Made by a program: the position numbers and the translations under genes | Virus record (IMG/VR): IMGVR_UViG_3300037067_019009 | Coordinates: 96,001-160,000 of that record | Origin: a virus | Lineage: Duplodnaviria > Caudoviricetes | DNA length: 64,000 nucleotides | Strand: one strand, 5' to 3' | Notes under the pieces: model-generated | What the model was told of the DNA's origin: nothing | Databases searched by the model: none | What the model saw: the letters and a program-made list of their open reading frames with translations, nothing else | In this document: in pieces, positions 1 through 64,000 of the stretch | Layout of the letters: every line of letters begins with the position of its first letter | How positions within the stretch are numbered: the first letter of the stretch is position 1

Positions 1-300
1 GCTGACTTCAACTGCTACAGATATCGGCATGTAATCATCGAGTCCATACCAAAGAGATACTCGCGGGCAATCTGACCTTCGCTTGGGCTCAAACACTACC
101 ATTGTTGCGCCAATACCGCTAACGTTTACCGGTCTAGCTATTACTGTGTCTAAATGTCCATCACGAACGTTAGCCATTACGCCGCCGCCAGGGCAGTGCC
201 TGAATAAAACACCAACATAATAAGTGGCAGTCGAGAGCAATATTACTTGAACTAGTATTACTGCCAGGGGCAACACCACCTTATCAACATAACGCCGCAT
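1..300 (-). CDS. hypothetical membrane-anchored protein, runs off window start
   Basis: ATG at 300 after a GGAGGAG RBS; frame open to position 1; hydrophobic N-terminal segment (VVLPLAVILVQVILLSTATYYVGVLF). Confidence 0.6.
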   Translation of the reverse strand, partial: MRRYVDKVVLPLAVILVQVILLSTATYYVGVLFRHCPGGGVMANVRDGHLDTVIARPVNVSGIGATMVVFEPKRRSDCPRVSLWYGLDDYMPISVAVEVS

Positions 301-312
301 ACCGTACTCCTC

Positions 313-969
313 CTACTGAGATTTGCTCAGCTCTATGTACAAGTTAACGTACTTCCTATATTCCTCTATCTTCTCGGCAGATAAGCGGTAATCACGCGCT
401 ATCTCTTCTCCCTTTTCTAACCAGTCTTCTACAGAAAGAACACGACATCCTATCTTTATCCACCCAGGAGCAGGTATACAAAACGAGTATGAACTCCCCT
501 GTATATAGAGAGGAGATCCACCCCAGCTTCCTTCATACACTACAGCATCACTGTGCACTTTAGCATTCCCTCGTAATATAGCAGTGCCATAAACCATAGC
601 ATTGCCATATACGTAGGCAGTGTCACATACTTCAGCGTGGCCAAACACTTTAGCGTATTGGCATACCTTAGCGCTGCCATGTATTTCAGCATGACCATAG
701 ATCTGAGCACTATCAGAAACTAAGGCGCCGCCGAACACTTTAGCATCATTACGCACTATGGAATTATCATGCACTTGCGCATAATCATATACCATAGCAT
801 CTGGTCCAATATACGCTGTATCACTGACTAATGCCGTGTTTTGTACCCAGCCATCACCATTTGGGTGGTGATGCCACGTCTCTTCCGTGGCATCGGGAAA
901 TCGTTCTTGTAATTCTTTTAAGGTCATGCCAGTCTCCCGTGGCATATATCGCATTTTATTCATATGCAT
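313..969 (-). CDS. left-handed beta-helix (hexapeptide repeat) phage protein; likely true start at 927
   Basis: Tandem AxVxGx hexapeptides (AKVFGG, AQIYGH, AEIHGS, AMVYGT); C-terminal WIKIGC motif seen in phage LbH proteins; GGGAG RBS before ATG 927. Confidence 0.8.
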   Translation of the reverse strand: MHMNKMRYMPRETGMTLKELQERFPDATEETWHHHPNGDGWVQNTALVSDTAYIGPDAMVYDYAQVHDNSIVRNDAKVFGGALVSDSAQIYGHAEIHGSAKVCQYAKVFGHAEVCDTAYVYGNAMVYGTAILRGNAKVHSDAVVYEGSWGGSPLYIQGSSYSFCIPAPGWIKIGCRVLSVEDWLEKGEEIARDYRLSAEKIEEYRKYVNLYIELSKSQ

Positions 970-971
970 AT

Positions 972-1228
972 CTTAGGTTATAGGTGTGCTACTACGCTAA
1001 AGACTCCAACGGCTTCGCCTGGCTTCTTACCTTCAGACCTCGCAACGGCTAGAGGATCTTTCACCGTACCAGGTATTGTATACTACCATGGGTATACACG
1101 CAGGATACATCCGTTTTCGAGCCTGCGCTGACTTTTAACCAGGATACCTTATTCGCTTTGTACCTGGACTCCACTTGTCACTCTTTAAAGGATGGCTGCC
1201 TCTAAGCCCACCTCCCTAATAACCTAAG
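972..1228 (-). ncRNA. structured ncRNA containing a split mimic of the 23S rRNA L11-binding/GTPase-associated centre (H43-H44)
   Basis: Terminal stem CTTAGGTTATTAGG/CCTATAACCTAAG encloses GGAGGTGGGCTTAGAGGCAGCCATCCTTTAAAGA and, ~180 nt later, AGCGTAGTAGCACA; these match 23S GGAUGUUGGCUUAGAAGCAGCCAUCAUUUAAAGA...AGCGUAAUAGCUCA. Confidence 0.75.
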
Positions 1229-1529
1229 TCTTATTAGTGTAATCATCAATCATACGGTCTAGTGCTTTCTCAGCCTTCCTCATCTGCTTTTTAGTGGGCT
1301 TCTTCGGAAGACTATCCAGCGCCCTGATGAACTTCTCCGCTTTCCTCAGCTGTTCGACGGATAGTGGCCTTTTCTTACCAGAAGTCCACACGAATCCGCA
1401 TGCACAGCATGTGTACTTGGGTCTCCCATCCAGGGCGGAGGATGCTTTGATGCCTCTATGCAAGCACCTCGGGCAGCTCAACCCACATCTCCACTTATGG
1501 ATCGTCATGCTCGCTCTCCGAGTAGTCAT
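1224..1529 (-). CDS. small Zn-ribbon protein
   Basis: CPRC...CCAC motif, basic C-terminus. Confidence 0.55.
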   Translation of the reverse strand: MTTRRASMTIHKWRCGLSCPRCLHRGIKASSALDGRPKYTCCACGFVWTSGKKRPLSVEQLRKAEKFIRALDSLPKKPTKKQMRKAEKALDRMIDDYTNKT

Positions 1530-2634
1530 TTATCACAAGGATAAAACTGGTGATAGCACTAGCCACTATAGTGAGAAGAAAAGTAACTATGATCATCCAT
1601 GTAGGAGGCTCCACTGAGAGATAACTAAACTGCCGAAAATCCTTACGTATGGGTCCTCTAGTCTTAGATACCTCCAAAGTCAACCACTTAGCTAAAGCGA
1701 CCGGGTCAAACCTATTCATGCATGATACAAGTTGCTTCGTCCGGGCCTTCAGCACCTCCTGTTCCGTCCAGGATACTACTTTGCACCAACTCACATGATC
1801 GCCTTTCCCCAGGCCAACGATCACGATAAATTCGTTCTTATTTCCACCCTTCCAGTAAGCTTCCTGGTCGAGTGCAGCCGCATAGGGTTTGTCATGAAAA
1901 ATAAGCAGCCAAACTCTGACCTTCTTACTGGCACCATATCTGGAATTAAGTATCTGAAGCTGCCTTTCGGCCTCGACCCGGCCGCTATTCAGGCGTCCGA
2001 GTATGACGGGGCATGTATACCCATTAGGTTCTGGGTAATCGAAGAGATGAAAAGTCTTAGGATTCACTGACCGGAAGTTAAGAATGCTGGAAGATGCCTG
2101 TACCATATTCACATAACTACGCAAATCTACTGTAGGTTCAAGGGACTTATCGTCACCACCCCAGTAAGTGACAAAACAGTCTCCATCATTACTATGGTAA
2201 TCCCTACTTAGTTCTACGAACTGCTTGTTCCCGAACTTTCTAACGAGCCGGAGAAAAGCCAACTCATTCACATTTCTGGTAGCCCCATTAGAATCTGTAA
2301 TTACCCAGTAAGGCTCGTGATCATCTACATCATAAGCATGCTGGTAACCTACCAGAATCAGGTTACCTTTCGAGTCAGTAACATATATTGGGTGTTGGCA
2401 TGAAACTCTCTCATCCCATGCTTCGAAGTATTCCGCTTTCTGAACATACCCTCCCCAGTACTCGATATCGCGCGTCTGTACCGACTCCGACACTGTCACA
2501 CAGATGACTATCAGGATAAAAGCAACCACGAACGGTACGGCGTATTCCCACCAGACCATCCTCCGCTTGAACCATTTGTACAGCACAAACATAGTGATGA
2601 ATGGTATAACGAGCGAAAACCACACAAGCGTCAT
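1495..2634 (-). CDS. membrane protein with large extracytoplasmic (TPM-like) domain
   Basis: Two N-terminal TM helices, one C-terminal TM helix, GGNKNEFIVIVG motif; paired with the LemA-like gene upstream. Confidence 0.7.
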   Translation of the reverse strand: MTLVWFSLVIPFITMFVLYKWFKRRMVWWEYAVPFVVAFILIVICVTVSESVQTRDIEYWGGYVQKAEYFEAWDERVSCQHPIYVTDSKGNLILVGYQHAYDVDDHEPYWVITDSNGATRNVNELAFLRLVRKFGNKQFVELSRDYHSNDGDCFVTYWGGDDKSLEPTVDLRSYVNMVQASSSILNFRSVNPKTFHLFDYPEPNGYTCPVILGRLNSGRVEAERQLQILNSRYGASKKVRVWLLIFHDKPYAAALDQEAYWKGGNKNEFIVIVGLGKGDHVSWCKVVSWTEQEVLKARTKQLVSCMNRFDPVALAKWLTLEVSKTRGPIRKDFRQFSYLSVEPPTWMIIVTFLLTIVASAITSFILVINDYSESEHDDP

Positions 2635-2639
2635 TGAGA

Positions 2640-3179
2640 TTACCTCCTCAGCGAAACATCATTTTCTACGCCGGTCTCGAAGGTATCCTCGGTCTTAGCG
2701 GACGTGACAATCTTCACTTTGATTTCAGGTCGCGTGGCTAGGAACGTACTGCCAGGCCACTTAGTCCTCAGTTTATCATGCTCCGCCTTCATATCGAGGA
2801 GCTCCTTCTGCTCTCGATTAAAAGCTTCCCGCATACCTTCTACCGTAGACATGAGATCCTTATAAACTGAGGCGTCCAACGTCGGGTTGTGCTCCTTTAT
2901 CCAGTTAAAAACCACACCAGACGTGTTCTTATACCTTTCATTCATGCCTCCTATGAACACTTCATAGAAGTCATCTTTGTAGTTCGCCGTTATATCAGCT
3001 TTCTGCGCTATTACCTTCCAGGCTTTATCAAAAGTAGCCTGATTGGACTTCTGTTTCGCCAGTATGGACATACGCAAGTCTATCTCACGGTTAGAGTAGC
3101 TGACATAACCCATGAATATTATAACCGCGAGCACAAGTATGCCTATGGCAGCGATAGGACCGATGGATTTACTAAACAA
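2640..3179 (-). CDS. LemA-like membrane-anchored helical protein
   Basis: N-terminal TM helix followed by coiled-coil helices (YVSYSNREIDLR...AFNREQKELLD...WPGSTF). Confidence 0.55.
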   Translation of the reverse strand: MFSKSIGPIAAIGILVLAVIIFMGYVSYSNREIDLRMSILAKQKSNQATFDKAWKVIAQKADITANYKDDFYEVFIGGMNERYKNTSGVVFNWIKEHNPTLDASVYKDLMSTVEGMREAFNREQKELLDMKAEHDKLRTKWPGSTFLATRPEIKVKIVTSAKTEDTFETGVENDVSLRR

Positions 3180-3248
3180 TCTTATTACCTCCGTACAACA
3201 TAATTGCTGAAGGAGGGGATAGGATATAAAGTCTATCCCCTCATGCTA

Positions 3249-4013
3249 TCAGAACATGAGTGGCTGACTTGGTGCTTGGCCGGCGATTACCTTACTCTGG
3301 CTGGAGATAGATTTGGAGATGAACTCCGCTAGTTTAGCGAACGTAGTCCTCTCCGCGTCCTCAACGGCAATGAACTTGGAGAACCCGGCCTGAGCATGAA
3401 ACTCATCCAGCTTAAGCTTTACTTCTGAGTTGGCTACGTTGACACCGACGAGAACCGATATCATACCACTCATTGCTTCCTTCTTAGAAATAGCTTCAAA
3501 CGCGGCCTTCACCGAGCTCATCCCTAAAGTTCCGGCGCAGTTCAGGCCATCAGTAATCACTACCGTGAAACCATTCACGTCAAAATCGCTTGCGACTAGC
3601 GTAGCACCATAGCTGGCCGCGGCTTCTATCGCCCCAGTCGTGGCGTCGTAAAGTGCAGTCTGCCCTCCGGTCTTCTTCAGGCATCCGATGTAGTCCCCTA
3701 GATTTATAGAGGACAGCAGCTTGAACCCATGGATCTCGCGTACTTTACTGTCGAATGCCACTACCCGAACCAGTAAATTGTCAGCCCTCGGATCTCGCTG
3801 GCACGCGGCGACAGCTTCCTGGACGGCTTTTTCCATGTAGTCCCTAAACGGCTCCGTAGAACCAGATTCATCTACCACTATGGTGGCGAGGGTGTATTCA
3901 CACGCACCTAGAGCGCTCAGTCGGGTACCAGTGTACCCGAAGTTGTTTTGAGCAGTAACCAACTGCTCCATATCATCTTGTTGAACTATATCCGGCATAA
4001 TTCCTCCCATCAA
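3249..4013 (-). CDS. TerY-like von Willebrand factor A (vWA) domain protein
   Basis: MIDAS-like VVDESGST, GQTALYDA, VVITDG; C-terminal FAKLAEFISKSISSQS; adjacent kinase and PP2C genes. Confidence 0.8.
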   Translation of the reverse strand: MMGGIMPDIVQQDDMEQLVTAQNNFGYTGTRLSALGACEYTLATIVVDESGSTEPFRDYMEKAVQEAVAACQRDPRADNLLVRVVAFDSKVREIHGFKLLSSINLGDYIGCLKKTGGQTALYDATTGAIEAAASYGATLVASDFDVNGFTVVITDGLNCAGTLGMSSVKAAFEAISKKEAMSGMISVLVGVNVANSEVKLKLDEFHAQAGFSKFIAVEDAERTTFAKLAEFISKSISSQSKVIAGQAPSQPLMF

Positions 4014-4027
4014 AAACTAAAACTTTA

Positions 4028-4840
4028 CTACTTCAGAAACTCCTCGGTAGTAGAAAGCTGCATTCCTCGTGCAGTCATGCTGGAAACGAACTGGTCGCCC
4101 AGGTCCTCGAATCCACTTACCGAAGAACTGGCATCCGTGAGAAGAACTAGCTTTTTAATGTTCTCCTCACCGAAGTTGTCAGCGATGTCCTTCACTGTGT
4201 TGGCAAGGCAGTGCGAAAGGGCTTCTCCAGCTACCGCCACTATATCCGCGTTGCTAAGCACGTCGATGAGTTGGGTATTCAGCTGCGTGCTGGCATCCTT
4301 CGGATCCGGCACCTCGGCTTGTACAGCTGAGTAATGTTCCGTGAATACGTTACTGCCTTTAGTAACGAAGTCGACGCTCTTGAAACGTGCCTTTTCCCAC
4401 AGAGTTATAGCGTTGTGGAATTCCGGAACGAGGGCATGCCCCCATGATCCTATTAGACAGTGCGGTGGCCATATGCAGAGTACGTATCTGCCATTCGTCT
4501 CCAACGCCTTCACATAAGCTAGCGCCCTATTGTAGAGCGATGGCATAGTAGTAGTCCACCTACCACTCTCCACATCTCCGGCGGTGATGAGCGTGAATGG
4601 GGCAGGGTTGTTTCCAGCCGAATCCTTCCAGTAAGCTGGATGTGCAATGTCGATAATCCGGTGGCTATCCATTGTCACGTGAATATCGTCGATTCTACTC
4701 TGAAGACGGCCTACCATAGCGGCTAACCGCTTCATATCGTCTTCGGCGGACGGGACTACAAGAGCGCCTACCTCTCCTCCTGGCCCCTTTGCCACACAGA
4801 AATCGTTCTGGGGATCGATTACTAATAACTCAAGTCTCAC
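4028..4840 (-). CDS. nicotinamidase/isochorismatase-family cysteine hydrolase
   Basis: IDPQNDFC, DSH, WPPHC, KG...EHYS, GEALSHC catalytic motifs. Confidence 0.85.
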   Translation of the reverse strand: MRLELLVIDPQNDFCVAKGPGGEVGALVVPSAEDDMKRLAAMVGRLQSRIDDIHVTMDSHRIIDIAHPAYWKDSAGNNPAPFTLITAGDVESGRWTTTMPSLYNRALAYVKALETNGRYVLCIWPPHCLIGSWGHALVPEFHNAITLWEKARFKSVDFVTKGSNVFTEHYSAVQAEVPDPKDASTQLNTQLIDVLSNADIVAVAGEALSHCLANTVKDIADNFGEENIKKLVLLTDASSSVSGFEDLGDQFVSSMTARGMQLSTTEEFLK

Positions 4841-4854
4841 TTCGGTTGTCCTTT

Positions 4855-6519
4855 CTACTGTTTCATTGATAATTTATACAGTCTATTAGCCTGAATGGCC
4901 ATCAACGTATTACCATCGGCTACCAGTTGCATATCGGCGGAAAACGCCGGGTCTGAAAATCTTCTAGTTCCTGTGCTTCCCTTCCTCGAAGAGAATAGCA
5001 CAATGTCGGTTCCTTCTACCATCACTACAGCCACTCCGCTATCGAGTACAGCCATACTTATTCCAGTATAAGTTATATCCTCATGCTTTATAATGTCATA
5101 AGAGGAGTAGTCATTGGAAAACCGGAATATGAACATATCATATACGGATTGTTTTTCTCCAACCACAGCCAGAACTCCACGCTCGAACTTGGCATCAACT
5201 ACCTTATAGCCCTTCAGTTCAGGTATCTTGACATTATAGGTACATCCGGCCTTGGGTAAAATCGTAGCGAACCACATGCCCAAAGCATCTTGCATAGCCA
5301 CTCCATCAAACATAGTAGTAGACTTAGATGTCACGTTAGCAACCATCGTAGCCGCTGGGAATACACTTGGGTACAACTCCTTAAGTTCAATATGGAGTAG
5401 CTTATTACCCTGCTTAACATACACATCACCTCCGTAGCTGAACATATCATCCACATCAAGAATCATGGGTATTTCTCTCGGAGAATCGATGCCTGCCATT
5501 TTCAGCATGTCCTGCTTCCATACAGCCACACGCTTACCGGAGGTTGTCCTGGCTATATGGAAATCCCCGCCCCCAAACACCCTCTTTGCTCCACTATAAG
5601 TACCAGTCGAGGTGATGGCCAAACCACACCTATAGCTTATTATATTAGAGCTATACTCATGCACCAGCTCCATATTAATAAGCCCTGCGGTTACTATAGG
5701 CTTGCTTACAATCGTGGTAAATACGATAGCCTCTATGCCCTCCGGAGGAGGAATACGTTCTCCCCCTTCCAACACCCGCAGGTACCACTGAAAATACCCG
5801 GAAGGTATTACGTCAAATGGTTGACATACTGGCGGAACAGACACATCTTTGTTAAGGACCGATAGATTGGCCAGCATCCTTTCGTCTAAGCCACTTACTC
5901 TCGGATGGCTGCCTTTATAAGGATGTATCCCAGTGAACATCTGAAAGGATACTATCGCAAAAGAAAACCAATCGGTTCCTTCGTTGAATACACCTGGCTT
6001 AGAGTGCCTATCTCGCACACTCTCCATGAGCACAGGAGCCGCGTAATGTGGACACCCGTAAGAATCTACATCTATGAAATAAATGGTATCGAATTTTGAG
6101 CTGACAAGAAAGTTCATCTCATTTAAATCTACAAGGAGTATACTGCAGTCATGAATGCCTTGCACTCCGGTACGCTTGCGATGTACTAGTTTGTTAATTA
6201 TCTCCGGGGTGATACCATGCTTAGTCCTGAAAACTGCAGGAAACAATTTGCAGAGCGGGTAAGAATCCTTGATGTACCGCATAGTGTAGCCGATTGGCTC
6301 ACCACTGCCGCTGAGCAGAATATCTTCCGGCTTGATAACATCCGGGTTAGTAATCCTGGAAAGCTCCCTGATCTTGCCAACAGGAATCATCTTGCTTGGA
6401 TCATGATAGATTTTGTAAGCTTCAAACCCACGGACATATATCGAGCCTTCCCCACCAGTTGCAATAAAGTCATTCTGCGTTAGTGTGACTTTACTTTTAC
6501 CCTGCACGTATACATCCAT
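4855..6519 (-). CDS. Ser/Thr protein kinase of TerY-P triad type
   Basis: GGEGSIY glycine loop, KIY lysine, DLNEMNFLV catalytic loop, IDVDS, DWFSFA, GIHPY. Confidence 0.85.
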   Translation of the reverse strand: MDVYVQGKSKVTLTQNDFIATGGEGSIYVRGFEAYKIYHDPSKMIPVGKIRELSRITNPDVIKPEDILLSGSGEPIGYTMRYIKDSYPLCKLFPAVFRTKHGITPEIINKLVHRKRTGVQGIHDCSILLVDLNEMNFLVSSKFDTIYFIDVDSYGCPHYAAPVLMESVRDRHSKPGVFNEGTDWFSFAIVSFQMFTGIHPYKGSHPRVSGLDERMLANLSVLNKDVSVPPVCQPFDVIPSGYFQWYLRVLEGGERIPPPEGIEAIVFTTIVSKPIVTAGLINMELVHEYSSNIISYRCGLAITSTGTYSGAKRVFGGGDFHIARTTSGKRVAVWKQDMLKMAGIDSPREIPMILDVDDMFSYGGDVYVKQGNKLLHIELKELYPSVFPAATMVANVTSKSTTMFDGVAMQDALGMWFATILPKAGCTYNVKIPELKGYKVVDAKFERGVLAVVGEKQSVYDMFIFRFSNDYSSYDIIKHEDITYTGISMAVLDSGVAVVMVEGTDIVLFSSRKGSTGTRRFSDPAFSADMQLVADGNTLMAIQANRLYKLSMKQ

Positions 6520-6531
6520 ATCAGTAGCCCC

Positions 6532-7359
6532 TTACAATATCACAGCGGCGATGGAAAGATCATCATAATGATTCCATCCAAGTTCCCTATACTCTCTCTC
6601 GAACCCCTGGAATCTACGCTGTAGAAACTCCCCCGTCATAGACTTAAACTTGAACAGTTTAGCTACGACTTCATGCACCGGTACCCTGCCTCCTGATCGT
6701 AAGAAGCTGGCTAAGCCATCGCTGGCGACCGCTGCCCAGTCGTAGTTCCCTTCGCTGAGATCTACATAGTAACTCCCCGGCTCCATGAAACTTATCGTCT
6801 CGCCTGAAACCTGGCCGGACTCCGATATGAGATAGTCATAAACGCATAATTCCCAGCCATCAGGAACATATGCTAGTCTAGACTTATCGAACTCATATAC
6901 CACATAATAGGGGTAGCTGTTCTCATAGATAAGTTCTACTACCCTGATCTCGCCGGACTTCATTCCGAGGGTTATAACACCATCTCCATAGGCACAGGCC
7001 TCTAACTGGCCGATTCCAGACCCTCGTAGGGATGCCTTTAGTGTAAGTAACGTAGCATCCATACACTCCGAGGGAAGTCTGGGGAAATTCGAGGTCAGAG
7101 TTAATAACGTATTCTTTGCCACTCGCGACAATTCTTCCGGCCTTATATTATTATCCACACCATAACTTCCAATGTATAAAGCCAGAGCTCTGGCTCCTAT
7201 ATCGGTCATAGGAGAGCCGGAACACCCATCGGATATAATGGCAAGCCCCACCTCATCATCGGGAGTACGAGGATGGCCACAATAAGTATACGCATAATCT
7301 TGACATATTTTATGGCTATTCCCTATTCGGAAGAAACAATCACTATGCACAATTAACAC
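6532..7359 (-). CDS. PP2C-like protein phosphatase (TerY-P triad)
   Basis: CQDYA, ISDGCSG, ATLL, YGDG, ASDG, DDLS motifs. Confidence 0.85.
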   Translation of the reverse strand: MLIVHSDCFFRIGNSHKICQDYAYTYCGHPRTPDDEVGLAIISDGCSGSPMTDIGARALALYIGSYGVDNNIRPEELSRVAKNTLLTLTSNFPRLPSECMDATLLTLKASLRGSGIGQLEACAYGDGVITLGMKSGEIRVVELIYENSYPYYVVYEFDKSRLAYVPDGWELCVYDYLISESGQVSGETISFMEPGSYYVDLSEGNYDWAAVASDGLASFLRSGGRVPVHEVVAKLFKFKSMTGEFLQRRFQGFEREYRELGWNHYDDLSIAAVIL

Positions 7360-7396
7360 CTTTCGGAGATGATACTTACGAATTACAAACCTAGAG

Positions 7397-7630
7397 AAGG
7401 TGGGAAGGTCTAAATGCTAGTACATAGCACTTCCTAATGGACCTCCCACCCCACTACAGCAGTGTAGTCTGCTGTCGACTGCAGTGTTTATGGTGCACAC
7501 TACCAAAACCGCCTCCATGTTTCGTCAGGAGGCCCATCGGTGATACGGCCATACAACCGTGACGCCATTTAGCTCGCGCCCTAGCCAGTTGCCTATATTA
7601 GGGTAAGGCAACATCTCAACTAGCCACTAC
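7397..7630. ncRNA. candidate structured non-coding element, several hairpins
   Basis: ORF-free; hairpins GGTGGGAAGGTC/GACCTCCCACC, ACAGCAG/CTGCTGT, GCCTCC/GGAGGC, TTGCCT/AGGCAA; directly 3' of tRNA-Thr on the minus strand. Confidence 0.35.
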
Positions 7631-7635
7631 TTATG

Positions 7636-7710
7636 TTATTCCCGCTTAGACTCGAACTAAGATCTTCCTCGTTACAAACGAGGGTGTTACCTACTTACAC
7701 CACGGGAATA
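7636..7710 (-). tRNA. tRNA-Thr(TGT), slightly irregular D/anticodon junction, no encoded CCA
   Basis: Acceptor TATTCCCG/CGGGAATA, D arm GTGT..ACAC, anticodon arm CCTCG-TTTGTAA-CGAGG, T arm CTTAG-TTCGAGT-CTAAG. Confidence 0.75.
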
Positions 7711-7746
7711 GCCTGCAGCTGACGTCTAAGCTGCATACCCCCAGTG

Positions 7747-8274
7747 CTATACAAGCAAAAGGGATTTGGTGAAGTTCCACTTATCAGTCGGAACCTCTTT
7801 AACATTTACAGAATCGTAGTCTAAAAGGATCTCTCCACCAGTGTAGAGATCCTTTACTCTATCTACCTTTGCTTTAGCCCTTTTAGAAAGCTCAATGGAG
7901 GAGAAGTAACCCGCTACATTATGCTCCCTAACTAAAACTTTGTCAAGCCTTTGGCCCCTCCACCTGTCGTGGAGAACGAAGTTTATCAAAGGTATGCCTT
8001 GAAAGCAGGCCCGACTCACCTGCTTTCTAGAGGAACAATCGAGAAGAACCACATTAAGTCCTCTGGCTATGCAGTACAGAAAATTATAATCCAGATCTTC
8101 TATAATCTGGCTCCATCTAGATTGCTCGCACAAGGTGGACTGAATACGTACACAACCCCTAGCTAACCCGGCTTTAGGATGAGACATGCCATGAAATAGA
8201 TTTACAAAATATATAGGCTTCGGTCGTATGGAAGTGAGGAATTCCTGAAACCTTTTATCTGAGGCTGTGGTCAC
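7747..8274 (-). CDS. hypothetical protein downstream of Ro60
   Basis: 175-aa ORF co-oriented with neighbours. Confidence 0.6.
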   Translation of the reverse strand: MTTASDKRFQEFLTSIRPKPIYFVNLFHGMSHPKAGLARGCVRIQSTLCEQSRWSQIIEDLDYNFLYCIARGLNVVLLDCSSRKQVSRACFQGIPLINFVLHDRWRGQRLDKVLVREHNVAGYFSSIELSKRAKAKVDRVKDLYTGGEILLDYDSVNVKEVPTDKWNFTKSLLLV

Positions 8275-8471
8275 TTTTTACCAAACTTTCCGCTAATCCT
8301 GCTTAGTATTTTATGAAGTCGCAACTTTGGTACAATCGTCCTGCACCACCACTTCACCGCATTGGATAGTCTAGAATTGTTATCTCTTTTTCCAATATTT
8401 AATTCACTCCTCCGGTACTATTTGAAGTTGGATTGAATATCCAATATATGGGGTTCAATCGAATGATCTAC

Positions 8472-10142
8472 TTATATGTTTCCCAAAGCGAATTGGGAAA
8501 TAAGATTTGGAGTAGCGGTATCAAACCCCACCAAATCTAGCATCCCAGAGTCATCCGGGTCTGCGATAGAGAACCCATTGCTTACCATCCCTACCACTAC
8601 GGATCTGGCGTTAGGGTTGATCTTCTTCCGGTACTCAGCGAGAGCCTGGGTGGGATGAATCTTTCCAGCCCAAGTCTCGCTATCCGTGTACACAACGAAT
8701 AAATCTATATTTAGATTGTTCTTTAATGCGTATAAAATAGGCAAAGAGCAATCTGTGCCACCGGCATCCAGTCCCTCTATATATTGGCATACGTCGCTTA
8801 TCCGTTGCTTACTACTGATATCAAGAGCAGAGACACTAGGAATACGACGATTAGTAGAGTCGGCTGTAAAACCTGTCACGACGACGTTCTTCTCAACAGC
8901 CTGGGTAACTAAAGCCATCGCAGCAGAACCAACTCTTGGAGTCAGTCCTGGGCAACCAGCAATGTTCACCCAAGTCATCGACGCAGATAAATCAAGAGCC
9001 AGCATTATATTTTTTCCGGTTGGCTCAACGTTTCCAAATGCAGTGTAGAATGCTCTATTGAGCGCGTCCACTACCTGTGTTACTGGCGTCCAGCTCCCAC
9101 TGCCCCTTACTCCCATCCCTGATCCGTATGTCAGAAGCGCCTTGAGTACATCTATAGGATGGACTCTACTCTTCCTGATCATCTCAACATCTGATAGCTT
9201 ATCTACCACGAAGTTGATAATGTCGAACTTCCCTGGAGCTAATAACCCACTCTTACTAAAGTTGCCCAGGTTCCTGAGTATTGCATGAAAAGGCATCTCC
9301 TGCAACAACTCCAGCTGCACATCCGGATCGCTCTTGAACTGAGAAGGTATGCACTCATGTGGAAGATTATAATCCTTAATTAAAGATATTATACCTTTCT
9401 TCCCGTCTTCAGTTTTAGCTTGCTCGAACGCGTAAATTATCTTAGCTGGAGTACCAGCAAACGTTTTTGCATCCAAGCCCTCGCGCACAACCCCGCGCTT
9501 CTTGTCTTCCCATCCATTAGTGCCATGTGTACACCACTGAAGGATGTTAGAGAAGAGATCGGAGTCCGCTTTAACATGAGATAGCCTGAGCAAATCTCTA
9601 TGGCTCCACCCATCACGCTGCTGGTACTTAGTAACTTGCAGTGACAAGGCACCGGCCGACTTACCTAAGTACCAATCCGCAACAGCGTTCTTCAGTAGGC
9701 GCCCCCATCCGCGAAGGTTAGTAACGTATTCAGCGAAGTGGAATAAGTGAGTTCCGATCCTGCAGACTTGGGGCAAAGCCGCAGCAGCTGCTTTCTTTGT
9801 TTCCACATCTCCAAAACTCATACACGCGGCGAGGGCGAAGATACAAGGGTCATTCTTTGGCGCTCGTCCAGCCTGAGAGATATCGACTATCTCTTTAACC
9901 AACTCGACGCCACTTGCCCTAATTACATTCTCCATAGCAGCAAAACTCTTCAGAGTCATATCTTTCTCTGTAGCATAATAGCTGCCACCCTCAGTGCCGA
10001 GGATCAAGAACCTCTTCACCTTCATCCACTCACTCACTTCGAATGAGTATCCCCCTGCCTGATTCTCCACCATCGACTTACCTGGAATAGGCTGGGTTTG
10101 CGGAGTTTTCTTTACAGACACATGCTTACTGTAGTTAGTCAT
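8472..10142 (-). CDS. rsr: Ro60/Rsr TROVE-domain RNA-binding protein with C-terminal vWA domain
   Basis: NQAGGYSF, RFLILGTEGGSYY, VCRIGTHLFHF, GWGR, KYQQRDGWSHRDLLRLSH, MIDAS DLSASM, GGTDCSLP, YTDSETW, GFD motifs. Confidence 0.95.
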   Translation of the reverse strand: MTNYSKHVSVKKTPQTQPIPGKSMVENQAGGYSFEVSEWMKVKRFLILGTEGGSYYATEKDMTLKSFAAMENVIRASGVELVKEIVDISQAGRAPKNDPCIFALAACMSFGDVETKKAAAAALPQVCRIGTHLFHFAEYVTNLRGWGRLLKNAVADWYLGKSAGALSLQVTKYQQRDGWSHRDLLRLSHVKADSDLFSNILQWCTHGTNGWEDKKRGVVREGLDAKTFAGTPAKIIYAFEQAKTEDGKKGIISLIKDYNLPHECIPSQFKSDPDVQLELLQEMPFHAILRNLGNFSKSGLLAPGKFDIINFVVDKLSDVEMIRKSRVHPIDVLKALLTYGSGMGVRGSGSWTPVTQVVDALNRAFYTAFGNVEPTGKNIMLALDLSASMTWVNIAGCPGLTPRVGSAAMALVTQAVEKNVVVTGFTADSTNRRIPSVSALDISSKQRISDVCQYIEGLDAGGTDCSLPILYALKNNLNIDLFVVYTDSETWAGKIHPTQALAEYRKKINPNARSVVVGMVSNGFSIADPDDSGMLDLVGFDTATPNLISQFALGNI

Positions 10143-10188
10143 TTGCTTTTGGTTCCTCTGGTCCTAGTCAGGACAAATCATTTGTAGT

Positions 10189-10325
10189 TGGGTGGTGGTG
10201 GGACTCGAACCCACACGTCCTTTCGGACAGCTGTTGCTGATAACCCTAACTGTCGGCTCTTAATAGAGAGCTAGTATTCGCTAGGATGTATATACGGCCG
10301 CGTCTGCCATTACGCCACACCACCC
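10189..10325 (-). ncRNA. tRNA-Leu-like body carrying a circularly permuted Y-RNA (Ro-binding) module in place of the anticodon loop
   Basis: Acceptor GGTGGTG/CACCACC, D arm GCG-TAATGGCAGA-CGC, long variable arm GTCC-GAAA-GGAC, T arm GTGGG-TTCGAGT-CCCAC; 59-nt insert (10235-10293) with CCTAGC..GCTCT-CTATTA-AGAGCCGA..GTTAGG-GTTATC. Confidence 0.8.
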
Positions 10326-10350
10326 GTATTTGAAACACGGATACATATAG

Positions 10351-10426
10351 AATATGCTGAGCAAGTAAGATAGCTATGGGGGTGATCATTGGCAGTGATA
10401 ACCATAGCCAATCGGCTCAGCATATT
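10351..10426 (-). ncRNA. Y RNA-like (copy 3 in transcription order)
   Basis: Lower stem GCTGAGC-(bulged C)-GA / TTGCTCAGC, upper stem TGGCTATGG/CCATAGCTA, GGTTATC motif. Confidence 0.85.
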
Positions 10427-10437
10427 ACTAATAGTTC

Positions 10438-10500
10438 TGCCGGACAAGTAGATTGGTGACGATGTTGTCCTTATGATAACCGTCACCATTCGGCCCGGCA
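10438..10500 (-). ncRNA. Y RNA-like (copy 2)
   Basis: Lower stem TGCCGGGC-(C)-GA / TTGTCCGGCA, upper stem TGGTGACGGT/ATCGTCACCA, GGTTATC motif. Confidence 0.85.
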
Positions 10501-10506
10501 CATATC

Positions 10507-10579
10507 TTCCACCGAACAAACAAATTGGTCATGGAGCGATCAGTACAAGTGATAACCATGACCTAACGGCTCGGCGGAA
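10507..10579 (-). ncRNA. Y RNA-like (copy 1)
   Basis: Lower stem TTCCGCCGAGC-(C)-G / TGTTCGGTGGAA, upper stem GGTCATGG/CCATGACC, GGTTATC motif. Confidence 0.8.
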
Positions 10580-10590
10580 CAACCTAAACA

Positions 10591-10619
10591 ATTATATGTT
10601 ATTTATGTTTACTTGTCAA
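10591..10619 (-). promoter_or_regulatory. consensus sigma70 promoter for the Y-RNA array and Ro60
   Basis: TTGACA-17 bp-TATAAT on the minus strand, just upstream of the first Y-like hairpin. Confidence 0.9.
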
Positions 10620-10635
10620 GAGCGATTTATTTATG

Positions 10636-10912
10636 ATTTGGTAGTGGGCTGGATTCCCCACTCAGCTCCTACACAGCTTTTTCGACATCTCACTAGAGTT
10701 ATACTCACTAGATTATAATCCCAGCACAATGCCTCTCACGAACTTCGATACTGTATTAGTGATATACAGTTACGTTCTCCGCTGCACTTTTTGCGGCAGG
10801 TAATAGGGATACTTTTGGGCTCTTCACTCAAGAGGCAGGCCCAGTGTATCTAATACCCCATCTCCGACACCATTCTGCCTTACCTAGCGCTGCCACGCTA
10901 CCACTACCAAAT
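10636..10912 (-). ncRNA. candidate ~277-nt structured ncRNA
   Basis: 12-bp terminal inverted repeat ATTTGGTAGTGG/CCACTACCAAAT enclosing several hairpins (TAGCG..CGCTA, ACTGTAT..ATACAGT, GGGC..GCCC); no convincing ORF. Confidence 0.5.
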
Positions 10913-10990
10913 ACTTATAAACTGGCTCATAGCGCCTTTCTTTACCTGCACCATCTAGGTATAGATCGGTTACACATGTAACCGCTTATC

Positions 10991-11311
10991 TTATTCAGGT
11001 GGAAAATCCATGTCATTCATCTGCTCGACGGTCCATCCAGGCTCCAAAAGTATTTTTTTGGAGTCCCGATCATTTTGTGGGGGAATTATAAGCAGCCTTC
11101 TGCCACCAGACTGAACAATATTTATTGTTTTCCTCGAAATAGTGTGCAACTGATACAGTATCTTACCCTGTTCATCACGCACTATGGTATACTCATCCGG
11201 GTAAACACTAAAGTGCATTTTATTAAAAAGCATCGTTCGAGAGACTACTAACACACCTATCGAAAAGGCAACTAACCCAATCACACTCATCACTTTAATT
11301 ATAGTCTGCAC
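10991..11311 (-). CDS. hypothetical membrane-anchored protein
   Basis: N-terminal TM helix, GAGG RBS. Confidence 0.6.
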   Translation of the reverse strand: MQTIIKVMSVIGLVAFSIGVLVVSRTMLFNKMHFSVYPDEYTIVRDEQGKILYQLHTISRKTINIVQSGGRRLLIIPPQNDRDSKKILLEPGWTVEQMNDMDFPPE

Positions 11312-11368
11312 AACCTCATCCTCCTAACTTCGTATATTAGATAATACCTGCACCCCGCAAAGGTAAAA

Positions 11369-11581
11369 TTACTGCCGTATGCAGCCCTGCCAGTAAGCCT
11401 GCCCAGAAAACGCCACCACTGCGCTTACAGCGAGCAGCGTGCATAAAACTACCACAATTATATCTATTATCATGCACGCAAAAAGCCTCTTCTTTATATC
11501 CCTATACACTTCTCTGGAACTGTGGATAAAGCCTAAAACAGGAAGCATTACCATTGCCACATGTATCCAAACAATAGCCAA
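11369..11581 (-). CDS. small 2-TM hypothetical protein
   Basis: Two hydrophobic segments; AGGAGG RBS. Confidence 0.5.
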   Translation of the reverse strand: MAIVWIHVAMVMLPVLGFIHSSREVYRDIKKRLFACMIIDIIVVVLCTLLAVSAVVAFSGQAYWQGCIRQ

Positions 11582-11583
11582 TC

Positions 11584-12027
11584 TTACTTCCTCCTTCCTT
11601 CAAGAAAACTATTCGAGAGATATGGATTCTTATTTAACCAAGCTTTTAACCTTATTATAGAGTGTGTACTGAGCTTCACACCAAATTCACTATGGCCATA
11701 GACATCTATGAAGCTCGTGTACCAGTCACTACCTAACCTGCTAAACCGCAAACGATTGTTGTTGGCATCCTTGATTTCCACATATGACACCTCACTATCT
11801 ACCTGCGTTTCAGTACCCTCCATTGCGTTATGCTCTCTCGAAATCTCCCCAGCCAGGTTTCTATTACTAGCTCTTGGCCGGGAAATTACTATGAGATAAA
11901 TCCACCAGTTAGCAATCAGAGCCAGCAAAAGCACCACTCTGAGAGTATTACTATCCGCATCACTGAGAGTCCCGAGAAGAACCGTAGAGGATAAGAACAT
12001 GAATGCCGTTACTATATATTTAAACAT
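11584..12027 (-). CDS. hypothetical membrane protein
   Basis: Two N-terminal TM helices. Confidence 0.6.
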   Translation of the reverse strand: MFKYIVTAFMFLSSTVLLGTLSDADSNTLRVVLLLALIANWWIYLIVISRPRASNRNLAGEISREHNAMEGTETQVDSEVSYVEIKDANNNRLRFSRLGSDWYTSFIDVYGHSEFGVKLSTHSIIRLKAWLNKNPYLSNSFLEGRRK

Positions 12028-12143
12028 ACTCTTTTTCTTCCTACCTTAGCGGTTCTACTTTAACGAAGTAACACCATTTTTCACCACGCATCAAATCTGA
12101 GCATTCACGACACGGCAATTGACTGCACAAAGCATATGCGTGC

Positions 12144-12785
12144 TTACAATCTGTGCATTTGTGCATACCCCTCGCCGTGCGCCTTATGCTTCTCATATCC
12201 CTCATTCATTACCTTGTTCTCCTTTGCAGCAGATTTGGCTGTGTCAACAGGTTCCTCCGCCATCGTAATGACGGGCATATCCCTCCCTATTAATATCGTC
12301 AAGTCTTTCAATTTTACAGGTGTATTGATAGGCTCATCTCCATCTCGGTCAAAGTGAACAGATGCATTCTCGGTCTGTATACAAACACCTACAACTGTTC
12401 CCTTCCCCCAAGTGGAATGTTTAACTCGATCACCTTTCCTGGCTGCAGCAGGAACATCCTCGATACTTAGTTGCTTTTTAGCTGGCTCCCAGCAGTGGTA
12501 TAGAGTTCCTGGGTCTATTGTTTGTTCCAACTCAATTCCATCAACACCGCCACACTTTTCGAAATTTACACAAGAGATACAACTCCTTGTTTCCATTTCT
12601 GCTAGCGTAGCTGCCTCGTTCCAGAATGCCTGTTTCTTGCCGATCATGCTACGGAGCGCATCCAAAGCTCTCTCTTCGGTACTACCAGCCGCACCCCTCA
12701 CAGAAACATCCATATCGTTTTCCAAACAGGCGACATACTTATCTTCCTTCGATCCCTGACTACATTTATAAACTATAACTCTCAC
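12144..12785 (-). CDS. hypothetical protein with SH3-like (UvrD C-terminal/CarD-like) beta-barrel
   Basis: GDRVKHSTWGKGTVVGV motif; CxxC cluster. Confidence 0.55.
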   Translation of the reverse strand: MRVIVYKCSQGSKEDKYVACLENDMDVSVRGAAGSTEERALDALRSMIGKKQAFWNEAATLAEMETRSCISCVNFEKCGGVDGIELEQTIDPGTLYHCWEPAKKQLSIEDVPAAARKGDRVKHSTWGKGTVVGVCIQTENASVHFDRDGDEPINTPVKLKDLTILIGRDMPVITMAEEPVDTAKSAAKENKVMNEGYEKHKAHGEGYAQMHRL

Positions 12786-12789
12786 AGCA

Positions 12790-13017
12790 CTATCCCTTCA
12801 ACGCCACCAGCTCCCTGGATGCATTCTTGGCACAACGTTTACAAAGACTACTTGCATCTACTTCACTAGCTTCATCGATAGATCCATCGAGAATCTTACC
12901 GCATTTGAGCCAGTAGCCATTAAGCGACCGCCTCGCAGGCACATGCCACCTAGCACAGTTATCATTCCGTACAAACCCATGGGGGTGTGTTATTCTTGAA
13001 GTCTGATTGCTTTCCAC
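12790..13017 (-). CDS. small Zn-finger-like protein
   Basis: H...CG...CKRC; AGGAG RBS. Confidence 0.5.
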   Translation of the reverse strand: MESNQTSRITHPHGFVRNDNCARWHVPARRSLNGYWLKCGKILDGSIDEASEVDASSLCKRCAKNASRELVALKG

Positions 13018-13212
13018 CTTCGCACTCCTTATTTTCTCTTAACATACATATCTAAGAAGTCATAGGCCCACCTTAGTGCAATTATAGTTATTACACAGGC
13101 CACTTTGGAACCACTTGATACCTCACCCCAGACTGCTATGAGGACGAGAGTAAGAACAGAAACTATATAGTTTATTCGATACATCACGTTCTTTCCTTCC
13201 ACGATAGTAGGA

Positions 13213-13488
13213 TTAGCATCTCCAAATTGGTAATTGTAGTATATTACCTAGAGTGTTTTTAATTGTCTCATCAGTCACGTCAACCCCAGATGCGTCAAGA
13301 ATTGTGAGTTCCAGCCCATCTTTTCCCCCTAGGATAGTATACTGATGCTCCGACTTAGGAACAAAAGTCTCTGGAACTGCAATCAAACCGACAATCGCAA
13401 AGAGCTTTCTACCATCATTGGTCGGGGCTTCCCCGTATTCCCTGAAAAATACTTGTCCGGTGACTCTATCTTTCAACAATTTCATCAT
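13213..13488 (-). CDS. hypothetical protein
   Basis: ORF in the co-oriented gene run, with RBS. Confidence 0.55.
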   Translation of the reverse strand: MMKLLKDRVTGQVFFREYGEAPTNDGRKLFAIVGLIAVPETFVPKSEHQYTILGGKDGLELTILDASGVDVTDETIKNTLGNILQLPIWRC

Positions 13489-13527
13489 CTTTCTCCTATG
13501 AAAGCCCGTATTACTGGTAGTCCAAGC

Positions 13528-13899
13528 TTAACTTCCAGAATCGTGAGCATTTCTCACCCTCCAAGTATCTTCTCCAAAGGAACCAGGAATCTTATTAAAC
13601 TCATAGCTCCTTCCTACCTGCAGACCTTCCCAGAGTCCCCAATCACTGTTGTAGAACCTCAGAGTCTGCGTACTATTTTTAGAACTTATAGAAACTAAGA
13701 ATACCTTCCTAGTGCCAAGGTCGCTTTCAAAGGACGTAGTTTTACTAACAACCGTGCCTGTTATCCAAGTGGAATACTTCTTGTCGGCGACCGCACAGAA
13801 CATAATAAATACAACTAAAGCAGCCATGATCATATATGTGGTAGGTACCTCAGCGATCTGCTTGTGCAGGAACTTCAGAACGGATCCCAAATACTTCAT
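13528..13899 (-). CDS. membrane-anchored OB-fold-like hypothetical protein
   Basis: TM helix followed by a beta-rich domain (ITGTVVSK...LQVGRSYEF). Confidence 0.55.
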   Translation of the reverse strand: MKYLGSVLKFLHKQIAEVPTTYMIMAALVVFIMFCAVADKKYSTWITGTVVSKTTSFESDLGTRKVFLVSISSKNSTQTLRFYNSDWGLWEGLQVGRSYEFNKIPGSFGEDTWRVRNAHDSGS

Positions 13900-14369
13900 C
13901 TTCTATCAAATAACCTTTCATACGGAAACAATAAAATAAACCCAACGATATAAGAACCAACCGACCACAGCGAAAGGCTCGGATACTTATCTGAAGGAAA
14001 GAATGATAGAATAACACCAGCTATGATAGACAAAACGGAAAGCAGGCACACTCCTTTTTCTATAAGGGGAAGGTCCGCATACTTTAGGCTATGCCAGAAC
14101 ACATCAACAAAACTGTAGTACTTAAAGTCGTACCAAAACACATCAACAAAACTGTAGTACTTACTACGGAACCAACCAACCTTCGGATAGCCTTCAGCAT
14201 GGAAGAACTTCTTAAGTTCGTAATATAAACGAACTCTTCCCTCTTCTGGAATAGCTGACGCCTCAGTAACACCGTGCAACTTCAGGTGACGCTGCAAAAT
14301 GCGAACAGCTCCACCAGCTATAGGCTGCCGTACTTTCAGTGCTCTCCCCTTCGCAAGAATACTTTGCAT
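13896..14369 (-). CDS. hypothetical membrane protein with internal 13-aa duplication
   Basis: KYYSFVDVFW occurs twice; two C-terminal TM helices. Confidence 0.6.
   Translation of the reverse strand: MQSILAKGRALKVRQPIAGGAVRILQRHLKLHGVTEASAIPEEGRVRLYYELKKFFHAEGYPKVGWFRSKYYSFVDVFWYDFKYYSFVDVFWHSLKYADLPLIEKGVCLLSVLSIIAGVILSFFPSDKYPSLSLWSVGSYIVGFILLFPYERLFDRR
14094..14163. repeat. in-frame 39-bp tandem duplication
   Basis: CCA(G/A)AACACATCAACAAAACTGTAGTACTTA at 14094 and 14133. Confidence 0.9.
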
Positions 14370-14373
14370 AAAC

Positions 14374-14646
14374 CTACTCCGTAGCTAACGACATATCTGT
14401 AGCAAGTTCCACTTTTTGCTCAGGACACAGCGTTACTGGCCTTAGCTGTCTTCCCTGTAGTTTCGACTCGAATTCCAAATGCCTATCAACGAGAAAGGCA
14501 AGCTTATCTGCCTTCTCCACTACCTTACCATAGTCCTCAGAAACGGGGATAGGAAAATCATCTGTCTTTATAGGAAGACCAGTCACCCATTCTACAGTAT
14601 TAGTTGCAGCAATAGTTCCCATAATTTCACCTCCCTGGCTCAACAT
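14374..14646 (-). CDS. hypothetical protein
   Basis: ORF; GGAGG RBS precedes an internal ATG, the likely true start. Confidence 0.5.
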   Translation of the reverse strand: MLSQGGEIMGTIAATNTVEWVTGLPIKTDDFPIPVSEDYGKVVEKADKLAFLVDRHLEFESKLQGRQLRPVTLCPEQKVELATDMSLATE

Positions 14647-14676
14647 ATCACACTCAAACCCCCCCCACCATAACTT

Positions 14677-15141
14677 TTATTGGTAGTTAGATGTTTGAAT
14701 AATCCCAAACTTATGGAAATATCTAAGCGGCCTCCACTTATGACCATTTACATAGAACCCCCACTTATGATAAGGCCTACCACAGAATATCACAGTCCAT
14801 GCTCCCTCCTTTGGAATGTCCAAGTAGTGAAGGTCGGTTGCCTTCATTCTACGCGGCTTCCAGGTGGTAGCCTCGAATGTACCATTAGGAGTCACATTTT
14901 TATAGTGCCCCCTGATAATTACAGATAGTAAATCGCAGGAATGGTCATGAAAGAATCTTCTGTCATCACTTTTTATCCAGTGATGTAGTCTTATTGAGAA
15001 ACCAAACAGAACCAGAGTCCACCTTATAAGATATGGACACTCCGAGTAACCGAGCCTCTCGGCCCAACGGATCTGGAAGATCTTGCCAAAAGATTTTGTA
15101 TTAGAACTCCCAGTAGACATGGTACTCCTACTCCTCTTCAT
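14677..15141 (-). CDS. cupin-like phage protein
   Basis: RLHHW..SDDRRFFHDH..S....G.Y, H.L, AWTV, WGF pattern. Confidence 0.6.
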   Translation of the reverse strand: MKRSRSTMSTGSSNTKSFGKIFQIRWAERLGYSECPYLIRWTLVLFGFSIRLHHWIKSDDRRFFHDHSCDLLSVIIRGHYKNVTPNGTFEATTWKPRRMKATDLHYLDIPKEGAWTVIFCGRPYHKWGFYVNGHKWRPLRYFHKFGIIQTSNYQ

Positions 15142-15218
15142 CTAGGAAACAAAGTGGGAACTGAAGAGAGTTGTAGCACGGATCATCGATTCCAAAGGAG
15201 ATCTACCCTCTGGAATAG

Positions 15219-15295
15219 TCGGCGGGTAAGGATTTGAACCCCAGTCCTCCTACTAGTACATTACTGTAGACACTCTACCACTGAGCTACCCGCCG
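15219..15295 (-). tRNA. tRNA-like RNA with 12-nt anticodon loop (no assignable anticodon)
   Basis: CGGCGGG/CCCGCCG acceptor, TAGCTCAGTGGTAGAGT D arm, TCTAC-AGTAATGTACTA-GTAGG, TGGGG-TTCAAAT-CCTTA T arm. Confidence 0.75.
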
Positions 15296-15336
15296 GTGTT
15301 TAAACTGCCCCTACTCATATGCTCCCCATAAAACCT

Positions 15337-15615
15337 TCAGCTCTTAACGGCGGCGTAATTTCCCACCTTTACCCAGAAGGGAACCATTTTCCTGAAGCCC
15401 CCAGTTTGAAGCTTGCACGGTATAAACACACAATACGCAGTGCTGCTACTGACTCCGACACTTATGATCTTCGTGCCGGGATATCCAAGCACCATCGTGT
15501 CACTTACTTCAATGATCTTTACAAGCTCGCAGTCTTGCTTAAGTAGCAACCTTCTTATCGCTACTTCTACTTTTGTGATCCACATTGCTAATTTCATTTT
15601 ATTTGTCCTTTTCAT
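15337..15615 (-). CDS. hypothetical protein
   Basis: ORF co-oriented with neighbours. Confidence 0.45.
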   Translation of the reverse strand: MKRTNKMKLAMWITKVEVAIRRLLLKQDCELVKIIEVSDTMVLGYPGTKIISVGVSSSTAYCVFIPCKLQTGGFRKMVPFWVKVGNYAAVKS

Positions 15616-15756
15616 TATAGGCCGTACTTGTCGTAATATGCCCGCAAAAGAAAAACTTATAGTAGACTCCTACCTTCAAATCGATAAACCTTCGTCTTGG
15701 CATAGCACTTCAACCCTTTTTGTAAATCATATCCCTATAGCCTTTACTTAGCTTTC

Positions 15757-15984
15757 CTACTTTAACTTTTCCATGTGTTTATCCGCAATGACTTGAGGAT
15801 AATTACTAGACACGCTTATGGTTCTATTACATACTCCAACTCGGAGTCTGCCTTCTACAAAAGCATCCATGAATGATTTCTCGAATTCGTTCTCGGGTAT
15901 AATATTTATAAAAGCCGCTGTGGGATCAACTAGATTTTGCGAAAAGGTAACTTTCACTATATATTCCTTCTTACTTCTTACCAC
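15757..15984 (-). CDS. hypothetical protein
   Basis: ORF overlapping the upstream ORF, GGAG RBS. Confidence 0.5.
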   Translation of the reverse strand: MVRSKKEYIVKVTFSQNLVDPTAAFINIIPENEFEKSFMDAFVEGRLRVGVCNRTISVSSNYPQVIADKHMEKLK

Positions 15985-16177
15985 TCCAACTTATTTCCCA
16001 CTGAACTTTAAACCAAGTCCAGGGCTTATACCAACAACATCTACCAACTCTCCTAGCAGACACAGCTATAAACCTCGGGGAGGGTACGCCATCCTTCGGG
16101 CAGACTACAGGAACATTACCTCGACTAAAAACCGTCTTACATTGTGGACATTGCTCACAAAACTCGAACTTCCCCAT
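15971..16177 (-). CDS. small Cys-rich hypothetical protein
   Basis: CPQC; C-terminal WYKPWTWF. Confidence 0.5.
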   Translation of the reverse strand: MGKFEFCEQCPQCKTVFSRGNVPVVCPKDGVPSPRFIAVSARRVGRCCWYKPWTWFKVQWEISWSGKK

Positions 16178-16813
16178 GGTTGTGCCCCTCAGCGAGTTAT
16201 ATAATTATACGTACACGCTCTAGTTATAGAATAAGTATTGTAGATTTTGTCCTGCTACACGACATATACAGTGATGTCATCCGAATGCTGCCCCGCTGCT
16301 GCTGGTCGTTGACTACAAAAGTAGTAGGATATCCTCCCACAACTCATCAGCATCTAGTTCCCCTGTGTTCGGTTGACAGGACAAATATAAAGACAAGACA
16401 ACAAGCTATCTTGAAGGATATATTCTCGGGAGTTACATGCAAAGTAAACCCAATCCTCAACATGCTTACCCACAGGGGTGTTTCCATATTGGGAATGTCA
16501 AGATAACTACTCTACCCACAACCTTGCTCTACTGCCTTGCCTATTGATCCACCAGGAGATCATCCCTTGCAGTATCAATCTCTACTACTAGGCTACTAGA
16601 CCATTATTCTGCCACCGCAGAAAAATTAGCAATAAATAGAACAAAGACGACCAGTAGAATCTCACTGGTACCATAGTTTCCATCACAGGCGGTGGTAATA
16701 CAAGCTATAGCGGAGCCAAGGGCTCCTACTAAATCTATAATAGCAACAACTGATTTCATAACATCATACCTTCCATTCATCTAATAGAATAGACTAGCTA
16801 TAAATATAAGCCA

Positions 16814-16906
16814 TCAGCGGGGAAGGACTCGAACCCCCGACCTTGCACATGTTACAGTGCTTTCTCCTTAAATAGGAGTCGCTCTACCAACTGAGCTACC
16901 CGCTGA
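16814..16906 (-). tRNA. tRNA-like RNA with two hairpins in place of the anticodon arm
   Basis: CAGCGGG/CCCGCTG acceptor, TAGCTCAGTTGGTAGAGC D arm, hairpins CTCCT-ATTTA-AGGAG and GCAC-TGTAACAT-GTGC, then AGGTC GGGGG-TTCGAGT-CCTTC T arm. Confidence 0.75.
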
Positions 16907-16936
16907 CGAAACATCAAGTAAGTTATAGGCTTTCCC

Positions 16937-17605
16937 TCAATCCGTGACCTTACACTTTTGGTAAATCCGACGCTGACGCTCTAGGTTTTGCGCAAGATTA
17001 TGCTCTGTAAGACTCGGAATACCAAGAAACTCCCTGACACACTTCCTCTTACAGTCCATACAGTCATGTAGACTCGAAAAGCAGCAGAATTTATCGAAGC
17101 CTCCGGCATATGCGGCAAGCATCGAAGTAAGCATCTCGGCAGCGTCCTCAGGATCAAGAAATTCATATCCTACCGGGAGGCTAATATGCATACGCTGATA
17201 TATAGTCCAGTAATCCTTATTATGTTCCGGATGTGGAATGACATAACTATACCGGAACCAAGGGTCATCGTTTCGCTTATTAACACACTCGGGAATTAAA
17301 GAGATGCATACTTCCGGCATCCAGGAGGATTGTGTAATCACAATGCGCTCAGAATGTGGAACGATATCTATAATATAAAAGAAGCGGTCCTTATCATTAC
17401 CAGCGAATTGAAGTACATACTTCTTACCAGTACTGGCCTGATTAAATTCGCAAACAGCTTCTTTAATAGGAGCAATAAGCTTATCATGCAGAGCTTTCTG
17501 CTGGCTTTGAGCCTCCTCTAATTCCACAACTTTCTGCTTCTCAACACCTTGTATAAAGGACCTGGCCCTGTTTACGATACCAATTACTTCATTCATCTTG
17601 CCCAT
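16937..17605 (-). CDS. hypothetical protein between tRNA-like genes
   Basis: 222-aa ORF, C-terminal Cys cluster. Confidence 0.6.
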   Translation of the reverse strand: MGKMNEVIGIVNRARSFIQGVEKQKVVELEEAQSQQKALHDKLIAPIKEAVCEFNQASTGKKYVLQFAGNDKDRFFYIIDIVPHSERIVITQSSWMPEVCISLIPECVNKRNDDPWFRYSYVIPHPEHNKDYWTIYQRMHISLPVGYEFLDPEDAAEMLTSMLAAYAGGFDKFCCFSSLHDCMDCKRKCVREFLGIPSLTEHNLAQNLERQRRIYQKCKVTD

Positions 17606-17644
17606 GCACTTACCCCACTTGTAGATACGCTCGCAAAAGAAGAT

Positions 17645-17872
17645 TCAGCCGGGTAGGGATTTGAACCCTCGACCTCCCGCACGTAAGTAAGATTACATAG
17701 CTATTAACTTTTTCTCAGGACATGTTGTGCGTTGGCGCCTATGGCACTCAGTACCATGCCGCTTACAAGCAGCATATATTGTCGATACTCGCAAGTTAGT
17801 TATGTTCTCTCTGCTCATGGATGTTAACCCCACATGAACAACAGGCGCTCTGTCCGCTGAGCTACCGGCTGA
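17645..17872 (-). tRNA. tRNA body with 160-nt structured insertion in the anticodon loop (possible intron-containing tRNA-Val(TAC))
   Basis: CAGCCGG/CCGGCTG acceptor, TAGCTCAGCGGACAGAGC D arm, stem CCTGT/GCGGG enclosing 17681-17840, whose 3' end reads CTTACGT; GAGGG-TTCAAAT-CCCT T arm. Confidence 0.75.
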
Positions 17873-17972
17873 TAATTACTACTTAGAAACTGGGGTACTA
17901 TACTCTTTAAAGAACTTATATCTTAGCGGTATAGAGTTTTCACTACACCACATGCAGCCTCTATTCTTACCA

Positions 17973-18227
17973 CTATCTTCTTGTACATCGCCCAATTATG
18001 AAATATAACAATAACATCACTACTATTGCTGGTACCGCTCCAATTATTTGGCCGGGACCATAATAAAAAGGGCCGCTACCACTATCCAATGATCTAGCAG
18101 CTTCCGCATGTTGACGTACCGTACACCCATCTTCAAGTACTACCATAGGATACAGCATAGCACTAAATAACAGACTAACCCCTATAATAATGATAACCAC
18201 AAATGCATGCTCTAGCATTCTATTCAT
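17973..18227 (-). CDS. small 2-TM protein
   Basis: Two hydrophobic helices; start overlaps the upstream stop. Confidence 0.55.
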   Translation of the reverse strand: MNRMLEHAFVVIIIIGVSLLFSAMLYPMVVLEDGCTVRQHAEAARSLDSGSGPFYYGPGQIIGAVPAIVVMLLLYFIIGRCTRR

Positions 18228-18726
18228 TGCATATCCTTACTATTTCCTCAGCAACTTTATCGAAAGCTATCTCTTTCTGTTCCTTCGTTATCATATCGCG
18301 CAGCGTAACGATACCTTTCGCAACTTCATCATCGCCGATGATGAGCACGAACTTGGCTCCGTATTTATCCGCGAGCTTCATCTGCGATTTCAAGCTTCTG
18401 CCGGTAAAATCGGTCTCCGCTGATATATTATTCGCCCACAAATCAAGAAGTAGCGTAACAACAGCCTCTTTAGCACCTTCTCCAACAATCGCAGCATAAA
18501 CACACAACTCCTCATTCGCTAACATCTTAGCACTCGCTGCAAGCTTAGTGCATTCAAGTCCTGCTACCCCGCAGATTATATTTTCCAGATCAGAAGGTTT
18601 CACTTCTCCCTCATAGACATACCTACCAATTATCTCAGCCAATTCTGCCTCTAAGGAATGTCTTACTTCTTTACCTAAGTCGTTATATAACCCAAACTCA
18701 TCAAACAAGGGCTTAAACTCTACCAT
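18220..18726 (-). CDS. protein ending in a HisRS-type (HGTP) anticodon-binding domain; ORF track extends to 18882 but the RBS supports ATG 18726
   Basis: ISAETDFTGRSLKSQMKLADKYGAKFVLIIGDDEVAKGIVTLRDMITKEQKEI is typical of the HisRS C-terminus; no class II catalytic domain; GGAGG before ATG 18726. Confidence 0.8.
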   Translation of the reverse strand: MVEFKPLFDEFGLYNDLGKEVRHSLEAELAEIIGRYVYEGEVKPSDLENIICGVAGLECTKLAASAKMLANEELCVYAAIVGEGAKEAVVTLLLDLWANNISAETDFTGRSLKSQMKLADKYGAKFVLIIGDDEVAKGIVTLRDMITKEQKEIAFDKVAEEIVRICNE

Positions 18727-18802
18727 GGGGCCTCCCACAAGATAGGCTGGTCTAGAGGGTCTATCTAAACCAGCCTCTAACATATAGAAAGCGGATCTTA
18801 GA

Positions 18803-19000
18803 TTAACACAAATACACAGTCCTGGCCGAGACGACCACTTGAACAGTAGTAGTATGCATTCTACTATCTGCTCTTGGGGCAATAGTCATCTGCCGCTGCA
18901 CTGTCGGCGGGGCATTACATGCGAAAGCCACGGCTATTATTATTAGCATAATGGCCAGCAAGACCATCATAGTCGGCTTAAAGAAACTTCTAAACCACAT
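18803..19000 (-). CDS. small membrane or lipoprotein-like peptide
   Basis: Hydrophobic helix ending AFAC; AGGAGG RBS; promoter upstream. Confidence 0.5.
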   Translation of the reverse strand: MWFRSFFKPTMMVLLAIMLIIIAVAFACNAPPTVQRQMTIAPRADSRMHTTTVQVVVSARTVYLC

Positions 19001-19023
19001 TTTAGCACCTCCTACATCTACAT

Positions 19024-19052
19024 ACTATATTATTCAGCCGGTAAAGCGGCAA
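19024..19052 (-). promoter_or_regulatory. sigma70-like promoter
   Basis: TTGCCG-17 bp-TATAGT. Confidence 0.6.
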
Positions 19053-19067
19053 GTATGTTATTATACC

Positions 19068-19310
19068 CTACGATCTGCACATAAACTCCACTATCAATCT
19101 GGTAGAGCCCGCAGTTTCAAATATATCAGATATCTCCACGGAAGAGGCTATAGCACGCAATTTCACACCACCAGTACTACCCCCATCAAATTCCATAGAC
19201 GTTGTTAGTAGCTGTAGAGTCTCACCACTCGATAGTGTTTCTCCGGGCTTCAATACTACATCTATAGCAAATCTCTGTACTACCGCGCCATCTGCTAAAG
19301 TCATCAACAT
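19068..19310 (-). CDS. hypothetical protein
   Basis: ORF in an overlapping gene run. Confidence 0.5.
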   Translation of the reverse strand: MLMTLADGAVVQRFAIDVVLKPGETLSSGETLQLLTTSMEFDGGSTGGVKLRAIASSVEISDIFETAGSTRLIVEFMCRS

Positions 19311-19576
19311 TTGATTTCCTTGCTTTCCTTCTCAACTGCTACTCTACTTTCCTCTTTGATCTTAAACCTTAATGGAAAGTAGCCTTTTTCATCTGGCTTT
19401 GTTCTGCCCACTACGTCTTTTTTATATATAATCTTTGTCCATTCGACATCAACAAATTCTGTAGTTAAAATTAAATAATTGCCCCTCGTCACTACCGCCT
19501 CACTACCTATATCAGCCAATAGCATACCATTTGCATTTATAAGAATAACCTTATCTCCTGCTCTAAACTCAGGCAT
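19304..19576 (-). CDS. small SH3-like phage protein
   Basis: FRAGDKV...G..AVV...VDVEW...YFPLRF pattern. Confidence 0.55.
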   Translation of the reverse strand: MPEFRAGDKVILINANGMLLADIGSEAVVTRGNYLILTTEFVDVEWTKIIYKKDVVGRTKPDEKGYFPLRFKIKEESRVAVEKESKEIKC

Positions 19577-19919
19577 CCTCCCCCGCGTCCTTCCTAATGA
19601 GTTTGGTTAGATGCTCGCTTGTTGCAAAACCGTCGCTGTCATGATTGAACCAATTTGAACGAAGCTCCCGTGCCATACCAACATCTTCATTTTTAACCGC
19701 TCCATTAGATAACACCCAATGAGCATCAATGACTCCATTGCTCTCTAATATCTGAAGTAATGTTATAGGTGTATCCTGTCCATAAACATGATCTTTACCT
19801 AATCTATTTTCAAGCTTTCGGTATCCAGGGAGACAAGCACCGTGTTCTCGCAGTATCCTAAACGTCGTGGTTATCATCGCCGTTCGCCTCCTCGGCCTTC
19901 TCCACGGCTTCCTGCACAT
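19569..19919 (-). CDS. conserved phage hypothetical protein (likely starts at internal MITTTF)
   Basis: LREHGACLPGY...DTPITLLQILESNGVIDAHWVL pattern common in phage proteins. Confidence 0.6.
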   Translation of the reverse strand: MCRKPWRRPRRRTAMITTTFRILREHGACLPGYRKLENRLGKDHVYGQDTPITLLQILESNGVIDAHWVLSNGAVKNEDVGMARELRSNWFNHDSDGFATSEHLTKLIRKDAGEDA

Positions 19920-20259
19920 GTTGGATGAGGCTCTGGTGCTGGTAACTGACCCACTTCTGATCAGCTACTGCTTTAACCAGCGCCTTACTTGCCTCTAGCA
20001 AATCCGACGCGGCTTTATTATTGGTAGTTATGCGCATCTGATTTGACTCATCTGTCTGCGCAGTAAATATCAGTGGTGATTGGACTATGCGGCCCGCCAT
20101 ATCTAGGGCGTTGACATCGTAGCCACCCATATCTTTATCGGCCAAATCGCTGTATATCGCATCGAAGACCTCTTTCCACATCTCCCTGTAGGCTTTTAGC
20201 AACTCTACTGCAATGGGCGATAATTTCTTTCTCATTCCCACTTCCAACATATTAACCAA
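19858..20259 (-). CDS. hypothetical protein
   Basis: ORF in the gene run. Confidence 0.55.
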   Translation of the reverse strand: MVNMLEVGMRKKLSPIAVELLKAYREMWKEVFDAIYSDLADKDMGGYDVNALDMAGRIVQSPLIFTAQTDESNQMRITTNNKAASDLLEASKALVKAVADQKWVSYQHQSLIQHVQEAVEKAEEANGDDNHDV

Positions 20260-20271
20260 TAATCCTTGTTC

Positions 20272-21150
20272 CTAGAAAATCAGGGATCCTTTATCTTCCC
20301 ACCTACTGTATAATCTACCATCCTCACGGATAATTAGGTACCTATAACTATCATCACGAGGGGACATGCAATCACCAATGGCCAGAACTGATATACCATT
20401 TATACTATACCTCATGTTTCCATTCATCTCCTCCTCTAATGGAGAACATCGGTGTTTGATGTCATCAAGTAGATTCCTCCACTGCTTCTCTGTAACTCCA
20501 TTCTTCAGTACCCACTCTCTTTGTGGGCAATCGTAGTCAAGAGCATGAAGGCGTTTGAAAGTGATCTGATCTGCTCCAAGACTAGCTGCTCTGGAAAGAT
20601 AGCCTAAGAAGTCCGAGTATTGATGCAGCGAGAAGTTATCTAGCTGTATCATATTATATGACAAACGAAGTATGAAACCCCACTTCTTAATAAGGTCACA
20701 AATATCCAGTAAAGGAGTAGGTACCCTTTCCGGACGTCCTATAATCTTATCATTTACCACGTCACTCCATGGATCACAGACGGATAGAGAAACAGTAGAT
20801 ACCCCCAGTGCCTTTAGAGCTTTCAGCACACCTCTATTAGAAAATAGAAGACTGCCTGTCGTCTGGATTTCTATCTTATGAAATCCTGCCACCCCTAGAA
20901 GGTCGTGGTACCCCGCCAACCTAAGTAAGAACTTTATATTTTGCAGAGGCTCGCCATTTGCGGTAAGCACCATCGTATCGCAACCATACTCCTTAGCATA
21001 AGCCATTCGGCGTATATACGAAGTACCTTCGTTTCTGGAAGTACTTTCCCAATCGGCTATAGAGTTTCTCCCATTCCCTACCACGCAAAATGGGCAGTGG
21101 TTAACACACTTAGCGGTAGGAACTACGATCTGTAGGGTTTGTCCATGCAT
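20272..21150 (-). CDS. radical SAM protein
   Basis: CVNHCPFC (CxxxCxxC), GEPL, QTTG, VSLS motifs. Confidence 0.85.
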   Translation of the reverse strand: MHGQTLQIVVPTAKCVNHCPFCVVGNGRNSIADWESTSRNEGTSYIRRMAYAKEYGCDTMVLTANGEPLQNIKFLLRLAGYHDLLGVAGFHKIEIQTTGSLLFSNRGVLKALKALGVSTVSLSVCDPWSDVVNDKIIGRPERVPTPLLDICDLIKKWGFILRLSYNMIQLDNFSLHQYSDFLGYLSRAASLGADQITFKRLHALDYDCPQREWVLKNGVTEKQWRNLLDDIKHRCSPLEEEMNGNMRYSINGISVLAIGDCMSPRDDSYRYLIIREDGRLYSRWEDKGSLIF

Positions 21151-21175
21151 ATTTCTTTCCCCTTAACATAAAGGT

Positions 21176-21739
21176 TTACTGCGAGCTTGCAAGGTACTTT
21201 ATACCTTCAATTACAGCAAGAGTAAGCTGGGCCTTATCTTTTGGCACAGCTATATCGGTATTCTCTTCAGGAAACAAGTCCTTTATAAGTAGTTCAGCTA
21301 CCTTTTCGGCCACAAAGTTCATAGTGGGAGGGCTATCTGTATTCCTACAGTCTATGTAATAAGCATATCCAGTCCACCTCTGGAAAATATCCGCACTACC
21401 ATAATCTATAGGGCCAGGCTTTGAAAAGTCTGTAGAAACAGCATATACCCTTTGTGGTTCACCTTTACATTCACTAACCATAAAAGCTACCTTAACTTCA
21501 CCACGCATCCTTATCTGTGCTTGGATATCACCCTTGTGACTCATAATACATAGGAGACCATCTATAAGCAGCTGCTTAAGCAGAAAGTCTCTGTACTTTC
21601 TCATTTTTTTCGTCATAGTAAGTTCCCTCGCGTAATTGCGCATTTCATACAGCTTGAAGCAAAGATGTATTTTCTTCCCGGAATATATCCCTAACCATAT
21701 CTCTCCAATCTGGGCCGAACTTCTCCTCGAGTACCTCAA
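21176..21739 (-). CDS. hypothetical protein (true start probably internal)
   Basis: ORF overlapping the upstream gene. Confidence 0.5.
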   Translation of the reverse strand: MRYSRRSSAQIGEIWLGIYSGKKIHLCFKLYEMRNYARELTMTKKMRKYRDFLLKQLLIDGLLCIMSHKGDIQAQIRMRGEVKVAFMVSECKGEPQRVYAVSTDFSKPGPIDYGSADIFQRWTGYAYYIDCRNTDSPPTMNFVAEKVAELLIKDLFPEENTDIAVPKDKAQLTLAVIEGIKYLASSQ

Positions 21740-22298
21740 TAAAACTGGTGGGCAATACTCGCATATCCTCTATTGAAACCGCCACCACATCCACCCCATG
21801 GAGATGTCTATTAACATTCAACATATCGATTAAAAGCTCTTCTACCTTTATTGGATCGCACCCTCTAGCCCTACGGTACTCTGGATAATCGAGCTGAGGT
21901 ATCCCATCCAGGCACACAGCTTTGAGTTTCTTACCCGGTAATATATCCATGGCAATAGCCTTGGCATGAGTAATACACATCGCGGTAACACAGATTCGCA
22001 CCGAAACTTTGGTAAGGATATCGGTAACTTTCATCTTATAGCGATCATACGGTGGGAAGTGAAATCTGCAGACTTTACCATTAGCCCAACCTGACCTATC
22101 ATGAGGTGACGCTCTAAAGCCTTTTTGTTCCCTAATGGTCTCTGTTTCCTGATAAGGATGTACTTTAGTATCACACACAGCACAAAGGCGACTTAGAGGG
22201 GGCTCGGCAGGGTACTTTAGATCAACCATCCAATGGAACCCACACACATGGCAACCATACATCAGATACTTGCCTGTACTTATATTAGCCATAGACAT
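21645..22298 (-). CDS. Zn-ribbon hypothetical protein
   Basis: CHVC...CAVC. Confidence 0.55.
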   Translation of the reverse strand: MSMANISTGKYLMYGCHVCGFHWMVDLKYPAEPPLSRLCAVCDTKVHPYQETETIREQKGFRASPHDRSGWANGKVCRFHFPPYDRYKMKVTDILTKVSVRICVTAMCITHAKAIAMDILPGKKLKAVCLDGIPQLDYPEYRRARGCDPIKVEELLIDMLNVNRHLHGVDVVAVSIEDMRVLPTSFIEVLEEKFGPDWRDMVRDIFREENTSLLQAV

Positions 22299-22314
22299 AG
22301 TAATATACCTTAGA

Positions 22315-22581
22315 TTACTCCTCCATATACTTAGAGCTTAGCCGCGATCCCTCTATCTCAGATTCAAGCTCCACAATCCGTATACGAGCGGCTGCAAGTT
22401 CTTTGCCCTGCTCGTAATACCACTTCTCTAAGTCATCCCAACTAACTTGGCCACAATGCAGCCTCCTTTGAAACTGCTCGAATGTCTCTTCTTCAGCCAT
22501 CTCTTTTCCCCGATCCCATTTATTAGGTGTATTATGTCTCCAGCCCGATATGGGAAGCGTAATACTCACCAGCCATCCCAC
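22315..22581 (-). CDS. small hypothetical protein (likely start MAEEE)
   Basis: Coiled-coil C-terminus. Confidence 0.45.
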   Translation of the reverse strand: MGWLVSITLPISGWRHNTPNKWDRGKEMAEEETFEQFQRRLHCGQVSWDDLEKWYYEQGKELAAARIRIVELESEIEGSRLSSKYMEE

Positions 22582-22610
22582 CTAGGGAGGCAACCGTGTT
22601 AAGAGCGGTT

Positions 22611-23027
22611 TCAACACTGATAAGAGACTGTAATTAAGTATTCACTTTCTGTAATAAGACCACGGTTGCAAAGATCCCTCATAAGAATGAAGGTCATATG
22701 TGTGACAAGTTCACCATTAAGGAACTTGACAAATTTAGCAAGTTCCTCCTCATCATAATCATCTACCTTACAACATTCAGCGTGGAATTTATAATATTCA
22801 TCATTGCGCAAGTCTTCATCAGCGACTATATTATAGTTACTTAGACCATAAACTTCCTTGATAAAATCATTCCAGTCGGCATAATCGATTACTCGGAACG
22901 TTCTATTTGTATATTTTAGCTTTGGCATTCGTTCTCCTCCACTGAACCAGATGATCACTATATGATTACCGGTAAAAAGCCAAGTGCCAAAAGCCTCCCG
23001 AAAATCAATAGTTGCTATACTACTCAA
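22611..23027 (-). CDS. hypothetical protein (likely start MPKLKY)
   Basis: GGAGGAG RBS before an internal ATG. Confidence 0.55.
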   Translation of the reverse strand: MSSIATIDFREAFGTWLFTGNHIVIIWFSGGERMPKLKYTNRTFRVIDYADWNDFIKEVYGLSNYNIVADEDLRNDEYYKFHAECCKVDDYDEEELAKFVKFLNGELVTHMTFILMRDLCNRGLITESEYLITVSYQC

Positions 23028-23045
23028 TCTCAGATGCTGGGAAAA

Positions 23046-23297
23046 TTATGGGTCTACTCGCTCGCAGTCTTGTCTTGTTCCACAATCCCTACAATGAAAT
23101 ACTACCACCCCACCACTGGGACTAACCTCTATCGTAGCATTTAACGAGCTACATATGCGGCATACCACATCTTGAGACACCACATCTGAAACATTATCCA
23201 GGTGTAACTGATAGTTCTCGGAATAATAGCTCGTACCCTTCATCAGAGCCCGGGCGTTCTCTTTTAGTCCTGTCACAATCGCCTCAGAAATATCCAT
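23046..23297 (-). CDS. small Zn-ribbon protein
   Basis: CRIC...CRDC. Confidence 0.55.
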   Translation of the reverse strand: MDISEAIVTGLKENARALMKGTSYYSENYQLHLDNVSDVVSQDVVCRICSSLNATIEVSPSGGVVVFHCRDCGTRQDCERVDP

Positions 23298-23402
23298 TAC
23301 ACTTCCTCATTAATAGGAGGTTGGCCAAGCCTTACATAGCCCAGCCAACCTCTGTGCGGGATAACCGCACTATCACACCTAGCGAGGGTGGTGATATCTT
23401 GC

Positions 23403-23678
23403 TTATGAATCTTTAATATCGAAGTCCCAGTGACCTTCGATATCTCTAACTCTCAGTTTTCCACATATAGAGCATCTTTCATATATTCTTGTCATTTCCA
23501 TCTCTATTCCCAGCAGGTTTTCCCCAACACCATGGTAGTACTTAAGTACCTTATACTTGTGCCCTATGTTCATGAAACACACTTCGGCACTTCCTTTCTT
23601 TGAGTAACGAGGAGCCAACATGTACAAAAAAGGGGCATGGTTCCAGCCCCTCACCAACATAGGCCGGAACCATACCAC
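23403..23678 (-). CDS. small Zn-finger protein (true start probably MNIGHK)
   Basis: GH...CSICG; the 5' part of the ORF-track call overlaps a hairpin and promoter. Confidence 0.45.
   Translation of the reverse strand: MVWFRPMLVRGWNHAPFLYMLAPRYSKKGSAEVCFMNIGHKYKVLKYYHGVGENLLGIEMEMTRIYERCSICGKLRVRDIEGHWDFDIKDS
23626..23678 (-). terminator. strong hairpin plus U-tract just downstream of a promoter (small RNA or attenuator)
   Basis: GGTATGGTTCCGGCC..GGCTGGAACCATGCC followed by CCTTTTTT. Confidence 0.6.
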
Positions 23679-23683
23679 AAGTA

Positions 23684-23712
23684 ACTATATATTATATACC
23701 GCTTAGGCGCAA
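23684..23712 (-). promoter_or_regulatory. sigma70-like promoter
   Basis: TTGCGC-17 bp-TATAGT. Confidence 0.6.
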
Positions 23713-23717
23713 GCTGC

Positions 23718-24047
23718 CTAGCTTAACCCTAATCGCCTTATCACCAAAGTTACCACTTCTTCTTGTTGGGCCTCAAGAACCTTGTTTCTTGTAGACTCAT
23801 CAAGATCTTTTACTGTATCATATATCAGCGCAGCCTTCTTATCAACCTCATGAGAATGAATCTCATTACCCACCACTGAGACCGCGCTTTTAACATGGCC
23901 CAACGCTGAGGAGACAAACTCCTTAGTCTTTCCCTTAGCATCCCTCACTGCTTCAGGTAAGTCTATCTCCCTGGAAGTCTTTATCGCTTCGACACCATAC
24001 TTTGCCGCAGCAGCAAGCAGGGCTGTTCCCAGTAGAAAACTGAGCAT
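23718..24047 (-). CDS. hypothetical protein following the RNAP genes
   Basis: ORF with AAGGA RBS, hydrophobic N-terminus. Confidence 0.55.
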   Translation of the reverse strand: MLSFLLGTALLAAAAKYGVEAIKTSREIDLPEAVRDAKGKTKEFVSSALGHVKSAVSVVGNEIHSHEVDKKAALIYDTVKDLDESTRNKVLEAQQEEVVTLVIRRLGLS

Positions 24048-24063
24048 CTGTATTTCCTTTCTA

Positions 24064-26076
24064 TTAGAAGATCATACCTCTTAGCTCTTCCAATTCCTTC
24101 ACTACTTTATCTGGCGTTTGCCGAGTCTCCTCGGCACAGGATACCATCCCCTCTGCGTTCATCACACAGGTATCGATATACCCGATCCTGCGACCAGATG
24201 CCTTCATCCTGTTCGGGTCGGATAGTCGCTTTCCTATCTGGCCAACGATACCGCCCACCACATCCGGATCCTGCCGATGCCTGCCTACCCGTAGGTAGCC
24301 TGCTGGGAATCTCCCGAGAGCTTTGGCCTTAGGGCCTTCGTACCTTGTCCCCAACTCCGTCTTCAGGGAAACGTCTCTGTGCCAGGCATTCGACTCCAAG
24401 ATCTCACAAGTCAGGGTATCGTCCGAGTACCCATACTCCTGAGCTACGTTGACGATATCGGACTCTTTCAGTGGGGCATTGTGGTTGACCACCATTCCAC
24501 CGAGATCCTTGGCTATTTTATTCAGAGCCAGTGTTAATCCTATTAGCTTTAGGCTGCCATGCTTCTTAGCTGATGTAATATCGAACACCACATCAGCCTG
24601 CTGTATAGAGCCATCGCTCCACTTAACCCACGGCATTGCGTTATCCGGGAGTATGTTTGCCACTCCCTTGAACGCGTCTGCCTCTGACTGAAGTTTCATT
24701 CCGGTCGCCGGAAGTATCTCCTCTTTCCCGGCAAACTCCCGGTAGAGAATCTCCTCACCGACTGGCCGTGGAATTACCAACCTCTCTATCTCAGCCGACT
24801 CGTACCTATGAGAAGGTATTTGAGCCGGTATCACGGGCCAGGACTTAGATCTCGCAAGCCATCCAGTAAACCTCCGGTACCCATTGCTGCTTGCTGGACC
24901 ATACTTTAGATCCCATTCTATCTCGCTGGCTCCAGTGGCCATTGCCGCCTTTTTGCGGGCATTCAGATTCGAGGCCGAGGCTGCTAGCCACTCTTTCCAC
25001 AACCTTATTCTCGCTGCGGTCTTTTCATCCACTCTCGCCTTCACAAAGATGGATTCCTTAGGAGATCTCACCTGTAAAGACACTTCGTCGCCATCTCTGA
25101 CCATCCTGCTATTTCTGCCGCATGAGTGGATCCCTCCGCGGCAGTTCACTAGTCCATCTATGCCATGAGTATGTATAACCTCATGCTCAACTGTCAGTCT
25201 CTTGGCAGCTGACTCTGAGACGATTACTGAGTCATTCAAGACTCCCACAGGATTCCCTTCCGAGTCTATCCAGCTCATGCCGACGCAGATCAGATTTACC
25301 ATATCCGGATAGATATGGTTTCCTTCTACCTTCACCAGAGGCTCCTCCGCCCCAACGATCTTTCTCAGATGGGTCAGCCCTCTAGCTGTTTTCCATCTGG
25401 TTGGATTCAGTAGCCAAGCCAGTGGCTGAACCGAGACGTATATCGGATATCCGTATTCATCTACACAATCAGCAGACGTACCCGGATTGCCCGGCTGTGT
25501 CGCGCATAGTTTCGAGACGCTATTGTTCTCGAGGAACTGGAGGAATATCTTCCTCTGTGCTAGTAACACATCGTTCCTCATCACCCCGGGGATGAATGGG
25601 ACTTCAGTCTTGCTGTCCAAGATGATGGTCCTTCTCTGTGCCTCGGTCTCGAAGCGCGTCTCGACCTCATCCCAGGCTCCCTCCTCGGTATACATCTCCG
25701 AGAGGGTTCTATTCGCCAAAGCAGACAGTGCTCTAGCTCCTATCTCAGCCGGAAGCCTAACTATTCTTCCCAGTTCGGCTGGAGAATCTCTCTTTATTCG
25801 GAACATGAGATAATCTTCCAACGTTCCGAAGGCTCTTACAAGCGGATTAAAAATCTCTCCGGACTCATCTGGGACGAAAGTAACTGATACTGCCGGCCTG
25901 AATACCGGTGTAGACCCGGTCGGAAGTAGTATTCGCTCACCTATCACTGGGAGCTTGGTGACAATATCTCCCAGCATAGCGAACATCGACTCTCCCTCTC
26001 TTACGACTAACAACTCTTCCGACTTCTTAAACGAAGTCTCACTTGCGCCTGTTACACGTGTAATTACCTCATTCAT
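24064..26076 (-). CDS. divergent RNA polymerase beta-like subunit (DPBB-B)
   Basis: VNLICVGMSW..LNDSVIVSES (cf. RpoB NMRVAFMPW..FEDSILVSE); GMKLQSEADAFKGVANILPDNAMPW..DG..ADVVFD (cf. [32 protein letters not shown]); GYLRVGRHRQ..SGRRIGYIDTCVMNAEG (cf. GYMYMLKLNH..GGQRFGEMEVWALEAYG). Confidence 0.85.
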   Translation of the reverse strand: MNEVITRVTGASETSFKKSEELLVVREGESMFAMLGDIVTKLPVIGERILLPTGSTPVFRPAVSVTFVPDESGEIFNPLVRAFGTLEDYLMFRIKRDSPAELGRIVRLPAEIGARALSALANRTLSEMYTEEGAWDEVETRFETEAQRRTIILDSKTEVPFIPGVMRNDVLLAQRKIFLQFLENNSVSKLCATQPGNPGTSADCVDEYGYPIYVSVQPLAWLLNPTRWKTARGLTHLRKIVGAEEPLVKVEGNHIYPDMVNLICVGMSWIDSEGNPVGVLNDSVIVSESAAKRLTVEHEVIHTHGIDGLVNCRGGIHSCGRNSRMVRDGDEVSLQVRSPKESIFVKARVDEKTAARIRLWKEWLAASASNLNARKKAAMATGASEIEWDLKYGPASSNGYRRFTGWLARSKSWPVIPAQIPSHRYESAEIERLVIPRPVGEEILYREFAGKEEILPATGMKLQSEADAFKGVANILPDNAMPWVKWSDGSIQQADVVFDITSAKKHGSLKLIGLTLALNKIAKDLGGMVVNHNAPLKESDIVNVAQEYGYSDDTLTCEILESNAWHRDVSLKTELGTRYEGPKAKALGRFPAGYLRVGRHRQDPDVVGGIVGQIGKRLSDPNRMKASGRRIGYIDTCVMNAEGMVSCAEETRQTPDKVVKELEELRGMIF

Positions 26077-26080
26077 CCTA

Positions 26081-27451
26081 TCAACCCTCGCTAGCTATAA
26101 GTGTATTTTGAAACCACTCGGCCATAGTGGTTTCTTCCGGCACAGACTGCATGAATTCCCAAACCGGCGGGTTCATGCTATTTCCATGTAGAATTGCGAA
26201 CGCTAGATTATGGTTCGCTTTCTCTCTTATATCACCTCCCTCGAGTATCTCATACATCGCTCTAAAAGTCGCTGTATCCAGCCCCTGTTTAGACAGGCTG
26301 GACTCCACCTTTTCCCAGGAATATCCCGGGAGACCTCTGAGGAGTCCATACAACCCTCTTGGGTCAGACTGGTTATTGTGCTTTTTATCAAAGCACAGCT
26401 CAATCGCGGCCGTCATCGCCGATGACCATGATTGATAGTCGATGGGACAGTTCTCTATCATATCTATGACTGCGAACCCAGCATAGTATATGAGTGAGAG
26501 ATTCGAGATCCATAATTTCTGCTCTATGGCGTCTACCACCGAGCTCAGCGGATCGACTTGAAGGTCCTCATGATCTTTCCACGTCATGGCCTGCGGCGTA
26601 ACCGCCATGGGTTGTAAGTTACCCATGGCAACTATCTTATGCCAAGCCAATTCCGACTTGGCTTCCCTGCTCCTTGGAATTATTATTGAGGGGGTATCTC
26701 CATCACAGTCCCCCTCCACGAGATCCATCTGGCTCATTACCCTGTCCCCCATCTTGAATATAGATGGTGAGACGAAGATCACAAAGTCCTGGCCCGGAAC
26801 TTCCCGCACGGTGCATGACTTCGCTCCAGTAGTGGGCCATCTGGAGAATATACCATAATCTCCATCTCCCACTATATTTCTTCTCTTTATAGTGGAAGTT
26901 CTTCCATGCTCATCCACGAAGGTTATGGACTTTTTATTATTCATACGATCCATTACCTTAGTGGAGAGCCCGATCTCTCCCGGCTTAAGAGCAGAGAAAT
27001 CTCCACTCTTGAACCTGCCGTATTTAAAAGAGGAGTGGTTTATGTGTGGGATGGCCACTAGAGCTCCCGACACCGTAACCCTCAACCGGCCAACCTTCTC
27101 CTGCAGCGACTTGGCCACGGCAGCCTTATAAGCAGCCAGGAACCTCTTCATCCCGCGCTCAACAACCGTACGGTTGTTACTATGTACCCCTCGTACCACT
27201 TCATTCAGGGAGATTAGGATGGGAGTCAGAATTATATTCCCGCTGGAGTCTCTGCTAGCCCCCATCTTGATAGAAGGAGGAAGAACGATATGGTCTATCT
27301 TGTGGCCACCAGGAAAAACGCCACCCAGATCATAATCAAACTCCAAAGGAATACAAGTAGTAGTCTGGAAGGACTCTATAATGGTGTCCTTCAATGGAAA
27401 ACTCCGGCTGACCAAACCGGTTCCATCAAACAGTTCCAAAGGTCTTAACAT
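26081..27451 (-). CDS. divergent RNA polymerase beta'-like catalytic subunit (DPBB-A, DxDGD)
   Basis: IVLPPSIK (cf. PVLPPDLR); RVTVSGALVAIP..LKPGEIGLS (cf. RVDYSGRSVITV..LRLHQCGLP); IFSRWPT (cf. LLNRAPT); EGDCDGDTPSIIIPRSREAKSE (cf. [22 protein letters not shown]); catalytic DCDGD at 26696-26710. Confidence 0.88.
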   Translation of the reverse strand: MLRPLELFDGTGLVSRSFPLKDTIIESFQTTTCIPLEFDYDLGGVFPGGHKIDHIVLPPSIKMGASRDSSGNIILTPILISLNEVVRGVHSNNRTVVERGMKRFLAAYKAAVAKSLQEKVGRLRVTVSGALVAIPHINHSSFKYGRFKSGDFSALKPGEIGLSTKVMDRMNNKKSITFVDEHGRTSTIKRRNIVGDGDYGIFSRWPTTGAKSCTVREVPGQDFVIFVSPSIFKMGDRVMSQMDLVEGDCDGDTPSIIIPRSREAKSELAWHKIVAMGNLQPMAVTPQAMTWKDHEDLQVDPLSSVVDAIEQKLWISNLSLIYYAGFAVIDMIENCPIDYQSWSSAMTAAIELCFDKKHNNQSDPRGLYGLLRGLPGYSWEKVESSLSKQGLDTATFRAMYEILEGGDIREKANHNLAFAILHGNSMNPPVWEFMQSVPEETTMAEWFQNTLIASEG

Positions 27452-27576
27452 GTCACACCTCGCTATAGTGATTTGGAATCGGAACCAATTTACATAGGCA
27501 CTACCTCCGCAACCCTACACCTATGAAGTCTTATTGTACCACATATCACTTGGTTACAGCTGCCACATTATTATCG

Positions 27577-27972
27577 CTAACCATCGATCTCACTTTCCTC
27601 TCTATAGGGCATGACCATAACCACCCTCAGACCAAGCCGACGCAGTATCTTACGAAGCTCTGCTATGCTATCCGCCTCAATAGGATGAGACCCATCATGA
27701 ACATGCAAATGAGTGTCAATGGTAAATGGCCGCCACTTACCATGACGATCTTCCTTAATATAGACGCTGACCTTACAACCAAAAGGACGTGTATCATATA
27801 CATCAACCATATGTATAACCTCGCTCCCTATCTTCTGCCATCGTTGGCTCAAAGAAACGCGTGTTGAGATTATCGGTAATAAGGTCATGATCTTCGAACG
27901 CGGCCTCCATGTCTTTCCACACGCCAAGCGTCTCAAGATACACATCGAGTTCGGCCACAGGTACGGAATCAT
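27577..27972 (-). CDS. small hypothetical protein (likely start MVDVYD)
   Basis: GAGG RBS before an internal ATG overlapping the upstream stop. Confidence 0.45.
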   Translation of the reverse strand: MIPYLWPNSMCILRRLACGKTWRPRSKIMTLLPIISTRVSLSQRWQKIGSEVIHMVDVYDTRPFGCKVSVYIKEDRHGKWRPFTIDTHLHVHDGSHPIEADSIAELRKILRRLGLRVVMVMPYREESEIDG

Positions 27973-28057
27973 CCCCAGTCAGCACCTCACCTATAGTGTG
28001 AGTGTTGAATCTACTGGATTCCACCTCCACCCCAGTCTCCTTATATTTGAGTTTCAT
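27803..28057 (-). CDS. small acidic hypothetical protein
   Basis: GAAAGGA RBS. Confidence 0.55.
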   Translation of the reverse strand: MKLKYKETGVEVESSRFNTHTIGEVLTGDDSVPVAELDVYLETLGVWKDMEAAFEDHDLITDNLNTRFFEPTMAEDRERGYTYG

Positions 28058-28089
28058 CTCATATCCTTTCAGGAAATCTAATCCTTCAG

Positions 28090-28755
28090 TTAAGAGTCCG
28101 TTCCAAAGCAGACCTCAAAGTCTGTTACCTTCGGCTCCTCTGGCCTGTTCGCCAGATAGGAAAGCAGATGCTCAAGCGCATGGTCACTGATATAGTGGTC
28201 ACTTACACGACCAACAGTAGTCGATAAGTAATGATCACTTACCAACCTCCCCCAATACACTTCTTTTGCGCTGGAGATCCAGGAAACAAAACGCCGCCCA
28301 CTAATAGACAGGAAATCCCCATCCTGATCTCGTCGTAGATCCTTAAGTATATCAGGCTTACATATAGCAAACACCGATCTTACTCTCCCAAGATGTACTG
28401 GTATCTCCACATGGGACTTATAATACCAATCCACTTCCTGATCTCTTTTCAGCCCATACTCTCGAGCATCCTGCACCCAAGGGTCTCCCTTAGGAAACAT
28501 TTTGAACTTACTATAAACCGAACTGCCCTCGAAACTCATTTTCAGTAACCGTTCCCAGAATGGAGGAACAAGTAAGGAACCCCGCCCCATACTATCTAGA
28601 ACGATATCTGCTAGTGATAGCAGGTATTTGTCACCACGACGTACATTGTCACATAGAGCAGGATCATCCCTGCTTTCCCACAGGTAACTTATTGCCTCAC
28701 AAAGAGGCATCATCTTAATTTCATTGGTAACAGAACTCTCCACTGATAGTTCCAT
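28090..28755 (-). CDS. hypothetical protein downstream of the repeat-rich region
   Basis: AGGAGG RBS, 221 aa. Confidence 0.65.
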   Translation of the reverse strand: MELSVESSVTNEIKMMPLCEAISYLWESRDDPALCDNVRRGDKYLLSLADIVLDSMGRGSLLVPPFWERLLKMSFEGSSVYSKFKMFPKGDPWVQDAREYGLKRDQEVDWYYKSHVEIPVHLGRVRSVFAICKPDILKDLRRDQDGDFLSISGRRFVSWISSAKEVYWGRLVSDHYLSTTVGRVSDHYISDHALEHLLSYLANRPEEPKVTDFEVCFGTDS

Positions 28756-28789
28756 ATTAGTTAACCTCCTGAGAAGCCCAACTCGGTCT

Positions 28790-29370
28790 AGTATTTACTA
28801 AGACTTACCAAAAGTCTACCAAATAGCTGCTAAATATCTATTGAATATTTACCGAAGGTCTACCAAAAGTCTACCACTCCTCCCATCCACACTCACATGC
28901 ATACGCATATGTGACCTGATACTATCCAATTCTCTCCTCATCTGTGTCTTATCCCCCCTGCACCCCCCTCCGGGGGGATATGTGAAAGTCTCTTAACATA
29001 GCTTTCTTCTGTACTGGGGTCAAAACCTGTGTTTCACGCTCAGCCCCACTCAGAAACCCTATTGTTTGACAGTCATATCCAGTTCATAGACTCATCAACT
29101 AGAATGCAGTTGGCCTGTTACACGCTCAAAATCATGTGTTACACGCTGTAACACCCCATAAAAGTCGCTACATTACCGGGGTCAAAACGAGCCTCGTCCC
29201 CGTTACACGCTGTTACACGCCAGAGCTCGTTCATCAATGTGTGAAACATATGTTAGGTTCTTAAGCCTGTGTTACCAGAATTACTAGGGTATTCCCCCTC
29301 GTAGATTCAAAGTCATTGGGTCGTGTAGTCAAAGACTCCACTTCGTAGAATCAAATTTTAATCTACGAAC
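28790..29370. repeat. non-coding region with iteron-like repeats (candidate origin or control region)
   Basis: TACCAAAAGTCTACCA-type units at 28806, 28850, 28861; GTTACACGC at 29117, 29138, 29202, 29212; GGGGTCAAAAC at 29016 and 29178; hairpin TTCGTAGA/TCTACGAA near 29342-29369. Confidence 0.6.
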
Positions 29371-29484
29371 AGCCCAATGTGCTTGTATCTTCGATACAAA
29401 GAGTCCGCTGTCTGCGCAGTCTTTGAACATACGTATATGAGCGGGGATAGAGGGAATACCCTTGATGCAATTGTCTCTCTGGTT

Positions 29485-30207
29485 TTAGGACTTTTTGCCT
29501 CCAGACTTGACCGTCTCCTTGGCGGTAGGCTTCTCGGTCGTCTCTCCCACCGCGGCGGGAGCAGTTGTCTTACTTTCTTCCGCCGTTCCAGCTTCAGTCG
29601 GAGCCTGATACGGCGTGTACGTTAGGCCGAGCCCTTCGTGGTCTATCGGCAGAGCGTAGGCGAAGTGTTCAGACGCCATCTTAGCCATAGAGCCCATTGA
29701 CAGACTCGCGATTGCTCGCGGGCCCGCTGCTCTCCTGACCACCGTGACTGTTTCCTGCGTGACCGGGTCTTTACGGTCCTCCGTCCACTCAGGCCACTCA
29801 GAGGTAGCTTTTACCCACCGCTCTCCTCCGGCATCGATGCGCTGCCCAGCCACTGAGGCGCCTCCCCCAGCTAGGAGAGTGATCCCATAGAAGGTGCCGA
29901 TCATCGGGAGTTGTATCGTTACTGATGCCGATCTTACTTCCCCATCATCGGCGGTGTTAACGTTGTAGAAGAGCTGTCCGAACACCTCCGCGTACATCTC
30001 CGTTCCGTCCACGTCCACCCGCATCAGGTGCTCTGGCCGAATGTTTTCCGGGGAATCCAGAAGAACTCTCTTGCCTTCCGAATCCCGCCTGCACATCTCC
30101 GCGTAGTGCGTAGACCTTTTTACAAGCCCTGCTTCAAACGCGGTGAGGCCGCTCCTTTTTAGCGACCCTTCCTCTGGCGCTACCGTCGTAGTTTTAATCT
30201 GTTGCAT
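29485..30207 (-). CDS. hypothetical protein with low-complexity A/E/K/T tail (possibly SpoVG/PC4-like nucleic-acid binding)
   Basis: GC-richer codons than neighbours; SASVTIQL..GTFYGITL; GAAAGGA RBS. Confidence 0.6.
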   Translation of the reverse strand: MQQIKTTTVAPEEGSLKRSGLTAFEAGLVKRSTHYAEMCRRDSEGKRVLLDSPENIRPEHLMRVDVDGTEMYAEVFGQLFYNVNTADDGEVRSASVTIQLPMIGTFYGITLLAGGGASVAGQRIDAGGERWVKATSEWPEWTEDRKDPVTQETVTVVRRAAGPRAIASLSMGSMAKMASEHFAYALPIDHEGLGLTYTPYQAPTEAGTAEESKTTAPAAVGETTEKPTAKETVKSGGKKS

Positions 30208-30303
30208 TTCAAACCATCCTTTCTTTCATGAACTCGATATTGAGTCCATGTATCTTTATTCGCCCGACCATGTCAGAACTCACGGCTGAGCAGTTACCCT
30301 CAT

Positions 30304-30389
30304 CCGCCGAAGGCGTAGCGCTATCTTTATTGGCGTTCCCCTCCGGCTGATGAACACACACCTCCAGGTTTATTATCCGCCGAAGGCGG
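30304..30389. repeat. two GC-rich GAA-triloop hairpins
   Basis: ATCCGCCGAAGGCG at 30302 and 30375. Confidence 0.7.
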
Positions 30390-30428
30390 GGCTAGTTTGT
30401 ATATATCTAGCCCCACCAAGTAACATTA

Positions 30429-31250
30429 CTATCTCAAGTTACCTCTTATCTCTGAAGGCAGGAGATTATAGATAAGTCTCCTATGACAATTTACACCCTC
30501 GCTTTCCCAACAAAGTAAGACCAGGTGATTAGTATTCAGTTCCTTAGCGGCCTTTGTTACTAAATCACCAAGCTTCTCGGATAGGTTCCTTCCTGGAATC
30601 CCGGATAACTTTCCTTCAAGCTCAGCTTTGTATCTAACGGCATAGGCTTCCCAAGAGATACTAGCAGTTTTATAATCTGCAAGCAAGCACCTACTAGGGG
30701 TAAGCAGATGTATTGTTTTTCCAACGAAATCCGCCGGGCTAGACCTTGCTATAGATACACCAACAGCACCATCGGGAACTTTCATTTTGAAGCTGGCTGT
30801 GCTTACCAGCAACGCTCCACTGCCTCCTTTCATTGCAGCATAAGCAGCCATATCCACCTGTTCGTTACCTTTAATCCCAGAGTGGCCAGGAACCCACCGC
30901 CACTCTATGTCTACACCACTCGACCGAACCTTAGCGGCGTAATCGGAAGTGTAAACATTCTTTGCTCTCCATTCTCCCCTAACCCACTTTGACAAGCCTT
31001 CATAGTCGTGGTATAGTGTTACATATGTAACACCTAGTGCCACTAACCTGTCGAGGGCTCTCATCACGGCTGTGCACTCACCAGCCACATTACGCTGTGA
31101 TTTGAAGCCCTCCTCAACATCATTCCCGTGAGCAGATACAACTCTCGTGTCGGGGAACACTATCTTGTACGCCCAACCGACATCAATAACATTGTCATGG
31201 GTATGCGCACTGCCATCCACGTAGACTTCAACTACGCTTTCCATAAACAT
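30429..31250 (-). CDS. RNase HI fused to a DUF488-like domain
   Basis: YVDGS, RNVAGE, HDYEG, WVPGHSG..GNEQVD; C-terminal VSIAR..P..LL..Y..RY..EL..LVLLCWE..CHRRLI. Confidence 0.85.
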   Translation of the reverse strand: MFMESVVEVYVDGSAHTHDNVIDVGWAYKIVFPDTRVVSAHGNDVEEGFKSQRNVAGECTAVMRALDRLVALGVTYVTLYHDYEGLSKWVRGEWRAKNVYTSDYAAKVRSSGVDIEWRWVPGHSGIKGNEQVDMAAYAAMKGGSGALLVSTASFKMKVPDGAVGVSIARSSPADFVGKTIHLLTPSRCLLADYKTASISWEAYAVRYKAELEGKLSGIPGRNLSEKLGDLVTKAAKELNTNHLVLLCWESEGVNCHRRLIYNLLPSEIRGNLR

Positions 31251-31261
31251 CTCCTTTCAAC

Positions 31262-31570
31262 TCAGTTTATTACGTTCCCATATCTACGAGAACACCTCAG
31301 GTAATTTAGTAAAGCCATGCACCTGGCCTGTAGAACTTCATCAAACGGTTCTATTACGAACTTATCTTTAGTCAGGGTATCAAACCCTAAATGAGCGGCC
31401 TCCTTACATATCATGTCGATCTCATGCTGAGCAGCAGCCTCGCTCTCGTACTTAACAAGGCCCTGCTCTGGGCATTCACAATCTTCCTCAGTATACCAGT
31501 AGAGTAATCCCATGAATGTCCCCTGGAAGATACCGTACTCAGTATGTCTTATCTGGTAAGCCATAAACAT
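31262..31570 (-). CDS. hypothetical protein
   Basis: ORF with GAAAGGAG RBS. Confidence 0.55.
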   Translation of the reverse strand: MFMAYQIRHTEYGIFQGTFMGLLYWYTEEDCECPEQGLVKYESEAAAQHEIDMICKEAAHLGFDTLTKDKFVIEPFDEVLQARCMALLNYLRCSRRYGNVIN

Positions 31571-31578
31571 CTCCTTTC

Positions 31579-32007
31579 TTACTGTGGTGGCAACAAAGCC
31601 ACGCGCTCACCAAACCTAGAAAACACCCCAGTCATCAAGGGCTTGATAGTCTTTTCCCAGTTCAAGCCTCCCAACCCACACCCAAGAGCGGGTATCGCCA
31701 GTCGCATCTCTGGATGAGTCTCCAGAGTTTTAGCCAGCCCGTAGCACGCAGCCGTTATTCTGGCCACCGTAGACTTATCTCTCCAGTCTCCCTTCGTAGG
31801 GACGCAAATTACTCTATATCCCTCATGAACCATTAGAGACTGACCAGACTTAAGACTAAGCCCATAGGACTTGGCTAAGTTCTGGAACCTGATCTTTGCT
31901 TGGAGCGCCAAGCCGGCACCCATAACAGCCTCACCATTACTCTTAACACATTCGTTGGTAGGAATAACGATGTGATAACCGGAACTATAGTAATCCCAGA
32001 TGTTCAT
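31579..32007 (-). CDS. macro domain (ADP-ribose binding/hydrolase) protein
   Basis: IPTN...AVMGAGLALQAK...PTK..W...AIPALGCGLGGLNW. Confidence 0.85.
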   Translation of the reverse strand: MNIWDYYSSGYHIVIPTNECVKSNGEAVMGAGLALQAKIRFQNLAKSYGLSLKSGQSLMVHEGYRVICVPTKGDWRDKSTVARITAACYGLAKTLETHPEMRLAIPALGCGLGGLNWEKTIKPLMTGVFSRFGERVALLPPQ

Positions 32008-32077
32008 TTATATATCCTTTCTACATCAAAGTGCGTAGGAGCCAGTAATATTTAGTTACCAGCTCCTACAATAGTAG

Positions 32078-32308
32078 TTATAGTAGATGGGTATAGCACA
32101 CTGTGCAACACACTAACCCCTCAACCAACACTTGCTGGTGCTCAGTAAGACTCTCCATACCAAGAGCATCAGCTTGTGCACAACACTCATCATAGTAGTC
32201 TACCAAGTCGGATTCCTTGATGTTTACCTCCTTCTCACACACTACACATTTCTTCTTTTCAGTTTTCATTTTATTCATCCTTTCTGTTAAAAGTGACCAG
32301 GATTTCAA
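32078..32308 (-). CDS. small Zn-finger protein
   Basis: CVVC...CTVC. Confidence 0.55.
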   Translation of the reverse strand: MKSWSLLTERMNKMKTEKKKCVVCEKEVNIKESDLVDYYDECCAQADALGMESLTEHQQVLVEGLVCCTVCYTHLL

Positions 32309-32353
32309 ACATGGCTCCTGGAAAGCCTATTAGATTTAGTCGCCAGCTCCTTG

Positions 32354-32602
32354 TTACCGACCCTCCGTATAAGGGTCATCAGTAAGCAGGAATACCTCAC
32401 AACACACCCAGCTACCTCTTTCATCTTCATGCCCAACACCAAAATCCTGGGCCTCAGTTACTGTGAAAAACAGGCCATCAAGCCCATCCCCCATAAACTG
32501 CCTAACAATGTCCTCAGGAACAGTCGCGGAAACTTTAACCTCCGCGTCTTCTGGAAACGCCCTCAGCTGCTCCATCAACTCTTTTACTTTCATATCAATC
32601 AC
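32354..32602 (-). CDS. hypothetical protein
   Basis: MKVKELMEQLRAFPEDAEV, a common phage N-terminal pattern. Confidence 0.6.
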   Translation of the reverse strand: MIDMKVKELMEQLRAFPEDAEVKVSATVPEDIVRQFMGDGLDGLFFTVTEAQDFGVGHEDERGSWVCCEVFLLTDDPYTEGR

Positions 32603-32723
32603 CTTTCTTTTATATTTATCACGACAGAGTTACTTCTCACCATAAGGTTTGATTCCAAGCACCTTACAAATAGCCCTCAGAATCATCCACACCACGAAGA
32701 GTATCAGCATTAACGACATTATA

Positions 32724-33365
32724 TTACACCCCCTCTAAAGATACTTGAGACAGCAACTCCTTACCTTTCCTGGAGCTACAAGCTGATGCTACAGCCTGTA
32801 GCATCATAACTCTGGTAAGTCTGGTATGCTTTGGAAGCATACTCTCAACATATTCTTTCATACCAGGAATACTCATCACTCTTGAGCGGCAAGTAACCCG
32901 AGTGCCGTCAGGCAGACACCACTGAAAGAGGCCCAACTTACTACCGGAACTTCCAATAGTGGTTATCTTGTCATAACCTATACTAGCTGCTATTGTTCTA
33001 ACAGCAGCCAATATTTTAGCGGGAGAAACTTTTTCTACATGCCTAGCTCTATCCCGAGCTACCTGAGCCTGCATGGCATGTCCAGCTTTGCCTCCGGCCG
33101 CTTTAGCAACAACCTCCGCCGTAGACGCACGGTCCTTGGCAGCCTGTACTTCCACTCCAAGAGACACCACTTGCGTTTCCAGTGCCTCAATCCTGTTGAT
33201 TCCCTTGATAAGTAGGTTACCAAGGGACACAACCATTCGACGTAAAGTCTCTACGTCGTTGACAACTTTAGTGGCTTCCATAAGCTCACTAGTCTCCTCG
33301 CTAAGTGATTTCATTTTATTTCCTTCCTTTCTAGTTATCGAAGATTCTAACCCCATCTTCGCCAT
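32724..33365 (-). CDS. coiled-coil hypothetical protein (likely start MKSLSE)
   Basis: Heptad-rich N-terminal half. Confidence 0.55.
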   Translation of the reverse strand: MAKMGLESSITRKEGNKMKSLSEETSELMEATKVVNDVETLRRMVVSLGNLLIKGINRIEALETQVVSLGVEVQAAKDRASTAEVVAKAAGGKAGHAMQAQVARDRARHVEKVSPAKILAAVRTIAASIGYDKITTIGSSGSKLGLFQWCLPDGTRVTCRSRVMSIPGMKEYVESMLPKHTRLTRVMMLQAVASACSSRKGKELLSQVSLEGV

Positions 33366-33720
33366 GCATCAACATGGCGCGACGATTATCCCATAGTTTA
33401 GGCTCTCCCTCTCTCGCTATAGTAATATAGAACATCGTATCCAGCTTACTAGCCTTCGGTCGCGAACTCTTAGCCGGATTGAGCTGTAGGGCCTTTACCC
33501 TGAAGTATACATCTTCAAGATAAGTCGAGTAAGTCAGCATGCTGATTCCACCAGGAACATTCCTGCCGACGACGCTAACGTGCACCACTACGTCTTCCAG
33601 CATACCCTCTCGATTGATGAGGCGTGCCCTACGACCAGGAATAGTAGCCTCATACGTCGATCCTTGCACTGCTGCTGCTAATTCCTTCAGCAGCTCATTC
33701 AACCATTTCGGAGCCATCAT
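33331..33720 (-). CDS. hypothetical protein
   Basis: ORF whose start overlaps the upstream stop. Confidence 0.55.
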   Translation of the reverse strand: MMAPKWLNELLKELAAAVQGSTYEATIPGRRARLINREGMLEDVVVHVSVVGRNVPGGISMLTYSTYLEDVYFRVKALQLNPAKSSRPKASKLDTMFYITIAREGEPKLWDNRRAMLMHGEDGVRIFDN

Positions 33721-34256
33721 AACTCACCTTCCTTTCTTGCCCAGCAGATGATATCATCTCTGCTGCTAACAACTCGATACCTAACATTGTATTTTTTGAG
33801 AAGCAGCTTCACTGCCTCTGTACAGTTATGCATGGATATCACAGCAAACTTGATATCCTCGGGGTACACCTTCCCTTTTATCTGCATCTCCATATATCGC
33901 AGATCATGAGAACTAGACCCACACAGCTCATTGAGGCTGTCTCCATTACAGACAGTGGCTCTGCACCTGATCCTTGTCTTCTTAAGAACCAAGATAGAGT
34001 CCCCGTAGTAACTAGGATCATAGAACCCATGAATTCTGCTAAACCCATAGCAGATATCTGTAGTCCCCCACAGATACAACTCAATTTCATCACGCTTCTC
34101 AAAATACACAGAACCTTGATTGTGATGATTTTGAAATCGCCCCCGATACCCGTGGGTTAAGATACTCTCCAGATCTTCGATTCTGAAAAGCAACATGGGC
34201 TCAAAATCCTTTCCGGGCTTTCTAACATCTATGAATTTGAGTCCATCTTCATTCAT
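33717..34256 (-). CDS. DUF3626-like (ADP-ribosyltransferase-fold) protein
   Basis: LESIL..GY..FQ...R..E..LWG..YG...YGD..LVLK...RATVCNGDS...YMEMQIKG....EDI pattern. Confidence 0.55.
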   Translation of the reverse strand: MNEDGLKFIDVRKPGKDFEPMLLFRIEDLESILTHGYRGRFQNHHNQGSVYFEKRDEIELYLWGTTDICYGFSRIHGFYDPSYYGDSILVLKKTRIRCRATVCNGDSLNELCGSSSHDLRYMEMQIKGKVYPEDIKFAVISMHNCTEAVKLLLKKYNVRYRVVSSRDDIICWARKEGEL

Positions 34257-34339
34257 ATGCTCATCCTTTCTGACAATAAAAAGGACTGGGAGTTTAGTCC
34301 TTATTTCTCCCAGCCCCCCTACAAGACATTCTATTATCT

Positions 34340-34978
34340 CTATGTTCGTTCCTCCTTTATCTCTCTCATTTTCTTAATGGCACAATCTTTGCAAATTGTA
34401 CCATTTTTCAGTTCGCCTGCTATAGTAGTATAACTACTATTAGCTGCAAGTGCAGAGGCTTCTATTCTTATGGTGGCGAATATAATGTTCGCCAACAAGC
34501 TCGCACGGTAAAATACATTACCACATTCCAAGCATTTACTGCTCTCTCTGCAGAATACTTCAGGTGCCCTACGAATAAGAGCCTCGACTAACTCTCCAGA
34601 GATCTTAACGGAGTAGGCAAAGTCATGCCTTTTACCACATTTGCAATCCCAAGACACAACTTCAAGGACTACAGTTTTACCTGTACTCTGCTCTATTCCC
34701 TCATAAGGGAACACTACAAAGTTATCCACTTTTGGATCAGACTTCGTAAACAGCTCTTTGTCACAGCCGGTTACCATATCAGGACAATACATACAGCCCT
34801 GAGGATGACACTTTCCTGTTTCCATGATAGTACTTCCTTTCTTTACCTTTGTGCCGCCGTCAGCACCTGGGACATCGCGGAACATAGTCCATAGCCCATA
34901 TAACCAAGGACCACGGCAGTTCCTAAAACTACAACAAGAATCCATTTCCAGTTCATTTTTGCTCTCCTTTCCTATCAA
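34340..34978 (-). CDS. Cys-rich hypothetical protein
   Basis: Multiple CxxC motifs. Confidence 0.55.
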   Translation of the reverse strand: MIGKESKNELEMDSCCSFRNCRGPWLYGLWTMFRDVPGADGGTKVKKGSTIMETGKCHPQGCMYCPDMVTGCDKELFTKSDPKVDNFVVFPYEGIEQSTGKTVVLEVVSWDCKCGKRHDFAYSVKISGELVEALIRRAPEVFCRESSKCLECGNVFYRASLLANIIFATIRIEASALAANSSYTTIAGELKNGTICKDCAIKKMREIKEERT

Positions 34979-35328
34979 GCAAGCTTGTGTCCGCCTATCC
35001 AGCCTGTTTGGCTAGAAAACCTGACGGTTGGTATATAAGGAGTAGATACGTCGTCTAGTTCAGGCGAACTAGCATCGACTTCCTCCTCCATAGTTGTTTG
35101 CTGGAACTCGAATACTTCGAGATCCAACAAGTGTTCGATGTCTTCTCTTTTGTTATTGATACGTGGCATTTTAATTTCCTTCTTCACTACAATAGTTCTT
35201 TCCTTAACCTCGTCATACTCTAGGTCAGCCCTTACCTTGTCTTCTAAGTCAGGGCAATCACCGAGGAATCCTCGGCATCCTTCTCCAAACGATGTCCAGT
35301 AAGGACACTTCTTACTAATGCATGGCAT
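34975..35328 (-). CDS. hypothetical protein
   Basis: GGAGG RBS; Cys-rich N-terminus. Confidence 0.55.
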   Translation of the reverse strand: MPCISKKCPYWTSFGEGCRGFLGDCPDLEDKVRADLEYDEVKERTIVVKKEIKMPRINNKREDIEHLLDLEVFEFQQTTMEEEVDASSPELDDVSTPYIPTVRFSSQTGWIGGHKLA

Positions 35329-35476
35329 TGAATCACCTCCGCACCTTTCGATTTGACATTACCGCGGTCACCCCAACGGCAGCCACGAGCACCGGTATGG
35401 CACATGCAGCAAATATGCCAAGCATCTTCACTGCCGCAAGCGCCACTAACCATGTGTTGTGTAATACAGTTTCCAT

Positions 35477-35656
35477 TTACTTACCTCCTTTCTTTGTCTC
35501 CCAGTTGTCGCAGTCCAGCCGCGAGCAGTAGAACATCTTCTTGCGTTTGCCGTTGCCCATGATGACATCGGCTATATACGCACAGTTGCACCCCGCACAG
35601 AGGTCAGGGTCAATGATGTTCTTCACCTCGAGCTGGCTTTCCGCTCTGTTTTCCAT
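35477..35656 (-). CDS. 59-aa Cys-rich protein, first gene of the leftward arm
   Basis: MENRAESQLEVKNIIDPDLCAGCNCAY...CSRLDCDNW; AAGGAG RBS; below the ORF-track length cutoff. Confidence 0.55.
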   Translation of the reverse strand: MENRAESQLEVKNIIDPDLCAGCNCAYIADVIMGNGKRKKMFYCSRLDCDNWETKKGGK

Positions 35657-35659
35657 TTA

Positions 35660-36087
35660 CTTCTCCTTGTGATACTTGCCTAATGGTCAAGACTTACTCA
35701 CTGAATGGGGTGGGGTCAAAAATTTCACCTACCCCCTACCCAATAAAAGTAGTCTACGACCTCGCAGTATGAAGTAATTACAGCTCGGTTAATATGGCTT
35801 AGTAGGACAAACATGACTTTGTATTGTGATAGGTATTACTATAGTGTACAGAGGATCTTATGCTACGACCTCGCAATACTAAGCAGTTATGGTTAAGCTA
35901 TAAGGCTGTGATATAAGTACAACCTATTATTGTGATTCATATTTACAAAGGAAAAAGGGGTGGGGGTTGCGTTATTTAGTGAAGTAAAAAATAAAAAAAT
36001 ACGCGTGCGCGTGCATGAAAGGCCGCCGCTTGCCTATTATATATACTGGCACTTGTATTTATTGTGGGTTAGGGGGAACTTTTTTGT
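35660..36087. promoter_or_regulatory. divergent strand-switch control region with degenerate ~109-bp tandem duplication
   Basis: All credible genes to the left are minus-strand and to the right plus-strand; CTACGACCTCGCA at 35754 and 35863; GGGGTCAAAA at 35712. Confidence 0.6.
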
Positions 36088-36861
36088 ATGAGTAAAGAGA
36101 TTAACAAGTGGGCTGATTTTTGGTTGGACCGGGAAATCGGAGTTCACGAGTGTGGATTCGTTAAACTCATAGATTATATGGGCGGGGATTCTAGGGTAGT
36201 GGAAGCGGCCAGATGCTCTTTAGGCGGGATGTCTAAACCAACGAGTTCCAAAGAAGACCTTATCCAGTTTTTAATGAAGCACCGGCACCTTTCTCCTTTC
36301 GAGCAGACAGTTCTTACCTTTCAAATAAAGATGCCGATTTTTGTAGCAAGACAGCTAGTAAGGTATAGGACGGGTAGGATAAATGAGCAGTCGGCCAGGT
36401 ATTCTACTCTACCGAAGGAGTTCTATATTCCCGAGCACCTCGTTTCTAAAGACGGTGTGTCGATTGATGCCGACGACGCTAGTATAGTGATATCTACTAT
36501 GGAGGACGATCAAGACGAGACGGCCAGAAGCTACGAGTTCTATTTGGATTTGGGACTGGCCAGGGAACAGGCCAGGATAAACCTACCGGTTTCTACCTAT
36601 ACCACTATGATGTGGCAGATGGATCTTCGTAATCTTTTCCACTTCTTAGAGCAGAGGTTAAGCAGGCATGCCCAAAAAGAGATAAGGGACTATGCCGATG
36701 TCATAGGCTACCTGACTTGCGCGGTGGCTCCGTTATCCTACGCGGCGTTCACCGAACATGTCCTTCACTCCGTGACCCTTTCTGAAAACGAAGTAAAGAA
36801 CTTATATACAGCCCTATCCGAGGCTGGACTTAATCCAAGCTCCTTCGGGCTGGGGGTATAG
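36088..36861 (+). CDS. thyX: flavin-dependent thymidylate synthase
   Basis: VKLIDYMG..AAR.S, HLSPFEQ, PIFVARQLVRYR..INEQSARY, EQARINLP, DLRNLFHFL..R...AQKEIR. Confidence 0.93.
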   Translation: MSKEINKWADFWLDREIGVHECGFVKLIDYMGGDSRVVEAARCSLGGMSKPTSSKEDLIQFLMKHRHLSPFEQTVLTFQIKMPIFVARQLVRYRTGRINEQSARYSTLPKEFYIPEHLVSKDGVSIDADDASIVISTMEDDQDETARSYEFYLDLGLAREQARINLPVSTYTTMMWQMDLRNLFHFLEQRLSRHAQKEIRDYADVIGYLTCAVAPLSYAAFTEHVLHSVTLSENEVKNLYTALSEAGLNPSSFGLGV

Positions 36862-37018
36862 GTGGTATGGTATTTAAAACTATCAAACTCGAGGATTCGG
36901 TTTGCATGCGGTGCGGCAAGTTTCAACAGGCCACATGTAAACTATACTTAAAAGCACGAAAGGACAAGTGTATAGTTATAGCTTGTCCTTTGTTTGTAGC
37001 AATGCCTAAAGGTGATTA

Positions 37019-37486
37019 ATGTTATATTACTATTTGATTAGTTTGATTTGGGTTTTAGTTAGTTTTTACGTGGGCACCGAAGCCGGTTTCCACGCGGCAT
37101 GGATTAAATACAGACGTTTACTTAAGACTCGTAAACGAAGGGAGGTGAGATTAGAAGTGTCATTTGATCTTTCCGATATCGTAAAGGTTCCAGTTGAAAT
37201 AGTTGGAGCCGTAGACGCCGAAGGAGCGCTTACCACAATTCCGCCGGACACTACGTTCGACTGGGAAATGATTCCCGTAAACGGAGATAACCCCGGAACA
37301 TTCGTGGTCGACGCGGACGACCAGACCAAAGGTGTCCTGGAAGTAGGTACCGCTGGAGACTCGGGTTATCTGAAGGTGACGGCTTACCTGCCGGATGGTA
37401 GTAGCATAGTCGGCCAGTCAGAGACATGGAACGCTGTTCCGAGCGCTCCAGTAGGGTTCAGGATTAATTTCGGGGATCCTATATAG
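37019..37486 (+). CDS. Ig-like beta-rich protein (likely true start GTG at about 37158)
   Basis: GGAGG RBS before GTG TCA TTT; acidic, Gly/Pro-rich beta domain. Confidence 0.55.
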   Translation: MLYYYLISLIWVLVSFYVGTEAGFHAAWIKYRRLLKTRKRREVRLEVSFDLSDIVKVPVEIVGAVDAEGALTTIPPDTTFDWEMIPVNGDNPGTFVVDADDQTKGVLEVGTAGDSGYLKVTAYLPDGSSIVGQSETWNAVPSAPVGFRINFGDPI

Positions 37487-37509
37487 CATAGTTAGCTAAG
37501 AGGTGGCGT

Positions 37510-38424
37510 ATGAAAGTGTTGTTGGCATTATGTTTGGCTCTAGTCATTCCAAATGGTGAGCATCAGAGTGACCTGACCCGGCTGCATATGCGGGGGAAGG
37601 TCAGTAGTTGTATTGTAACACGAAGTGGCTATACGAACGAAACCGGCGTGTACTTACCTACGCCTCCTTATCTCTATGAAAAAATGTCCTTCGCTTCTGA
37701 TGGAAGCTATGACCTGCGCTTGGGAGGTTTCAGCCGCGAGGTGTACAGCCAGAATGGTGATCAGCTGCGTCTTAAACACTATAGAACAGTCCAGCGAGAC
37801 GGAACGTTTTTTGATTACGCCGATGGGTACCGATTCGAGATGGTGTCTAAGGACCCCGGCGAAGAACCGACGCCGCTGATTAAGTCCCTCACCTACGAGT
37901 ATCGTAATTATAACGAGGACAACCTTCTATCTATGGAGATACTCTACGATTTAGAGCTAAACTCACAGATAGTGAAGATCACTTATGGTTATGACTCTTC
38001 AAGAAGGGTGGCCACAAAGACGGTACTGCCATACGCGCAGTGGACTCCTAGCACCAGCATATTTACTTACTACCCAGATCACGTCGTAGAGAAAGTTTAT
38101 GGCGCTAGTCTGCAAGATAACGGCGTCATTACTTACTATTTAAGCACGTCGGGGTTGATTACTACGTCGCGTAAAGACGACGCATCGGGCAGTATGATAG
38201 AAAAACATATGATGAGCTATAATAGCCGCGGGGATTTGGTGGGTGACACTACCATAGGACCTGACTCTAAGGCCATATCTAGGACGGTGTGGCTCTACAG
38301 TTACGATTCGATAGGTAACTGGATAACCTGTAAAGAAATACGATACGACTATAGTGATAGTAAAACTACAGTCACGCCGATACGTTATGACTGTCGCAGC
38401 TTTGTGTACTACGCGCAGCTATAG
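37510..38424 (+). CDS. secreted YD/RHS-like beta-repeat protein
   Basis: Signal peptide MKVLLALCLAL; DL..LHMRGKVSS; YD/YN repeats (YGYDSSRR, SYNSRG, YSYDSIGNWI). Confidence 0.7.
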   Translation: MKVLLALCLALVIPNGEHQSDLTRLHMRGKVSSCIVTRSGYTNETGVYLPTPPYLYEKMSFASDGSYDLRLGGFSREVYSQNGDQLRLKHYRTVQRDGTFFDYADGYRFEMVSKDPGEEPTPLIKSLTYEYRNYNEDNLLSMEILYDLELNSQIVKITYGYDSSRRVATKTVLPYAQWTPSTSIFTYYPDHVVEKVYGASLQDNGVITYYLSTSGLITTSRKDDASGSMIEKHMMSYNSRGDLVGDTTIGPDSKAISRTVWLYSYDSIGNWITCKEIRYDYSDSKTTVTPIRYDCRSFVYYAQL

Positions 38425-38432
38425 GGAGGATA

Positions 38433-39536
38433 ATGGTTCCGCTTAATACCAAGAAAATGAATAACGCTTCCTACATGAGAGTAGGAACCAGGTTTACAGA
38501 ATACCCCGCTCTCTCCAAAAAGGCCCTCGACGAAGGCTTTTATCTTAACGGACTTAGATACTGGTACTCTATGTACGAGATGGCTGAGAATCATCCAGGA
38601 CATGAGTATGAAATGCCTATAGTAATCCATTACCTACAAGACACCTTCGGCATCACTAGAAGACACGCATACAAGATACTGCAGAGGAATGACGGCCTGT
38701 TCTGGCAGGTGACCCACTCTCTAGTCAGGAATGAGTCCGGAAGTGTCAGAATCTTTACGCTAGGGGCCGTTCTATCGATTGTAGGCCTGCCTGCATACAC
38801 GGAGGGCTGGAAGTCTCATGTCAACTGCCTGAGGGGGGGAACGTGCCGACAGTGGTCTTGGCAGACTATGCGTCGCTTCTACACCTATAAAGCTGGAACT
38901 CCCATATCGAGGACCACCCTGGAGAAGCTTACCGGCATACCAAGACGATCACAGCAGTTATATGATCGTAGACTGAAAGAACGCAGGGCCACGCACATAG
39001 AAGTGCTGGAATTGCACGACTCCGTAGAAAGCGCTAGAAAGGCTTACGAGGAGGGTGTAGATACGGGTAACTATAAGCCCTATGCCGTGTTCGTTGGAGC
39101 AGTCAACGTAAGCGCTTCCGCCCATAATGATGAGCCTGACGAGTCGGCCAGACTGATAGGTGTGTTTAGAAAGATGGGGAACGCCTATCTTGATGATAAG
39201 AGGAAACTCACATCAGGTAAAAACTATGAAAGAGTAGCTTACTACAAAGGGGCTGGTGTCTATCTCAGGGGGGTGTGTCCTGAGTTGCACACTTCAATCT
39301 CTATTATTAATAGGGACTTTGTAGAAGAGTCAAATCCAACGAAGCGAACTAACTATAGTATGAGTAAAAAACTGCAGTATTTGTTACCTTGGTTAATGAG
39401 GTCGCAAAGCGACTCAGTTCGCGGAGTGGAAAAACTAAGTGGATTCTCTCCACAGAGTACAACCACCAAGGGCGTGGTACCTTTATGGCAGTCTTCCTAC
39501 TCTTTATCTAAGCCCGATCCATGGGTTAGCCTATAG
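38433..39536 (+). CDS. hypothetical DNA-binding protein with HTH-like segments (possible replication or transcription factor)
   Basis: LQDTFGITRRHAYKIL and PISRTTLEKLTGIPRRSQQLYD. Confidence 0.5.
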   Translation: MVPLNTKKMNNASYMRVGTRFTEYPALSKKALDEGFYLNGLRYWYSMYEMAENHPGHEYEMPIVIHYLQDTFGITRRHAYKILQRNDGLFWQVTHSLVRNESGSVRIFTLGAVLSIVGLPAYTEGWKSHVNCLRGGTCRQWSWQTMRRFYTYKAGTPISRTTLEKLTGIPRRSQQLYDRRLKERRATHIEVLELHDSVESARKAYEEGVDTGNYKPYAVFVGAVNVSASAHNDEPDESARLIGVFRKMGNAYLDDKRKLTSGKNYERVAYYKGAGVYLRGVCPELHTSISIINRDFVEESNPTKRTNYSMSKKLQYLLPWLMRSQSDSVRGVEKLSGFSPQSTTTKGVVPLWQSSYSLSKPDPWVSL

Positions 39537-39745
39537 CTAGGTCGCCCTTGGTCTATTACCAGATCACTTAGTATAGAGACGATTGTCTTAGTCGCCAGTA
39601 ATATAAGTAAGAGTATAGTACTATAACTGTACAGTTGTACACGTACACGGAGTTGAGTACATGTACTTAGTTAAGTCTTTAGGGGTTGGTATTAAAAATA
39701 GTTAGTGTGTTCCAGTTTTGTATGCTCACTTGCCTATAATATAGT

Positions 39746-40279
39746 GTGGTTGTGCTAGAAGATTTTCACGCTGTTACACATGTAACTGATGCAGGGGAAG
39801 TGGATATGGATATTAAGTTTACTGACACGGTAGATCCTAGTGGGTGGCCTGTAATATTGCTTTGGTATAAAGTTCTAGGTGTCTGGGTGTTGAACAGGCC
39901 CGAGTTTACTGAGTGTGAGCCTGAAACTCTAGAGCTTGCTGGTTCGGTCGTATGTGCCCCAGATAATAAACACCACCTGCTTTTTTGGTATCGTCCGAAT
40001 GGTGGAGGTTGGAGATATGCTATCGGGGAGTGGTCGTTTGTTGGTGGAGCGGATTGTCACTGGACCTCACTACCAGTTCCTATAGGAAAGAACGGCTACA
40101 TACGCACTACAGCCAATTTAGAAGAGTTGCGTGCTAAGACATGCATGTGTGGCAGATGCCAGGTAACTGTCGATGTTGGGGAGAATACTACCATACAGTT
40201 TTCCGGATTGATAAAGAGCGTAATGCCGCTAGAAATACTGATAATCGAAGACCCCACGTGGATAATGGAGGAGAGTTAA
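39746..40279 (+). CDS. hypothetical protein
   Basis: ORF downstream of a TATAAT-containing motif. Confidence 0.55.
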   Translation: MVVLEDFHAVTHVTDAGEVDMDIKFTDTVDPSGWPVILLWYKVLGVWVLNRPEFTECEPETLELAGSVVCAPDNKHHLLFWYRPNGGGWRYAIGEWSFVGGADCHWTSLPVPIGKNGYIRTTANLEELRAKTCMCGRCQVTVDVGENTTIQFSGLIKSVMPLEILIIEDPTWIMEES

Positions 40280-40280
40280 A

Positions 40281-40892
40281 TTGGATATTTCCATAGATGT
40301 TGAACTGCTGGCAGTTCCTCCGGCTGAACTTACTAGTAACACTGAACGAAAAGACTGGGAAGGGTTCATATCGAGCTGGACGCTGGTGGACGCTAAGGAG
40401 GGAGCATGCTCCTGGGTAAAGGGCGACCTGGTGTCGGAGTTGCTGGTAACATTCGGCAACGAAAAGGGCCCCGATGGAGACACACCCCTCGAGAAGTTCG
40501 CCGTGGATATAGGCGTCAGGTCAAGAACCCTGAAACAGTATGCATGGGTGTCGCAAACATTCCCATCCAGAGGAGATAGGATGTTTGAAAATCTGAGCTG
40601 GAGCCACTTCAGAGCATGTGTGGCTGCTGAAAACCCGATGAGCTGGATAGAAAAAGCCAGCCAAGATGGCTGGTCGGTGGCAAGACTGACTGAGGAAATA
40701 AAGAATGCTACAGATAACCAAGCAGTCACGGATGGAATTCCGTGTACCTATTGCCAGGGGATGTTGCCGGAGTCCGGGTCCCTTCACCTAAGAAGGGATA
40801 ACCATACTGTAGGTAGTTACTGCAGCTGGAAATGTTTGCTTGCCTTCGGTCTCATACAGTGTAAGGAGGAGGATGCCGCGGAGTCATGCTAA
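40281..40892 (+). CDS. LmbU-like HTH DNA-binding protein with C-terminal Zn finger
   Basis: W..GD, FAVDIGVRSRTLKQYAWVSQTF, LSWSHF, W...A....WSVARL; CTYC..CSWKC. Confidence 0.65.
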   Translation: MDISIDVELLAVPPAELTSNTERKDWEGFISSWTLVDAKEGACSWVKGDLVSELLVTFGNEKGPDGDTPLEKFAVDIGVRSRTLKQYAWVSQTFPSRGDRMFENLSWSHFRACVAAENPMSWIEKASQDGWSVARLTEEIKNATDNQAVTDGIPCTYCQGMLPESGSLHLRRDNHTVGSYCSWKCLLAFGLIQCKEEDAAESC

Positions 40893-41416
40893 GAAACTTT
40901 GATGACGGTGAGAATAATGAATTTTTAAACGATCTAGGCGGCTTGGGAAACGATGAGTTGCTGGAGATTCCTATGGCGGGTCTCCCTGCCGATAGTACCG
41001 GAGATGAGTCCGGTGGTGATACGGTGAGCTTGTATACTGATGGGCTGGAAGATATGCCGAGATTTTCCCTCGGTCAGGTGGATGACTTTAACGATGAGTT
41101 TACTGATGAGGACTCGGATACTATGGAGAGGTTGAGTTTGTGGCTTGAGTGCCCGGCCTGTAATGATCCAAACACCATATGTCAGAAGGAGTTCGAGCAT
41201 TATTATAAAGTAGGTATGGCGAGAATATTTTATTTGTGCCATACGATTGCGACTATGATATCAGGGTCCAGAGCCGCGCTGAATCACATGGGAGCAGACA
41301 CAAGAGGAGATCTGGACCTCAGTATACTCTCCTCAATAGGAGAACTCAACCACATAAAGACTCTCATGCCGAAGTTGCTGGCCGCACAGGAGGAGCTTGA
41401 TTCCGATGCGCAGTAG
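40886..41416 (+). CDS. acidic hypothetical protein
   Basis: D/E-rich N-terminus, CPAC. Confidence 0.55.
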   Translation: MLRNFDDGENNEFLNDLGGLGNDELLEIPMAGLPADSTGDESGGDTVSLYTDGLEDMPRFSLGQVDDFNDEFTDEDSDTMERLSLWLECPACNDPNTICQKEFEHYYKVGMARIFYLCHTIATMISGSRAALNHMGADTRGDLDLSILSSIGELNHIKTLMPKLLAAQEELDSDAQ

Positions 41417-41855
41417 ATATGTTTTGGGCTTTCTATTTAGCGATGATGGAGATGGCGTGCTTCTTCTTAGGAAGGCCAGGCCTGAGTGGCAGGAGGGCAA
41501 CTATAATGGCATAGGAGGCCATATAGAAGAAGTAGAAACCGATATCGAGGCGATGAGAAGAGAGTTCGCCGAAGAGACTGGGGTGTGGCCCGAAGGTATA
41601 GAGTGGGAGCCGACCATCATACTAGATGGTCCGGACTTCATAGTATATTGCTATCGCGCCTACAGCTCCGAGCTGATATCCATAGTGGATGGAAACACGA
41701 CTAACATGCATGATGAGCCTGTGGAGTTCTGGCCCATAGACCATCTACCTGAAAACAGGATACCCAATCTGGTGTGGTTGATTGAGATGTCTAATGATCA
41801 CGGTGGAATAGCTTTCCCGGTGATCGTCAGCTACAACGAGTATCAGGAAGGCTAG
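41397..41855 (+). CDS. NUDIX hydrolase
   Basis: GGHIEEVETDIEAMRREFAEETGV Nudix box. Confidence 0.9.
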   Translation: MIPMRSRYVLGFLFSDDGDGVLLLRKARPEWQEGNYNGIGGHIEEVETDIEAMRREFAEETGVWPEGIEWEPTIILDGPDFIVYCYRAYSSELISIVDGNTTNMHDEPVEFWPIDHLPENRIPNLVWLIEMSNDHGGIAFPVIVSYNEYQEG

Positions 41856-41858
41856 TAA

Positions 41859-42842
41859 ATGCCAAAGAGCGCGTTGATAACTGGGATTACTGGCCAGGAC
41901 GGTTCTTACCTGGCGGAGTTGCTACTGGATAGAGGCTATGATGTGCATGGCCTTGTTCGTAGATCTTCAAGTTTCAATACTGCAAGGATAGACCACATTT
42001 ATAACTCTATAGAGAAACACTATGGAGATTTGACTGATGCTTGTGGGCTTAATAACTTAGTGTCAGATATTATGCCGAATGAGCTGTATAACTTCGGTGC
42101 GCAAAGCCATGTTAAGGTTAGTTTTGATGTTCCTGTTTATACTACGGAAAGCATAGCGATAGGAACTCTAAATCTTCTGGAAATAGTAAGAAGATATCCA
42201 AGCATAAAGCTTTATCAAGCATCTTCCTCAGAAATGTTTGGTTCTTCGCCTCCCCCTCAAAATGAGGGTACTCAGTTTTTACCACAAAGTTCCTATGCGT
42301 CCGCAAAAGTAAATGCTTATCATAATGCTAGGTTGTACAGAGAAGCATATGGATTATTTATTTGTAATGGAATACTGTTCAACCATGAAAGCGAGCGGAG
42401 AGGTGGAACTTTTGTTACTCGTAAGGTTACACGCGCCGCCACAAGAATCAAGTTGGGTTTGCAGGATAAGCTACTCTTAGGAAACTTGGAAGCTAAACGA
42501 GACTGGGGCCACGCAAAGGATTATGTAAAGGCCATGTATCTCATGATGCAGCATGACACACCCGATGACTTTGTTATAGCTACCGGAGAATCGCATTCGG
42601 TACAAGAGTTGGTGGAGTATGCCTTTGATTTATGCGAGTTGGACTGGAAAGAATACGTCGAGATTCACCATGATTTTGTAAGACCTGCAGATGTGAACTA
42701 CTTGTGCGGGGACTACTCCAAAGCTAAGAGGGTCTTAGGCTGGGAACCTACTGTAGACTTTTATACTCTTATAAAAAGTATGGTAGCTTGTGATATGGCC
42801 CTTGCTAGAAATGAAAAGCTTATAAGGGAGGCTGTTTCCTAG
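41859..42842 (+). CDS. gmd: GDP-mannose 4,6-dehydratase
   Basis: [57 protein letters not shown]. Confidence 0.95.
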
Positions 42843-43789
42843 TGAAGCAAAGAGTGTTATTGACTGGGGCAGGTGGGCTGCTTGGGTCAGCTATACAGCG
42901 AGTAGCTAGCAAGTTCGCTGACTTGGAAATAGTTCTGGTGACAAGAAAAGATGTAGACCTGCTTGATCTGGCGGCCGTTAGGGAGTTTTATGCTACGTGT
43001 CTTCCCATTGACACCGTAATACACTGCGCTGCCGTGTGTTCTGGTCTAGAGGCTAATATAGCATCACCCACATCCCTGCTATACGATAACATAGTTATTG
43101 ATAGAAATACCATAGTTACAGCAGACTCTTTTAATATTAGTAATCTTTTGTACATGAATAGTTCTAGCATATATCCTTTTGGTATTTATGATAAAGCTAT
43201 GAAGGAAAAAGACTTATTAACTGGGCCTCCTAGCCCGGAGAATTACGGATATGCTTACGCTAAGATCATAGGCGGGGAGGTTTGCAGGCAGATAACTAAT
43301 AGCAGTAGAGGCACACGCTATTATAAGAGTATAGTTATTGCAAGCCTATATGGTCCGTGCCATAAGTATGAGGGCACTGACGCTCACTTTGTAGTGGCGC
43401 CGATCACTAAAATACGTCAGGCTATGGAAAGCGGAAGTGGTTCTGTAGGCATTTGGGGGGATGGTAGTAATAGAAGAGAACTGGTTTATGTGGATGATTT
43501 TGCTGAGTATCTTCTTTATCTCTGCAGCAGTCACTTGGTAGAGATTATTCCTCAGTATTTGAATGTAGGAATCAACAAGGATTATTCTGTAACTGATTAC
43601 TATGAGGCGGTAGCCAAGGTGTTTGGGTACACAGGCAATTTTATATATGACACTACTAAGCCGTCAGGATGTAAGCATAGACTGTTGGATTCTACATTAG
43701 CGCTGGAGCGCTACCAGTGGTTTCCTAAGACTTCACTAAATGAAGGTATCAATAAAATATATTCTTATGGTCTTGGAAAAGGAAGGTAA
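42842..43789 (+). CDS. GDP-4-keto-6-deoxysugar epimerase/reductase (Fcl-like), copy 1
   Basis: TGAGGLLGS, SSSIYP, YGYAYAK, IWGDGSNRRELVYVDD. Confidence 0.85.
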   Translation: MKQRVLLTGAGGLLGSAIQRVASKFADLEIVLVTRKDVDLLDLAAVREFYATCLPIDTVIHCAAVCSGLEANIASPTSLLYDNIVIDRNTIVTADSFNISNLLYMNSSSIYPFGIYDKAMKEKDLLTGPPSPENYGYAYAKIIGGEVCRQITNSSRGTRYYKSIVIASLYGPCHKYEGTDAHFVVAPITKIRQAMESGSGSVGIWGDGSNRRELVYVDDFAEYLLYLCSSHLVEIIPQYLNVGINKDYSVTDYYEAVAKVFGYTGNFIYDTTKPSGCKHRLLDSTLALERYQWFPKTSLNEGINKIYSYGLGKGR

Positions 43790-44378
43790 TCGTTTGTCTA
43801 GAGTTTATGATGATTTGTTCGGACACTCCCCAACGTATGGTCAGTTGTATTACTCTCTGGTAAAAAAATTGCAGCCTAAGTTTGGATTGGAGCTTGGGGT
43901 GGATCGTGGGATGTCTGCTTATGCATATTTGTGTGGGTGCGATGGTATATTAGTCGGAGTAGACCTACTTTCATTGGATGAGCTTTATCCAGATCTTACT
44001 TACAACCCAAAATGGCTCGCTGCTGAGTTTGCTGATCAGTTTATATTCATGAATGGTTCCACTGAAAATGTAGTTCCAACCTTGCATGAGAAGTATGAGT
44101 TTGATTATGTGTATATAGATGCCCATTCGAATGACATTTCCACGTTTGGGGCGTGCGTTGCTCGTGATTTGGGTCTGTGCTATTCTCTAGTTTCTGATAA
44201 AGGACTAATAGTTATAGATGATTATAGCTGGAGTAGGGGGGTGGGGGATGTAATAAATGAATTTAAACACACCCACCCAGAGTGGGTAGAGTTTCATTTC
44301 CAAGATCTAGGTATGGGAAGTCACCAGACTAACGCGGCTCTATTAGCTAGGTATGATTTGCGCGAAGTAATGAAGTAG
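43740..44378 (+). CDS. class I SAM methyltransferase (Methyltransf_24-like); true start probably about 43794
   Basis: LELGVDRGMS, FDYVYIDA, GLIVIDDY. Confidence 0.8.
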   Translation: MKVSIKYILMVLEKEGNRLSRVYDDLFGHSPTYGQLYYSLVKKLQPKFGLELGVDRGMSAYAYLCGCDGILVGVDLLSLDELYPDLTYNPKWLAAEFADQFIFMNGSTENVVPTLHEKYEFDYVYIDAHSNDISTFGACVARDLGLCYSLVSDKGLIVIDDYSWSRGVGDVINEFKHTHPEWVEFHFQDLGMGSHQTNAALLARYDLREVMK

Positions 44379-44387
44379 GGTTGTGTT

Positions 44388-45185
44388 ATGGAGATAGATG
44401 AACTAGTTGATGCAGCAGATAGGTTAAGGGGCACGATAGTCTGTATGGCTAGAGGTGCTGGCTCAGGACATGTGAGCAGCGCTCTATCTCAGTTGGATAT
44501 CTTAGTGACTCTTTATCTAGGAGGGATATTACGCATTGACTGGAAAGACCCTAAGCATGCCCATAGGGATAGATTTATATTAAGTAAGGGGCACGGTGCG
44601 ATAGGCTTGTATCCAATATTATGTGAAATGGGCCTGATATCATTTGAAGAGCTGCTCAGCTATGGTAAAGAGGGCAGTAAGCTGTGCCCTCATTGCTCGT
44701 CGGTTGTACCTGGCATAGAGGTTTCTACCGGGTCCCTTGGGCACGGATTACCTATAGCTACAGGAATGGCTGAAGCGGCGCATATAAACAATAGTAAGCA
44801 TTTAGTGTGTTGTTTGTTGGGGGACGGAGAGTTATTTGAGGGGTCTAATTGGGAAGCGGCTGCTTATGCTGGGAGCCGGGGACTGAGCAATCTTATGTGT
44901 ATAGTGGATAAGAATAATCAAGGATCTATGGGATTTACTGACACGTCAGATAGACTAGTTACTGACCTACCGAGTACACTTTCCCTAACAGAAAAATTCG
45001 TCTCCTTTGGTTTTGAGGCATATGAGGTTGATGGCCATTCTATAGAAGAGATGTTTGTGTTGTTTAAGTACCTGCGCGACGAGAGAACAGGTAATTGTCC
45101 CATAGTGGTGGCGGCTCACACCATAAAAGGAAAGGGATGCCAGATTATGGAAAACAAGAGGTTTTGGCATGGGAGAGTTCCTTAG
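44388..45185 (+). CDS. transketolase N-terminal (TPP-binding) subunit
   Basis: GSGHVSSALS, DRFILSKGH, STGSLGHG, GDGELFEGSNWEA, HTIKGKG. Confidence 0.92.
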   Translation: MEIDELVDAADRLRGTIVCMARGAGSGHVSSALSQLDILVTLYLGGILRIDWKDPKHAHRDRFILSKGHGAIGLYPILCEMGLISFEELLSYGKEGSKLCPHCSSVVPGIEVSTGSLGHGLPIATGMAEAAHINNSKHLVCCLLGDGELFEGSNWEAAAYAGSRGLSNLMCIVDKNNQGSMGFTDTSDRLVTDLPSTLSLTEKFVSFGFEAYEVDGHSIEEMFVLFKYLRDERTGNCPIVVAAHTIKGKGCQIMENKRFWHGRVP

Positions 45186-46040
45186 ATGCGTGAGGCCTAC
45201 TTTTCTTGTTTGTATGATATCTTCTCAGAAGATGAAAATGTGGTATTTATAACTGCTGATACTGGGTGTACCGCACTTGATAAGATAGCCAATGCGTTTC
45301 CTGGCAGGTTTTTTAATGTGGGAATAGCAGAGCAGCAGATGATTGGCATGGCGGCGGGGCTGGCTTTGGAAGGCTTTACCGTCTATTGCTATGCCATTTC
45401 ACCATTTATAACGTCTAGATGCTATGAGTTTACAAAGCTTGATGTCTGTGTAAACAATCTACCAGTACATCTGGTAGGTCTGGGTTCAGCGCTAACGTAT
45501 ACTGCCATGGGGCCTACCCACCATTCTACTGAGGATATTGGCATCATGCGGGTGTTGCCGAACATGTCGGTGTACTCTCCCATAAATATCGAGACAGTTG
45601 CACCCCTAGCTAGATACGTACACTATAGGAATTGTCCTAGCTACACAAGACTCGAAAAGTCTGGATTACACCTGTATGATCGTACGTCGGAAGGTATGTT
45701 GGAGGACGGGTTTTGTTTAGTTAGTGCTGGTAGAAGTGATGTTTGTGTTATAACAACCGGCCTTTTAGCTAAGTCTGTGGTAGGTAAAGATTATGGGCAC
45801 ATAGATATGTTTAGGTTGTGGCCGGTAAGAGCTGAAAAACTGGTGGCTATATTATCTAACTATAGAGCAGTTATAACTTTAGAAGAAACTCTTCTGCCCG
45901 GTGGGCTAGGAAGTATCATCAGTGAGCTTTTCTGTGACTATGGTGTCAGCACACAACTGATTCGCAAGGGCCTTACTGATTTTATACACGGCTGGTGCAG
46001 CAGAGATAATATATGGTCGGAGAGGTGTTTAGGTGTCTAA
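45186..46040 (+). CDS. transketolase C-terminal subunit
   Basis: FFNVGIAEQQMIGMAAGLA, GPTHHSTED, ITLEE..GGLGS. Confidence 0.92.
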   Translation: MREAYFSCLYDIFSEDENVVFITADTGCTALDKIANAFPGRFFNVGIAEQQMIGMAAGLALEGFTVYCYAISPFITSRCYEFTKLDVCVNNLPVHLVGLGSALTYTAMGPTHHSTEDIGIMRVLPNMSVYSPINIETVAPLARYVHYRNCPSYTRLEKSGLHLYDRTSEGMLEDGFCLVSAGRSDVCVITTGLLAKSVVGKDYGHIDMFRLWPVRAEKLVAILSNYRAVITLEETLLPGGLGSIISELFCDYGVSTQLIRKGLTDFIHGWCSRDNIWSERCLGV

Positions 46041-46959
46041 GGTATATGTTGCTGGTCATGCTGGAATGGTGGGATCGGCTGTTGTTAGAAACCTGGCGCG
46101 ATCCGATGAGTTAATAACAATATCCAGGGGACAGCTGGATCTATTAGACTACACCCGTACTTTTAGATTTCTCAAGTCCGAGAACCCCGATATAGTTATT
46201 GTAGCCGCCGCTAGGATTGGTGGTATACAAGAGAATATAGAGAAGCCGGTAGAGTTTCTGTATGACAACGTAGCTATAGGGACTAACCTTATCAAAGGTT
46301 GTTTGGAGAGCGGAGTAACAAAGCTTATTTATATTTGCAGCTCTTGTATGTACCCAAGAAATTATGGGACTACACTTAAGGAAGCAGACCTATTGGCTGC
46401 TCCCTTCGAGCCTACCAATGAAGCACATGCTCTAGCCAAAGTGGTTGGAGCTAGGCTCTGCGAGTACTGTAACAAAGAATATAATACAAGCTACAAAACG
46501 ATAATTTCCTGCAACCTGTATGGCCCAAATGACAACTACTCTCTAGAGCGAAGCCACCTCATGGCTGCAATAATACATAAACTTCATGAGGCTAAGGTCA
46601 ATAACTTACCCATAGTTACTATCTGGTCTGATGGTAGTGCACGCAGGGAGTTTCTTTACGTGGATGACTTAGCCAAGTTCATATGCAAAAATTTATGGTG
46701 TATGGAGAGCTGGCCCGACTATTTAAATATCGGAGCAGGTAAAGATATAAGTGTTGTAGATCTTTACAAGAAGGCAGCAGAGGTTATAGGCTATGCAGGC
46801 AGTTTCGACTTTGACTTAAAAAGGCCTATGGGAATGAGAAGTAAGATGCTGGATTGTAGTTTAGCCACGGAGCTTGGGTGGGAGGTAGCCACTGATTTAG
46901 ACACGGGAATAGCGTTAGCTTATCAAGAGTATCTTTTACAAAGGAGTAGGCAATGGTAA
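46033..46959 (+). CDS. fcl: GDP-L-fucose/colitose synthase-like epimerase-reductase, copy 2
   Basis: VAGHAGMVGSA, AAARIGGI, SSCMYP, EPTNEAHALAK, CNLYGPNDNY, SH, RREFLYVDD. Confidence 0.88.
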   Translation: MSKVYVAGHAGMVGSAVVRNLARSDELITISRGQLDLLDYTRTFRFLKSENPDIVIVAAARIGGIQENIEKPVEFLYDNVAIGTNLIKGCLESGVTKLIYICSSCMYPRNYGTTLKEADLLAAPFEPTNEAHALAKVVGARLCEYCNKEYNTSYKTIISCNLYGPNDNYSLERSHLMAAIIHKLHEAKVNNLPIVTIWSDGSARREFLYVDDLAKFICKNLWCMESWPDYLNIGAGKDISVVDLYKKAAEVIGYAGSFDFDLKRPMGMRSKMLDCSLATELGWEVATDLDTGIALAYQEYLLQRSRQW

Positions 46960-47921
46960 GGGTAGGTTGCTGGTTTAGTTGGGAGCCGCACATGTTTACT
47001 TCCCCTCGTCCCATGGAAGGGCAGGGCAGGTATCCGGAGGTGGATTTCGATTCTGATGGGTATAGATTCACTTGCTGGAAAAGTTTAGGTGCACCGAGGG
47101 GTGTGGAGTTCATCGATTTTTCTGATGTAAATGATTACTCTACTCTTGATGCTGCGATATATGTGGAGTCTCCGGACTTTAACTCTCCTATTTATAAGGA
47201 AGTCAACTCTCCAAAATTTGTGTATATATCAGAGCCTCCGTGCATAGCTCCAAATAACTGGAGTAAGGCAACACATGACAAGTTTGACTATGTTTTTACT
47301 TCCAACACGGATCTAATAGACGGTAAGAAGTACTTCAGGCATACAGTGGCGCATAGATTTCCCGCTACTGTTCCCCAGGGACTAGAGGGCCGCGACCGTT
47401 TCTGCGTGCTAGTAGCGCACGGAGCGAAATCTTTTGGTGGCCCATCTATCAGCATATACCATGAAAGACATAATACAGCAAATTGGTTTTCTATGAATCA
47501 TCCAGAGGAACTAGATCTATACGGCATTGGTTGGCCGGGGTCTAATAGATGCTACAAAGGCGTGATGAATGAGCCTAAGACGGTGGCGTTTCAAAGATAT
47601 AAGTTCAGCATCTGTTACGAAAACACTAAAGATTTTCCCGGTTACGTCACGGAGAAGCTGCACCACTCACTAATAGCTGGGTGCATCCCTGTTTATTGGG
47701 GGGCTGCAGATGTAGCTAACACAGTACCTACCGAGTGTTTTATAGATAGAAGAAACTTTTCTAATCATGAGGAACTCTACAGTTTTTTGCACAGCATTAC
47801 GGATGAGGATTACATGCGCTATCAAAAAGCCATAGCGGCCTATATACTAGATCCAGGAAATATATACAAAGCTGAAAATAATGCCAGCTACATGATAGAT
47901 GTGCTGTTAGATAGAGTATAG
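46953..47921 (+). CDS. GT10-family alpha-1,3/4-fucosyltransferase-like protein
   Basis: YKFSICYEN..PGYVTEKL..SL.AGCIPVYWG. Confidence 0.85.
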   Translation: MVRVGCWFSWEPHMFTSPRPMEGQGRYPEVDFDSDGYRFTCWKSLGAPRGVEFIDFSDVNDYSTLDAAIYVESPDFNSPIYKEVNSPKFVYISEPPCIAPNNWSKATHDKFDYVFTSNTDLIDGKKYFRHTVAHRFPATVPQGLEGRDRFCVLVAHGAKSFGGPSISIYHERHNTANWFSMNHPEELDLYGIGWPGSNRCYKGVMNEPKTVAFQRYKFSICYENTKDFPGYVTEKLHHSLIAGCIPVYWGAADVANTVPTECFIDRRNFSNHEELYSFLHSITDEDYMRYQKAIAAYILDPGNIYKAENNASYMIDVLLDRV

Positions 47922-47931
47922 GAAAATTAGA

Positions 47932-48495
47932 GTGAAGAATAGGAATACTTCTACAACACTACATTACTGTTTCAACTTGTACCCCAAGTACTATGAGGCT
48001 TTAGCCGCAGCTGTTAGGTATTTTAAGCCTTTACACGCATTAGAGATCGGGCTGTGGGTTGGGAGGTCAGCTTATGCGCTGCTAAACAACAGTCCCAATA
48101 GTACGTTGATTAGCATAGATCCTGTAAGTCACGAAGAAAGTACCGAGTTCTTGGAGAAAACTTTTCCGGGACGGTTCACTTATCGCCAGGGCTACTCTCC
48201 CGATGCTTTATACACCTTGAGAGGGAAAACTTTTGATTGGGTGTATATAGACGGAGAGCATACCGAGAAAGCTGTAACAGCCGATCTGCTAGGAGTAGTT
48301 CCACTGTTGGATAATGACGGGGTCATAGTGCTGGATGATTACAACATCACTGAAGTTAGGGAGGCGGTGGATATGTTTATGAAAGAGCATGCCGAGAAAA
48401 AATTATACTCTTTTAATGATTTAGGGTTTAGTGACTCGGGCTGTCCTTCACAAATTGTAGCTATCGTGGGTAAGGAGAGAGCTTTTGAATTATAA
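47932..48495 (+). CDS. class I SAM methyltransferase (Methyltransf_24-like)
   Basis: LEIGLWVGRS, FDWVYIDGEH, GVIVLDDY. Confidence 0.85.
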   Translation: MKNRNTSTTLHYCFNLYPKYYEALAAAVRYFKPLHALEIGLWVGRSAYALLNNSPNSTLISIDPVSHEESTEFLEKTFPGRFTYRQGYSPDALYTLRGKTFDWVYIDGEHTEKAVTADLLGVVPLLDNDGVIVLDDYNITEVREAVDMFMKEHAEKKLYSFNDLGFSDSGCPSQIVAIVGKERAFEL

Positions 48496-49252
48496 CGAGC
48501 ATTCATTACTGGTTTCAGATATGGCGGATTACCTTAATATTTCTAGAGAGTACGTGCAAAAGTTGGTGAACGAGACTGCGTCTGCCTATGATAATAAAGA
48601 TCTCTGTGGAATAGCCACACAATGGAGGTGGATGTTTGGAGACCGTACTGGGTCTACAGATGAGTATCGTTACTTCTATGCTACGAATTTCTTATATCTA
48701 TTTGACCTGATTGGATTTGCTGGATGTTTTGATCCCAATTTGGGGCAAATACATAAGTACGCGAAGGGGAGGTGCTTAGACTATGGGAGTGGTATTGGCA
48801 CGGTAGCCCTTTGGTTAAGGGAACAACCAGGCATCTCAGACGTACATGCTATAGATGTGGCTGTCACACTTAACGACTTTCTGCGCTGGAGAGCGCGTAA
48901 GCACGGATTGGATATTGTGGTTTTAGACCCTATGGATAATTCAGAAAATAAACGTTTGCCACATAAGTCCCTGCGGGGGCAGTATGACTTTATATACGCT
49001 AGGGATGTATTTGAGCACGCCTGTGACCGGTTGGAGATACTACAAAGCCTAATGGAACATACTTCTCCTGGTGGGATTATTTGTGAGTCCAGTCCCATAT
49101 GGGATTTCGAAGCCATATGCAAACAGGATATTGCCATAAAGGATTATGACATTTGGGATCTGTTCAAAGATAAGGGATTTACTTTGGTGACTGAAAGCCG
49201 TACCCCATACATTTTCGCACCAGTATTTACTAAGTGCTGGAGGAAACCTTAG
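48485..49252 (+). CDS. class I SAM methyltransferase
   Basis: LDYGSGIG, YDFIYARDVFEH, PGG. Confidence 0.8.
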   Translation: MNYNEHSLLVSDMADYLNISREYVQKLVNETASAYDNKDLCGIATQWRWMFGDRTGSTDEYRYFYATNFLYLFDLIGFAGCFDPNLGQIHKYAKGRCLDYGSGIGTVALWLREQPGISDVHAIDVAVTLNDFLRWRARKHGLDIVVLDPMDNSENKRLPHKSLRGQYDFIYARDVFEHACDRLEILQSLMEHTSPGGIICESSPIWDFEAICKQDIAIKDYDIWDLFKDKGFTLVTESRTPYIFAPVFTKCWRKP

Positions 49253-49998
49253 TGAGGATAGCTCTTTGTTTATCGGGTCAGCCTAGACTGCTGGAGGAGC
49301 AGTTCCCCTTTATAAAGTCCGCGATACTAGACTATGGCGGTGTAGATGTGTTTGCACACGCTTGGTACAATCCAGAAAACGCAGGTAACCACTACGAGCA
49401 TGCTCTGTGGCATAAGAGTTTTCCTGGTAGAACTGGAGGCATAGAGAAGTTTGGTGTAGATAAGGCCATACTGGATCTGTATAATCCGGTATCCTATGTC
49501 ATTGAGCCACAAGTAGATTTTACTAAGCAAGCAAAGACCTGCATGTCTCTGGTACACGCAAGAGGAGGCTGTTTATATAGTGATAGTTACAAGGTTTTTA
49601 CCTGCCCTTTAAGCATGTTTTACTCCATGTATAAGGTGTGCAATATCAAGAAAAGTTACGAGGAGGCAGGCGGGTTTGTTTATGACGTGGTGGTGCGTAG
49701 TAGATTTGATATGCACATACCTAAGCCCATCCCATTTAATAGTCTGGACTACTCAGTGATTTCTACGCCACTTACTATATGGACGCCCCGAGGAGGGGCT
49801 TGTGATCTATTGGGGGTTGGAACTTCACCTAACATGGATATTTATTGCGGAGTTTACCCCAATTTTGAAAGTTTGTGCGAAACTGCGGATATGTCTCTAC
49901 CGGAACCATGGGGCACTGAGTTCTTGCTGGCACAGCATCTAAACAAGCATAGTATTAGGATTTCCCCGTGTATTCCAGGAAGTAACGCTAACCCCTAA
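49234..49998 (+). CDS. putative glycosyltransferase (SGQPR/RFD type)
   Basis: RIALCLSGQPR, DVFAHAW, SMFYS, YDVVVRSRFD. Confidence 0.65.
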   Translation: MLEETLVRIALCLSGQPRLLEEQFPFIKSAILDYGGVDVFAHAWYNPENAGNHYEHALWHKSFPGRTGGIEKFGVDKAILDLYNPVSYVIEPQVDFTKQAKTCMSLVHARGGCLYSDSYKVFTCPLSMFYSMYKVCNIKKSYEEAGGFVYDVVVRSRFDMHIPKPIPFNSLDYSVISTPLTIWTPRGGACDLLGVGTSPNMDIYCGVYPNFESLCETADMSLPEPWGTEFLLAQHLNKHSIRISPCIPGSNANP

Positions 49999-50026
49999 TG
50001 GGGGGGGGGAGGGAAACCAGGAAGTA

Positions 50027-50386
50027 ATGGATTATCCAAAGACTATATTTCTTGATATTGATGGCTGTGTATTAAAGCATGCCTCCGGTGTGCGTTCTAA
50101 TATAGAGGCTCCACCAACCTTACTACCAGGAGTGCTTGAGAAGCTCACTGAATGGGATGCTAAAGGTTATAAGATAGTGCTTACTACAGGTCGTAGAGAA
50201 AGTGAGCGAAGCATTACAGAGAAACACCTTAGTCAGCTGGGGGTATTCTATGATTGTCTATTGATGTCTTTGCCTAGAGGGCAGCGGGTAGTAATTAATG
50301 ATGCAAAGCCTGATCATACAGGCGAACTTACAGCGTGGGGTGTTACGATTGAGAGGGATGCCGGCTTAGCGGGAGTATGCGTTTAA
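50027..50386 (+). CDS. HAD-superfamily phosphatase (capsule-cluster type)
   Basis: FLDIDG, LTTGR, INDAKP. Confidence 0.8.
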   Translation: MDYPKTIFLDIDGCVLKHASGVRSNIEAPPTLLPGVLEKLTEWDAKGYKIVLTTGRRESERSITEKHLSQLGVFYDCLLMSLPRGQRVVINDAKPDHTGELTAWGVTIERDAGLAGVCV

Positions 50387-50411
50387 GCATAAGTTACTAG
50401 GAGAGAAGCGC

Positions 50412-50762
50412 ATGATAGTAGTTGTAAAGATGTGGGGGTTAGAGGAGGTAGTAGAGACAAATCCCAAATACACTTTGAAACGCATAACTATGCATTCTGG
50501 TAAAAGGTGCAGTCTTCAGTACCATGAAGTTAAAACTGAGACTATTTATAATATCAGTGGGACACTGCTTGTTACTATTGAGGGAGTGGAGCATACTTTG
50601 TCTCCTGGGGATTATTGTACTATATTGCCAGGGGAGATCCATAGAATGTCGGCGGTAGAAGGGAATTGTGTATATATCGAAGCATCTACTAGTGAATTAG
50701 GCGATGTCGTTAGATTAGAGACTGATTATCCTGGAGCGGATGTAGACTATGCTAATTCATAA
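50412..50762 (+). CDS. cupin (ManC/PMI type II C-terminal-like)
   Basis: KMWG.E, SLQYH..K.E, IHR, EAST..DVVRLE. Confidence 0.8.
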   Translation: MIVVVKMWGLEEVVETNPKYTLKRITMHSGKRCSLQYHEVKTETIYNISGTLLVTIEGVEHTLSPGDYCTILPGEIHRMSAVEGNCVYIEASTSELGDVVRLETDYPGADVDYANS

Positions 50763-52332
50763 AACTCCCACTGTACTTATAACTACATCCGGTACTGGAT
50801 CCAGACTTGGAGAGCTTACAAGCTACACTAATAAGTCGTTGGTGCGTGTCGGCTGTAAACCAGCGCTCTCTTATATAATAGAGTCTTATCCTAATGCCCA
50901 CTTCGTAATAACTCTCGGTTATAAGGGAGACCTAGTAAAGCAGTATATAGAAGTTGCACACCCGGGCGTAGATGTTACATATGTAACGGTAAATAACTAC
51001 GAGGGTCCGGGGTCCAGCTTGGTACACTCTATGCTGGCTGCTAGGCGCTACCTACAAGAACCTTTTATCTTTCATGCTGGAGATACAATAGTGTCTCCTC
51101 CGTCCACCGATGTTGCGTATAACTGGGTAGCAGCTGGTCCTAAAGCCGACTCTAGCGTGTATAGAACTCTTGTCGTTAAACATCTACGTACCGGAACTAA
51201 ACTTGTGTCCGTGGCAGAGAAGGGAAGCCTGTTTCCCGCTCCTTCTCATATAGGAGTGGTGGGTATTTATGAGTATGATTCTTTCTGGAAAGAAGCAGAA
51301 GCCTTAGCGTGCGCAGCGGCAGACAGTTCACTATCTGACGCACATGTTATAAATGCCATGCTATCAGCAGGGGCTGAGTTTGCAGTGTTGGGTGGCTGTA
51401 ACGATTGGTTGGATATAGGTAATGCCCACTCACTAGAAGAAGCCAGAGCATGTATACCAGATCGTATGGATAACCTGGATAAGGTAGATCAGTCTGTCTA
51501 TATAGTAGGTGACCGGGTTGTAAAGTTTTTCTCGGAGGAGAAAAGTAACCGGAACCGAGTAGAGAGGGCAAACATGTTAGCCGGTGTTATACCGGATATC
51601 CTAGGCTCTACTAAGAATTTCTTTTCTTATAGAAAAGCAGAGGGAAGTTTACTAGATTCTTCCATGTATCCATATGAGATGGAGGATTTTTTAGCTTGGT
51701 GCAAAGAGTGTCTTTGGATTCCACTTAACCCGCAGCCGCCTGATATACAACCATTGTGTACTAAGTTTTACAAGGCTAAAACACTTTCCAGAATAGCAGA
51801 TTTTTATGATAAAGCACACGTTGCAGATACTTCTGAGAGTATAAATGGTATCCTAGCCGACTCGTTGGCTTGTTATCTTAATGATCTGGACTGGGATAGA
51901 GTTACAAGTGGGATAGCTACTGAAAGATTTCATGGCGATTTACACTTCTCTAACGTGTTTTCTACGAATGAGGGATATAAACTGATAGACTGGAGAGAAG
52001 ATTTTGCTGGTGAGCTTGGCTATGGAGATGTCTATTATGATTTAGCTAAGTTGAATCATGGAATGATTGTTTCGCATACGATAGTGAAGAATAACTTATT
52101 TTCTATAGAAAATACTCCTGGTGGGATTTACTATGATATGTGCAGACCACATCGATTGGTTGCATGCCAGAAAGAGTTCTATTCCTTCTTAGAGAAAGAG
52201 GGGTATGATGTGTGGAAAGTAGACGTAATAACAGCTCTTATCTTTTTAAATATATGCTCTCTTCATCACTCCCCGTATGATATGTTTCTTTATTACCTGG
52301 GAAAAGATATGCTCAGGCAGGAGGTATCGTAA
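50749..52332 (+). CDS. nucleotidyltransferase fused to a choline/aminoglycoside kinase-like domain
   Basis: SGTGSRL..NKSL, WLDIG; HGDLHFSN, LIDWR, GDVYYDLAKL. Confidence 0.85.
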   Translation: MLIHKTPTVLITTSGTGSRLGELTSYTNKSLVRVGCKPALSYIIESYPNAHFVITLGYKGDLVKQYIEVAHPGVDVTYVTVNNYEGPGSSLVHSMLAARRYLQEPFIFHAGDTIVSPPSTDVAYNWVAAGPKADSSVYRTLVVKHLRTGTKLVSVAEKGSLFPAPSHIGVVGIYEYDSFWKEAEALACAAADSSLSDAHVINAMLSAGAEFAVLGGCNDWLDIGNAHSLEEARACIPDRMDNLDKVDQSVYIVGDRVVKFFSEEKSNRNRVERANMLAGVIPDILGSTKNFFSYRKAEGSLLDSSMYPYEMEDFLAWCKECLWIPLNPQPPDIQPLCTKFYKAKTLSRIADFYDKAHVADTSESINGILADSLACYLNDLDWDRVTSGIATERFHGDLHFSNVFSTNEGYKLIDWREDFAGELGYGDVYYDLAKLNHGMIVSHTIVKNNLFSIENTPGGIYYDMCRPHRLVACQKEFYSFLEKEGYDVWKVDVITALIFLNICSLHHSPYDMFLYYLGKDMLRQEVS

Positions 52333-53117
52333 TGCCTAGTTTGGTTTCTATAATAGTGCCGTGTTTTAACTGCGCGGAGTTTTTACCAGATCTGGTAGAA
52401 AGCATACACAACCAAACCTATAAAAACTGGGAGCTAATCCTAGTAGACGACAACAGCACGGATAAATCTTCTATAGAGACGGAGACGGGCCTAATTGACA
52501 AATACTGCAGTGAAAATAGGGGCCTGGTTATACAAAGAGATACCAATGAGTTTATGACCAGAGCTAAAGAGACTGGTAGGCAGGAAGCGTGTGGGGACTA
52601 TATGCTCTACGTAGACCCAGACGATAAACTATTACCCACCTTTCTTAGCAAAACTGTTAGTCTGTTGGACGCAGAAGAGGATATAGTAGTAGCTTATACC
52701 AATTACCAGTGCTTTGGGGGCACTAACGCAATTATACACCAAAGTGATTTTTCGGTAGAACTTCTAAAAAGAGGATGTATAATTACAAGTTGTAGTTTAT
52801 TTAGAAGAGCTGCATTGGATCATGCTATCGATGCGGGGTATCGCTATGATTATTGTAGAAATATTGGTGGAGAGGATTGGGACTTCTGGTTAACCTTAGC
52901 GGAACTTGGATACACCGCTAAAAGAATACCGGAGGTATTATTTCTTTACAGAAGACATCCGGGGCAGTCTATTAATAGGGTAGACATGAACTGTCTTCCT
53001 TACTTAATATTAAGGCATCCACAGCTATATTCAGAGGCAGAGGGTGCTGGAGCTAGGCAGTATATGGCGTATAAGCATCCGGAAGAGCTAGCTAGTAGCA
53101 GGCCTTTAATACAGTGA
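52332..53117 (+). CDS. GT2 glycosyltransferase
   Basis: VSIIVPCFN, VDDNSTD, VDPDD, EDWDFW, LYRRH. Confidence 0.9.
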   Translation: MPSLVSIIVPCFNCAEFLPDLVESIHNQTYKNWELILVDDNSTDKSSIETETGLIDKYCSENRGLVIQRDTNEFMTRAKETGRQEACGDYMLYVDPDDKLLPTFLSKTVSLLDAEEDIVVAYTNYQCFGGTNAIIHQSDFSVELLKRGCIITSCSLFRRAALDHAIDAGYRYDYCRNIGGEDWDFWLTLAELGYTAKRIPEVLFLYRRHPGQSINRVDMNCLPYLILRHPQLYSEAEGAGARQYMAYKHPEELASSRPLIQ

Positions 53118-53776
53118 AAGCATTTGTAAATAACTTCAACCACTTTACATGGACTAAAAGTCTTGTAGAAAATTTATACAGGCTTGGCGCGGAGCCGGTA
53201 ATTGTGGATAATGCATCTACCTATCCTCCTCTAATAGAGTGGTATGATTCTACCCCCTGTGAGATTATAAGATTAGAGACCAACACAGGCCACCTGGCTC
53301 CATGGAGTAGCGGTTCAGTAAATAGAATAGCTACTGGGTACTACATAGTGACGGACTCAGATCTAGATATCTCAGAGGTTCCTAACGATACTGTATCGCA
53401 TCTTATTGATGGCTACAATAAACATAAGGTAGTGAAGTGTGGGTTAAGTATAAGAATAGACGATCTTCCTGAAACTAAGATGGGGCAGGTGGCAAGAACT
53501 TGGGAAGCACATTTTTGGGCAAGGCCTACAGGAGATGGGTTCTTTCATGCAGACATAGATACTACTTTTGCTGTATACCATAAGGATAAAGAACCCACAC
53601 GGGTGTATCCGGCTTTGCGTGCTAATTCTCCATATACAGCTAGACACATGCCCTGGTATATTACTCCACATAATATTACTGAGGAGTTTGAGTATTTTAT
53701 GGCTACTACAAGTAAGAGTGAGACTTCTTCATGGAATGAATTAGTAGCTACTATTTATGAAGGGAGTAACGAATGA
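53114..53776 (+). CDS. GT2-like glycosyltransferase (paralog of 54540-55214)
   Basis: IVDNASTYPPL, VTDSDLD, IDTTFA, ARHMPWY. Confidence 0.75.
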   Translation: MKAFVNNFNHFTWTKSLVENLYRLGAEPVIVDNASTYPPLIEWYDSTPCEIIRLETNTGHLAPWSSGSVNRIATGYYIVTDSDLDISEVPNDTVSHLIDGYNKHKVVKCGLSIRIDDLPETKMGQVARTWEAHFWARPTGDGFFHADIDTTFAVYHKDKEPTRVYPALRANSPYTARHMPWYITPHNITEEFEYFMATTSKSETSSWNELVATIYEGSNE

Positions 53777-54540
53777 AAACACTCGTAGCTACAACTCTAT
53801 GGGTGCCGGATAGGGCAGAGTTTAGGTTAAGGTTGGTTACTCGCCACCTAGAGCATTTAGGACTATATACTGGGGATTGGGATTTGCACATTGTTGATAA
53901 CTGCGGAATCCTTGCAGATGAAGTATCTGCTGTTACACGTGCAGCGGAAGATTGTGGAAGACTAGTAACACTGAACTGCAGGTACGACAATCCTGGGTGG
54001 TGTACAGCTAGGAATCTTGCGCTTACTAGATTCTGGGAGGGTAATTATGACCAGATTATTTTGATGGACTGCGACTCCTGGTGCACCGATCTATCATGGA
54101 TAGAACTAGCTCAAGGGGCATCTAAGCTGCTCCCGGCGTACACACTTATATTCCCCGGTTCATATATACAGGGGACCTGCTATATAGGAGAGTTCAGATT
54201 CGAGGTAGTCAGGGATTGGTACGGGAATGTAAACGTTTTAACCAGAGACGCCGTTGCTACGGTTGGTGGTTATGATGGTGTGACCTATCCTTGGGCGTGG
54301 GGTTTTCATGACCTTGATTATGGAGTACGCCTCAAGAAAGCTGGTATGTTGTCTAAAGCAGGTAATCGATATTTGTCGCTTTGCGCTGGGTGCTCTGACG
54401 AGCACGATGAAGAGTACACACAAAAGCTGGCCACCATCAAAGGAGAGATTAGCCGTAAATCTTTTGTATTTTTTGATAGAGTGAGGAAGATAGAGCGTGG
54501 AGAAGCTCCGGTGTTCGTTGACTACAGAGTGTTACCGTAA
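53773..54540 (+). CDS. GT2/GT7-like glycosyltransferase
   Basis: IVDN, ARN, LMDCD, VGGYD..WGFHDLDY. Confidence 0.7.
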   Translation: MKTLVATTLWVPDRAEFRLRLVTRHLEHLGLYTGDWDLHIVDNCGILADEVSAVTRAAEDCGRLVTLNCRYDNPGWCTARNLALTRFWEGNYDQIILMDCDSWCTDLSWIELAQGASKLLPAYTLIFPGSYIQGTCYIGEFRFEVVRDWYGNVNVLTRDAVATVGGYDGVTYPWAWGFHDLDYGVRLKKAGMLSKAGNRYLSLCAGCSDEHDEEYTQKLATIKGEISRKSFVFFDRVRKIERGEAPVFVDYRVLP

Positions 54541-55214
54541 TGATGCCGGTCATCATAAATAATCGAGACCGTTTAGTGTGGCCTAAGGCCATGATAGGCG
54601 AGATTCAACGGATGGGTGATGTTCATATTATTATTGTGGATAACGCATCCACCTACCCACCGCTACTGGAGTGGTACGTTTCTGCTCCGTGTGAGGTGGT
54701 CATGCTCAAAGATAATCTAGGTCCTCGAGCGCCTTGGACGTCAGGTGTTATTTCTGGACTGACGAAGGATGTTTATATAGTAACGGATCCTGATCTGGAC
54801 CTCTCTGGCCTGCCCGCCAATACTATAGCCTATTTAGATAATGGTCTTAGCAAGCCGGGAGTATGGAAAGTGGGATTGTCCCTGAGACTTGATGATCTAC
54901 CAAATACTTCTATAGCTAACGCGGCTAAGAACTGGGAGCAGAGATTTTGGGGGTGCTACACTGGCGATGGTTACTATGTGGCTCCGGTAGATACCACGTT
55001 TGCCTTGTATAATCGAAAGACAGTACCGGAGGATATAGGGGGCTTTATAAACGGAGCTCTCAGGGCCGCACCCCCGTATTCAGCAAGGCACTTGCCCTGG
55101 TACCTTACGCCAGATACCGTGACGGAGGAGGAAAAACACTATTTATCCGCGGCCACATGCGGAACCTCAGGTTCCTTTTGGAACCAGAGTATAAAAAACA
55201 TTCTTGGTGTTTAA
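54540..55214 (+). CDS. GT2-like glycosyltransferase (paralog of 53114-53776)
   Basis: IVDNASTYPPL, VTDPDLD, VDTTFA, ARHLPWY. Confidence 0.75.
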   Translation: MMPVIINNRDRLVWPKAMIGEIQRMGDVHIIIVDNASTYPPLLEWYVSAPCEVVMLKDNLGPRAPWTSGVISGLTKDVYIVTDPDLDLSGLPANTIAYLDNGLSKPGVWKVGLSLRLDDLPNTSIANAAKNWEQRFWGCYTGDGYYVAPVDTTFALYNRKTVPEDIGGFINGALRAAPPYSARHLPWYLTPDTVTEEEKHYLSAATCGTSGSFWNQSIKNILGV

Positions 55215-55870
55215 TAATTTTGGATATGGGTGATGAAAGCCCAAGGATTTTCTTGGCTATTTATACGTTTGATAAGAAGTCTTATTGTGATGAGGAGTTT
55301 TTCGGAAAAATAAAAGCTCTGACTTACACGAATAAAGAAATTCATGTGGTGGATAACTCCACTACTGGTGGGTATACCACACGATTAGCTGAACTACTCG
55401 ATGGTACAGATTCAGAGATTTCGCATTTGGATATTGTCGTGCCACCAGGTTGTAGTAAGACACATGAGCATATAACCCAGTCTGCTAATCTTCTACGTGA
55501 TAAGTTTTTGGGTGGCGGGTGTGACTATTTCTTTACTGTAGAATCTGATGTATTTCTTCCGAGTAATGCTATAGAGGCTCTTTTAGAAAAAGTGGGCTCT
55601 TATGATATATTTGGTGGGCTCTACTACGAGGGCCGGTACCCTAAGGAGTGGTATGAAGAGGAGCATTCGGAAATAGAGGAAATGTCCCATGTACTTTCTG
55701 GATGTACGCTATATAGTAGGAGATCGATTGAGCAGGTGGCTTTTAGGTACGACCCCACGTTTTTAGTTGGCTACCCTGATGCCTTCATTAGCCATGATAT
55801 ATTTGGTTTGGGGTATAAATGCGCTATGTACACTGGAGTTAAGTGTGAGCATAAGCGCGGGGGGTGGTAG
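55157..55870 (+). CDS. GT-A fold glycosyltransferase (true start probably 55227)
   Basis: VVDNS, VESDV, GCTL, PD..F, KCEH. Confidence 0.7.
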   Translation: MRNLRFLLEPEYKKHSWCLIILDMGDESPRIFLAIYTFDKKSYCDEEFFGKIKALTYTNKEIHVVDNSTTGGYTTRLAELLDGTDSEISHLDIVVPPGCSKTHEHITQSANLLRDKFLGGGCDYFFTVESDVFLPSNAIEALLEKVGSYDIFGGLYYEGRYPKEWYEEEHSEIEEMSHVLSGCTLYSRRSIEQVAFRYDPTFLVGYPDAFISHDIFGLGYKCAMYTGVKCEHKRGGW

Positions 55871-55982
55871 CTTACAACCAATTAACGAAAATATCCCTAA
55901 AATACCACAGTCTGTTAGCTCAATCCGTGGCAAAAAAAGACCACTTTATATATGACACTTTTAGGATAGTGTATTAAAAACC

Positions 55983-56780
55983 TTGGGTAAAACTAATAAA
56001 ACAAACCCCGAGCGCCTCCCAGCTCTATATATCGACTTCTCCAAACCGGTTGAAGATAACATAGTTTACCCCCTTTCCCCAGCCACCAAGTCCAACTCTA
56101 TTCAGTTAATGGCTAGAAGCGCAGGTAAGAAGGCTGACGGATGGGAGACTGCTTCCATAAAACTTGTAGATGCTCAGCATGGTCTATATAGTGACATCCC
56201 TATGCTGTGCATGGGAAAAGCAGTTTCCGGCGGATGTGAGTATTCGAAGTTTTGTCCTTATTCGGAAGAAGAAGTTAATGAACGGTTTATAGGCATTAAC
56301 TGCCCGGTTGAAGTAGTTGAAGCGTTTAAACTGTTCGCAGGTTACATAGTAGATCTTGATATAAAACCTTCTGACTTTACCGATATCCAGACTGTAGTAG
56401 ATATAGTCAGGCTGCATCTACAAATACGCAGGTGTGACCTCTATATGAAAAGTAGGCCCATCTGGCAGGAGAACGTGGCTGGAGTTGTGCAGAGTTCGGG
56501 TAAGGCTAAATATAACAAAGTAGTAGGGGTAGGGCACACTATGTCTAGGGAGCTTCGTGGCGACCTAGATAGAAAATATCAGCAGCTTGTAGCCACAAGA
56601 GAAAGTAAAGTCAAAGCCGAGGTTGCCACTGGCAACGCCCAGAAAGATATGGCGACGGTCATGGCAAATATATATGCGGCGGCGGCTAAGGTTAATAAAA
56701 ACAAAGAAGATAAAGTAAAGAAATTGAAAGACACATCTACTGTAGACGCTGAGTTCGAAGTCTCTAGTGATGAAGATTGA
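55983..56780 (+). CDS. hypothetical protein, candidate small terminase subunit
   Basis: HGLY..C..C..CP..CP pattern with helical C-terminus, upstream of terL; function inferred from position only. Confidence 0.45.
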   Translation: MGKTNKTNPERLPALYIDFSKPVEDNIVYPLSPATKSNSIQLMARSAGKKADGWETASIKLVDAQHGLYSDIPMLCMGKAVSGGCEYSKFCPYSEEEVNERFIGINCPVEVVEAFKLFAGYIVDLDIKPSDFTDIQTVVDIVRLHLQIRRCDLYMKSRPIWQENVAGVVQSSGKAKYNKVVGVGHTMSRELRGDLDRKYQQLVATRESKVKAEVATGNAQKDMATVMANIYAAAAKVNKNKEDKVKKLKDTSTVDAEFEVSSDED

Positions 56781-56799
56781 AGGTAGGAGCTGAATAGTA

Positions 56800-57204
56800 A
56801 TGGCTGGTAAGCTTGATTTTATGCGGGGCGTGTTTGGTGACCTATATAAGGCGGGACGAAAAACAGCTGCTGAGCAGGCAGTGGCTGCAGCAGATGCGAG
56901 TACTTTTGTTAAGTCTGGTATGAATGCGGTAGAAAGGGAGGCAGCACGCCGAGCCTTTTTAGCCTATAGGTATAAAAATTATGCGAAGGGTATAGGTTTG
57001 CACGCGGCGGTGGGTGCTGCTGTTGGTGGAGGCTACGCGTCTTATAGAGGGGATAATGTGTTTGGTGGAGCATGGCGCGGAGCTAAGTATGGAGCATTAG
57101 CTGGTTTAGGGGGAAGCGCTGTACGTAATATAAAAAATCTTAAACCTGTGGGTAGATTTGCACTTTCTGCATATAGAGAAATGCGTGGGCCAGGAATACA
57201 CTAG
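56800..57204 (+). CDS. Gly/Ala-rich basic protein (putative virion or ejection protein)
   Basis: Glycine-zipper segments AAVGAAVGGG, GALAGLGG. Confidence 0.6.
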   Translation: MAGKLDFMRGVFGDLYKAGRKTAAEQAVAAADASTFVKSGMNAVEREAARRAFLAYRYKNYAKGIGLHAAVGAAVGGGYASYRGDNVFGGAWRGAKYGALAGLGGSAVRNIKNLKPVGRFALSAYREMRGPGIH

Positions 57205-57255
57205 ATGCTGCCATTACACGCTATGTAATCCTCAATTAGTGGGCTACTTTTAGCA

Positions 57256-57744
57256 ATGGGATTATCCACAAGATTAGCAGAACAACTATCAAAAGCCGCG
57301 GAGGGCATGCTCGTAGCTGGAGTGAAGGCGGGAGAAGGCCTTCATGGCGTTTCAGGCAGGGCGATGCGAGGTATTGGTAAACAGGTATCTAAAGGCCTGT
57401 TTAATACTTATAGGGCAGAAATAGACCTATATAAGAAAGCGGGATCGTTCCTGATGTCTGGCGGTAGGGGGGCGGGTAGGATGTTAGCACGCGGGCCAAA
57501 CGGCACTACTCTACCTTGGATAGTTGGAGGAGAAGTAAACCCAGTTATACAAAAGAGGCTTATACCAGCTGGATTAGCGGCAGGTGTGGGCTTGGGGACT
57601 TATTCTTCCATGCAGGCTCAAGCATCAGCTCCAGATAGTCCAGGAAACATAGCCGTTAATGGCAACCTCGAGATAAGCACTCCCGGCATGCTTGACGCCA
57701 CGGGCTCCATGGTATTTTCTATGCATAAGAGAGGCAGAGGCTAA
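57256..57744 (+). CDS. Gly/Ala-rich protein (putative virion protein)
   Basis: GLAAGVGLG; C-terminal ATGSMVFSMH..R. Confidence 0.6.
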   Translation: MGLSTRLAEQLSKAAEGMLVAGVKAGEGLHGVSGRAMRGIGKQVSKGLFNTYRAEIDLYKKAGSFLMSGGRGAGRMLARGPNGTTLPWIVGGEVNPVIQKRLIPAGLAAGVGLGTYSSMQAQASAPDSPGNIAVNGNLEISTPGMLDATGSMVFSMHKRGRG

Positions 57745-58151
57745 TGGGAGCGATATCCTCAGTACTTAAAGCTGCGAGCTCTAAATACGGCATCGTTGCG
57801 GTGACTGCTTATTCCGGGGCAAGCGAGCTGAAAAATCGTGAGCCGGGTAAAAGCGCCGTAGGCATAGTAGCCAAAACAGCCGCTGAAATGGCCATGTGGT
57901 ACGCTATCCCCGTGGTGGGTCAGGTGGTGCTGGGCGCGGAGCTTTTGTACTCAGTGGCCTCCTTAGCCAACCAGATTCACGCTAAAAATTCATCTTATAT
58001 TCGTACTGCACGCCAATCCTTTTCTCATTCATTCACTCATACTGATGCTACCTACCAGGCCCAGCAGCGTGGTATTGCTATGATAGGCAAACACAATGGG
58101 CTGCTAGGCTCCGAGGCTGGTATGATGGCCAGCCTTTACTCTCGCCGCTGA
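57744..58151 (+). CDS. Ala-rich protein (putative virion protein)
   Basis: Hydrophobic central helix; C-terminal LGSEA motif. Confidence 0.6.
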   Translation: MGAISSVLKAASSKYGIVAVTAYSGASELKNREPGKSAVGIVAKTAAEMAMWYAIPVVGQVVLGAELLYSVASLANQIHAKNSSYIRTARQSFSHSFTHTDATYQAQQRGIAMIGKHNGLLGSEAGMMASLYSRR

Positions 58152-58247
58152 GTATAGACTCAGCTGTTTCCTCCCCTCCTCCCTAAAAGGGCGGCATTGT
58201 TCTCTCCTCGAGTTCGGTGCCGCCCCCACGTATAGAGATAGTACATA

Positions 58248-59918
58248 ATGAAGGATTTCGCAAACTTACCAGATTCCGAACTAGTAGCTCTCGCTGAGTT
58301 CATGGATAACCCCCAGCTCTGGATAGAGGCATGTCTTAGAAATCCACTGACGAACGAGCCTCTGAGATTCAACTATGTACAGAGAAAGTTTTTTTCTACA
58401 AAACGAAAAAACAAGGTACTCAGGATACATAGGAGAGCTGGTAAAAGTTGGCTGTTGGCCTCTTATGCTATATGGTATGCGTTTACTCATGCTAGCAGAC
58501 AGGTGATGATAATTTGCCCGGACTCTAGTAAAGTGGAAACTATCTTCAATGCCATAGATGATTTCATCAGGGTCTCCCCTGGAATAGCTCAGTCCGTACA
58601 TGAGCGGCAGAAGACTCCCGCAAGAAGGAAGTTTACTAATGGTTCGCTTATAGCAGGATTCACTACTGGGGCCAGATCTAACTCTAAGGGTGAGTCTGTA
58701 AGAAGTAAGTCGGCTGATGTGGTGATAATAGATGAAGCCGCTTATCTCAGGGAAGAGGATTGGGCGGCCATACTACCCATTATGACGGGTGATTCGGAGC
58801 GAGTAGGGAAAGTAATCTGTTTGATAAGTTCTACTCCGACGTCTGAGCGTGGGCACTACTATATGTATTGCACCAAAGACTTTTCTGATATTAAGGAGTC
58901 TCAGCGTTGGGATCAGATACACGTATCTGTTTTTGATAATCCTGATTTTGATGAAGATGCTCGGGCAACGATAAGGGCCATGCACACTGAAGAGGAGCTT
59001 CGTCAGGAGTGGGAAGCCGAATTCCCTGACGTTGGAGAAGGAGTATTCAAGCGCAGTTATATTGATCGGGCGGGTAGGGCGTTTTACTATTACGATGCCG
59101 ATAAACAGGAAACTATACCTAAGACTGCCATAAGGACTATGGGAGTAGATTGGGATAAGGTGCAGGCTGGACCTAATATAGTAGTACTGGAATTGGATCC
59201 CAAAGCCGAGTTTTATAGAGTTTGTTACCGAGAAGAAATCCCTAGGACCGAGTATTCTCTTACCATTGCGGTAGAGAGGATAATCGAGTTAAACACAATA
59301 TTCAATCCCTCGTATATCTACGTGGATAGAGGGTATGCTGAACAGGCTGTAGAAACATTGCACCTGCACGGGGCTAAGCACCCGGATACCGGACTCGCTA
59401 AAAAAGTGCGTGGGGTGTCGTTTTCTGAAAACGTGGAGGTTATGGATCCATTTACCGGTGAGGCCGTGAAGAAAAGGATAAAGCCCTACATGGTCAATAT
59501 TCTGGTAAAGTGGTTCGAAGACAATAGCATTGTTTATCCGGCCTCTGATAAGCAGTTCATCACACAACTAGAAGAGTTCAAAGTAGTGCGCACAACCGAT
59601 AATCATATTACTTACTCTTCAGTTAATGAACACATAATAGATGCTTGTATGTTAGCTGCTTATGCGATGCATGAAAACTACACTGACCCATTTAGATTTA
59701 CTCCCGCGGAAGACTCCTATCTAATGCCGATACCCGATGTGGTTCCACCTGCCGTGGGAGAGGCGCAGGGGAGAGCCATATTCGGGCCCATAATGGATCG
59801 GGCTTACCGGGCAGAAAGTTTTACTACGAGAAAGCTTCCTATCGGGTATGGTAGGGGGTTTACCAGAGATGCGGATGCTCAGCACGGCACGGACCTTCCA
59901 ACAAGAAGTAGTTTCTAG
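58248..59918 (+). CDS. terL: large terminase subunit
   Basis: Q-motif, Walker A RRAGKS, Walker B VVIIDEAAY, ISSTP motif III, RQEWEAEF, nuclease MGVDWD..YVDRG..EHIIDA. Confidence 0.93.
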   Translation: MKDFANLPDSELVALAEFMDNPQLWIEACLRNPLTNEPLRFNYVQRKFFSTKRKNKVLRIHRRAGKSWLLASYAIWYAFTHASRQVMIICPDSSKVETIFNAIDDFIRVSPGIAQSVHERQKTPARRKFTNGSLIAGFTTGARSNSKGESVRSKSADVVIIDEAAYLREEDWAAILPIMTGDSERVGKVICLISSTPTSERGHYYMYCTKDFSDIKESQRWDQIHVSVFDNPDFDEDARATIRAMHTEEELRQEWEAEFPDVGEGVFKRSYIDRAGRAFYYYDADKQETIPKTAIRTMGVDWDKVQAGPNIVVLELDPKAEFYRVCYREEIPRTEYSLTIAVERIIELNTIFNPSYIYVDRGYAEQAVETLHLHGAKHPDTGLAKKVRGVSFSENVEVMDPFTGEAVKKRIKPYMVNILVKWFEDNSIVYPASDKQFITQLEEFKVVRTTDNHITYSSVNEHIIDACMLAAYAMHENYTDPFRFTPAEDSYLMPIPDVVPPAVGEAQGRAIFGPIMDRAYRAESFTTRKLPIGYGRGFTRDADAQHGTDLPTRSSF

Positions 59919-59980
59919 GTGTAGCTGGCCGGGGGAAGTTCCCCCATCCTCCCCACTTCTTCCGGCCACTACTAATACTT

Positions 59981-61390
59981 ATGGACATTACAGAGTTTTT
60001 AAAAAAACCCTCACTTGCTTATAATCCACGGACCTCCACTCTTGAGTCGCCGACCATGACGCTCACCGAGCTGGCTATAAAGGAAGGCACGGTGACCACC
60101 GTTCCCGAGGCCAGAGTAGCTATACGCGATAGTATAATCAAAGATACCGCCCGCCTTACGAATACTCGAGACGCAATCTTTGCCACTATTGAGGACGAGA
60201 GTGTGGTCCTGCAAACAGAGGTGGCTTCGGTAGCAGGGAAGTCCTATGTGACTAGAGGCGATTATATTAGCGGGTTGCTGAGTCAGGATCCAGGTGCAGT
60301 AATGGCTCGTGAGGCGTATGAGACTTATCATTCCAGTTATTATAACCAGGGGCATCCTGGCAATCTAATCACTGGAATAATAGAGCGGTTTAAGTGCGAT
60401 CTCGCGGGAAGTCTTGATATCCTCGGAAGTGAACTTCTTTCTGATGATTATTTGACGGCGTTAGGCAGCGCTGGAATGTTTACCGGCAACCCGGAGGCGG
60501 TCAAGGTCCTAGCTATTATAGATAGCGATGCCAGAGAGGCTTATGAGCTCAGGCTTGAGATCCTTCGTTGTGGGCGTGCTACTCAGGAAGCCATGCGGGC
60601 TAATTGGATTCTGCTTTTAGGACTGAACGCGGAGTTTGTTTTCTCTACTCGTAGAGAATTGGAAGACCTTTTGGACATGCTTCGTAAGATGAGAAGCGTC
60701 CTTAAACTTTGTTACGCTATTCATGGTACGGAGTTTCAAAGCCTCCTGGAGTATACAAGAAACTACGCTACAAACCAGGCCATGGATTTAGCTCTTTATG
60801 AGGTATACGAGGCTGCGTCCAGAGCTAGGAACGAGCTTATATTTCCGGTTGTTAACTGGATAGTAGTTCATGGGAACAGTCCCGTGTACTTACCGGCTGA
60901 GCAGAGATCGTTACTAGATTTGATAGCAAACACGGTTTCAGATTTGGCCGGTAGGTCTATCGATAGTCTTGTTGATCTCAGGATTCGCAAGCAACAAAGG
61001 ACTTCTCTGCACGTAGCCAGTGTTGGTAAAGTGAAGTCTATGCTCTATATGCGTGGCTTGATAATGAAACTGGATGTTTTAATATCTATGCTTCCTCAAG
61101 TCATAAGCGGAGTATTAGATCCGGAATGGGCGCACACATGTTTATCAGGCGGCGGTGATGTACCAGCCACCGACGGGTGGGATGAGCGTGTTTCTCAAGA
61201 AGAGAAAGAAGAAGTCGGGTTTGACCCCCTAGTGGTAGGAGAGGTCACTAATGTTCCACAAGACCTTTATCCTGTGGTGTTTGCCGATCAGTTTTCGTCA
61301 GACTCCTCGGCAATGGGGTCAGGGTCCGATGGAAGTGGTTTTGTGCAAGCTTGGATAAAGGCTCAATCAGAGCTTTCAAATCGGGGGTAA
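59981..61390 (+). CDS. helical hypothetical protein between terL and portal
   Basis: 469-aa ORF. Confidence 0.65.
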   Translation: MDITEFLKKPSLAYNPRTSTLESPTMTLTELAIKEGTVTTVPEARVAIRDSIIKDTARLTNTRDAIFATIEDESVVLQTEVASVAGKSYVTRGDYISGLLSQDPGAVMAREAYETYHSSYYNQGHPGNLITGIIERFKCDLAGSLDILGSELLSDDYLTALGSAGMFTGNPEAVKVLAIIDSDAREAYELRLEILRCGRATQEAMRANWILLLGLNAEFVFSTRRELEDLLDMLRKMRSVLKLCYAIHGTEFQSLLEYTRNYATNQAMDLALYEVYEAASRARNELIFPVVNWIVVHGNSPVYLPAEQRSLLDLIANTVSDLAGRSIDSLVDLRIRKQQRTSLHVASVGKVKSMLYMRGLIMKLDVLISMLPQVISGVLDPEWAHTCLSGGGDVPATDGWDERVSQEEKEEVGFDPLVVGEVTNVPQDLYPVVFADQFSSDSSAMGSGSDGSGFVQAWIKAQSELSNRG

Positions 61391-61402
61391 GTCAGCGGGA
61401 GG

Positions 61403-61933
61403 ATGTGTTGGATGCTGAGAGATTTATTTACATGGAAATCCACTATACGTAAACTTAGGGATGAGTTACAAAAGGTGGTTCTAGTCAGTGAAGCGGCCAT
61501 TATAGATAGAGATAATTTAGCCCAGGAAGCAAAAGAACTAAAAGATTCCGCTGTGTATGCTACGTCCGAAATGGATCGGGTGAGCCATGTTAAGGCTTGT
61601 TTACAGGACAAGGAATGCTTGGTGGGCGGAAGGCCTTTCATAGAAGCTGGTTTGTATAACTGGCTGAATATAAATAACCCGATATACCTGGATTTTCTTT
61701 TCCCCGATGTTCCACTGGCTATTTTAGTTAAGCCTAATATGGATGTATGTCCAGGTGCGTATAAGCATACCGATGTTAGAGTAGGGAACAGGATTTCGCA
61801 GGAAGCCGCGTATGTAACTGTAGTGTGCCATAGAGCGGGAGTTCCTCTTATGGTGGTAGAGCCAGAAGACAAAACTGACGTGTACACTATTGCTCTTAAA
61901 GTAAGAAAAGCCTTAGAGTCGTGGAAGGAGTAG
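61403..61933 (+). CDS. hypothetical protein, degenerate PD-(D/E)xK/Vsr-like fold
   Basis: YLDFLFPDVPLAILV...C...GVPLMVV. Confidence 0.45.
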   Translation: MCWMLRDLFTWKSTIRKLRDELQKVVLVSEAAIIDRDNLAQEAKELKDSAVYATSEMDRVSHVKACLQDKECLVGGRPFIEAGLYNWLNINNPIYLDFLFPDVPLAILVKPNMDVCPGAYKHTDVRVGNRISQEAAYVTVVCHRAGVPLMVVEPEDKTDVYTIALKVRKALESWKE

Positions 61934-61940
61934 TAGACAA

Positions 61941-63587
61941 TTGGCTATAATTGAAACAAACTTACCACTCCGTCCAATAACTGGTTTCAGACGTATAGAC
62001 GCCACGGAAGCCAGTTACTCTATTCCAAGAATAGGCAACCCTTCTCCTGAGATGGATTATGGGTTTTCTAGGGCACACTCACTTCTTAACGGAAATTCTC
62101 GCACTCTGAAAGATATACAGAATGGCTACATGACTGATGGTTATATTCATCAGGCCGTAAGCAGATATGCGGAAAAGGTTATAAAAGAGGGCTACTACTT
62201 TTCAGGCGAGGAAGCTCCGGTAAAATACCTACAGACTCGTCTTGATATGATGACCGTGGCGACTGGAGAATTTTTCTTCACCCCAATACTTGAAGCCCTA
62301 CGAGACTATATCAAGTACGCTAATGGTTACCTACTAAAGGCCAGATATGACAGCTCGGTTGTGTTATCGGGTCCCAAGGTTAAAGGGATCAGACGTATAC
62401 AGGGAATTAATGGTAAAGGCCCAATTGGGGGGTACTACAGCGTTTCTCCTCTTCATGTGAGCCCTAAAACTGAATACGTTAATGGCGTGTCTACTCAGAC
62501 CGGGTGGTACATCGATAGCTGTGTTTCTGGCATGAAGACTGTGGATAAAGATGACCTTATCCACATAACGTACGATAAACAATCTGGTAGCATTAGTGGG
62601 ATTCCGTGGGTCATACCAGCGTTGGAAGACGTAAGAGCGCTTAGGGCGCTGGAAGAGATGGTCATACAGCTTGTATTTAAAAGCCTCAACCCACTAATAC
62701 ATCATGAGGTGCCTGATTCCACGGGAACCGGAAGAGGCAGACAAGAAGATGTAACTCGAACCGCGCAAAAACATGATGTAATGGCCGTTAACGGCTACAT
62801 TATTACTCCTCCTGGCCACAAGATTCAGATGATTGGAGCTGAGTCCAAGGCCCTACGAGCCGAAGGCTACCTAAAAATGCTCCGTTATAGAGTGTACGCT
62901 GCTCTTGGGGTCAATCCAGTAATGATGGGAGAGGCAAGTACCACTGGAGTCGGAGTTACTGAAGGCTTTACTGCCATCATGCACGACAGGGTGCGGTTCT
63001 TTCAGAAAGAATTTGCAGACGCGCTTACTTACGGTATGCTTTGGGAGTTGTTGGAGGAGGGGGGTTACTCCCCAGCGATGAACTCAGTGGATCGTGCGTA
63101 CTGGGTGTTTAACGAAGTAGACATAGATCGTAGGATAAAGGAAGAGTCCAACAACTTACTCAAATATCATGGAAACGCCATAACGGAACCAGAGCTTCGA
63201 GCGACGCTTAAGATGTCCCCAATTGCTGAATCTGATAGAAAAGACATGTACCTGAACTTAGTTCAAATTCCGCAGATTACCGCCCAAGCTTCAGCTAGAG
63301 GAAGCGCCTACCAAAATGCTACACAAGAGGCGGCAACTAATATAAGCATAGACGGACTTAAAGCATTCTTGACCCCCAGTGTTACTTCCGGTGTTATTGA
63401 TTCCGAGCATTTATGCCTTCAGGCAAAAGGCTACGCGGATGCACATGGATTTGATTTCATGGTTAAAGACTCTATAAATGACGCTATTGTTTTGTTTTGT
63501 GCTTCTACATCCGAATCGGATTCCATAGTTGAAAAAGTTAGTAAGCTGCATGCTTATCTGGATGTATATGCACAGACTTTCGGTTAG
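61941..63587 (+). CDS. portal protein
   Basis: D.YI..AV, DYIKYANGYL, DLIHITY...GIP...ALED, ALGV.P.MMG, AIT..E.R..L; located after terL. Confidence 0.85.
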   Translation: MAIIETNLPLRPITGFRRIDATEASYSIPRIGNPSPEMDYGFSRAHSLLNGNSRTLKDIQNGYMTDGYIHQAVSRYAEKVIKEGYYFSGEEAPVKYLQTRLDMMTVATGEFFFTPILEALRDYIKYANGYLLKARYDSSVVLSGPKVKGIRRIQGINGKGPIGGYYSVSPLHVSPKTEYVNGVSTQTGWYIDSCVSGMKTVDKDDLIHITYDKQSGSISGIPWVIPALEDVRALRALEEMVIQLVFKSLNPLIHHEVPDSTGTGRGRQEDVTRTAQKHDVMAVNGYIITPPGHKIQMIGAESKALRAEGYLKMLRYRVYAALGVNPVMMGEASTTGVGVTEGFTAIMHDRVRFFQKEFADALTYGMLWELLEEGGYSPAMNSVDRAYWVFNEVDIDRRIKEESNNLLKYHGNAITEPELRATLKMSPIAESDRKDMYLNLVQIPQITAQASARGSAYQNATQEAATNISIDGLKAFLTPSVTSGVIDSEHLCLQAKGYADAHGFDFMVKDSINDAIVLFCASTSESDSIVEKVSKLHAYLDVYAQTFG

Positions 63588-63638
63588 GTAACTAACCCGC
63601 ACATCTGGCCACAACAAACTTCACACTACGAGGGACAA

Positions 63639-63968
63639 ATGCCTGGATATATGTTTTTTATAGCTGGGGTGATCGGTGCTATAGTATCCGCTAACCTTAG
63701 AGACGGAGGCCTAGAGCTTCCTACGATCGTACAGTTAAGGAATGGGACAGGTAAAAAGCTGTGCTTAGGATGTTTGGTTGGACTGATATGCGGTGGGTTT
63801 GCTGGATATTACGCTGACAATACTTGGTTAAACGCCGGTATTTGGGGATTCGGTGGCCAGTACTTTATCGAGAGTGGCGGCAGAAAGCTGATAACTACTG
63901 TTACCGATGTAGTTAGCGGCAAGGATAGTGGGGCGAAAGGAGGAGACAATAGTATTGCCGCGCAGTAA
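63639..63968 (+). CDS. small multi-TM protein (holin-like/DUF4257-like)
   Basis: GVIGAIV...LELP...LG.L.GL..G..AG hydrophobic pattern. Confidence 0.55.
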   Translation: MPGYMFFIAGVIGAIVSANLRDGGLELPTIVQLRNGTGKKLCLGCLVGLICGGFAGYYADNTWLNAGIWGFGGQYFIESGGRKLITTVTDVVSGKDSGAKGGDNSIAAQ

Positions 63969-64000
63969 CACGAATATCAGTGAGGTGAATGATGGATGAG

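What the first reader, a model, noticed from the sequence alone, without database searches (positions are those of the whole stretch)
8472..10619. Phage Ro60 locus with a promoter-driven array of three minimal Y RNAs resembling animal Y RNAs
Seen: a perfect TTGACA-17-TATAAT promoter, then three 63-76-nt hairpins, a tRNA-Y hybrid and Ro60. The hairpins differ in sequence but share a lower stem with a bulged C (GAGC-C-GA or GGGC-C-GA opposite TTGCTC/TTGTCC), an upper stem with compensatory changes, and GGTTATC at the loop boundary. Known: Ro60 binds the bulged-C helix of Y RNAs. From memory, human Y1 begins GGCUGGUCCGAAGGUAGUGAGUUAUC, close to copy 2 (GGGCCGAATGGTGACGGTTATC). Typical bacterial YrlA RNAs carry a tRNA-like domain, which these three lack. 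Inference: a self-contained viral Ro-Y system with interchangeable adaptor RNAs whose variable loops may recruit different partners (PNPase, ligases) or guard phage RNA.
Basis: partly seen in the sequence, partly recalled or inferred. Interest (0 to 1): 0.9.

Follow-up and report, generated by a model that had tools for sequence, protein, structure and literature searches.

The report
Phage Ro60 operon with four Y RNAs
An uncultured 212-kb phage carries a gene for the ring-shaped RNA-binding protein Ro60 preceded by a strong promoter, three small hairpin partner RNAs (Y RNAs) and one tRNA-shaped Y RNA; this is a clear new example of a known system, and the hairpins belong to a widespread family that has no Rfam model.

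Summary
On the minus strand lie a perfect TTGACA-17-TATAAT promoter, three paralogous 63-76-nt hairpins, a tRNA-shaped RNA and a canonical Ro60 gene (TROVE plus vWA domains).

The hairpins share a lower stem with a bulged C, an invariant G.U pair, a covarying 8-bp upper stem and GGUUAUC. A covariance model built from them finds the same hairpin next to Ro60 in 62 of 80 phage loci and 67 of 80 bacterial loci, almost always on the Ro60 strand. In whole bacterial genomes it hits only the Ro60 locus.

They are therefore very probably Ro60-binding Y RNAs of the hairpin type. That type is already known from YrlB, Yrn2 and Yrl1/Yrl2 of Thermus phage phiLo. Arrays of two to four hairpins are common.

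The 5' block matches human Y1, Y4 and Y5 in register. The loops are conserved rather than diversified, so the "interchangeable adaptor" idea is not supported.

Neither Rfam model (Y_RNA, YrlA) detects the hairpins.

This scan has already reported partner-RNA arrays beside Ro60-like genes on other DNA, with a different handle.

Verdict: a real feature, a new member of a known kind, of moderate interest.

The parts
10591..10619 (-). Sigma-70-type promoter TTGACA-17-TATAAT. The -10 hexamer ends 11 nt before the first base of hairpin 1.
   Evidence: 12 of 12 matches. It is the only exact match in the window. Promoter-like sites are enriched directly upstream of such RNA clusters in other loci.
10507..10579 (-). 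Hairpin Y RNA 1. Its Ro-binding motif is the variant GAGC-C-GUUA, with a U.U mismatch where the other copies have A-U.
   Evidence: Fold z -4.9. R1 90 bits and R2 67.6 bits. Pair counts.
10435..10503 (-). Hairpin Y RNA 2. It has GGGC-C-GAA, a shortened loop, and the closest match to mammalian Y1.
   Evidence: Fold z -4.3. R2 72.1 bits. 19 of 30 positions identical to the Y1 5' end.
10352..10425 (-). Hairpin Y RNA 3. It has GAGC-C-GAU and the loop UUAUCACUGCCAAUGAUCA, which matches the family consensus.
   Evidence: Fold z -5.1. R2 74.2 bits. Consensus.
10190..10324 (-). tRNA-shaped Y RNA in tRNA order. It has an open 7-bp acceptor stem, a D arm, a closed Ro-binding stem (GCUCU-CUAUUA-AGAGC-C-GA) in the anticodon position, GGUUAUC, a GAAA-capped variable arm and a T arm. 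No CCA is encoded.
   Evidence: Rfam tRNA 35 bits with a 67-nt insert. Ten relatives have fully covarying acceptor stems. The class is also present in other phage and bacterial loci.
10143..10189 (-). Leader of the Ro60 mRNA. It holds a small hairpin (GUCCUGACUAGGAC) and the Shine-Dalgarno sequence GAGGA, 11 nt before the ATG.
   Evidence: Read directly from the sequence. No terminator-like site lies on this strand between the promoter and the end of Ro60.
8472..10142 (-). Ro60 gene, 556 aa, with TROVE ring and vWA domains.
   Evidence: Pfam TROVE 1e-38 and vWA_Ro60 1e-54. It scores 416 bits to RO60 chain 9nen, 399 bits to Xenopus Ro 1yvp and 385 bits to D. radiodurans Rsr 2nvo.

Best explanation
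This is a phage Ro60/Y RNA operon.

Host RNA polymerase starts at the consensus promoter a few bases before hairpin 1. It probably reads through three hairpin Y RNAs, one tRNA-shaped Y RNA and the Ro60 mRNA (inferred: no terminator lies between them).

The tRNA-shaped element is probably cut out by RNase P and the 3' tRNA-processing enzymes, which would separate the RNA array from the mRNA. This is inferred by analogy with M. smegmatis YrlA.

Each RNA then binds the outer face of the Ro60 ring. The binding site is the conserved helix with a bulged C, a G.U pair and the CGAA-type motif. This step is inferred from sequence and from the binding shown for Xenopus Ro and for phiLo Ro60.

The conserved top of the hairpin (GGUUAUCA...GAUCA) most likely docks one common partner. 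By analogy with D. radiodurans, Salmonella and phage phiLo this partner would be the host exoribonuclease PNPase. The phage would thereby redirect or restrain host RNA decay, or counter a host defence.

The three hairpins are lineage-specific duplicates kept in shape by compensatory changes. They are most simply read as a dosage supply of Y RNA, not as different adaptors.
For: - **Anatomy.**
- **Duplicates under selection.** Eight of 21 pairs show compensatory changes among the three copies.
- **Family in phages.** The model of the three copies finds 38 further hairpins in 80 phage Ro60 loci, all on the Ro60 strand. These show 92.6% pairing and 151 double-change cells against 48.7 in shuffles.
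- **Wider family.** The refined model finds 126 phage hits and 202 bacterial hits, with 1 and 4 of them on the opposite strand. The median distance is about 200 nt upstream of Ro60.
- **Independent bacterial set.** 87.6% of cells are paired, and 624 cells change on both sides against 217 in shuffles.
- **Specificity.** In four of five whole bacterial genomes all six hits at E<=0.01 lie inside the Ro60 locus.
- **Ro-binding helix.** The G.U pair after the bulged C is kept in 25 of 26 phage sequences and 124 of 135 bacterial sequences.
- **Likeness to human Y RNAs.** The 5' block is shared in register with human Y1, Y4 and Y5.
- **Precedents in print.** Two Y RNAs processed from one precursor upstream of Rsr, and RNase P cleavage with CCA addition on YrlA (PMC4201824). 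phiLo Ro60 binds upstream CGAA hairpins and forms complexes with PNPase (PMC12135203).
Against: - There are no expression, processing or binding data for this phage.
- Hairpin 1 has GUUA instead of GAA and a U.U mismatch, so it may bind more weakly.
- Neither Rfam Y_RNA nor Rfam YrlA matches.
- The partner of the loop is unknown. PNPase is an analogy only.
- The host is unknown, and the phage also encodes its own small RNA polymerase, so use of the sigma-70 promoter is assumed.
- The pair counts were made on alignments fitted to the model, which favours the structure.
Confidence: 0.8

Rival explanations
1. The hairpins are not free RNAs. They are cis-acting Ro60 binding sites in the 5' leader of the Ro60 mRNA, through which the protein regulates its own synthesis or mRNA stability.
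For: They lie on the same strand directly upstream of the gene, with no terminator between. The same position, a median of about 200 nt upstream, is typical of the family.
Against: - A tRNA-shaped element with a 7-bp acceptor stem separates them from the ORF and should be excised by RNase P.
- 17 phage hits lie downstream of Ro60 instead.
- In M. smegmatis, D. radiodurans and Salmonella the equivalent RNAs accumulate as discrete Ro60-bound species (PMC4201824).
Confidence: 0.1
2. The hairpins act as decoys or sponges for host factors such as host Rsr, PNPase or a defence nuclease, and do not need the phage Ro60.
For: Multiple copies behind a strong promoter would suit a titrating role. A Ro60-like protein of phage Bas63 was reported as a counter of the ppl defence (PMC11482910).
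Against: The family is tied to a Ro60 gene in cis in both phages and bacteria, and in whole bacterial genomes it was found nowhere else. This is what is expected of a dedicated protein partner.
Confidence: 0.06
3. The hairpins are decayed remnants of YrlA genes that lost the tRNA-like domain, or chance repeats, and have no function.
For: They carry the YrlA-type 5' motif and GGUUAUC but lack the T, acceptor and D arms.
Against: Compensatory changes maintain both helices within the phage and across phyla, and the loop is conserved. Each copy folds with z of -4.3 to -5.1.
Confidence: 0.03

Closest known systems
Thermus phage phiLo Ro60 with Yrl1 and Yrl2 (PMC12135203, 2025)
   Same: It is a phage Ro60 gene preceded by hairpin Y-like RNAs with a CGAA motif in a stem-bulge-stem and no tRNA-like domain, three CGAA hairpins in all. 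Binding was shown by gel shift and cryo-EM, and complexes with host PNPase were shown.
   Different: - The window's Ro60 is much closer to animal and D. radiodurans Ro60. phiLo Ro60 was not among the PDB matches at E<=0.001.
- The window adds a tRNA-shaped Y RNA and a consensus promoter.
- I could not compare the RNA sequences directly, because the phiLo record was not fetched.
Bacterial hairpin Y RNAs YrlB (S. Typhimurium, M. smegmatis) and Yrn2 (D. radiodurans), PMC4201824
   Same: [quoted passage not shown] In M. smegmatis it is processed from one precursor upstream of Rsr.
   Different: These were described in single species and 'eluded bioinformatic discovery'. The family here is conserved in sequence across phages and several bacterial phyla, and it keeps both strands of the metazoan-type helix. 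Homology to YrlB or Yrn2 themselves was not tested.
YrlA (Rfam RF02553; PMC4201824; structure 6cu1, bioRxiv 10.1101/312249)
   Same: It has the same 5' Ro-binding motif followed by the conserved YUAY (here GGUUAUC). Long hits of my model are YrlA-type RNAs with the tRNA-like domain in the loop.
   Different: The three hairpins lack the T, acceptor and D arms. The fourth RNA has them but in tRNA order, with an open acceptor stem and a closed Ro-binding stem. RF02553 gives no match in the locus.
Metazoan Y RNAs (Rfam RF00019; Xenopus Ro-Y RNA structure 1yvp)
   Same: They share the helix with a bulged C followed by G.U and A-U, an upper stem of about 8 bp and then GUUAUC, in the same register as human Y1 and Y4.
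   Different: The hairpins have no long pyrimidine-rich loop and are not polymerase III genes. RF00019 gives no match at E<=10. The 3' block alone is not significantly similar.

Membership tests
Ro60 protein (TROVE ring plus vWA domain) | TROVE and Ro60-type vWA domains over the full length | tested here: met
   Pfam TROVE 134 bits and vWA_Ro60 185 bits. Full-length matches to 9nen, 1yvp and 2nvo at E 1e-114 or better.
Y RNA (functional class: Ro60-bound small RNA) | Encoded beside Ro60 and on the same strand | tested here: met
Y RNA (functional class) | Stem formed by the 5' and 3' ends, carrying the Ro-binding helix: bulged C and a GNCGAA or GGUCCGA-type 5' strand | tested here: met
   The 5' strands are GAGC-C-GUU, GGGC-C-GAA and GAGC-C-GAU, each with a G.U pair after the bulge. 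The helix is conserved and covarying in the family. Hairpin 1 deviates from GAA.
Y RNA (functional class) | Physical binding to Ro60, and dependence on Ro60 for accumulation | not testable with these tools
   This needs gel shift, CLIP or a Northern blot.
Rfam Y_RNA RF00019 (metazoan) | Covariance-model score of at least 38 bits | tested here: not met
   No match at E<=10 in the whole 212-kb genome or in the region scan.
Rfam YrlA RF02553 | Covariance-model score of at least 69 bits, and a tRNA-like domain (T, acceptor-like and D stem-loops) inside the Ro-binding stem | tested here: not met
   The only match is an 11-bit hit elsewhere in the genome. The hairpins have no T or D arm. The fourth RNA has these arms in a permuted order.
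Hairpin-type bacterial or phage Y RNAs (YrlB, Yrn2, Yrl1/2) | Long hairpin with the CGAA-type motif in a stem-bulge-stem, a small loop and no tRNA-like domain | tested here: met
Hairpin-type bacterial or phage Y RNAs (YrlB, Yrn2, Yrl1/2) | Sequence homology to the named RNAs | not tested

The most novel reading that the evidence does not exclude
The short hairpin RNA found here would be the core, possibly ancestral, form of the Y RNA and a true homologue of animal Y RNAs. It is present beside most Ro60 genes of phages and of several bacterial phyla. Its 23-nt 5' block (Ro-binding strand, 8-nt upper-stem strand, GUUAUC) is shared in register with human Y1, Y4 and Y5. On this reading GUUAUC would be a second conserved contact for Ro60 or for a universal partner, and YrlA-type and tRNA-order Y RNAs would be this hairpin with a tRNA inserted in either of two topologies.
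Probability: 0.3. Interest if true: 0.6.

Novelty: new member of a known kind. Interest (0 to 1): 0.4.

Why it matters
Ro60/Y RNA particles are conserved from bacteria to humans, where Ro60 is a lupus and Sjogren autoantigen. What the Y RNA loops do is still poorly understood, and phage versions have only begun to be studied.

This locus is a compact four-RNA example with a clean promoter. More usefully, it led to a covariance model of a short Y RNA family that neither Rfam model detects. That family marks most Ro60 loci in the phage and bacterial sets searched, and it is also present in a cultured mycobacteriophage.

The family gives a handle for annotating Y RNAs. It also allows a test of whether the conserved GGUUAUC loop start, which human Y RNAs share, contacts Ro60 or an effector.

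Tried and rejected
- **Rfam, whole window at gathering thresholds** found only three ordinary tRNAs and missed the tRNA-shaped Y RNA. A permissive scan of the region found only the tRNA match.
- **Rfam Y_RNA and YrlA** run alone on the whole genome gave nothing relevant.
- **Megablast against cultured phages** found no similar DNA.
- **ARAGORN** did not call the tRNA-shaped RNAs in the window or the loci.
- **RtcB** is absent from the genome. An Rnl2-type RNA ligase lies about 50 kb away, so no RNA-repair neighbourhood supports a repair role. The flanking ORFs gave no informative Pfam or PHROG match.
- **The 2020 Annual Review on bacterial Ro60** could not be read. I therefore cannot exclude that the short family or the tRNA-order form is described there.
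- **The 8-nt 3' block** (ACUUGUCC) is not significantly similar to human Y RNAs on its own.
- **Small ORFs overlapping the hairpins** (43-69 aa) were set aside as spurious, given the RNA covariation.
- **No covariance model of the tRNA-order class** was built. That element is the subject of a separate note of this scan.
Full report
**What is there**

All genes of the finding lie on the minus strand. The order is as follows.
- A perfect TTGACA-17-TATAAT promoter at 10619..10591. It is the only exact match in the window.
- Three hairpins: H1 10579..10507, H2 10503..10435 and H3 10425..10352.
- A 135-nt tRNA-shaped RNA at 10324..10190.
- A 47-nt leader with a GAGGA ribosome-binding site.
- A 556-aa ORF at 10142..8472.

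The ORF is a canonical Ro60. It matches TROVE (1e-38) and vWA_Ro60 (1e-54). It scores 416, 399 and 385 bits over its full length to RO60 chain 9nen, Xenopus Ro 1yvp and D. radiodurans Rsr 2nvo.

No terminator-like site lies on this strand between the promoter and the end of Ro60. The window is part of a 212,668-bp IMG/VR virus record that has terminase and portal genes. No cultured phage has similar DNA.

**The three hairpins**

Each folds much better than its shuffles, with z of -4.9, -4.3 and -5.1. Aligned, they share these features:
- a lower stem ending in G(A/G)GC;
- a bulged C;
- a G.U pair, followed by A-U in two of the three copies;
- a small asymmetric internal loop;
- an 8-bp upper stem ending in GG;
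- the loop start UUAUCA;
- ACUUG or GUUUG on the 3' strand.

Of 21 pairs, 96.8% of cells are paired. Eight pairs change on both sides, against 3.2 in shuffles. Registers slid by 1-3 columns pair only 33-47%. The copies score 78-90 bits against their own model, while the best foreign hairpin scores 44 bits. They are therefore duplicates within this lineage, kept in shape by compensatory changes. The whole genome holds only these three copies.

**A conserved family tied to Ro60**

I fetched 80 phage loci (IMG/VR, at most 50% Ro60 identity) and 80 bacterial loci (mostly Chloroflexota, Verrucomicrobiota and Armatimonadota).

The model of the three copies (R1) found 38 further hairpins in the phage loci, all on the Ro60 strand. 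On 28 sequences, 92.6% of cells pair. There are 151 cells with changes on both sides against 48.7 in shuffles (0 of 500 shuffles as high), and the G.U pair after the bulge is kept in 25 of 26.

The refined model (R2) gave these results:
- 126 phage hits, one of them on the opposite strand;
- 202 bacterial hits, four of them on the opposite strand and all four in one locus;
- at least one short hit in 62 of 80 phage loci and 67 of 80 bacterial loci;
- at least three short hits in 8 phage loci and 2 bacterial loci;
- a median distance of about 200 nt upstream of the Ro60 frame.

The bacterial set, which is independent of the window, shows 87.6% pairing and 624 double-change cells against 217 in shuffles. 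These alignments were fitted to the model, which favours the structure, but the slid controls stay at 36-48%.

In five whole bacterial genomes of 3.8-8.2 Mb, all six hits at E<=0.01 fall inside the Ro60 locus, in four of the genomes. Only 150 candidates per genome were scored.

Longer hits of 110-190 nt are YrlA-type RNAs that carry a tRNA-like domain in the loop.

**Loops**

The loop is not free to vary. The consensus UUAUCACU..AAUGA.CA is shared by phage and bacterial hairpins. H1 and H3 carry it, and H2 has a shortened version. It fits one common partner.

**Likeness to animal Y RNAs**

Human Y4 and Y5 are printed in PMC5648034 and PMC13376739.

H2 and Y1 are identical at 19 of 30 positions without gaps.

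A position matrix of the 23-nt block GGGCCGAA-N8-GGUUAUCA was built only from bacterial hairpins. At the correct offset it scores:
- Y4 at 17.4 bits, with 0 of 20000 shuffles as good;
- Y1 at 15.5 bits, with 0 of 20000 shuffles as good;
- Y5 at 8.1 bits, with 1 of 20000 shuffles as good.

The 3' block alone is not significant. The Rfam metazoan model does not match. The likeness is therefore real but limited to the Ro-binding strand, the upper-stem spacing and GUUAUC.

**The fourth RNA**

The fourth RNA matches the tRNA model at 35 bits, with a 67-nt insert in the anticodon position. The insert is a Ro-binding stem closed by a loop (GCUCU-CUAUUA-AGAGC-C-GA), followed by GGUUAUC, a variable arm and the T arm.

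YrlA has the opposite topology, with a closed acceptor-like stem and open ends at the Ro-binding stem (PMC4201824; bioRxiv 10.1101/312249).

Ten such RNAs from phage loci have 7-bp acceptor stems that differ completely in sequence yet always pair. A simple scan finds this tRNA order in 9 phage and 24 bacterial loci, and the YrlA order in 15 phage and 25 bacterial loci. Rfam YrlA does not match the locus. This element is covered by a separate note of the scan (e1-5642982).

**Mechanism**

*Shown by sequence and comparison:*
- a promoter that abuts the first hairpin;
- four RNAs with a conserved Ro-binding helix;
- a canonical Ro60 gene with no intervening terminator;
- strict linkage of the RNA family to Ro60.

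Promoter-like sites with at least 9 of 12 matches lie within 70 nt upstream of the first RNA in 23% of phage clusters, against 5.7% of control positions.

*Inferred from published systems:*
- Ro60 binding through the CGAA helix, as in Xenopus Ro and in phiLo Ro60, where single CGAA changes lower affinity three- to four-fold (PMC12135203);
- docking of host PNPase by the apical part, as in D. radiodurans, Salmonella and phiLo.

The purpose in infection is open. It may be to redirect or restrain host RNA decay, or to counter a defence. A Ro60-like protein of phage Bas63 was reported to counter the ppl system (PMC11482910).

The genome has no RtcB. It has one Rnl2-type RNA ligase far from the locus.

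**Novelty**

The following are already in print:
- phage Ro60 genes and YrlA-type RNAs in 22 phages;
- at least two Y RNAs per bacterial species, including hairpin forms (PMC4201824);
- three CGAA hairpins upstream of a phage Ro60, with binding shown (PMC12135203).

Arrays of two to four hairpins are common in my phage set. The locus is thus a new member of a known kind.

What may be under-described is the family itself. It is a short, sequence-conserved Y RNA beside most Ro60 genes searched. Neither Rfam model detects it, and its 5' block is shared with human Y RNAs.

It also occurs in the cultured mycobacteriophage Cali, with two hits upstream of Ro gp224. That phage offers a system for tests.

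This scan has already reported partner-RNA arrays beside Ro60-like genes in other phages and giant viruses, with a different conserved handle.

Noticed in passing
L143:878-2435, also L120, L134, L138, L141 (bacterial, mostly Verrucomicrobiota): Runs of six to ten tandem YrlA-like units of 110-150 nt, plus one short hairpin about 65 nt before the Ro60 start. These Y RNA arrays are much larger than the two RNAs described for model bacteria.
   Followed up: partly
L001:2575-2700, L033:2859-2980, L050:2114-2389, L075:1647-2062, and 24 bacterial loci such as L084, L085, L091: tRNA-order Y RNAs have an open 7-bp acceptor stem, a D arm, a closed Ro-binding stem in the anticodon position and a T arm. 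They are widespread, mostly in Chloroflexota among the bacteria. The YrlA order dominates in Verrucomicrobiota.
   Followed up: partly
L167:1596-1674 and 1872-1947 (Mycobacterium phage Cali, NC_011271): Two short hairpin Y RNA hits (40.5 and 27.3 bits) lie in the unannotated 480-nt gap upstream of Ro gp224 of a cultured phage.
   Followed up: partly
window 10712-10739 (-): A second promoter-like site, GTGAGA-16-TATAAT (10 of 12 matches), lies about 120 nt upstream of the perfect one, within a roughly 370-nt stretch (10620-10990) where the only ORF of 40 aa or more on this strand ends at 10559, inside the hairpin array.
   Followed up: no
window 10325-10350 (-): A small hairpin (CCGUGUU-UCA-AAUACGG) lies between hairpin 3 and the tRNA-shaped RNA and overlaps the first bases of its acceptor stem. 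It might compete with acceptor-stem folding or mark a processing site.
   Followed up: no
window 4855-6519 (-): A 554-aa ORF two genes downstream of Ro60 gives a weak protein-kinase domain match (E 3e-4, below the Pfam cut-off).
   Followed up: no
G000:C1:56640-57125 (outside the window): An Rnl2-type RNA ligase domain (PF09414, 57.5 bits) is present. No RtcB is present in the 212-kb record.
   Followed up: no
window 15218-15295 and 16813-16906 (-): tRNA genes with extra bases in or beside the anticodon arm (12-nt loop; 20-nt insert) are visible in the Rfam alignments. Another note of the scan already covers them.
   Followed up: no

What the first reader, a model, noticed from the sequence alone, without database searches (positions are those of the whole stretch)
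10189..10325. tRNA-Leu scaffold with a circularly permuted Y module in the anticodon loop: topological inverse of YrlA
Seen: intact acceptor, D, long variable and T arms. The 59-nt insert carries the Y 3' strand first (CCTAGC...CTAGCTCT), a CTATTA cap, then the Y 5' strand (AGAGCCGA..GTTAGGGTTATC). The Ro helix is therefore loop-closed and hangs from the anticodon stem. The last 7 nt of the insert read AT-CAG-CA, a Leu anticodon in register. Known: YrlA RNAs have free ends in the Ro stem and a loop-closed acceptor stem. Inference: this is the unpermuted form, a possible tRNA-to-Y-RNA evolutionary intermediate. It could be CCA-added and leucylated (bacterial LeuRS largely ignores the anticodon) while bound to Ro60, or spliced to release a Y module.
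Basis: partly seen in the sequence, partly recalled or inferred. Interest (0 to 1): 0.9.

Follow-up and report, generated by a model that had tools for sequence, protein, structure and literature searches.

The report
tRNA-shaped Y RNA beside phage Ro60
A 137-base RNA gene just upstream of a phage Ro60 gene is a whole tRNA-Leu-like cloverleaf whose anticodon loop is replaced by the Ro60-docking hairpin of Y RNAs, the reverse wiring of the known bacterial YrlA RNAs. It belongs to a large family, found beside Ro60 genes in many phages and bacteria, that I could not find described in print.

Summary
On the minus strand at 10189-10325, 46 nt upstream of a Ro60/Rsr gene, lies a tRNA-Leu-type body: an open 8-bp acceptor stem, D arm, long variable arm and T arm. 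A 59-nt insert in its anticodon loop is a Y-RNA Ro-binding helix in reversed strand order, closed by a hexaloop.

It is not a one-off. A covariance model finds the same design in 12 of 72 related phage contigs and 43 of 80 bacterial rsr loci. Every helix covaries, including the long-range acceptor stem. A model built only from the bacterial copies finds this element at E=2.6e-13. Classic phage YrlAs, cut in their acceptor loop and re-joined at the ends, align end to end with this family. The two are therefore true circular permutations.

Many relatives encode a 3' CCA. The claimed "CAG anticodon" is part of the conserved GGUUAUC Y motif and is not conserved. Leucylation, splicing and an ancestral role are untested.

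Most likely it is a Ro60-bound Y RNA matured like a tRNA. I found no published description. The scan had already met this design on other DNA (e1-5486589, e1-5529253). It is a new variant of a known kind.

The parts
10591..10619 (-). Perfect sigma-70 consensus promoter (TTGACA-17-TATAAT) heading the Y-RNA/rsr unit
   Evidence: the only 12/12 match in 7600-11000. No terminator-like site lies between it and rsr.
10507..10579 (-). Simple Y-RNA hairpin 1: lower stem, GAGC-C-G motif, upper stem, GGUUAUCA loop
   Evidence: Fold of 10326-10600(-), z = -5.6; motif match.
10436..10502 (-). Simple Y-RNA hairpin 2 (GGGC-C-GAAUG, an exact GNCGAAN0-1G motif)
   Evidence: The motif definition comes from Chen 2014.
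10348..10430 (-). Simple Y-RNA hairpin 3
10189..10325 (-). The tRNA-order Y RNA (whole element, 137 nt)
   Evidence: ARAGORN -i; CM R1 78.3 bits; independent CM R2 62.7 bits, E=2.6e-13; fold.
10318..10325 (-). Acceptor stem, 5' strand (8 nt; the first G pairs with position 73)
   Evidence: The acceptor stem is paired in 100% (20 phage members) and 99.1% (80 bacterial members) of cells, with compensatory changes at all 7 modelled pairs.
10300..10315 (-). D arm of tRNA-Leu type (3-bp stem, loop UAAUGGCAGA)
   Evidence: Alignments with phage tRNA-Leu genes and Leu-type relatives.
10235..10293 (-). 59-nt insert between the anticodon-stem strands (10294-10298 and 10230-10234): the permuted Y module
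   Evidence: Sequence; fold.
10280..10287 (-). Upper Y helix (S2), the strand that is the 3' strand in ordinary Y RNAs
   Evidence: Pairs with 10243-10250 at probability 0.95. S2 covaries at 6/6 pairs across the family.
10253..10271 (-). Ro-site hairpin: GCUCU-CUAUUA-AGAGC, then bulged C and GA
   Evidence: Probability 0.98. S1 is 96-98% paired in the family. The family consensus YUUG-YCC..GGR-C-CGR is visible in the alignment.
10239..10250 (-). Upper Y helix 5' strand plus the conserved GGUUAUC motif
   Evidence: GGUUAUC or GGUUACC is present in 72 of 100 members.
10217..10228 (-). Long variable arm GUCC-GAAA-GGAC (class II, Leu-like)
   Evidence: Probability 0.94. Leu-type relatives have different but paired V arms.
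10198..10214 (-). T arm GUGGG-UUCGAGU-CCCAC
10189..10197 (-). Acceptor stem 3' strand (8 nt) plus unpaired A; no CCA is encoded (next bases ACU)
8472..10142 (-). Ro60/Rsr orthologue (556 aa), 46 nt downstream of the RNA
   Evidence: Pfam TROVE 1e-38 and vWA_Ro60 1e-54; PDB 9nen 1.7e-123, 1yvp 2.5e-118, 2nvo 4.6e-114; PHROG 850.

Best explanation
The 137-nt RNA is a partner Y RNA of the phage Ro60 (Rsr). It belongs to the YrlA lineage but is wired in tRNA order.

Proposed steps:
1. It is transcribed from the consensus promoter at 10619-10591, together with three simple Y hairpins and rsr (inferred from layout).
2. Its tRNA-Leu-type body, with an open 8-bp acceptor helix, is recognised by host RNase P at the 5' end. 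[quoted passage not shown]
3. The hairpin that replaces the anticodon loop presents the Ro60-binding site to Rsr. That site is a short lower helix, a bulged C, a G-A step and an upper helix ending in GGUUAUC (inferred from identity with the Ro-binding module of neighbouring and known Y RNAs).
4. The tRNA-shaped body then serves as a nuclease-resistant handle. Through it the Ro60 particle meets a tRNA-binding factor, as proposed for YrlA.

It is not a decoding tRNA.
For: - Position and strand: 46 nt upstream of rsr on the same strand, with one 12/12 promoter and no terminator in between.
- Same Y motif as the three neighbouring hairpins: 4 matches against 0.01 expected.
- Folding: acceptor, S1, S2, V and T helices have probabilities 0.93-0.98.
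- Family: 20 members in 13 phage loci and 80 members in 43 of 80 bacterial rsr loci.
- Covariation: 95-96% of cells are paired against 38-53% in slid controls. 25 of 26 pairs show double changes. The acceptor stem is 99-100% paired.
- Independent membership: model R2, built from bacterial sequences only, scores the element at 62.7 bits, E=2.6e-13.
- Homology with classic YrlA by permutation: re-joined classic YrlAs align over profile positions 3-124 at up to 49.5 bits. Originals split into two swapped pieces, and shuffled controls give nothing.
- tRNA-like ends: CCA is encoded within 5 nt of the helix in 6/21 phage and 17/80 bacterial members, where about 5% is expected. A conserved -1:73 pair occurs in 18/21 and 61/80, where 37.5% is expected.
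- Tandem copies have differing acceptor sequences that pair within, not between, units.
- Literature: YrlA binds Rsr, and its tRNA-like domain is modified by tRNA enzymes. M. smegmatis YrlA is cut by RNase P and receives CCA (PMC4201824).
Against: - There are no expression, end-mapping or binding data for this or any family member.
- The Ro site of this copy deviates from consensus: CGAC instead of CGAA, and UA instead of UU opposite the G-A step.
- It is not known whether Ro60 accepts a helix whose far end is closed by a loop only 5 bp below the bulge.
- The anticodon stem is weak: C.A mismatch, probability 0.02.
- CCA is not encoded here, and the 84%-complete phage record has no CCA-adding enzyme or RtcB.
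- An 8-bp acceptor helix is unusual for RNase P substrates.
- The covariation counts were made on alignments fitted to the model.
Confidence: 0.75

Rival explanations
1. It is a working tRNA-Leu gene interrupted by an excisable insert. Cutting and re-joining would give a decoding tRNA-Leu(CAG) and free a small Y module.
For: The scaffold is unmistakably tRNA-Leu-like (and the matches to real tRNA-Leu genes). The last 7 nt of the insert read AUCAGCA. Other tRNA-like genes in the window carry inserts, and large-phage tRNAs with 'enigmatic introns' are on record (PMC6784885).
Against: AUCA is part of the GGUUAUCA motif of all four Y modules. The other Leu-type members do not keep an anticodon-like heptamer there. 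Position 37 would be C. At 59 nt the insert is far too short for a group I intron, and no intron family matches at E<=10. No RNA ligase (RtcB) is found in the phage record. The insert is conserved as a Ro-binding module beside rsr in about 100 relatives. Most of those carry it next to, not inside, a relic anticodon hairpin.
Confidence: 0.06
2. Its main job is punctuation. A tRNA-like processing signal recruits RNase P and 3' nucleases to cut the Y-RNA array away from the rsr mRNA, and any Ro60 binding is secondary.
For: It sits exactly between the last simple Y hairpin and the rsr ribosome-binding site, in a single promoter-driven unit. In bacterial relatives these RNAs are embedded in tRNA arrays. 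M. smegmatis YrlA and YrlB are processed from one precursor.
Against: Punctuation does not need a conserved, covarying Ro-binding helix with the GGUUAUC motif inside the tRNA. Many loci carry several tandem copies. An ordinary tRNA would do the job.
Confidence: 0.1
3. It is a dead tRNA-Leu gene hit by a copy of the neighbouring Y hairpin and has no function of its own.
For: Rfam tRNA and YrlA models both fail on it. The anticodon stem has a mismatch and the Ro site has two deviations.
Against: All other helices are intact. A model built from bacterial relatives alone scores the element at E=2.6e-13 with no broken pair. A Leu-type subfamily with compensatory changes in the anticodon stem and V arm exists in another phage and in bacteria. 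In this locus it is the only Y RNA with a tRNA-like domain, the slot that YrlA fills elsewhere.
Confidence: 0.05

Closest known systems
YrlA (Y RNA-like A; Rfam RF02553; Chen et al. 2014, PMC4201824; structure in Wang et al. 2018, bioRxiv 10.1101/312249)
   Same: It is encoded beside rsr on the same strand. It has the same modules: a Ro-binding helix with a G-N-CGA motif, GGUUAUC, a V element, a T arm and a D arm. Most family members share the same GUAGCUCA..GAGC D arm and GGUUCGAnUCC T arm. The Ro helix occupies the anticodon side of a tRNA-like body. Sequence homology after in-silico permutation is shown.
   Different: The wiring differs. In YrlA the 5'/3' ends lie in the Ro helix, the T arm precedes the D arm and the acceptor stem is closed by a loop. 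Here the ends lie in an open 8-bp acceptor stem, the D arm precedes the T arm and the Ro helix is closed by a loop. RF02553 gives no hit at E<=10, although it detects classic forms in control loci. This copy also has a tRNA-Leu-type D arm and long variable arm, unlike most YrlAs.
RNase P-cleaved, CCA-tailed M. smegmatis YrlA (Chen et al. 2014)
   Same: It ends up with an opened 7-bp acceptor stem and a CCA tail on a Ro60-bound tRNA-like body.
   Different: That RNA becomes two pieces held together by pairing and keeps free ends in the Ro helix. Here one continuous chain would carry both features.
D. radiodurans Yrn1
   Same: It is a Ro60-bound Y RNA in which the D-like element precedes the T arm (tRNA order).
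   Different: In Yrn1 the Ro helix replaces the acceptor stem, and the loop-closed arm sits at the anticodon position. Here it is the other way round.
Simple Y RNAs (YrlB; Thermus phage phiLo Yrl1/Yrl2, PMC12135203)
   Same: They share the stem-bulge-stem Ro module with a CGA(A) motif and lie upstream of a phage Ro60. The three hairpins at 10348-10579 are of this kind.
   Different: They have no tRNA body.
Circularly permuted tRNA genes of red algae and archaea (cited in Wang et al. 2018)
   Same: They show that tRNA-shaped RNAs exist in both circular permutations.
   Different: Those are precursors of decoding tRNAs and are processed through a circular intermediate. They have no Ro module.
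'Enigmatic introns' in tRNA genes of Lak and other huge phages (Devoto et al. 2019, PMC6784885)
   Same: They are phage tRNA genes with inserts in the anticodon region that standard bacterial tRNA finders miss.
   Different: Those inserts have no known identity or link to Ro60. Here the insert is identifiable as a Y-RNA Ro-binding module.

Membership tests
YrlA (Rfam RF02553) | Encoded within a few kb of rsr on the same strand | tested here: met
   46 nt upstream of rsr, same strand.
YrlA (Rfam RF02553) | Ro-binding module with the GNCGAAN0-1G motif | tested here: inconclusive
   The sequence reads GCCGACAG, with one departure (C for the second A). Neighbouring hairpin 2 has the exact motif.
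YrlA (Rfam RF02553) | tRNA-like domain with T arm, D arm, acceptor-like stem and V element | tested here: met
YrlA (Rfam RF02553) | T arm 5' of D arm; acceptor stem closed by a loop; 5'/3' ends in the Ro helix | tested here: not met
   The order is acceptor-D-Y-V-T-acceptor, and the Ro helix is closed by CUAUUA.
YrlA (Rfam RF02553) | Match to the Rfam covariance model | tested here: not met
   No hit at E<=10 in 9000-12000. The same model hits classic forms in L087, L029, L089 and L090 at 29-42 bits.
YrlA (Rfam RF02553) | Bound by Rsr in vivo | not testable with these tools
   No RNA or binding data; no RNA run listed.
tRNA-order Y RNA family defined here (models R1/R2) | Open acceptor helix + D arm + loop-closed Y helix (S2/S1) + T arm, beside rsr | tested here: met
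   R2 (bacterial seed only): 62.7 bits, E=2.6e-13, full length, no non-standard pair. Family covariation.
tRNA / tRNA-Leu | Cloverleaf with acceptor, D, T and long variable arms of Leu type | tested here: met
   Real tRNA-Leu genes from the same metagenomes match 10197-10229.
tRNA / tRNA-Leu | 7-nt anticodon loop closed by a 5-bp stem | tested here: not met
   A 59-nt insert sits between the stem strands, and the stem has a C.A mismatch. The CAG heptamer is part of the Y motif.
tRNA / tRNA-Leu | Detected by standard tRNA models | tested here: not met
   Default ARAGORN and Rfam RF00005 miss it. RF00005 does span many class I relatives.
tRNA / tRNA-Leu | Aminoacylation by LeuRS | not testable with these tools
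   This needs a charging assay.
Intron-containing tRNA (group I or endonuclease-spliced) | Insert with a recognisable ribozyme or splice motif | tested here: not met
   No intron family at E<=10; the insert is 59 nt; the phage record has no RtcB.

The most novel reading that the evidence does not exclude
The family is matured to single-chain, CCA-ended tRNA mimics that are aminoacylated while bound to Ro60. This Leu-type copy would be charged by LeuRS. Copies with a G-1:C73 pair would perhaps be charged by HisRS. Ro60 would then ride on a charged tRNA body to EF-Tu, ribosomes or tRNA-targeting defence nucleases. In addition, this tRNA-order form could be the ancestor from which permuted YrlA arose by tandem duplication.
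Probability: 0.12. Interest if true: 0.9.

Novelty: new variant of a known kind. Interest (0 to 1): 0.7.

Why it matters
- Until now, Y RNAs with a tRNA-like domain were known as 'inside-out' tRNAs with a sealed acceptor stem. That sealed stem argued against charging and shaped the model that they arose from dimeric tRNA transcripts.
- This family has the same modules in normal tRNA order, free acceptor ends and often an encoded CCA. In the sample taken here it is the common form in Chloroflexota, Armatimonadota, Myxococcota and Verrucomicrobiota, and it also occurs in large phages.
- It may account for bacteria in which no strong YrlA was found. Chen et al. reported few in delta-proteobacteria.
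- It offers a simple route between the two wirings: tandem copies of this form contain the YrlA order.
- It makes an old question directly testable: can a Ro60-bound RNA be processed, CCA-tailed and perhaps aminoacylated like a tRNA?
- In phages it bears on how Ro60 particles act during infection. One preprint reports that a phage Ro60-like protein counters the Ppl defence system (PMC11482910).

Tried and rejected
- Detectors: default ARAGORN and Rfam (gathering and E<=10) found nothing at the site. ARAGORN's 'tRNA-Thr(ggt) with 46-nt intron' is an arbitrary parse.
- False positive: the ARAGORN -i hit at L029 2277-2430 is a simple Y hairpin followed by a classic YrlA. CM hits with truncated acceptor stems in Cashline and prophiGD43A-5 are tandem classic YrlAs.
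- Cultured phages: eight with Ro60 were sampled (Cashline, Boopy, prophiGD43A-5, Bxz1, Beuffert, Zooman, Atu_ph07, SM23). They gave only classic or doubtful forms and no clear tRNA-order member.
- Sequencing runs: no RNA holder is listed. Laying contigs of the two DNA holders gave no variant within the element; the landfill run's contigs break inside it.
- Phage enzymes: RtcB and CCA-adding enzyme were not found in the 213-kb record, which is 84% complete.
- Neighbours: PHROGs and Pfam gave no function for the adjacent ORFs.
- Alignment: MAFFT plus RNAalifold alone did not recover the upper Y helix because its register shifts. It needed the covariance-model realignment.
- Literature: six full-text searches found no description of this topology. 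The 2018 and 2020 Wolin-lab reviews are not held, so a mention there cannot be excluded.
- Not used: complex prediction, which handles proteins only.

Full report
WHAT IS THERE

The window is part of a 212,668-bp IMG/VR virus record. The finding lies on the minus strand. Read 10325 to 10189, it gives a 137-nt RNA. Forty-six bases further on, on the same strand, starts a 556-aa ORF (8472-10142). This ORF is a clear Ro60/Rsr orthologue:
- Pfam TROVE 1e-38 and Ro60 vWA 1e-54.
- PDB 9nen (RO60) 1.7e-123, Xenopus Ro 1yvp 2.5e-118 and D. radiodurans Rsr 2nvo 4.6e-114.

Upstream lie three hairpins (10348-10579; fold z = -5.6). Before them is the only perfect TTGACA-17-TATAAT promoter of the region (10619-10591). 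No terminator-like site lies before rsr.

ANATOMY

Default ARAGORN and Rfam miss the element. My reading, in RNA numbering:
- Acceptor helix 1-8/129-136 (8 bp), then A137.
- D arm 11-26 and the long variable arm 98-109. The D arm matches phage tRNA-Leu genes and Leu-type relatives.
- Anticodon stem 28-32/92-96, with a C.A mismatch.
- T arm 112-128.

Real tRNA-Leu genes of other organisms in the same metagenomes match 10197-10229.

The 59 nt between the anticodon-stem strands hold, in this order:
- CCUAGC (upper-helix strand).
- GCUCU-CUAUUA-AGAGC (a lower helix closed by a hexaloop).
- A bulged C, then G-A.
- GUUAGG (the other upper-helix strand).
- GUUAUC.

In the partition function the helix probabilities are: acceptor 0.97, upper Y helix 0.95, lower Y helix 0.98, variable arm 0.94, T arm 0.93, D arm 0.31, anticodon stem 0.02. 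The three upstream hairpins carry the same module in the ordinary order. The motif GCCG-N8-9-GGTTATCA occurs four times in the window, all here, against 0.01 expected.

NOT A ONE-OFF

Rsr relatives (33-50% identical) were fetched from 80 viral contigs. ARAGORN -i found tRNA-plus-insert genes just upstream of rsr in many of them. I aligned 15 (A1) and built model R1, which has 26 pairs: acceptor 7, D 4, upper Y helix 6, lower Y helix 4, T 5.
- It gives 20 hits above 54 bits in 13 loci, that is, this window and 12 of 72 distinct related contigs. Ordinary tRNAs score 30-50 bits.
- On the realigned set, 95.2% of cells pair, against 38-50% when partners are slid.
- 25 of 26 pairs show changes on both sides.
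- The acceptor stem is 100% paired.

A scan of bacterial genomes with an Rsr alignment returned 80 loci, mainly MAGs of Chloroflexota, Armatimonadota, Myxococcota and Verrucomicrobiota.
- R1 finds 80 hits at E<=1e-10 in 43 of them, often in tandem and inside tRNA arrays.
- These show 96.2% pairing, with the acceptor stem at 99.1%.
- Adjacent copies have different acceptor sequences that pair within, not between, units. The open-acceptor reading therefore holds in arrays too.

Because the window sequence was in the R1 seed, I built R2 from the 80 bacterial sequences alone. R2 hits 10189-10324(-) at 62.7 bits, E=2.6e-13, over its full length and without a single non-standard pair. The covariation counts rest on model-fitted alignments, which lean towards the structure. 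The slid controls and the independent model limit that concern.

RELATION TO YrlA

[quoted passage not shown] Their T arm precedes the D arm, and both ends lie in the Ro helix.

Classic forms are present in other related loci, for example L029, L079, Gordonia phage Cashline and prophiGD43A-5. They share the GGUUAUC and ..CUUG motifs and the D/T arm sequences.

As a test, I cut 14 classic phage YrlAs in the acceptor loop and joined their ends.
- The permuted versions align end to end to the profile of the tRNA-order family, at up to 49.5 bits over profile positions 4-122.
- The originals match as two pieces in swapped order.
- Shuffled versions match nothing.

Rfam's YrlA model (RF02553) detects the classic forms below threshold (29-42 bits). 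It gives nothing at E<=10 around this element. The element therefore works like a YrlA and is homologous to it, but it fails YrlA's defining wiring. It is a topological variant, not a member as the family is currently drawn.

A third known wiring exists. D. radiodurans Yrn1 puts the Ro helix at the acceptor position.

FEATURES OF THE FAMILY THAT BEAR ON MECHANISM

- Ro site. The family consensus reads YUUG-YCC..loop..GGR-C-CGR. From my own knowledge of vertebrate Y RNAs, their Ro site is UUGACC opposite GGUC-C-GA with a bulged C, and this consensus is that site in reversed strand order. This copy has UA for UU and CGAC for CGAA, so it may be a weaker site.
- Extra -1:73 pair. It extends the acceptor helix to 8 bp in 18/21 phage and 61/80 bacterial members, where 37.5% is expected by chance.
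- Encoded CCA. It follows the helix within 5 nt in 6/21 and 17/80 members, where about 5% is expected. This copy lacks it.
- Relic anticodon hairpin. Most members have the class I D arm UAGCUC (78 of 100). Between GGUUAUC and the T arm they carry a 3-4-bp hairpin with a CUNNNAA loop followed by AGGUC. This corresponds to the YrlA 'V' arm. A GenBank annotator took the same hairpin in a classic YrlA for the anticodon arm of a tRNA-Thr.
- Leu-type minority. This copy belongs to it, together with L051:2603-2757, L112:2260-2398 and L129:1421-1540. In this group the Y arm sits inside a 4-5-bp anticodon stem. That stem differs in sequence but stays paired in three of the four members, and a class II variable arm follows.
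- The 'CAG anticodon'. The other Leu-type members have no such heptamer in register.

HOW IT MOST LIKELY WORKS

Shown:
- The gene's architecture.
- Its conservation and covariation.
- Its homology to YrlA.
- Its position in a promoter-to-rsr unit.

Inferred:
- Co-transcription with the three simple Y RNAs and rsr.
- Release by host RNase P and 3' trimming, with CCA added by the host. The phage record has neither a CCA-adding enzyme nor RtcB.
- Binding of the hairpin to Rsr.
- Use of the tRNA body as a stable handle for a tRNA-binding partner, as proposed for YrlA.

Phage Ro60 systems have been linked to host PNPase capture (PMC12135203) and to countering the Ppl defence system (PMC11482910). 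Which applies here, if either, is unknown.

Rival readings are less likely, for the reasons given under each: an excisable insert in a working tRNA-Leu, a mere processing signal, or a dead gene.

NOVELTY

I found no description of this wiring in six full-text searches or in the key papers. Two reviews could not be read.

The scan itself met the same design earlier on other DNA (e1-5486589, e1-5529253). My results agree with those notes and were obtained independently on this window.

I rate the element a new variant of a known kind. The evolutionary-intermediate idea is attractive, because tandem copies of this form contain the YrlA order. Its direction is untested.

Noticed in passing
window 10348-10619 (-): Three simple Y-RNA hairpins (63-83 nt) lie behind a perfect TTGACA-17-TATAAT promoter. 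Each has a lower stem, bulged C, upper stem and GGUUAUCA at the loop edge. None has a tRNA-like domain.
   Followed up: partly
window 15218-15295, 16813-16906, 17644-17872 (-): Three further tRNA-like genes have altered anticodon regions: a 12-nt loop, a 20-nt insert in the variable region, and a 135-nt 'intron' by ARAGORN -i. They share acceptor and D-arm sequences with each other. None carries the Y motif.
   Followed up: no
L029:2108-2206 and L039:1649-1746: These are tRNAs with anticodon CUA (amber-reading), a long hairpin in the variable region and an encoded CCA, close to the Ro60 loci of two phage contigs. This hints at stop-codon reassignment or suppression in those phages.
   Followed up: no
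L089:1732-1810 (Mycobacterium phage prophiGD43A-5, MW584167): The GenBank record annotates as 'tRNA-Thr (tgt)' what is the 5' half of a classic YrlA. Its V hairpin has the loop CUUGUAA. This is a likely mis-annotation.
   Followed up: partly
L093:2480-4135 (Agrobacterium phage Atu_ph07, MF403008): The Ro60 orthologue (39% identical over 93% of the query) is annotated as 'Clp protease-like protein'.
   Followed up: no
window 10198-10240, contigs of runs X1 and X2: A second contig type, present in both the groundwater and the landfill metagenome, matches the 3' part of the element through the anticodon-stem strand. It then continues with a different sequence that contains GGGTTAC. This is probably a related Leu-type tRNA-order Y RNA of another phage or bacterium.
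   Followed up: no
L002:2440-3000: This locus has five Y-type RNAs in a row before rsr: a simple hairpin, a tRNA-order Y RNA with encoded CCA, one with only a T-arm-like hairpin, and two more simple hairpins.
   Followed up: partly
L076:3001-4591: The Rsr match in this contig contains 5 stop codons when read in one frame under table 11. The cause could be a frameshift, an assembly error or another genetic code. The locus carries four or five tandem tRNA-order Y RNAs.
   Followed up: no
L025:6586-6803; L058:699-1129: A group I intron (89 bits) and a tmRNA gene (55 bits) lie near the Ro60 genes of two large phage contigs.
   Followed up: no

Follow-up and report, generated by a model that had tools for sequence, protein, structure and literature searches.

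Three tRNA-Val-like genes with disrupted anticodon arms in a large uncultured phage, tentatively read as non-decoding tRNA mimics

The window, a stretch of 64,000 nt, belongs to the 213-kb record of an uncultured phage (G000, 84% complete). It carries, as a previous sequence-only reading had proposed, three tRNA-like genes with related acceptor stems; all of them lie on the minus strand. These genes, hereafter A, B and C, are separated from neighbouring same-strand reading frames by gaps of about 30-100 nt. The relevant features are the following:

8472-10142: Ro60 (TROVE and vWA domains)
10189-10325: Y hybrid, a tRNA body with a Y-RNA module, the fourth odd tRNA body
15219-15295, minus strand: tRNA-like gene A, 77 nt, with C1-G72, A73 and no encoded CCA (Rfam tRNA, ARAGORN, sequence)
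15254..15265, minus strand: anticodon 'loop' of gene A, 12 nt, AGUAAUGUACUA (sequence)
16814-16905, minus strand: tRNA-like gene B, 92 nt, with C1-G72, A73 and no encoded CCA (Rfam tRNA, fold z-score)
16844..16861, minus strand: hairpin 2 of gene B, (A)GCAC-UGUAACAU-GUGC(A), 8-nt loop, immediately 5' of the variable loop AGGUC
16863..16879, minus strand: hairpin 1 of gene B, ACUCC-UAUUUAA-GGAGA, at the anticodon-arm position, with a stem as in canonical phage tRNA-Val
17645-17871, minus strand: tRNA-like gene C, 227 nt, with C1-G72, A73 and a normal D arm (sequence, ARAGORN intron mode)
17676..17687, minus strand: gene C loop CUUACGU (C32, U33, UAC, G37, U38), then the 3' stem strand GCGGG
17688..17840, minus strand: insert of gene C, 153 nt, between the 5' strand CCUGU (positions 27-31) and the complete 7-nt loop
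G000:56640-57125 (coordinates of the whole record): Rnl2-type RNA ligase

The acceptor 5' strands read CGGCGGG in A, CAGCGGG in B and CAGCCGG in C, each with 7/7 positions paired. Both sides of pairs 2:71 (G-C vs A-U) and 5:68 (G-C vs C-G) differ among the three genes with pairing kept, and the same holds for T-stem pair 49:65 between A and B. The closest pair, A and B, share 39/47 body positions. Although the paralogues diverge by at least 17%, the universally conserved tRNA positions outside the anticodon arm are all intact, and so are the bases of the tertiary contacts (U8, A14, G15:C48, G18G19, G53, U54U55C56, A58, C61). Judged by their sequences, the three genes are paralogues.

A and B have a complete 7-bp acceptor stem, a 4-bp D stem with G18G19 and a 5-bp T stem with a 7-nt UUCRANY loop, and they matched the Rfam tRNA covariance model (RF00005) with 48.0 and 47.8 bits, respectively (cut-off, 29 bits). 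Gene A has two G.U pairs in its T stem, and the T stems of both genes are G.U-rich. Gene C did not match this model, even with a 321-nt search. Its T arm holds one extra base between T stem and acceptor strand (CCCUA-C-CCGGCUG), which implies either a bulge or a T loop of 8 nt, together with one mismatched pair (G.A or A.A). Among the canonical D and T arms ascribed earlier to all three genes, the D arms, the T loops and the T arms of A and B are indeed in order, but the T arm of C is not.

In all three genes, the disruptions are sited in or beside the anticodon arm, with the T-arm defect of C in addition, and none of them as made presents a 5-bp stem closing a loop of seven nucleotides in which position 33 is U and position 37 a purine. 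When the anticodons are located by counting back from the variable loop, that is, from the 3' side, valine anticodons are found at the normal distance: UAC in A, AAC in hairpin 2 of B and UAC in C. They had been overlooked in the sequence-only reading, and their retention leaves room for an intron-like or insertion-scar interpretation.

The 12-nt loop of gene A is present as described before. It consists of five extra nucleotides (AGUAA) followed by UGUACUA with UAC at 34-36, and it can alternatively be folded as a 4-bp stem extension (AGUA/UACU) with a 3-nt loop. In-silico removal of the 5 nt leads ARAGORN to call a tRNA-Val(UAC), whose residual loop has G33 and U37.

The double hairpin between the D and T arms of gene B is likewise present (fold z-score = -2.7). 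Hairpin 1 corresponds to a normal 5-bp/7-nt anticodon arm except for A33, and carries UUU in the anticodon position. From its sequence, it is the true homologue of the anticodon arm, with a stem typical of tRNA-Val: 10/10 stem bases are the same as in the canonical stem, against 5/7 loop bases that differ. Hairpin 2 is a 19-nt addition at the 43/44 junction, with AAC at anticodon distance from the 3' side, and its in-silico removal leaves a 75-nt tRNA call with anticodon UUU. A class II tRNA with a long variable arm was also considered for gene B and rejected, as UUU at the anticodon position is not that of Leu, Ser or Tyr, the D arm is of class I type (GCUC/GAGC, 8-nt loop), and the 8-nt loop of the added hairpin resembles a valine anticodon loop.

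In gene C, 176 nt separate the D and T stems, against the normal 22-23, and about 160 nt lie between the strands of the anticodon stem. If CCUGU/GCGGG is taken as this stem, the insert measures 153 nt and is located at 31/32. Its exact excision would join GCGCCUGU to CUUACGUGCGGG, and removing it in silico gives an ARAGORN tRNA-Val(UAC) with a fully canonical residual loop, CUUACGU. As it stands, the gene is detected by ARAGORN in intron mode only, where it is called as tRNA-Tyr(GUA), the intron being 135 nt in length and the variable arm long. We rejected this call: the anticodon stem that it proposes contains one mismatch and two G.U pairs, and the supposed 'variable arm' is unpaired. The insert is single copy with no repeat within the phage record, and it matched no Rfam family at E<=10. 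Compared with shuffled sequence, fold z-scores were -0.26 for the middle of the insert and -0.94 for the whole RNA. The insert announced by the sequence-only reading as 160 nt long and structured is therefore long, but folds no better than shuffled sequence, and the proposal that the tRNA fold carries cargo RNAs finds in it neither a fold signal nor an Rfam match nor a second genome copy.

The ancestry of these genes can be approached through canonical phage tRNA-Val(UAC/AAC/GAC) genes (e.g. L129, L114, L299), which share with A-C the variable loop AGGUC and UAC or AAC at 34-36 as counted from the 3' side. Gene A resembles the C1-G72/A73 tRNA-Val(UAC) of L129 in both halves, and the ACUCC/GGAGA stem of gene B is that of the tRNA-Val(UAC) of L299, whose loop is CUUACAU. 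In contrast to these canonical genes, A and C carry additional RNA on the 5' side of the anticodon, gene B combines an altered loop with an added hairpin, and C has an extra T-arm base. With 5, 19 or 153 extra bases in or beside their anticodon arms, A, B and C probably cannot decode as made, this disruption being what renders decoding improbable.

Decoding of another kind could be envisaged, since enlarged anticodon loops are a hallmark of +1 frameshift suppressor tRNAs: gene B, through the 8-nt loop of hairpin 2, or gene A would then decode four-base codons. We ran a genome-wide search for two long frames joined only via a four-base step, which returned 474 places over all quadruplets. The junctions of interest were at or below the average of about 1.9 (GUUA 2, UGUU 0, GUAC 1). 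Gene density in the window is also normal under code 11, and we regard four-base decoding as extremely improbable.

The only other copies of A, B and C that we found (L084, L085) are 100% identical to the window, so that conservation provides no measure of chance for these genes. Searches of GenBank phages gave no useful match, and no relative of this phage was recovered from IMG/VR when the terminase, the HisRS-like protein and the neighbouring 222-aa protein served as queries. The single IMG/VR match of the HisRS-like protein (L001) is 26% identical, and true HisRS are the sole relatives found for the stand-alone HisRS anticodon-binding protein. Homologues of the 222-aa protein are only 48% identical and belong to unrelated contigs, where no tRNA-like genes flank them. 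Metagenomes scanned for the 3' motif common to A and C yielded unrelated sequences only, and 80 viral Ro60 loci had nothing in common with this phage except Ro60.

A similar layout nevertheless occurs in unrelated large phages of IMG/VR, most of them with no detectable Ro60 gene. In L124, L155 and L110, which were retrieved with patterns that left the anticodon out, intact 27-31/39-43 stems enclose an insert followed by AAUACAU, GUAACAU or CGAACAU. A wider pattern search recovered inserts in 11/79 unique tRNA-Val-like genes, a biased sample, as the pattern required anticodon-side sequence and was thus able to detect 5'-side inserts only. Within this sample, U33 is present in 4/11 insert-bearing genes vs 63/68 of normal length (p = 7e-5), a C1 start in 5/11 vs 2/68 (p = 4e-4), and CCA is encoded in 6/11 of the insert-bearing genes. 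In the L274, L279 and L329 family, the structure of the insert is kept, with one compensatory change inside it.

One explanation is that A, B and C are dead tRNA-Val genes, whose anticodon region was a hot spot for the insertions or rearrangements that struck them, and that they now decay neutrally. The extra base and mismatch in the T arm of C, which is missed by the Rfam tRNA model, would fit such a history, as would the lack of a fold signal or homologue for its insert and the absence of an encoded CCA from all three genes, unlike the Pro, His and Asn tRNAs of the same phage. Neutral decay accounts less well for conserved tRNA positions that are all intact outside the anticodon arm despite the divergence of the paralogues, and for a gene B in which the anticodon stem is entirely that of canonical tRNA-Val while most of the loop differs. 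Moreover, no nuclease or transposase gene was found adjoining A, B or C, and the layout recurs in other phages with an encoded CCA and a conserved insert structure. We consider this explanation somewhat unlikely. The earlier argument from the sparing of every other arm, which random decay was not expected to produce, is weaker than it appeared because the compensatory changes may date from a stage when these were working tRNA-Val genes, and because of the T-arm defect of C.

Alternatively, A, B and C may be unconventional precursors of working tRNA-Val, with the extra RNA removed or tolerated and the mature RNAs decoding valine codons. The mechanism would be new to phages, for example protein-dependent cutting followed by rejoining by a phage RNA ligase. 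This phage does encode an Rnl2-type RNA ligase, its ordinary tRNAs (Pro, His, Asn, Thr) do not include a tRNA-Val, and in-silico excision from C or A restores a tRNA-Val(UAC) call. The reading is akin to that of the 'enigmatic introns' in Lak megaphages, for which phage tRNA genes with unexplained conserved inserts have already been published (PMC6784885).

However, group I intron (RF00028) and ribozyme searches gave no match at E<=10 in A, B and C, and none in the look-alikes L124, L155, L110 and L200; group II intron signals were not found either. Group I introns follow a U at the 5' splice site and end in G; the insert of gene C follows a U but ends in A. Protein-spliced tRNA introns of Archaea and eukaryotes are usually located at 37/38, and the gene C insert at 31/32, while tRNA splicing endonuclease (PF01974) and RtcB (PF01139) had no match in the 84% complete phage record. 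The 5-nt insert of gene A, shorter than any known intron, cannot be an intron and leaves G33 and U37 behind, and gene B would require two separate repairs. Furthermore, U33 is mostly gone in the insert-bearing relatives, the inserts have no sequence in common among themselves, nor does that of gene C with those of L124, L155, L110, L200, L101 and L175, and among the 68 normal-length genes, neither A, B and C nor their look-alikes have a counterpart that lacks the insert. Splicing or tolerance of the extra RNA thus appears unlikely.

The Y hybrid, which the sequence-only reading had listed as a further non-standard tRNA body, was found at the coordinates given above, and suggests another role for A, B and C, as further RNA partners of the phage Ro60, i.e. 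Y-RNA-like tRNA mimics of the same kind as the hybrid. Ro60 is flanked by three Y RNAs and by the tRNA-bodied hybrid, which lies about 5 kb from A-C, and in many of the 80 viral Ro60 loci, tRNA bodies that hold inserts of 60-110 nt are found immediately upstream of Ro60. Mimicry of tRNA is known for YrlA RNAs, whose Ro60-binding helix, like that of Y RNA, carries the motif GNCGAAN0-1G, and the YrlA of M. smegmatis is cleaved by RNase P and has CCA added (PMC4201824). As a positive control, the Y array of this phage contains three copies each of GNCG(A/U)(A/U)NG and GGUUAUC, and the hybrid contains GGUUAUC and CAGCAA. Such motifs are absent from A and B, and C has only a one-mismatch GUUAAC. 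The Rfam YrlA and Y_RNA models miss this phage's own Y RNAs and hybrid, and were therefore not used as a test. A-C share the window with Ro60 but, rather than adjoining it, are 5-8 kb distant (5.1-7.5 kb, with about a dozen reading frames between). Finally, 9/10 other phage records with insert-bearing tRNA-like genes have no TROVE match, and two of these nine are 99-100% complete. A partnership with Ro60 is accordingly very doubtful.

Our favoured, still tentative interpretation, to which we assign a probability of about 0.4, is that A, B and C are retained, non-decoding mimics descended from phage tRNA-Val genes. It is based on their paralogy and intact bodies, with lesions at the anticodon arm and no normal loop as made; on the failure to find a route for removing the inserts; on the recurrence of the architecture in unrelated phages, including the conserved insert structure of L274, L279 and L329; and on the precedent, in this same phage, of a Y-RNA module grafted on a tRNA body beside the Ro60 gene. 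The three RNAs would be transcribed together with the surrounding small genes and excised by RNase P and RNase Z, as their tRNA-like acceptor, D and T parts suggest. A host enzyme would then add CCA, which none of the genes encodes. Extra RNA stands 5' of the anticodon in A (5 nt) and C (153 nt), and in B, where the original loop has become UAUUUAA, there is an additional, second hairpin that resembles an anticodon arm. What is kept are the tRNA parts read by shape- and end-recognising enzymes, together with A35-C36 in A, C and hairpin 2 of B. The most likely use of such RNAs would be to bind or titrate some factor that recognises tRNA, such as ValRS, a tRNA nuclease of the host or a protein of the phage, the decoy role itself being putative.

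Several observations count against the mimic reading. The T arm of C is defective, the T stems of A and B are G.U-rich and CCA is encoded by none of the three. The perfect valine loop left in C by exact excision fits an intron equally well, the compensatory changes may predate the disruptions, and only identical copies of A-C (L084, L085) were found.

The known systems closest in kind include the YrlA-type Y RNAs (RF02553; Chen et al., 2014, PMC4201824), which are, as proposed for A-C, non-decoding copies of the acceptor, D and T parts of tRNA, occur in bacteria and phages, and have Y RNA and Ro60 counterparts encoded by the very phage that carries A-C. A-C differ from them in having free acceptor ends, in lacking this phage's Ro60-docking motifs, in not being adjacent to Ro60, and in having similar genes in phages with no detectable TROVE gene. 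The 'enigmatic' introns of Lak megaphages (Devoto et al., 2019, PMC6784885) resemble gene C in that over-long tRNA genes of large phages require the intron mode of a tRNA finder, and in that the inserts have no Rfam match and no known mechanism. The Lak inserts were placed by means of alleles with and without the insert and are identical across cohorts (PMC6784885). In contrast, no insert-free allele was found for A-C, which show three different lesions (5 nt; a 19-nt hairpin with a changed loop; 153 nt), one of them far too short for an intron. Assigning C to the Lak type would in any case say little, as the category is descriptive, with no known mechanism.

Some phage tRNAs reportedly evade the tRNA nucleases of the host through changes in the anticodon loop (van den Berg et al., 2023, PMC10264068), and the T5 tRNA-Lys facing PARIS provides an example of such escape (PMC11464382). 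Like A-C, these genes depart from host tRNAs mainly in the anticodon loop; the escaping tRNAs are, however, of normal length, decoding and altered by point changes, while the anticodon arms of A-C are enlarged or split, and A-C are probably non-decoding.

We also considered, as quite an improbable extension of the mimic reading, that large phages share an undescribed class of tRNA-derived RNAs, with a C1-G72/A73 tRNA-Val body and interchangeable RNA 5' of the valine anticodon, which would be independent of Ro60 and perhaps charged with valine yet non-decoding. A35, C36 and A73 are identity elements of valyl-tRNA synthetase; as they are kept, RNAs of the A-C type might remain substrates for charging with valine although excluded from decoding. 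A parallel is found in the valine-accepting tRNA-like structure of turnip yellow mosaic virus, a viral tRNA mimic that has retained a valine anticodon and that tRNA enzymes recognise, with no role in decoding. That structure lies at the 3' terminus of the RNA genome of this plant virus and has a pseudoknotted acceptor. A-C share neither ancestry nor sequence similarity with it, and their charging is only putative.

The tRNA genes of phages are usually regarded as codon supplements or nuclease-resistant spares. If a sizeable share of the valine-type tRNA genes of large phages were non-decoding by design and preserved no more than what tRNA enzymes recognise (11/79 carry inserts in our biased sample), counts of phage tRNAs would be inflated, and phage tRNA mimics would be more widespread than the known Ro60/Y-RNA case. 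If the inserts were instead removed, they would reveal a new RNA-splicing route in bacteria or phages. Should the proposed class exist, a valine-charged, non-decoding RNA could serve as a sensor, a sponge or a primer, and would be, in DNA phages, the equivalent of the tRNA-like ends by which plant RNA viruses accept valine.

Genes A, B and C, three tRNA-like genes with modified anticodon arms, are not ordinary tRNAs. They sit among small minus-strand reading frames, from which about 30-100 nt separate them, in a 212,668-bp IMG/VR virus record (estimated completeness 84%) of which the window comprises bases 96001-160000. Judged from its terminase and portal genes, this is a tailed phage. Gene direction in the window is on the minus strand as far as approximately 36 kb, and because code-11 reading frames are dense there, the window gives no sign of a recoded genome. 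Ordinary tRNAs Pro(UGG), His(GUG) and Asn(GUU), all with encoded CCA, lie near 62-64 kb of the genome, and Thr(UGU) lies in the window; no ordinary tRNA-Val is among the tRNAs found in this 84%-complete record.

15295..15219, minus strand: gene A, Rfam tRNA score 48.0 bits (model cut-off 29 bits)
16905..16814, minus strand: gene B, Rfam tRNA score 47.8 bits
17871..17645, minus strand: gene C, 227 nt, detected by ARAGORN in intron mode only, no match to the Rfam tRNA model

Between A and B, the otherwise dense operon includes about 400 nt (16180-16600, minus strand) with no minus-strand frame of at least 60 aa. Upstream of C, at a distance of about 350 nt that takes in a single 84-aa ORF, a gene at 18220-18882 (minus strand) encodes an N-terminal region matching no family and, after it, an anticodon-binding domain of HisRS type that stands alone (Pfam HGTP_anticodon, E = 1.3e-14). 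Its relatives in the protein collection are true HisRS only, and gene callers elsewhere chose an internal ATG as its start, giving 168 aa.

A, B and C have in common a C1-G72 start and the discriminator A73, and all keep the tertiary-contact bases U8, A14, G15 with C48, G18G19, G53, U54U55C56, A58 and C61. By their sequences the three are paralogues; A and B are identical at 39/47 body positions, and A and C at 18 of 19 bases of the 3' half. Both sides have changed with pairing retained at acceptor pairs 2:71 (G-C or A-U) and 5:68 (G-C or C-G), as well as at T-stem pair 49:65 (U-A in A, G-C in B). The sequence-only reading had considered all arms but the anticodon arm canonical, which agrees with these conserved body bases but not with the T arm of C. 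There, the T loop is followed by CCCUA, one extra C and then the acceptor strand, and the extra C leaves a mismatch together with either a bulge or a T loop of 8 nt. This defect speaks for A-C being dead genes, a reading that we find possible, if doubtful.

To locate the anticodon, positions were numbered backwards from the T arm and variable loop.

Sequence leading up to the variable loop, and positions 34-36
A: UG-UAC-UA, GUAGG, AGGAC; UAC
B, hairpin 2: GU-AAC-AU, GUGCA, AGGUC; AAC
C: CU-UAC-GU, GCGGG, AGGUC; UAC

Measured from the 3' side, the spacing to a valine anticodon is normal in all three, with the extra RNA on the 5' side of that anticodon. Removed in silico of AGUAA, A is called tRNA-Val(UAC) by ARAGORN, as is C minus 153 nt (17840..17688), whose loop then reads CUUACGU and is fully canonical. 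A also resembles, in both halves, a normal C1-G72/A73 tRNA-Val(UAC) of another phage contig (L129). That exact excision would turn C into a perfect tRNA-Val favours A-C being unconventional precursors of tRNA-Val, which we nevertheless regard as unlikely. No RtcB, tRNA splicing endonuclease or CCA-adding enzyme was found in the whole record (84% complete); its single Rnl2-type RNA ligase (56640-57125, minus strand, outside the window; PF09414, 57.5 bits) is distant from A-C and near the ordinary tRNA cluster. No Rfam family, group I introns and ribozymes included, matched the A-C region at E<=10, and A-C fail sequence tests for a group I intron; the last base of C's insert is A, not G. Considered as a mobile element, this insert has no second copy in the genome.

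The 'double hairpin' proposed for B does comprise two hairpins, although the first is the genuine anticodon arm (ACUCC-UAUUUAA-GGAGA) and only the second an addition, of 19 nt, placed exactly between the anticodon stem and the variable loop AGGUC. The first stem, A27.A43 mismatch included, agrees at every base with the stem of canonical phage tRNA-Val(UAC), such as that of contig L299 (ACUCC-CUUACAU-GGAGA), whereas 5/7 loop bases differ. A33 replaces the near-universal U33 in this first loop of B, and also in valine-type loops of L183 (minus strand), L329 and L124 (AAAACAU, AAUACAU), one of which, the 77-nt L183, is a normal-length phage tRNA gene. The description of C's insert as structured could not be substantiated: the 176 nt separating the D stem from the T stem have a folding energy of -45.6 kcal/mol, where shuffled versions average -44.5 (z = -0.26), and the whole RNA gives z = -0.94. 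Three alternative closing helices are possible in C (CCUGU/GCGGG, CCUGU/AUAGG and CGCAC/GUGCG).

Next to a Ro60 gene (TROVE + vWA; 8472-10142, minus strand), and preceding it, are three Y RNAs and a Y hybrid with a tRNA body; gene and RNAs together span 8472-10619 (minus strand). It is quite improbable that A-C are Ro60 partners, as neither A nor B contains the marker motifs of these RNAs (GNCG(A/U)(A/U)NG, GGUUAUC, CAGCAA), and C offers no more than GUUAAC, with one mismatch. Among ten phage records with insert-bearing tRNA-like genes, TROVE is matched in only one, and two of the others are 99-100% complete. Among published descriptions, that of the 'enigmatic introns' in tRNAs of Lak megaphages (PMC6784885) comes nearest. 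In mechanism the closest analogue is YrlA, a tRNA-mimicking Y RNA (PMC4201824), from which A-C differ in failing sequence tests for YrlA-type modules. In many of 80 viral Ro60 loci (L002-L081), tRNA bodies with 60-110-nt inserts and GGUUAUC-like motifs lie directly upstream of Ro60 (L055 9575-9699, L076 8647-9708, L051 8985-9388, L043 7463-9937). At L134 4769-4890, a tRNA 5' half that equals the initial 23 nt of A precedes an AU-rich RNA stretch of about 90 nt, beyond which lies a reading frame whose start appears Ro60-like by eye only. Four-base decoding by A-C is scarcely credible, since a genome-wide search for frame junctions needing a four-base step gave no excess at GUUA, UGUU or GUAC.

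No phage close enough for a conservation test of A-C was found; copies of the region in other samples are identical, terminase and HisRS-like protein searches yielded no relative, and a metagenome scan nothing relevant. Between B and C lies a 222-aa gene whose homologues are 48% identical and occur only in unrelated contigs without tRNA-like neighbours. One contig with a 48%-identical homologue (L082) also carries a tRNA with the amber-suppressor anticodon CUA (5540-5615), overlapping a called gene.

Searching IMG/VR with the shared 5' body motif and with B's 3' end revealed tRNA-like genes with the same C1-G72 body and large inserts in unrelated large phages. In L124 (202 nt), L155 (244 nt) and L110 (132 nt), an intact 27-31/39-43 stem encloses the insert, followed by AAUACAU, GUAACAU and CGAACAU, respectively; these valine-type loops are an unbiased observation, because the search did not use the anticodon. 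The valine pattern is absent from L200 (GAA at the anticodon position), L159, L144 and L175. A wider pattern returned 79 unique genes, 11 with inserts, and is biased to 5'-side inserts because it required valine-side sequence. U33 is present in 4/11 insert-bearing and 63/68 normal-length genes (p = 7e-5), a C1 start in 5/11 and 2/68 (p = 4e-4), and encoded CCA in 6/11 and 19/68. In one family (L274/L279/L329), the insert retains two hairpins, and a C-G pair has been replaced by U-A in a compensatory change. No sequence is common to inserts of different families, and no insert-free allele of an insert-bearing gene was found.

Other arrangements were also observed. In seven viral contigs (L101 4888-5057, L158 165-334, L086, L097, L121, L143, L182), the D loop of a C1-G72 tRNA-like gene contains a conserved insert of about 85 nt; the gene also encodes CCA, and its anticodon loop (AUUUACAU) is non-standard. 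No TROVE match occurs in the 99%-complete, 317-kb record to which L101 belongs. The 273-nt gene at L200 1018-1290, in a complete 308-kb phage that encodes a TROVE protein, is nearly the same as B in its T arm and acceptor, encodes CCA, and carries an insert of about 200 nt, without Rfam intron match, ending in AUGAAGA (Phe-type loop). L110 3359-3490 seemingly has two inserts, one extending the anticodon helix and one of about 26 nt that appears to split the T-stem 5' strand.

Loss of U33, encoded CCA ends, insert structure conserved in one family and the lack of splicing machinery lead us to favour RNAs that retain their inserts and serve as tRNA mimics, in outline agreement with the sequence-only proposal. 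For A-C as retained, non-decoding mimics we put the probability at about 0.4, because of the perfect tRNA-Val that excision would yield from C and the defective T arm of that gene. The retained A35-C36-A73 suggests that the target of such mimicry may be ValRS or a valine-tRNA-specific nuclease. What is new here is the valine-tRNA origin, the position of the inserts of A and C on the 5' side of the anticodon, the association with C1-G72 and the independence from Ro60.
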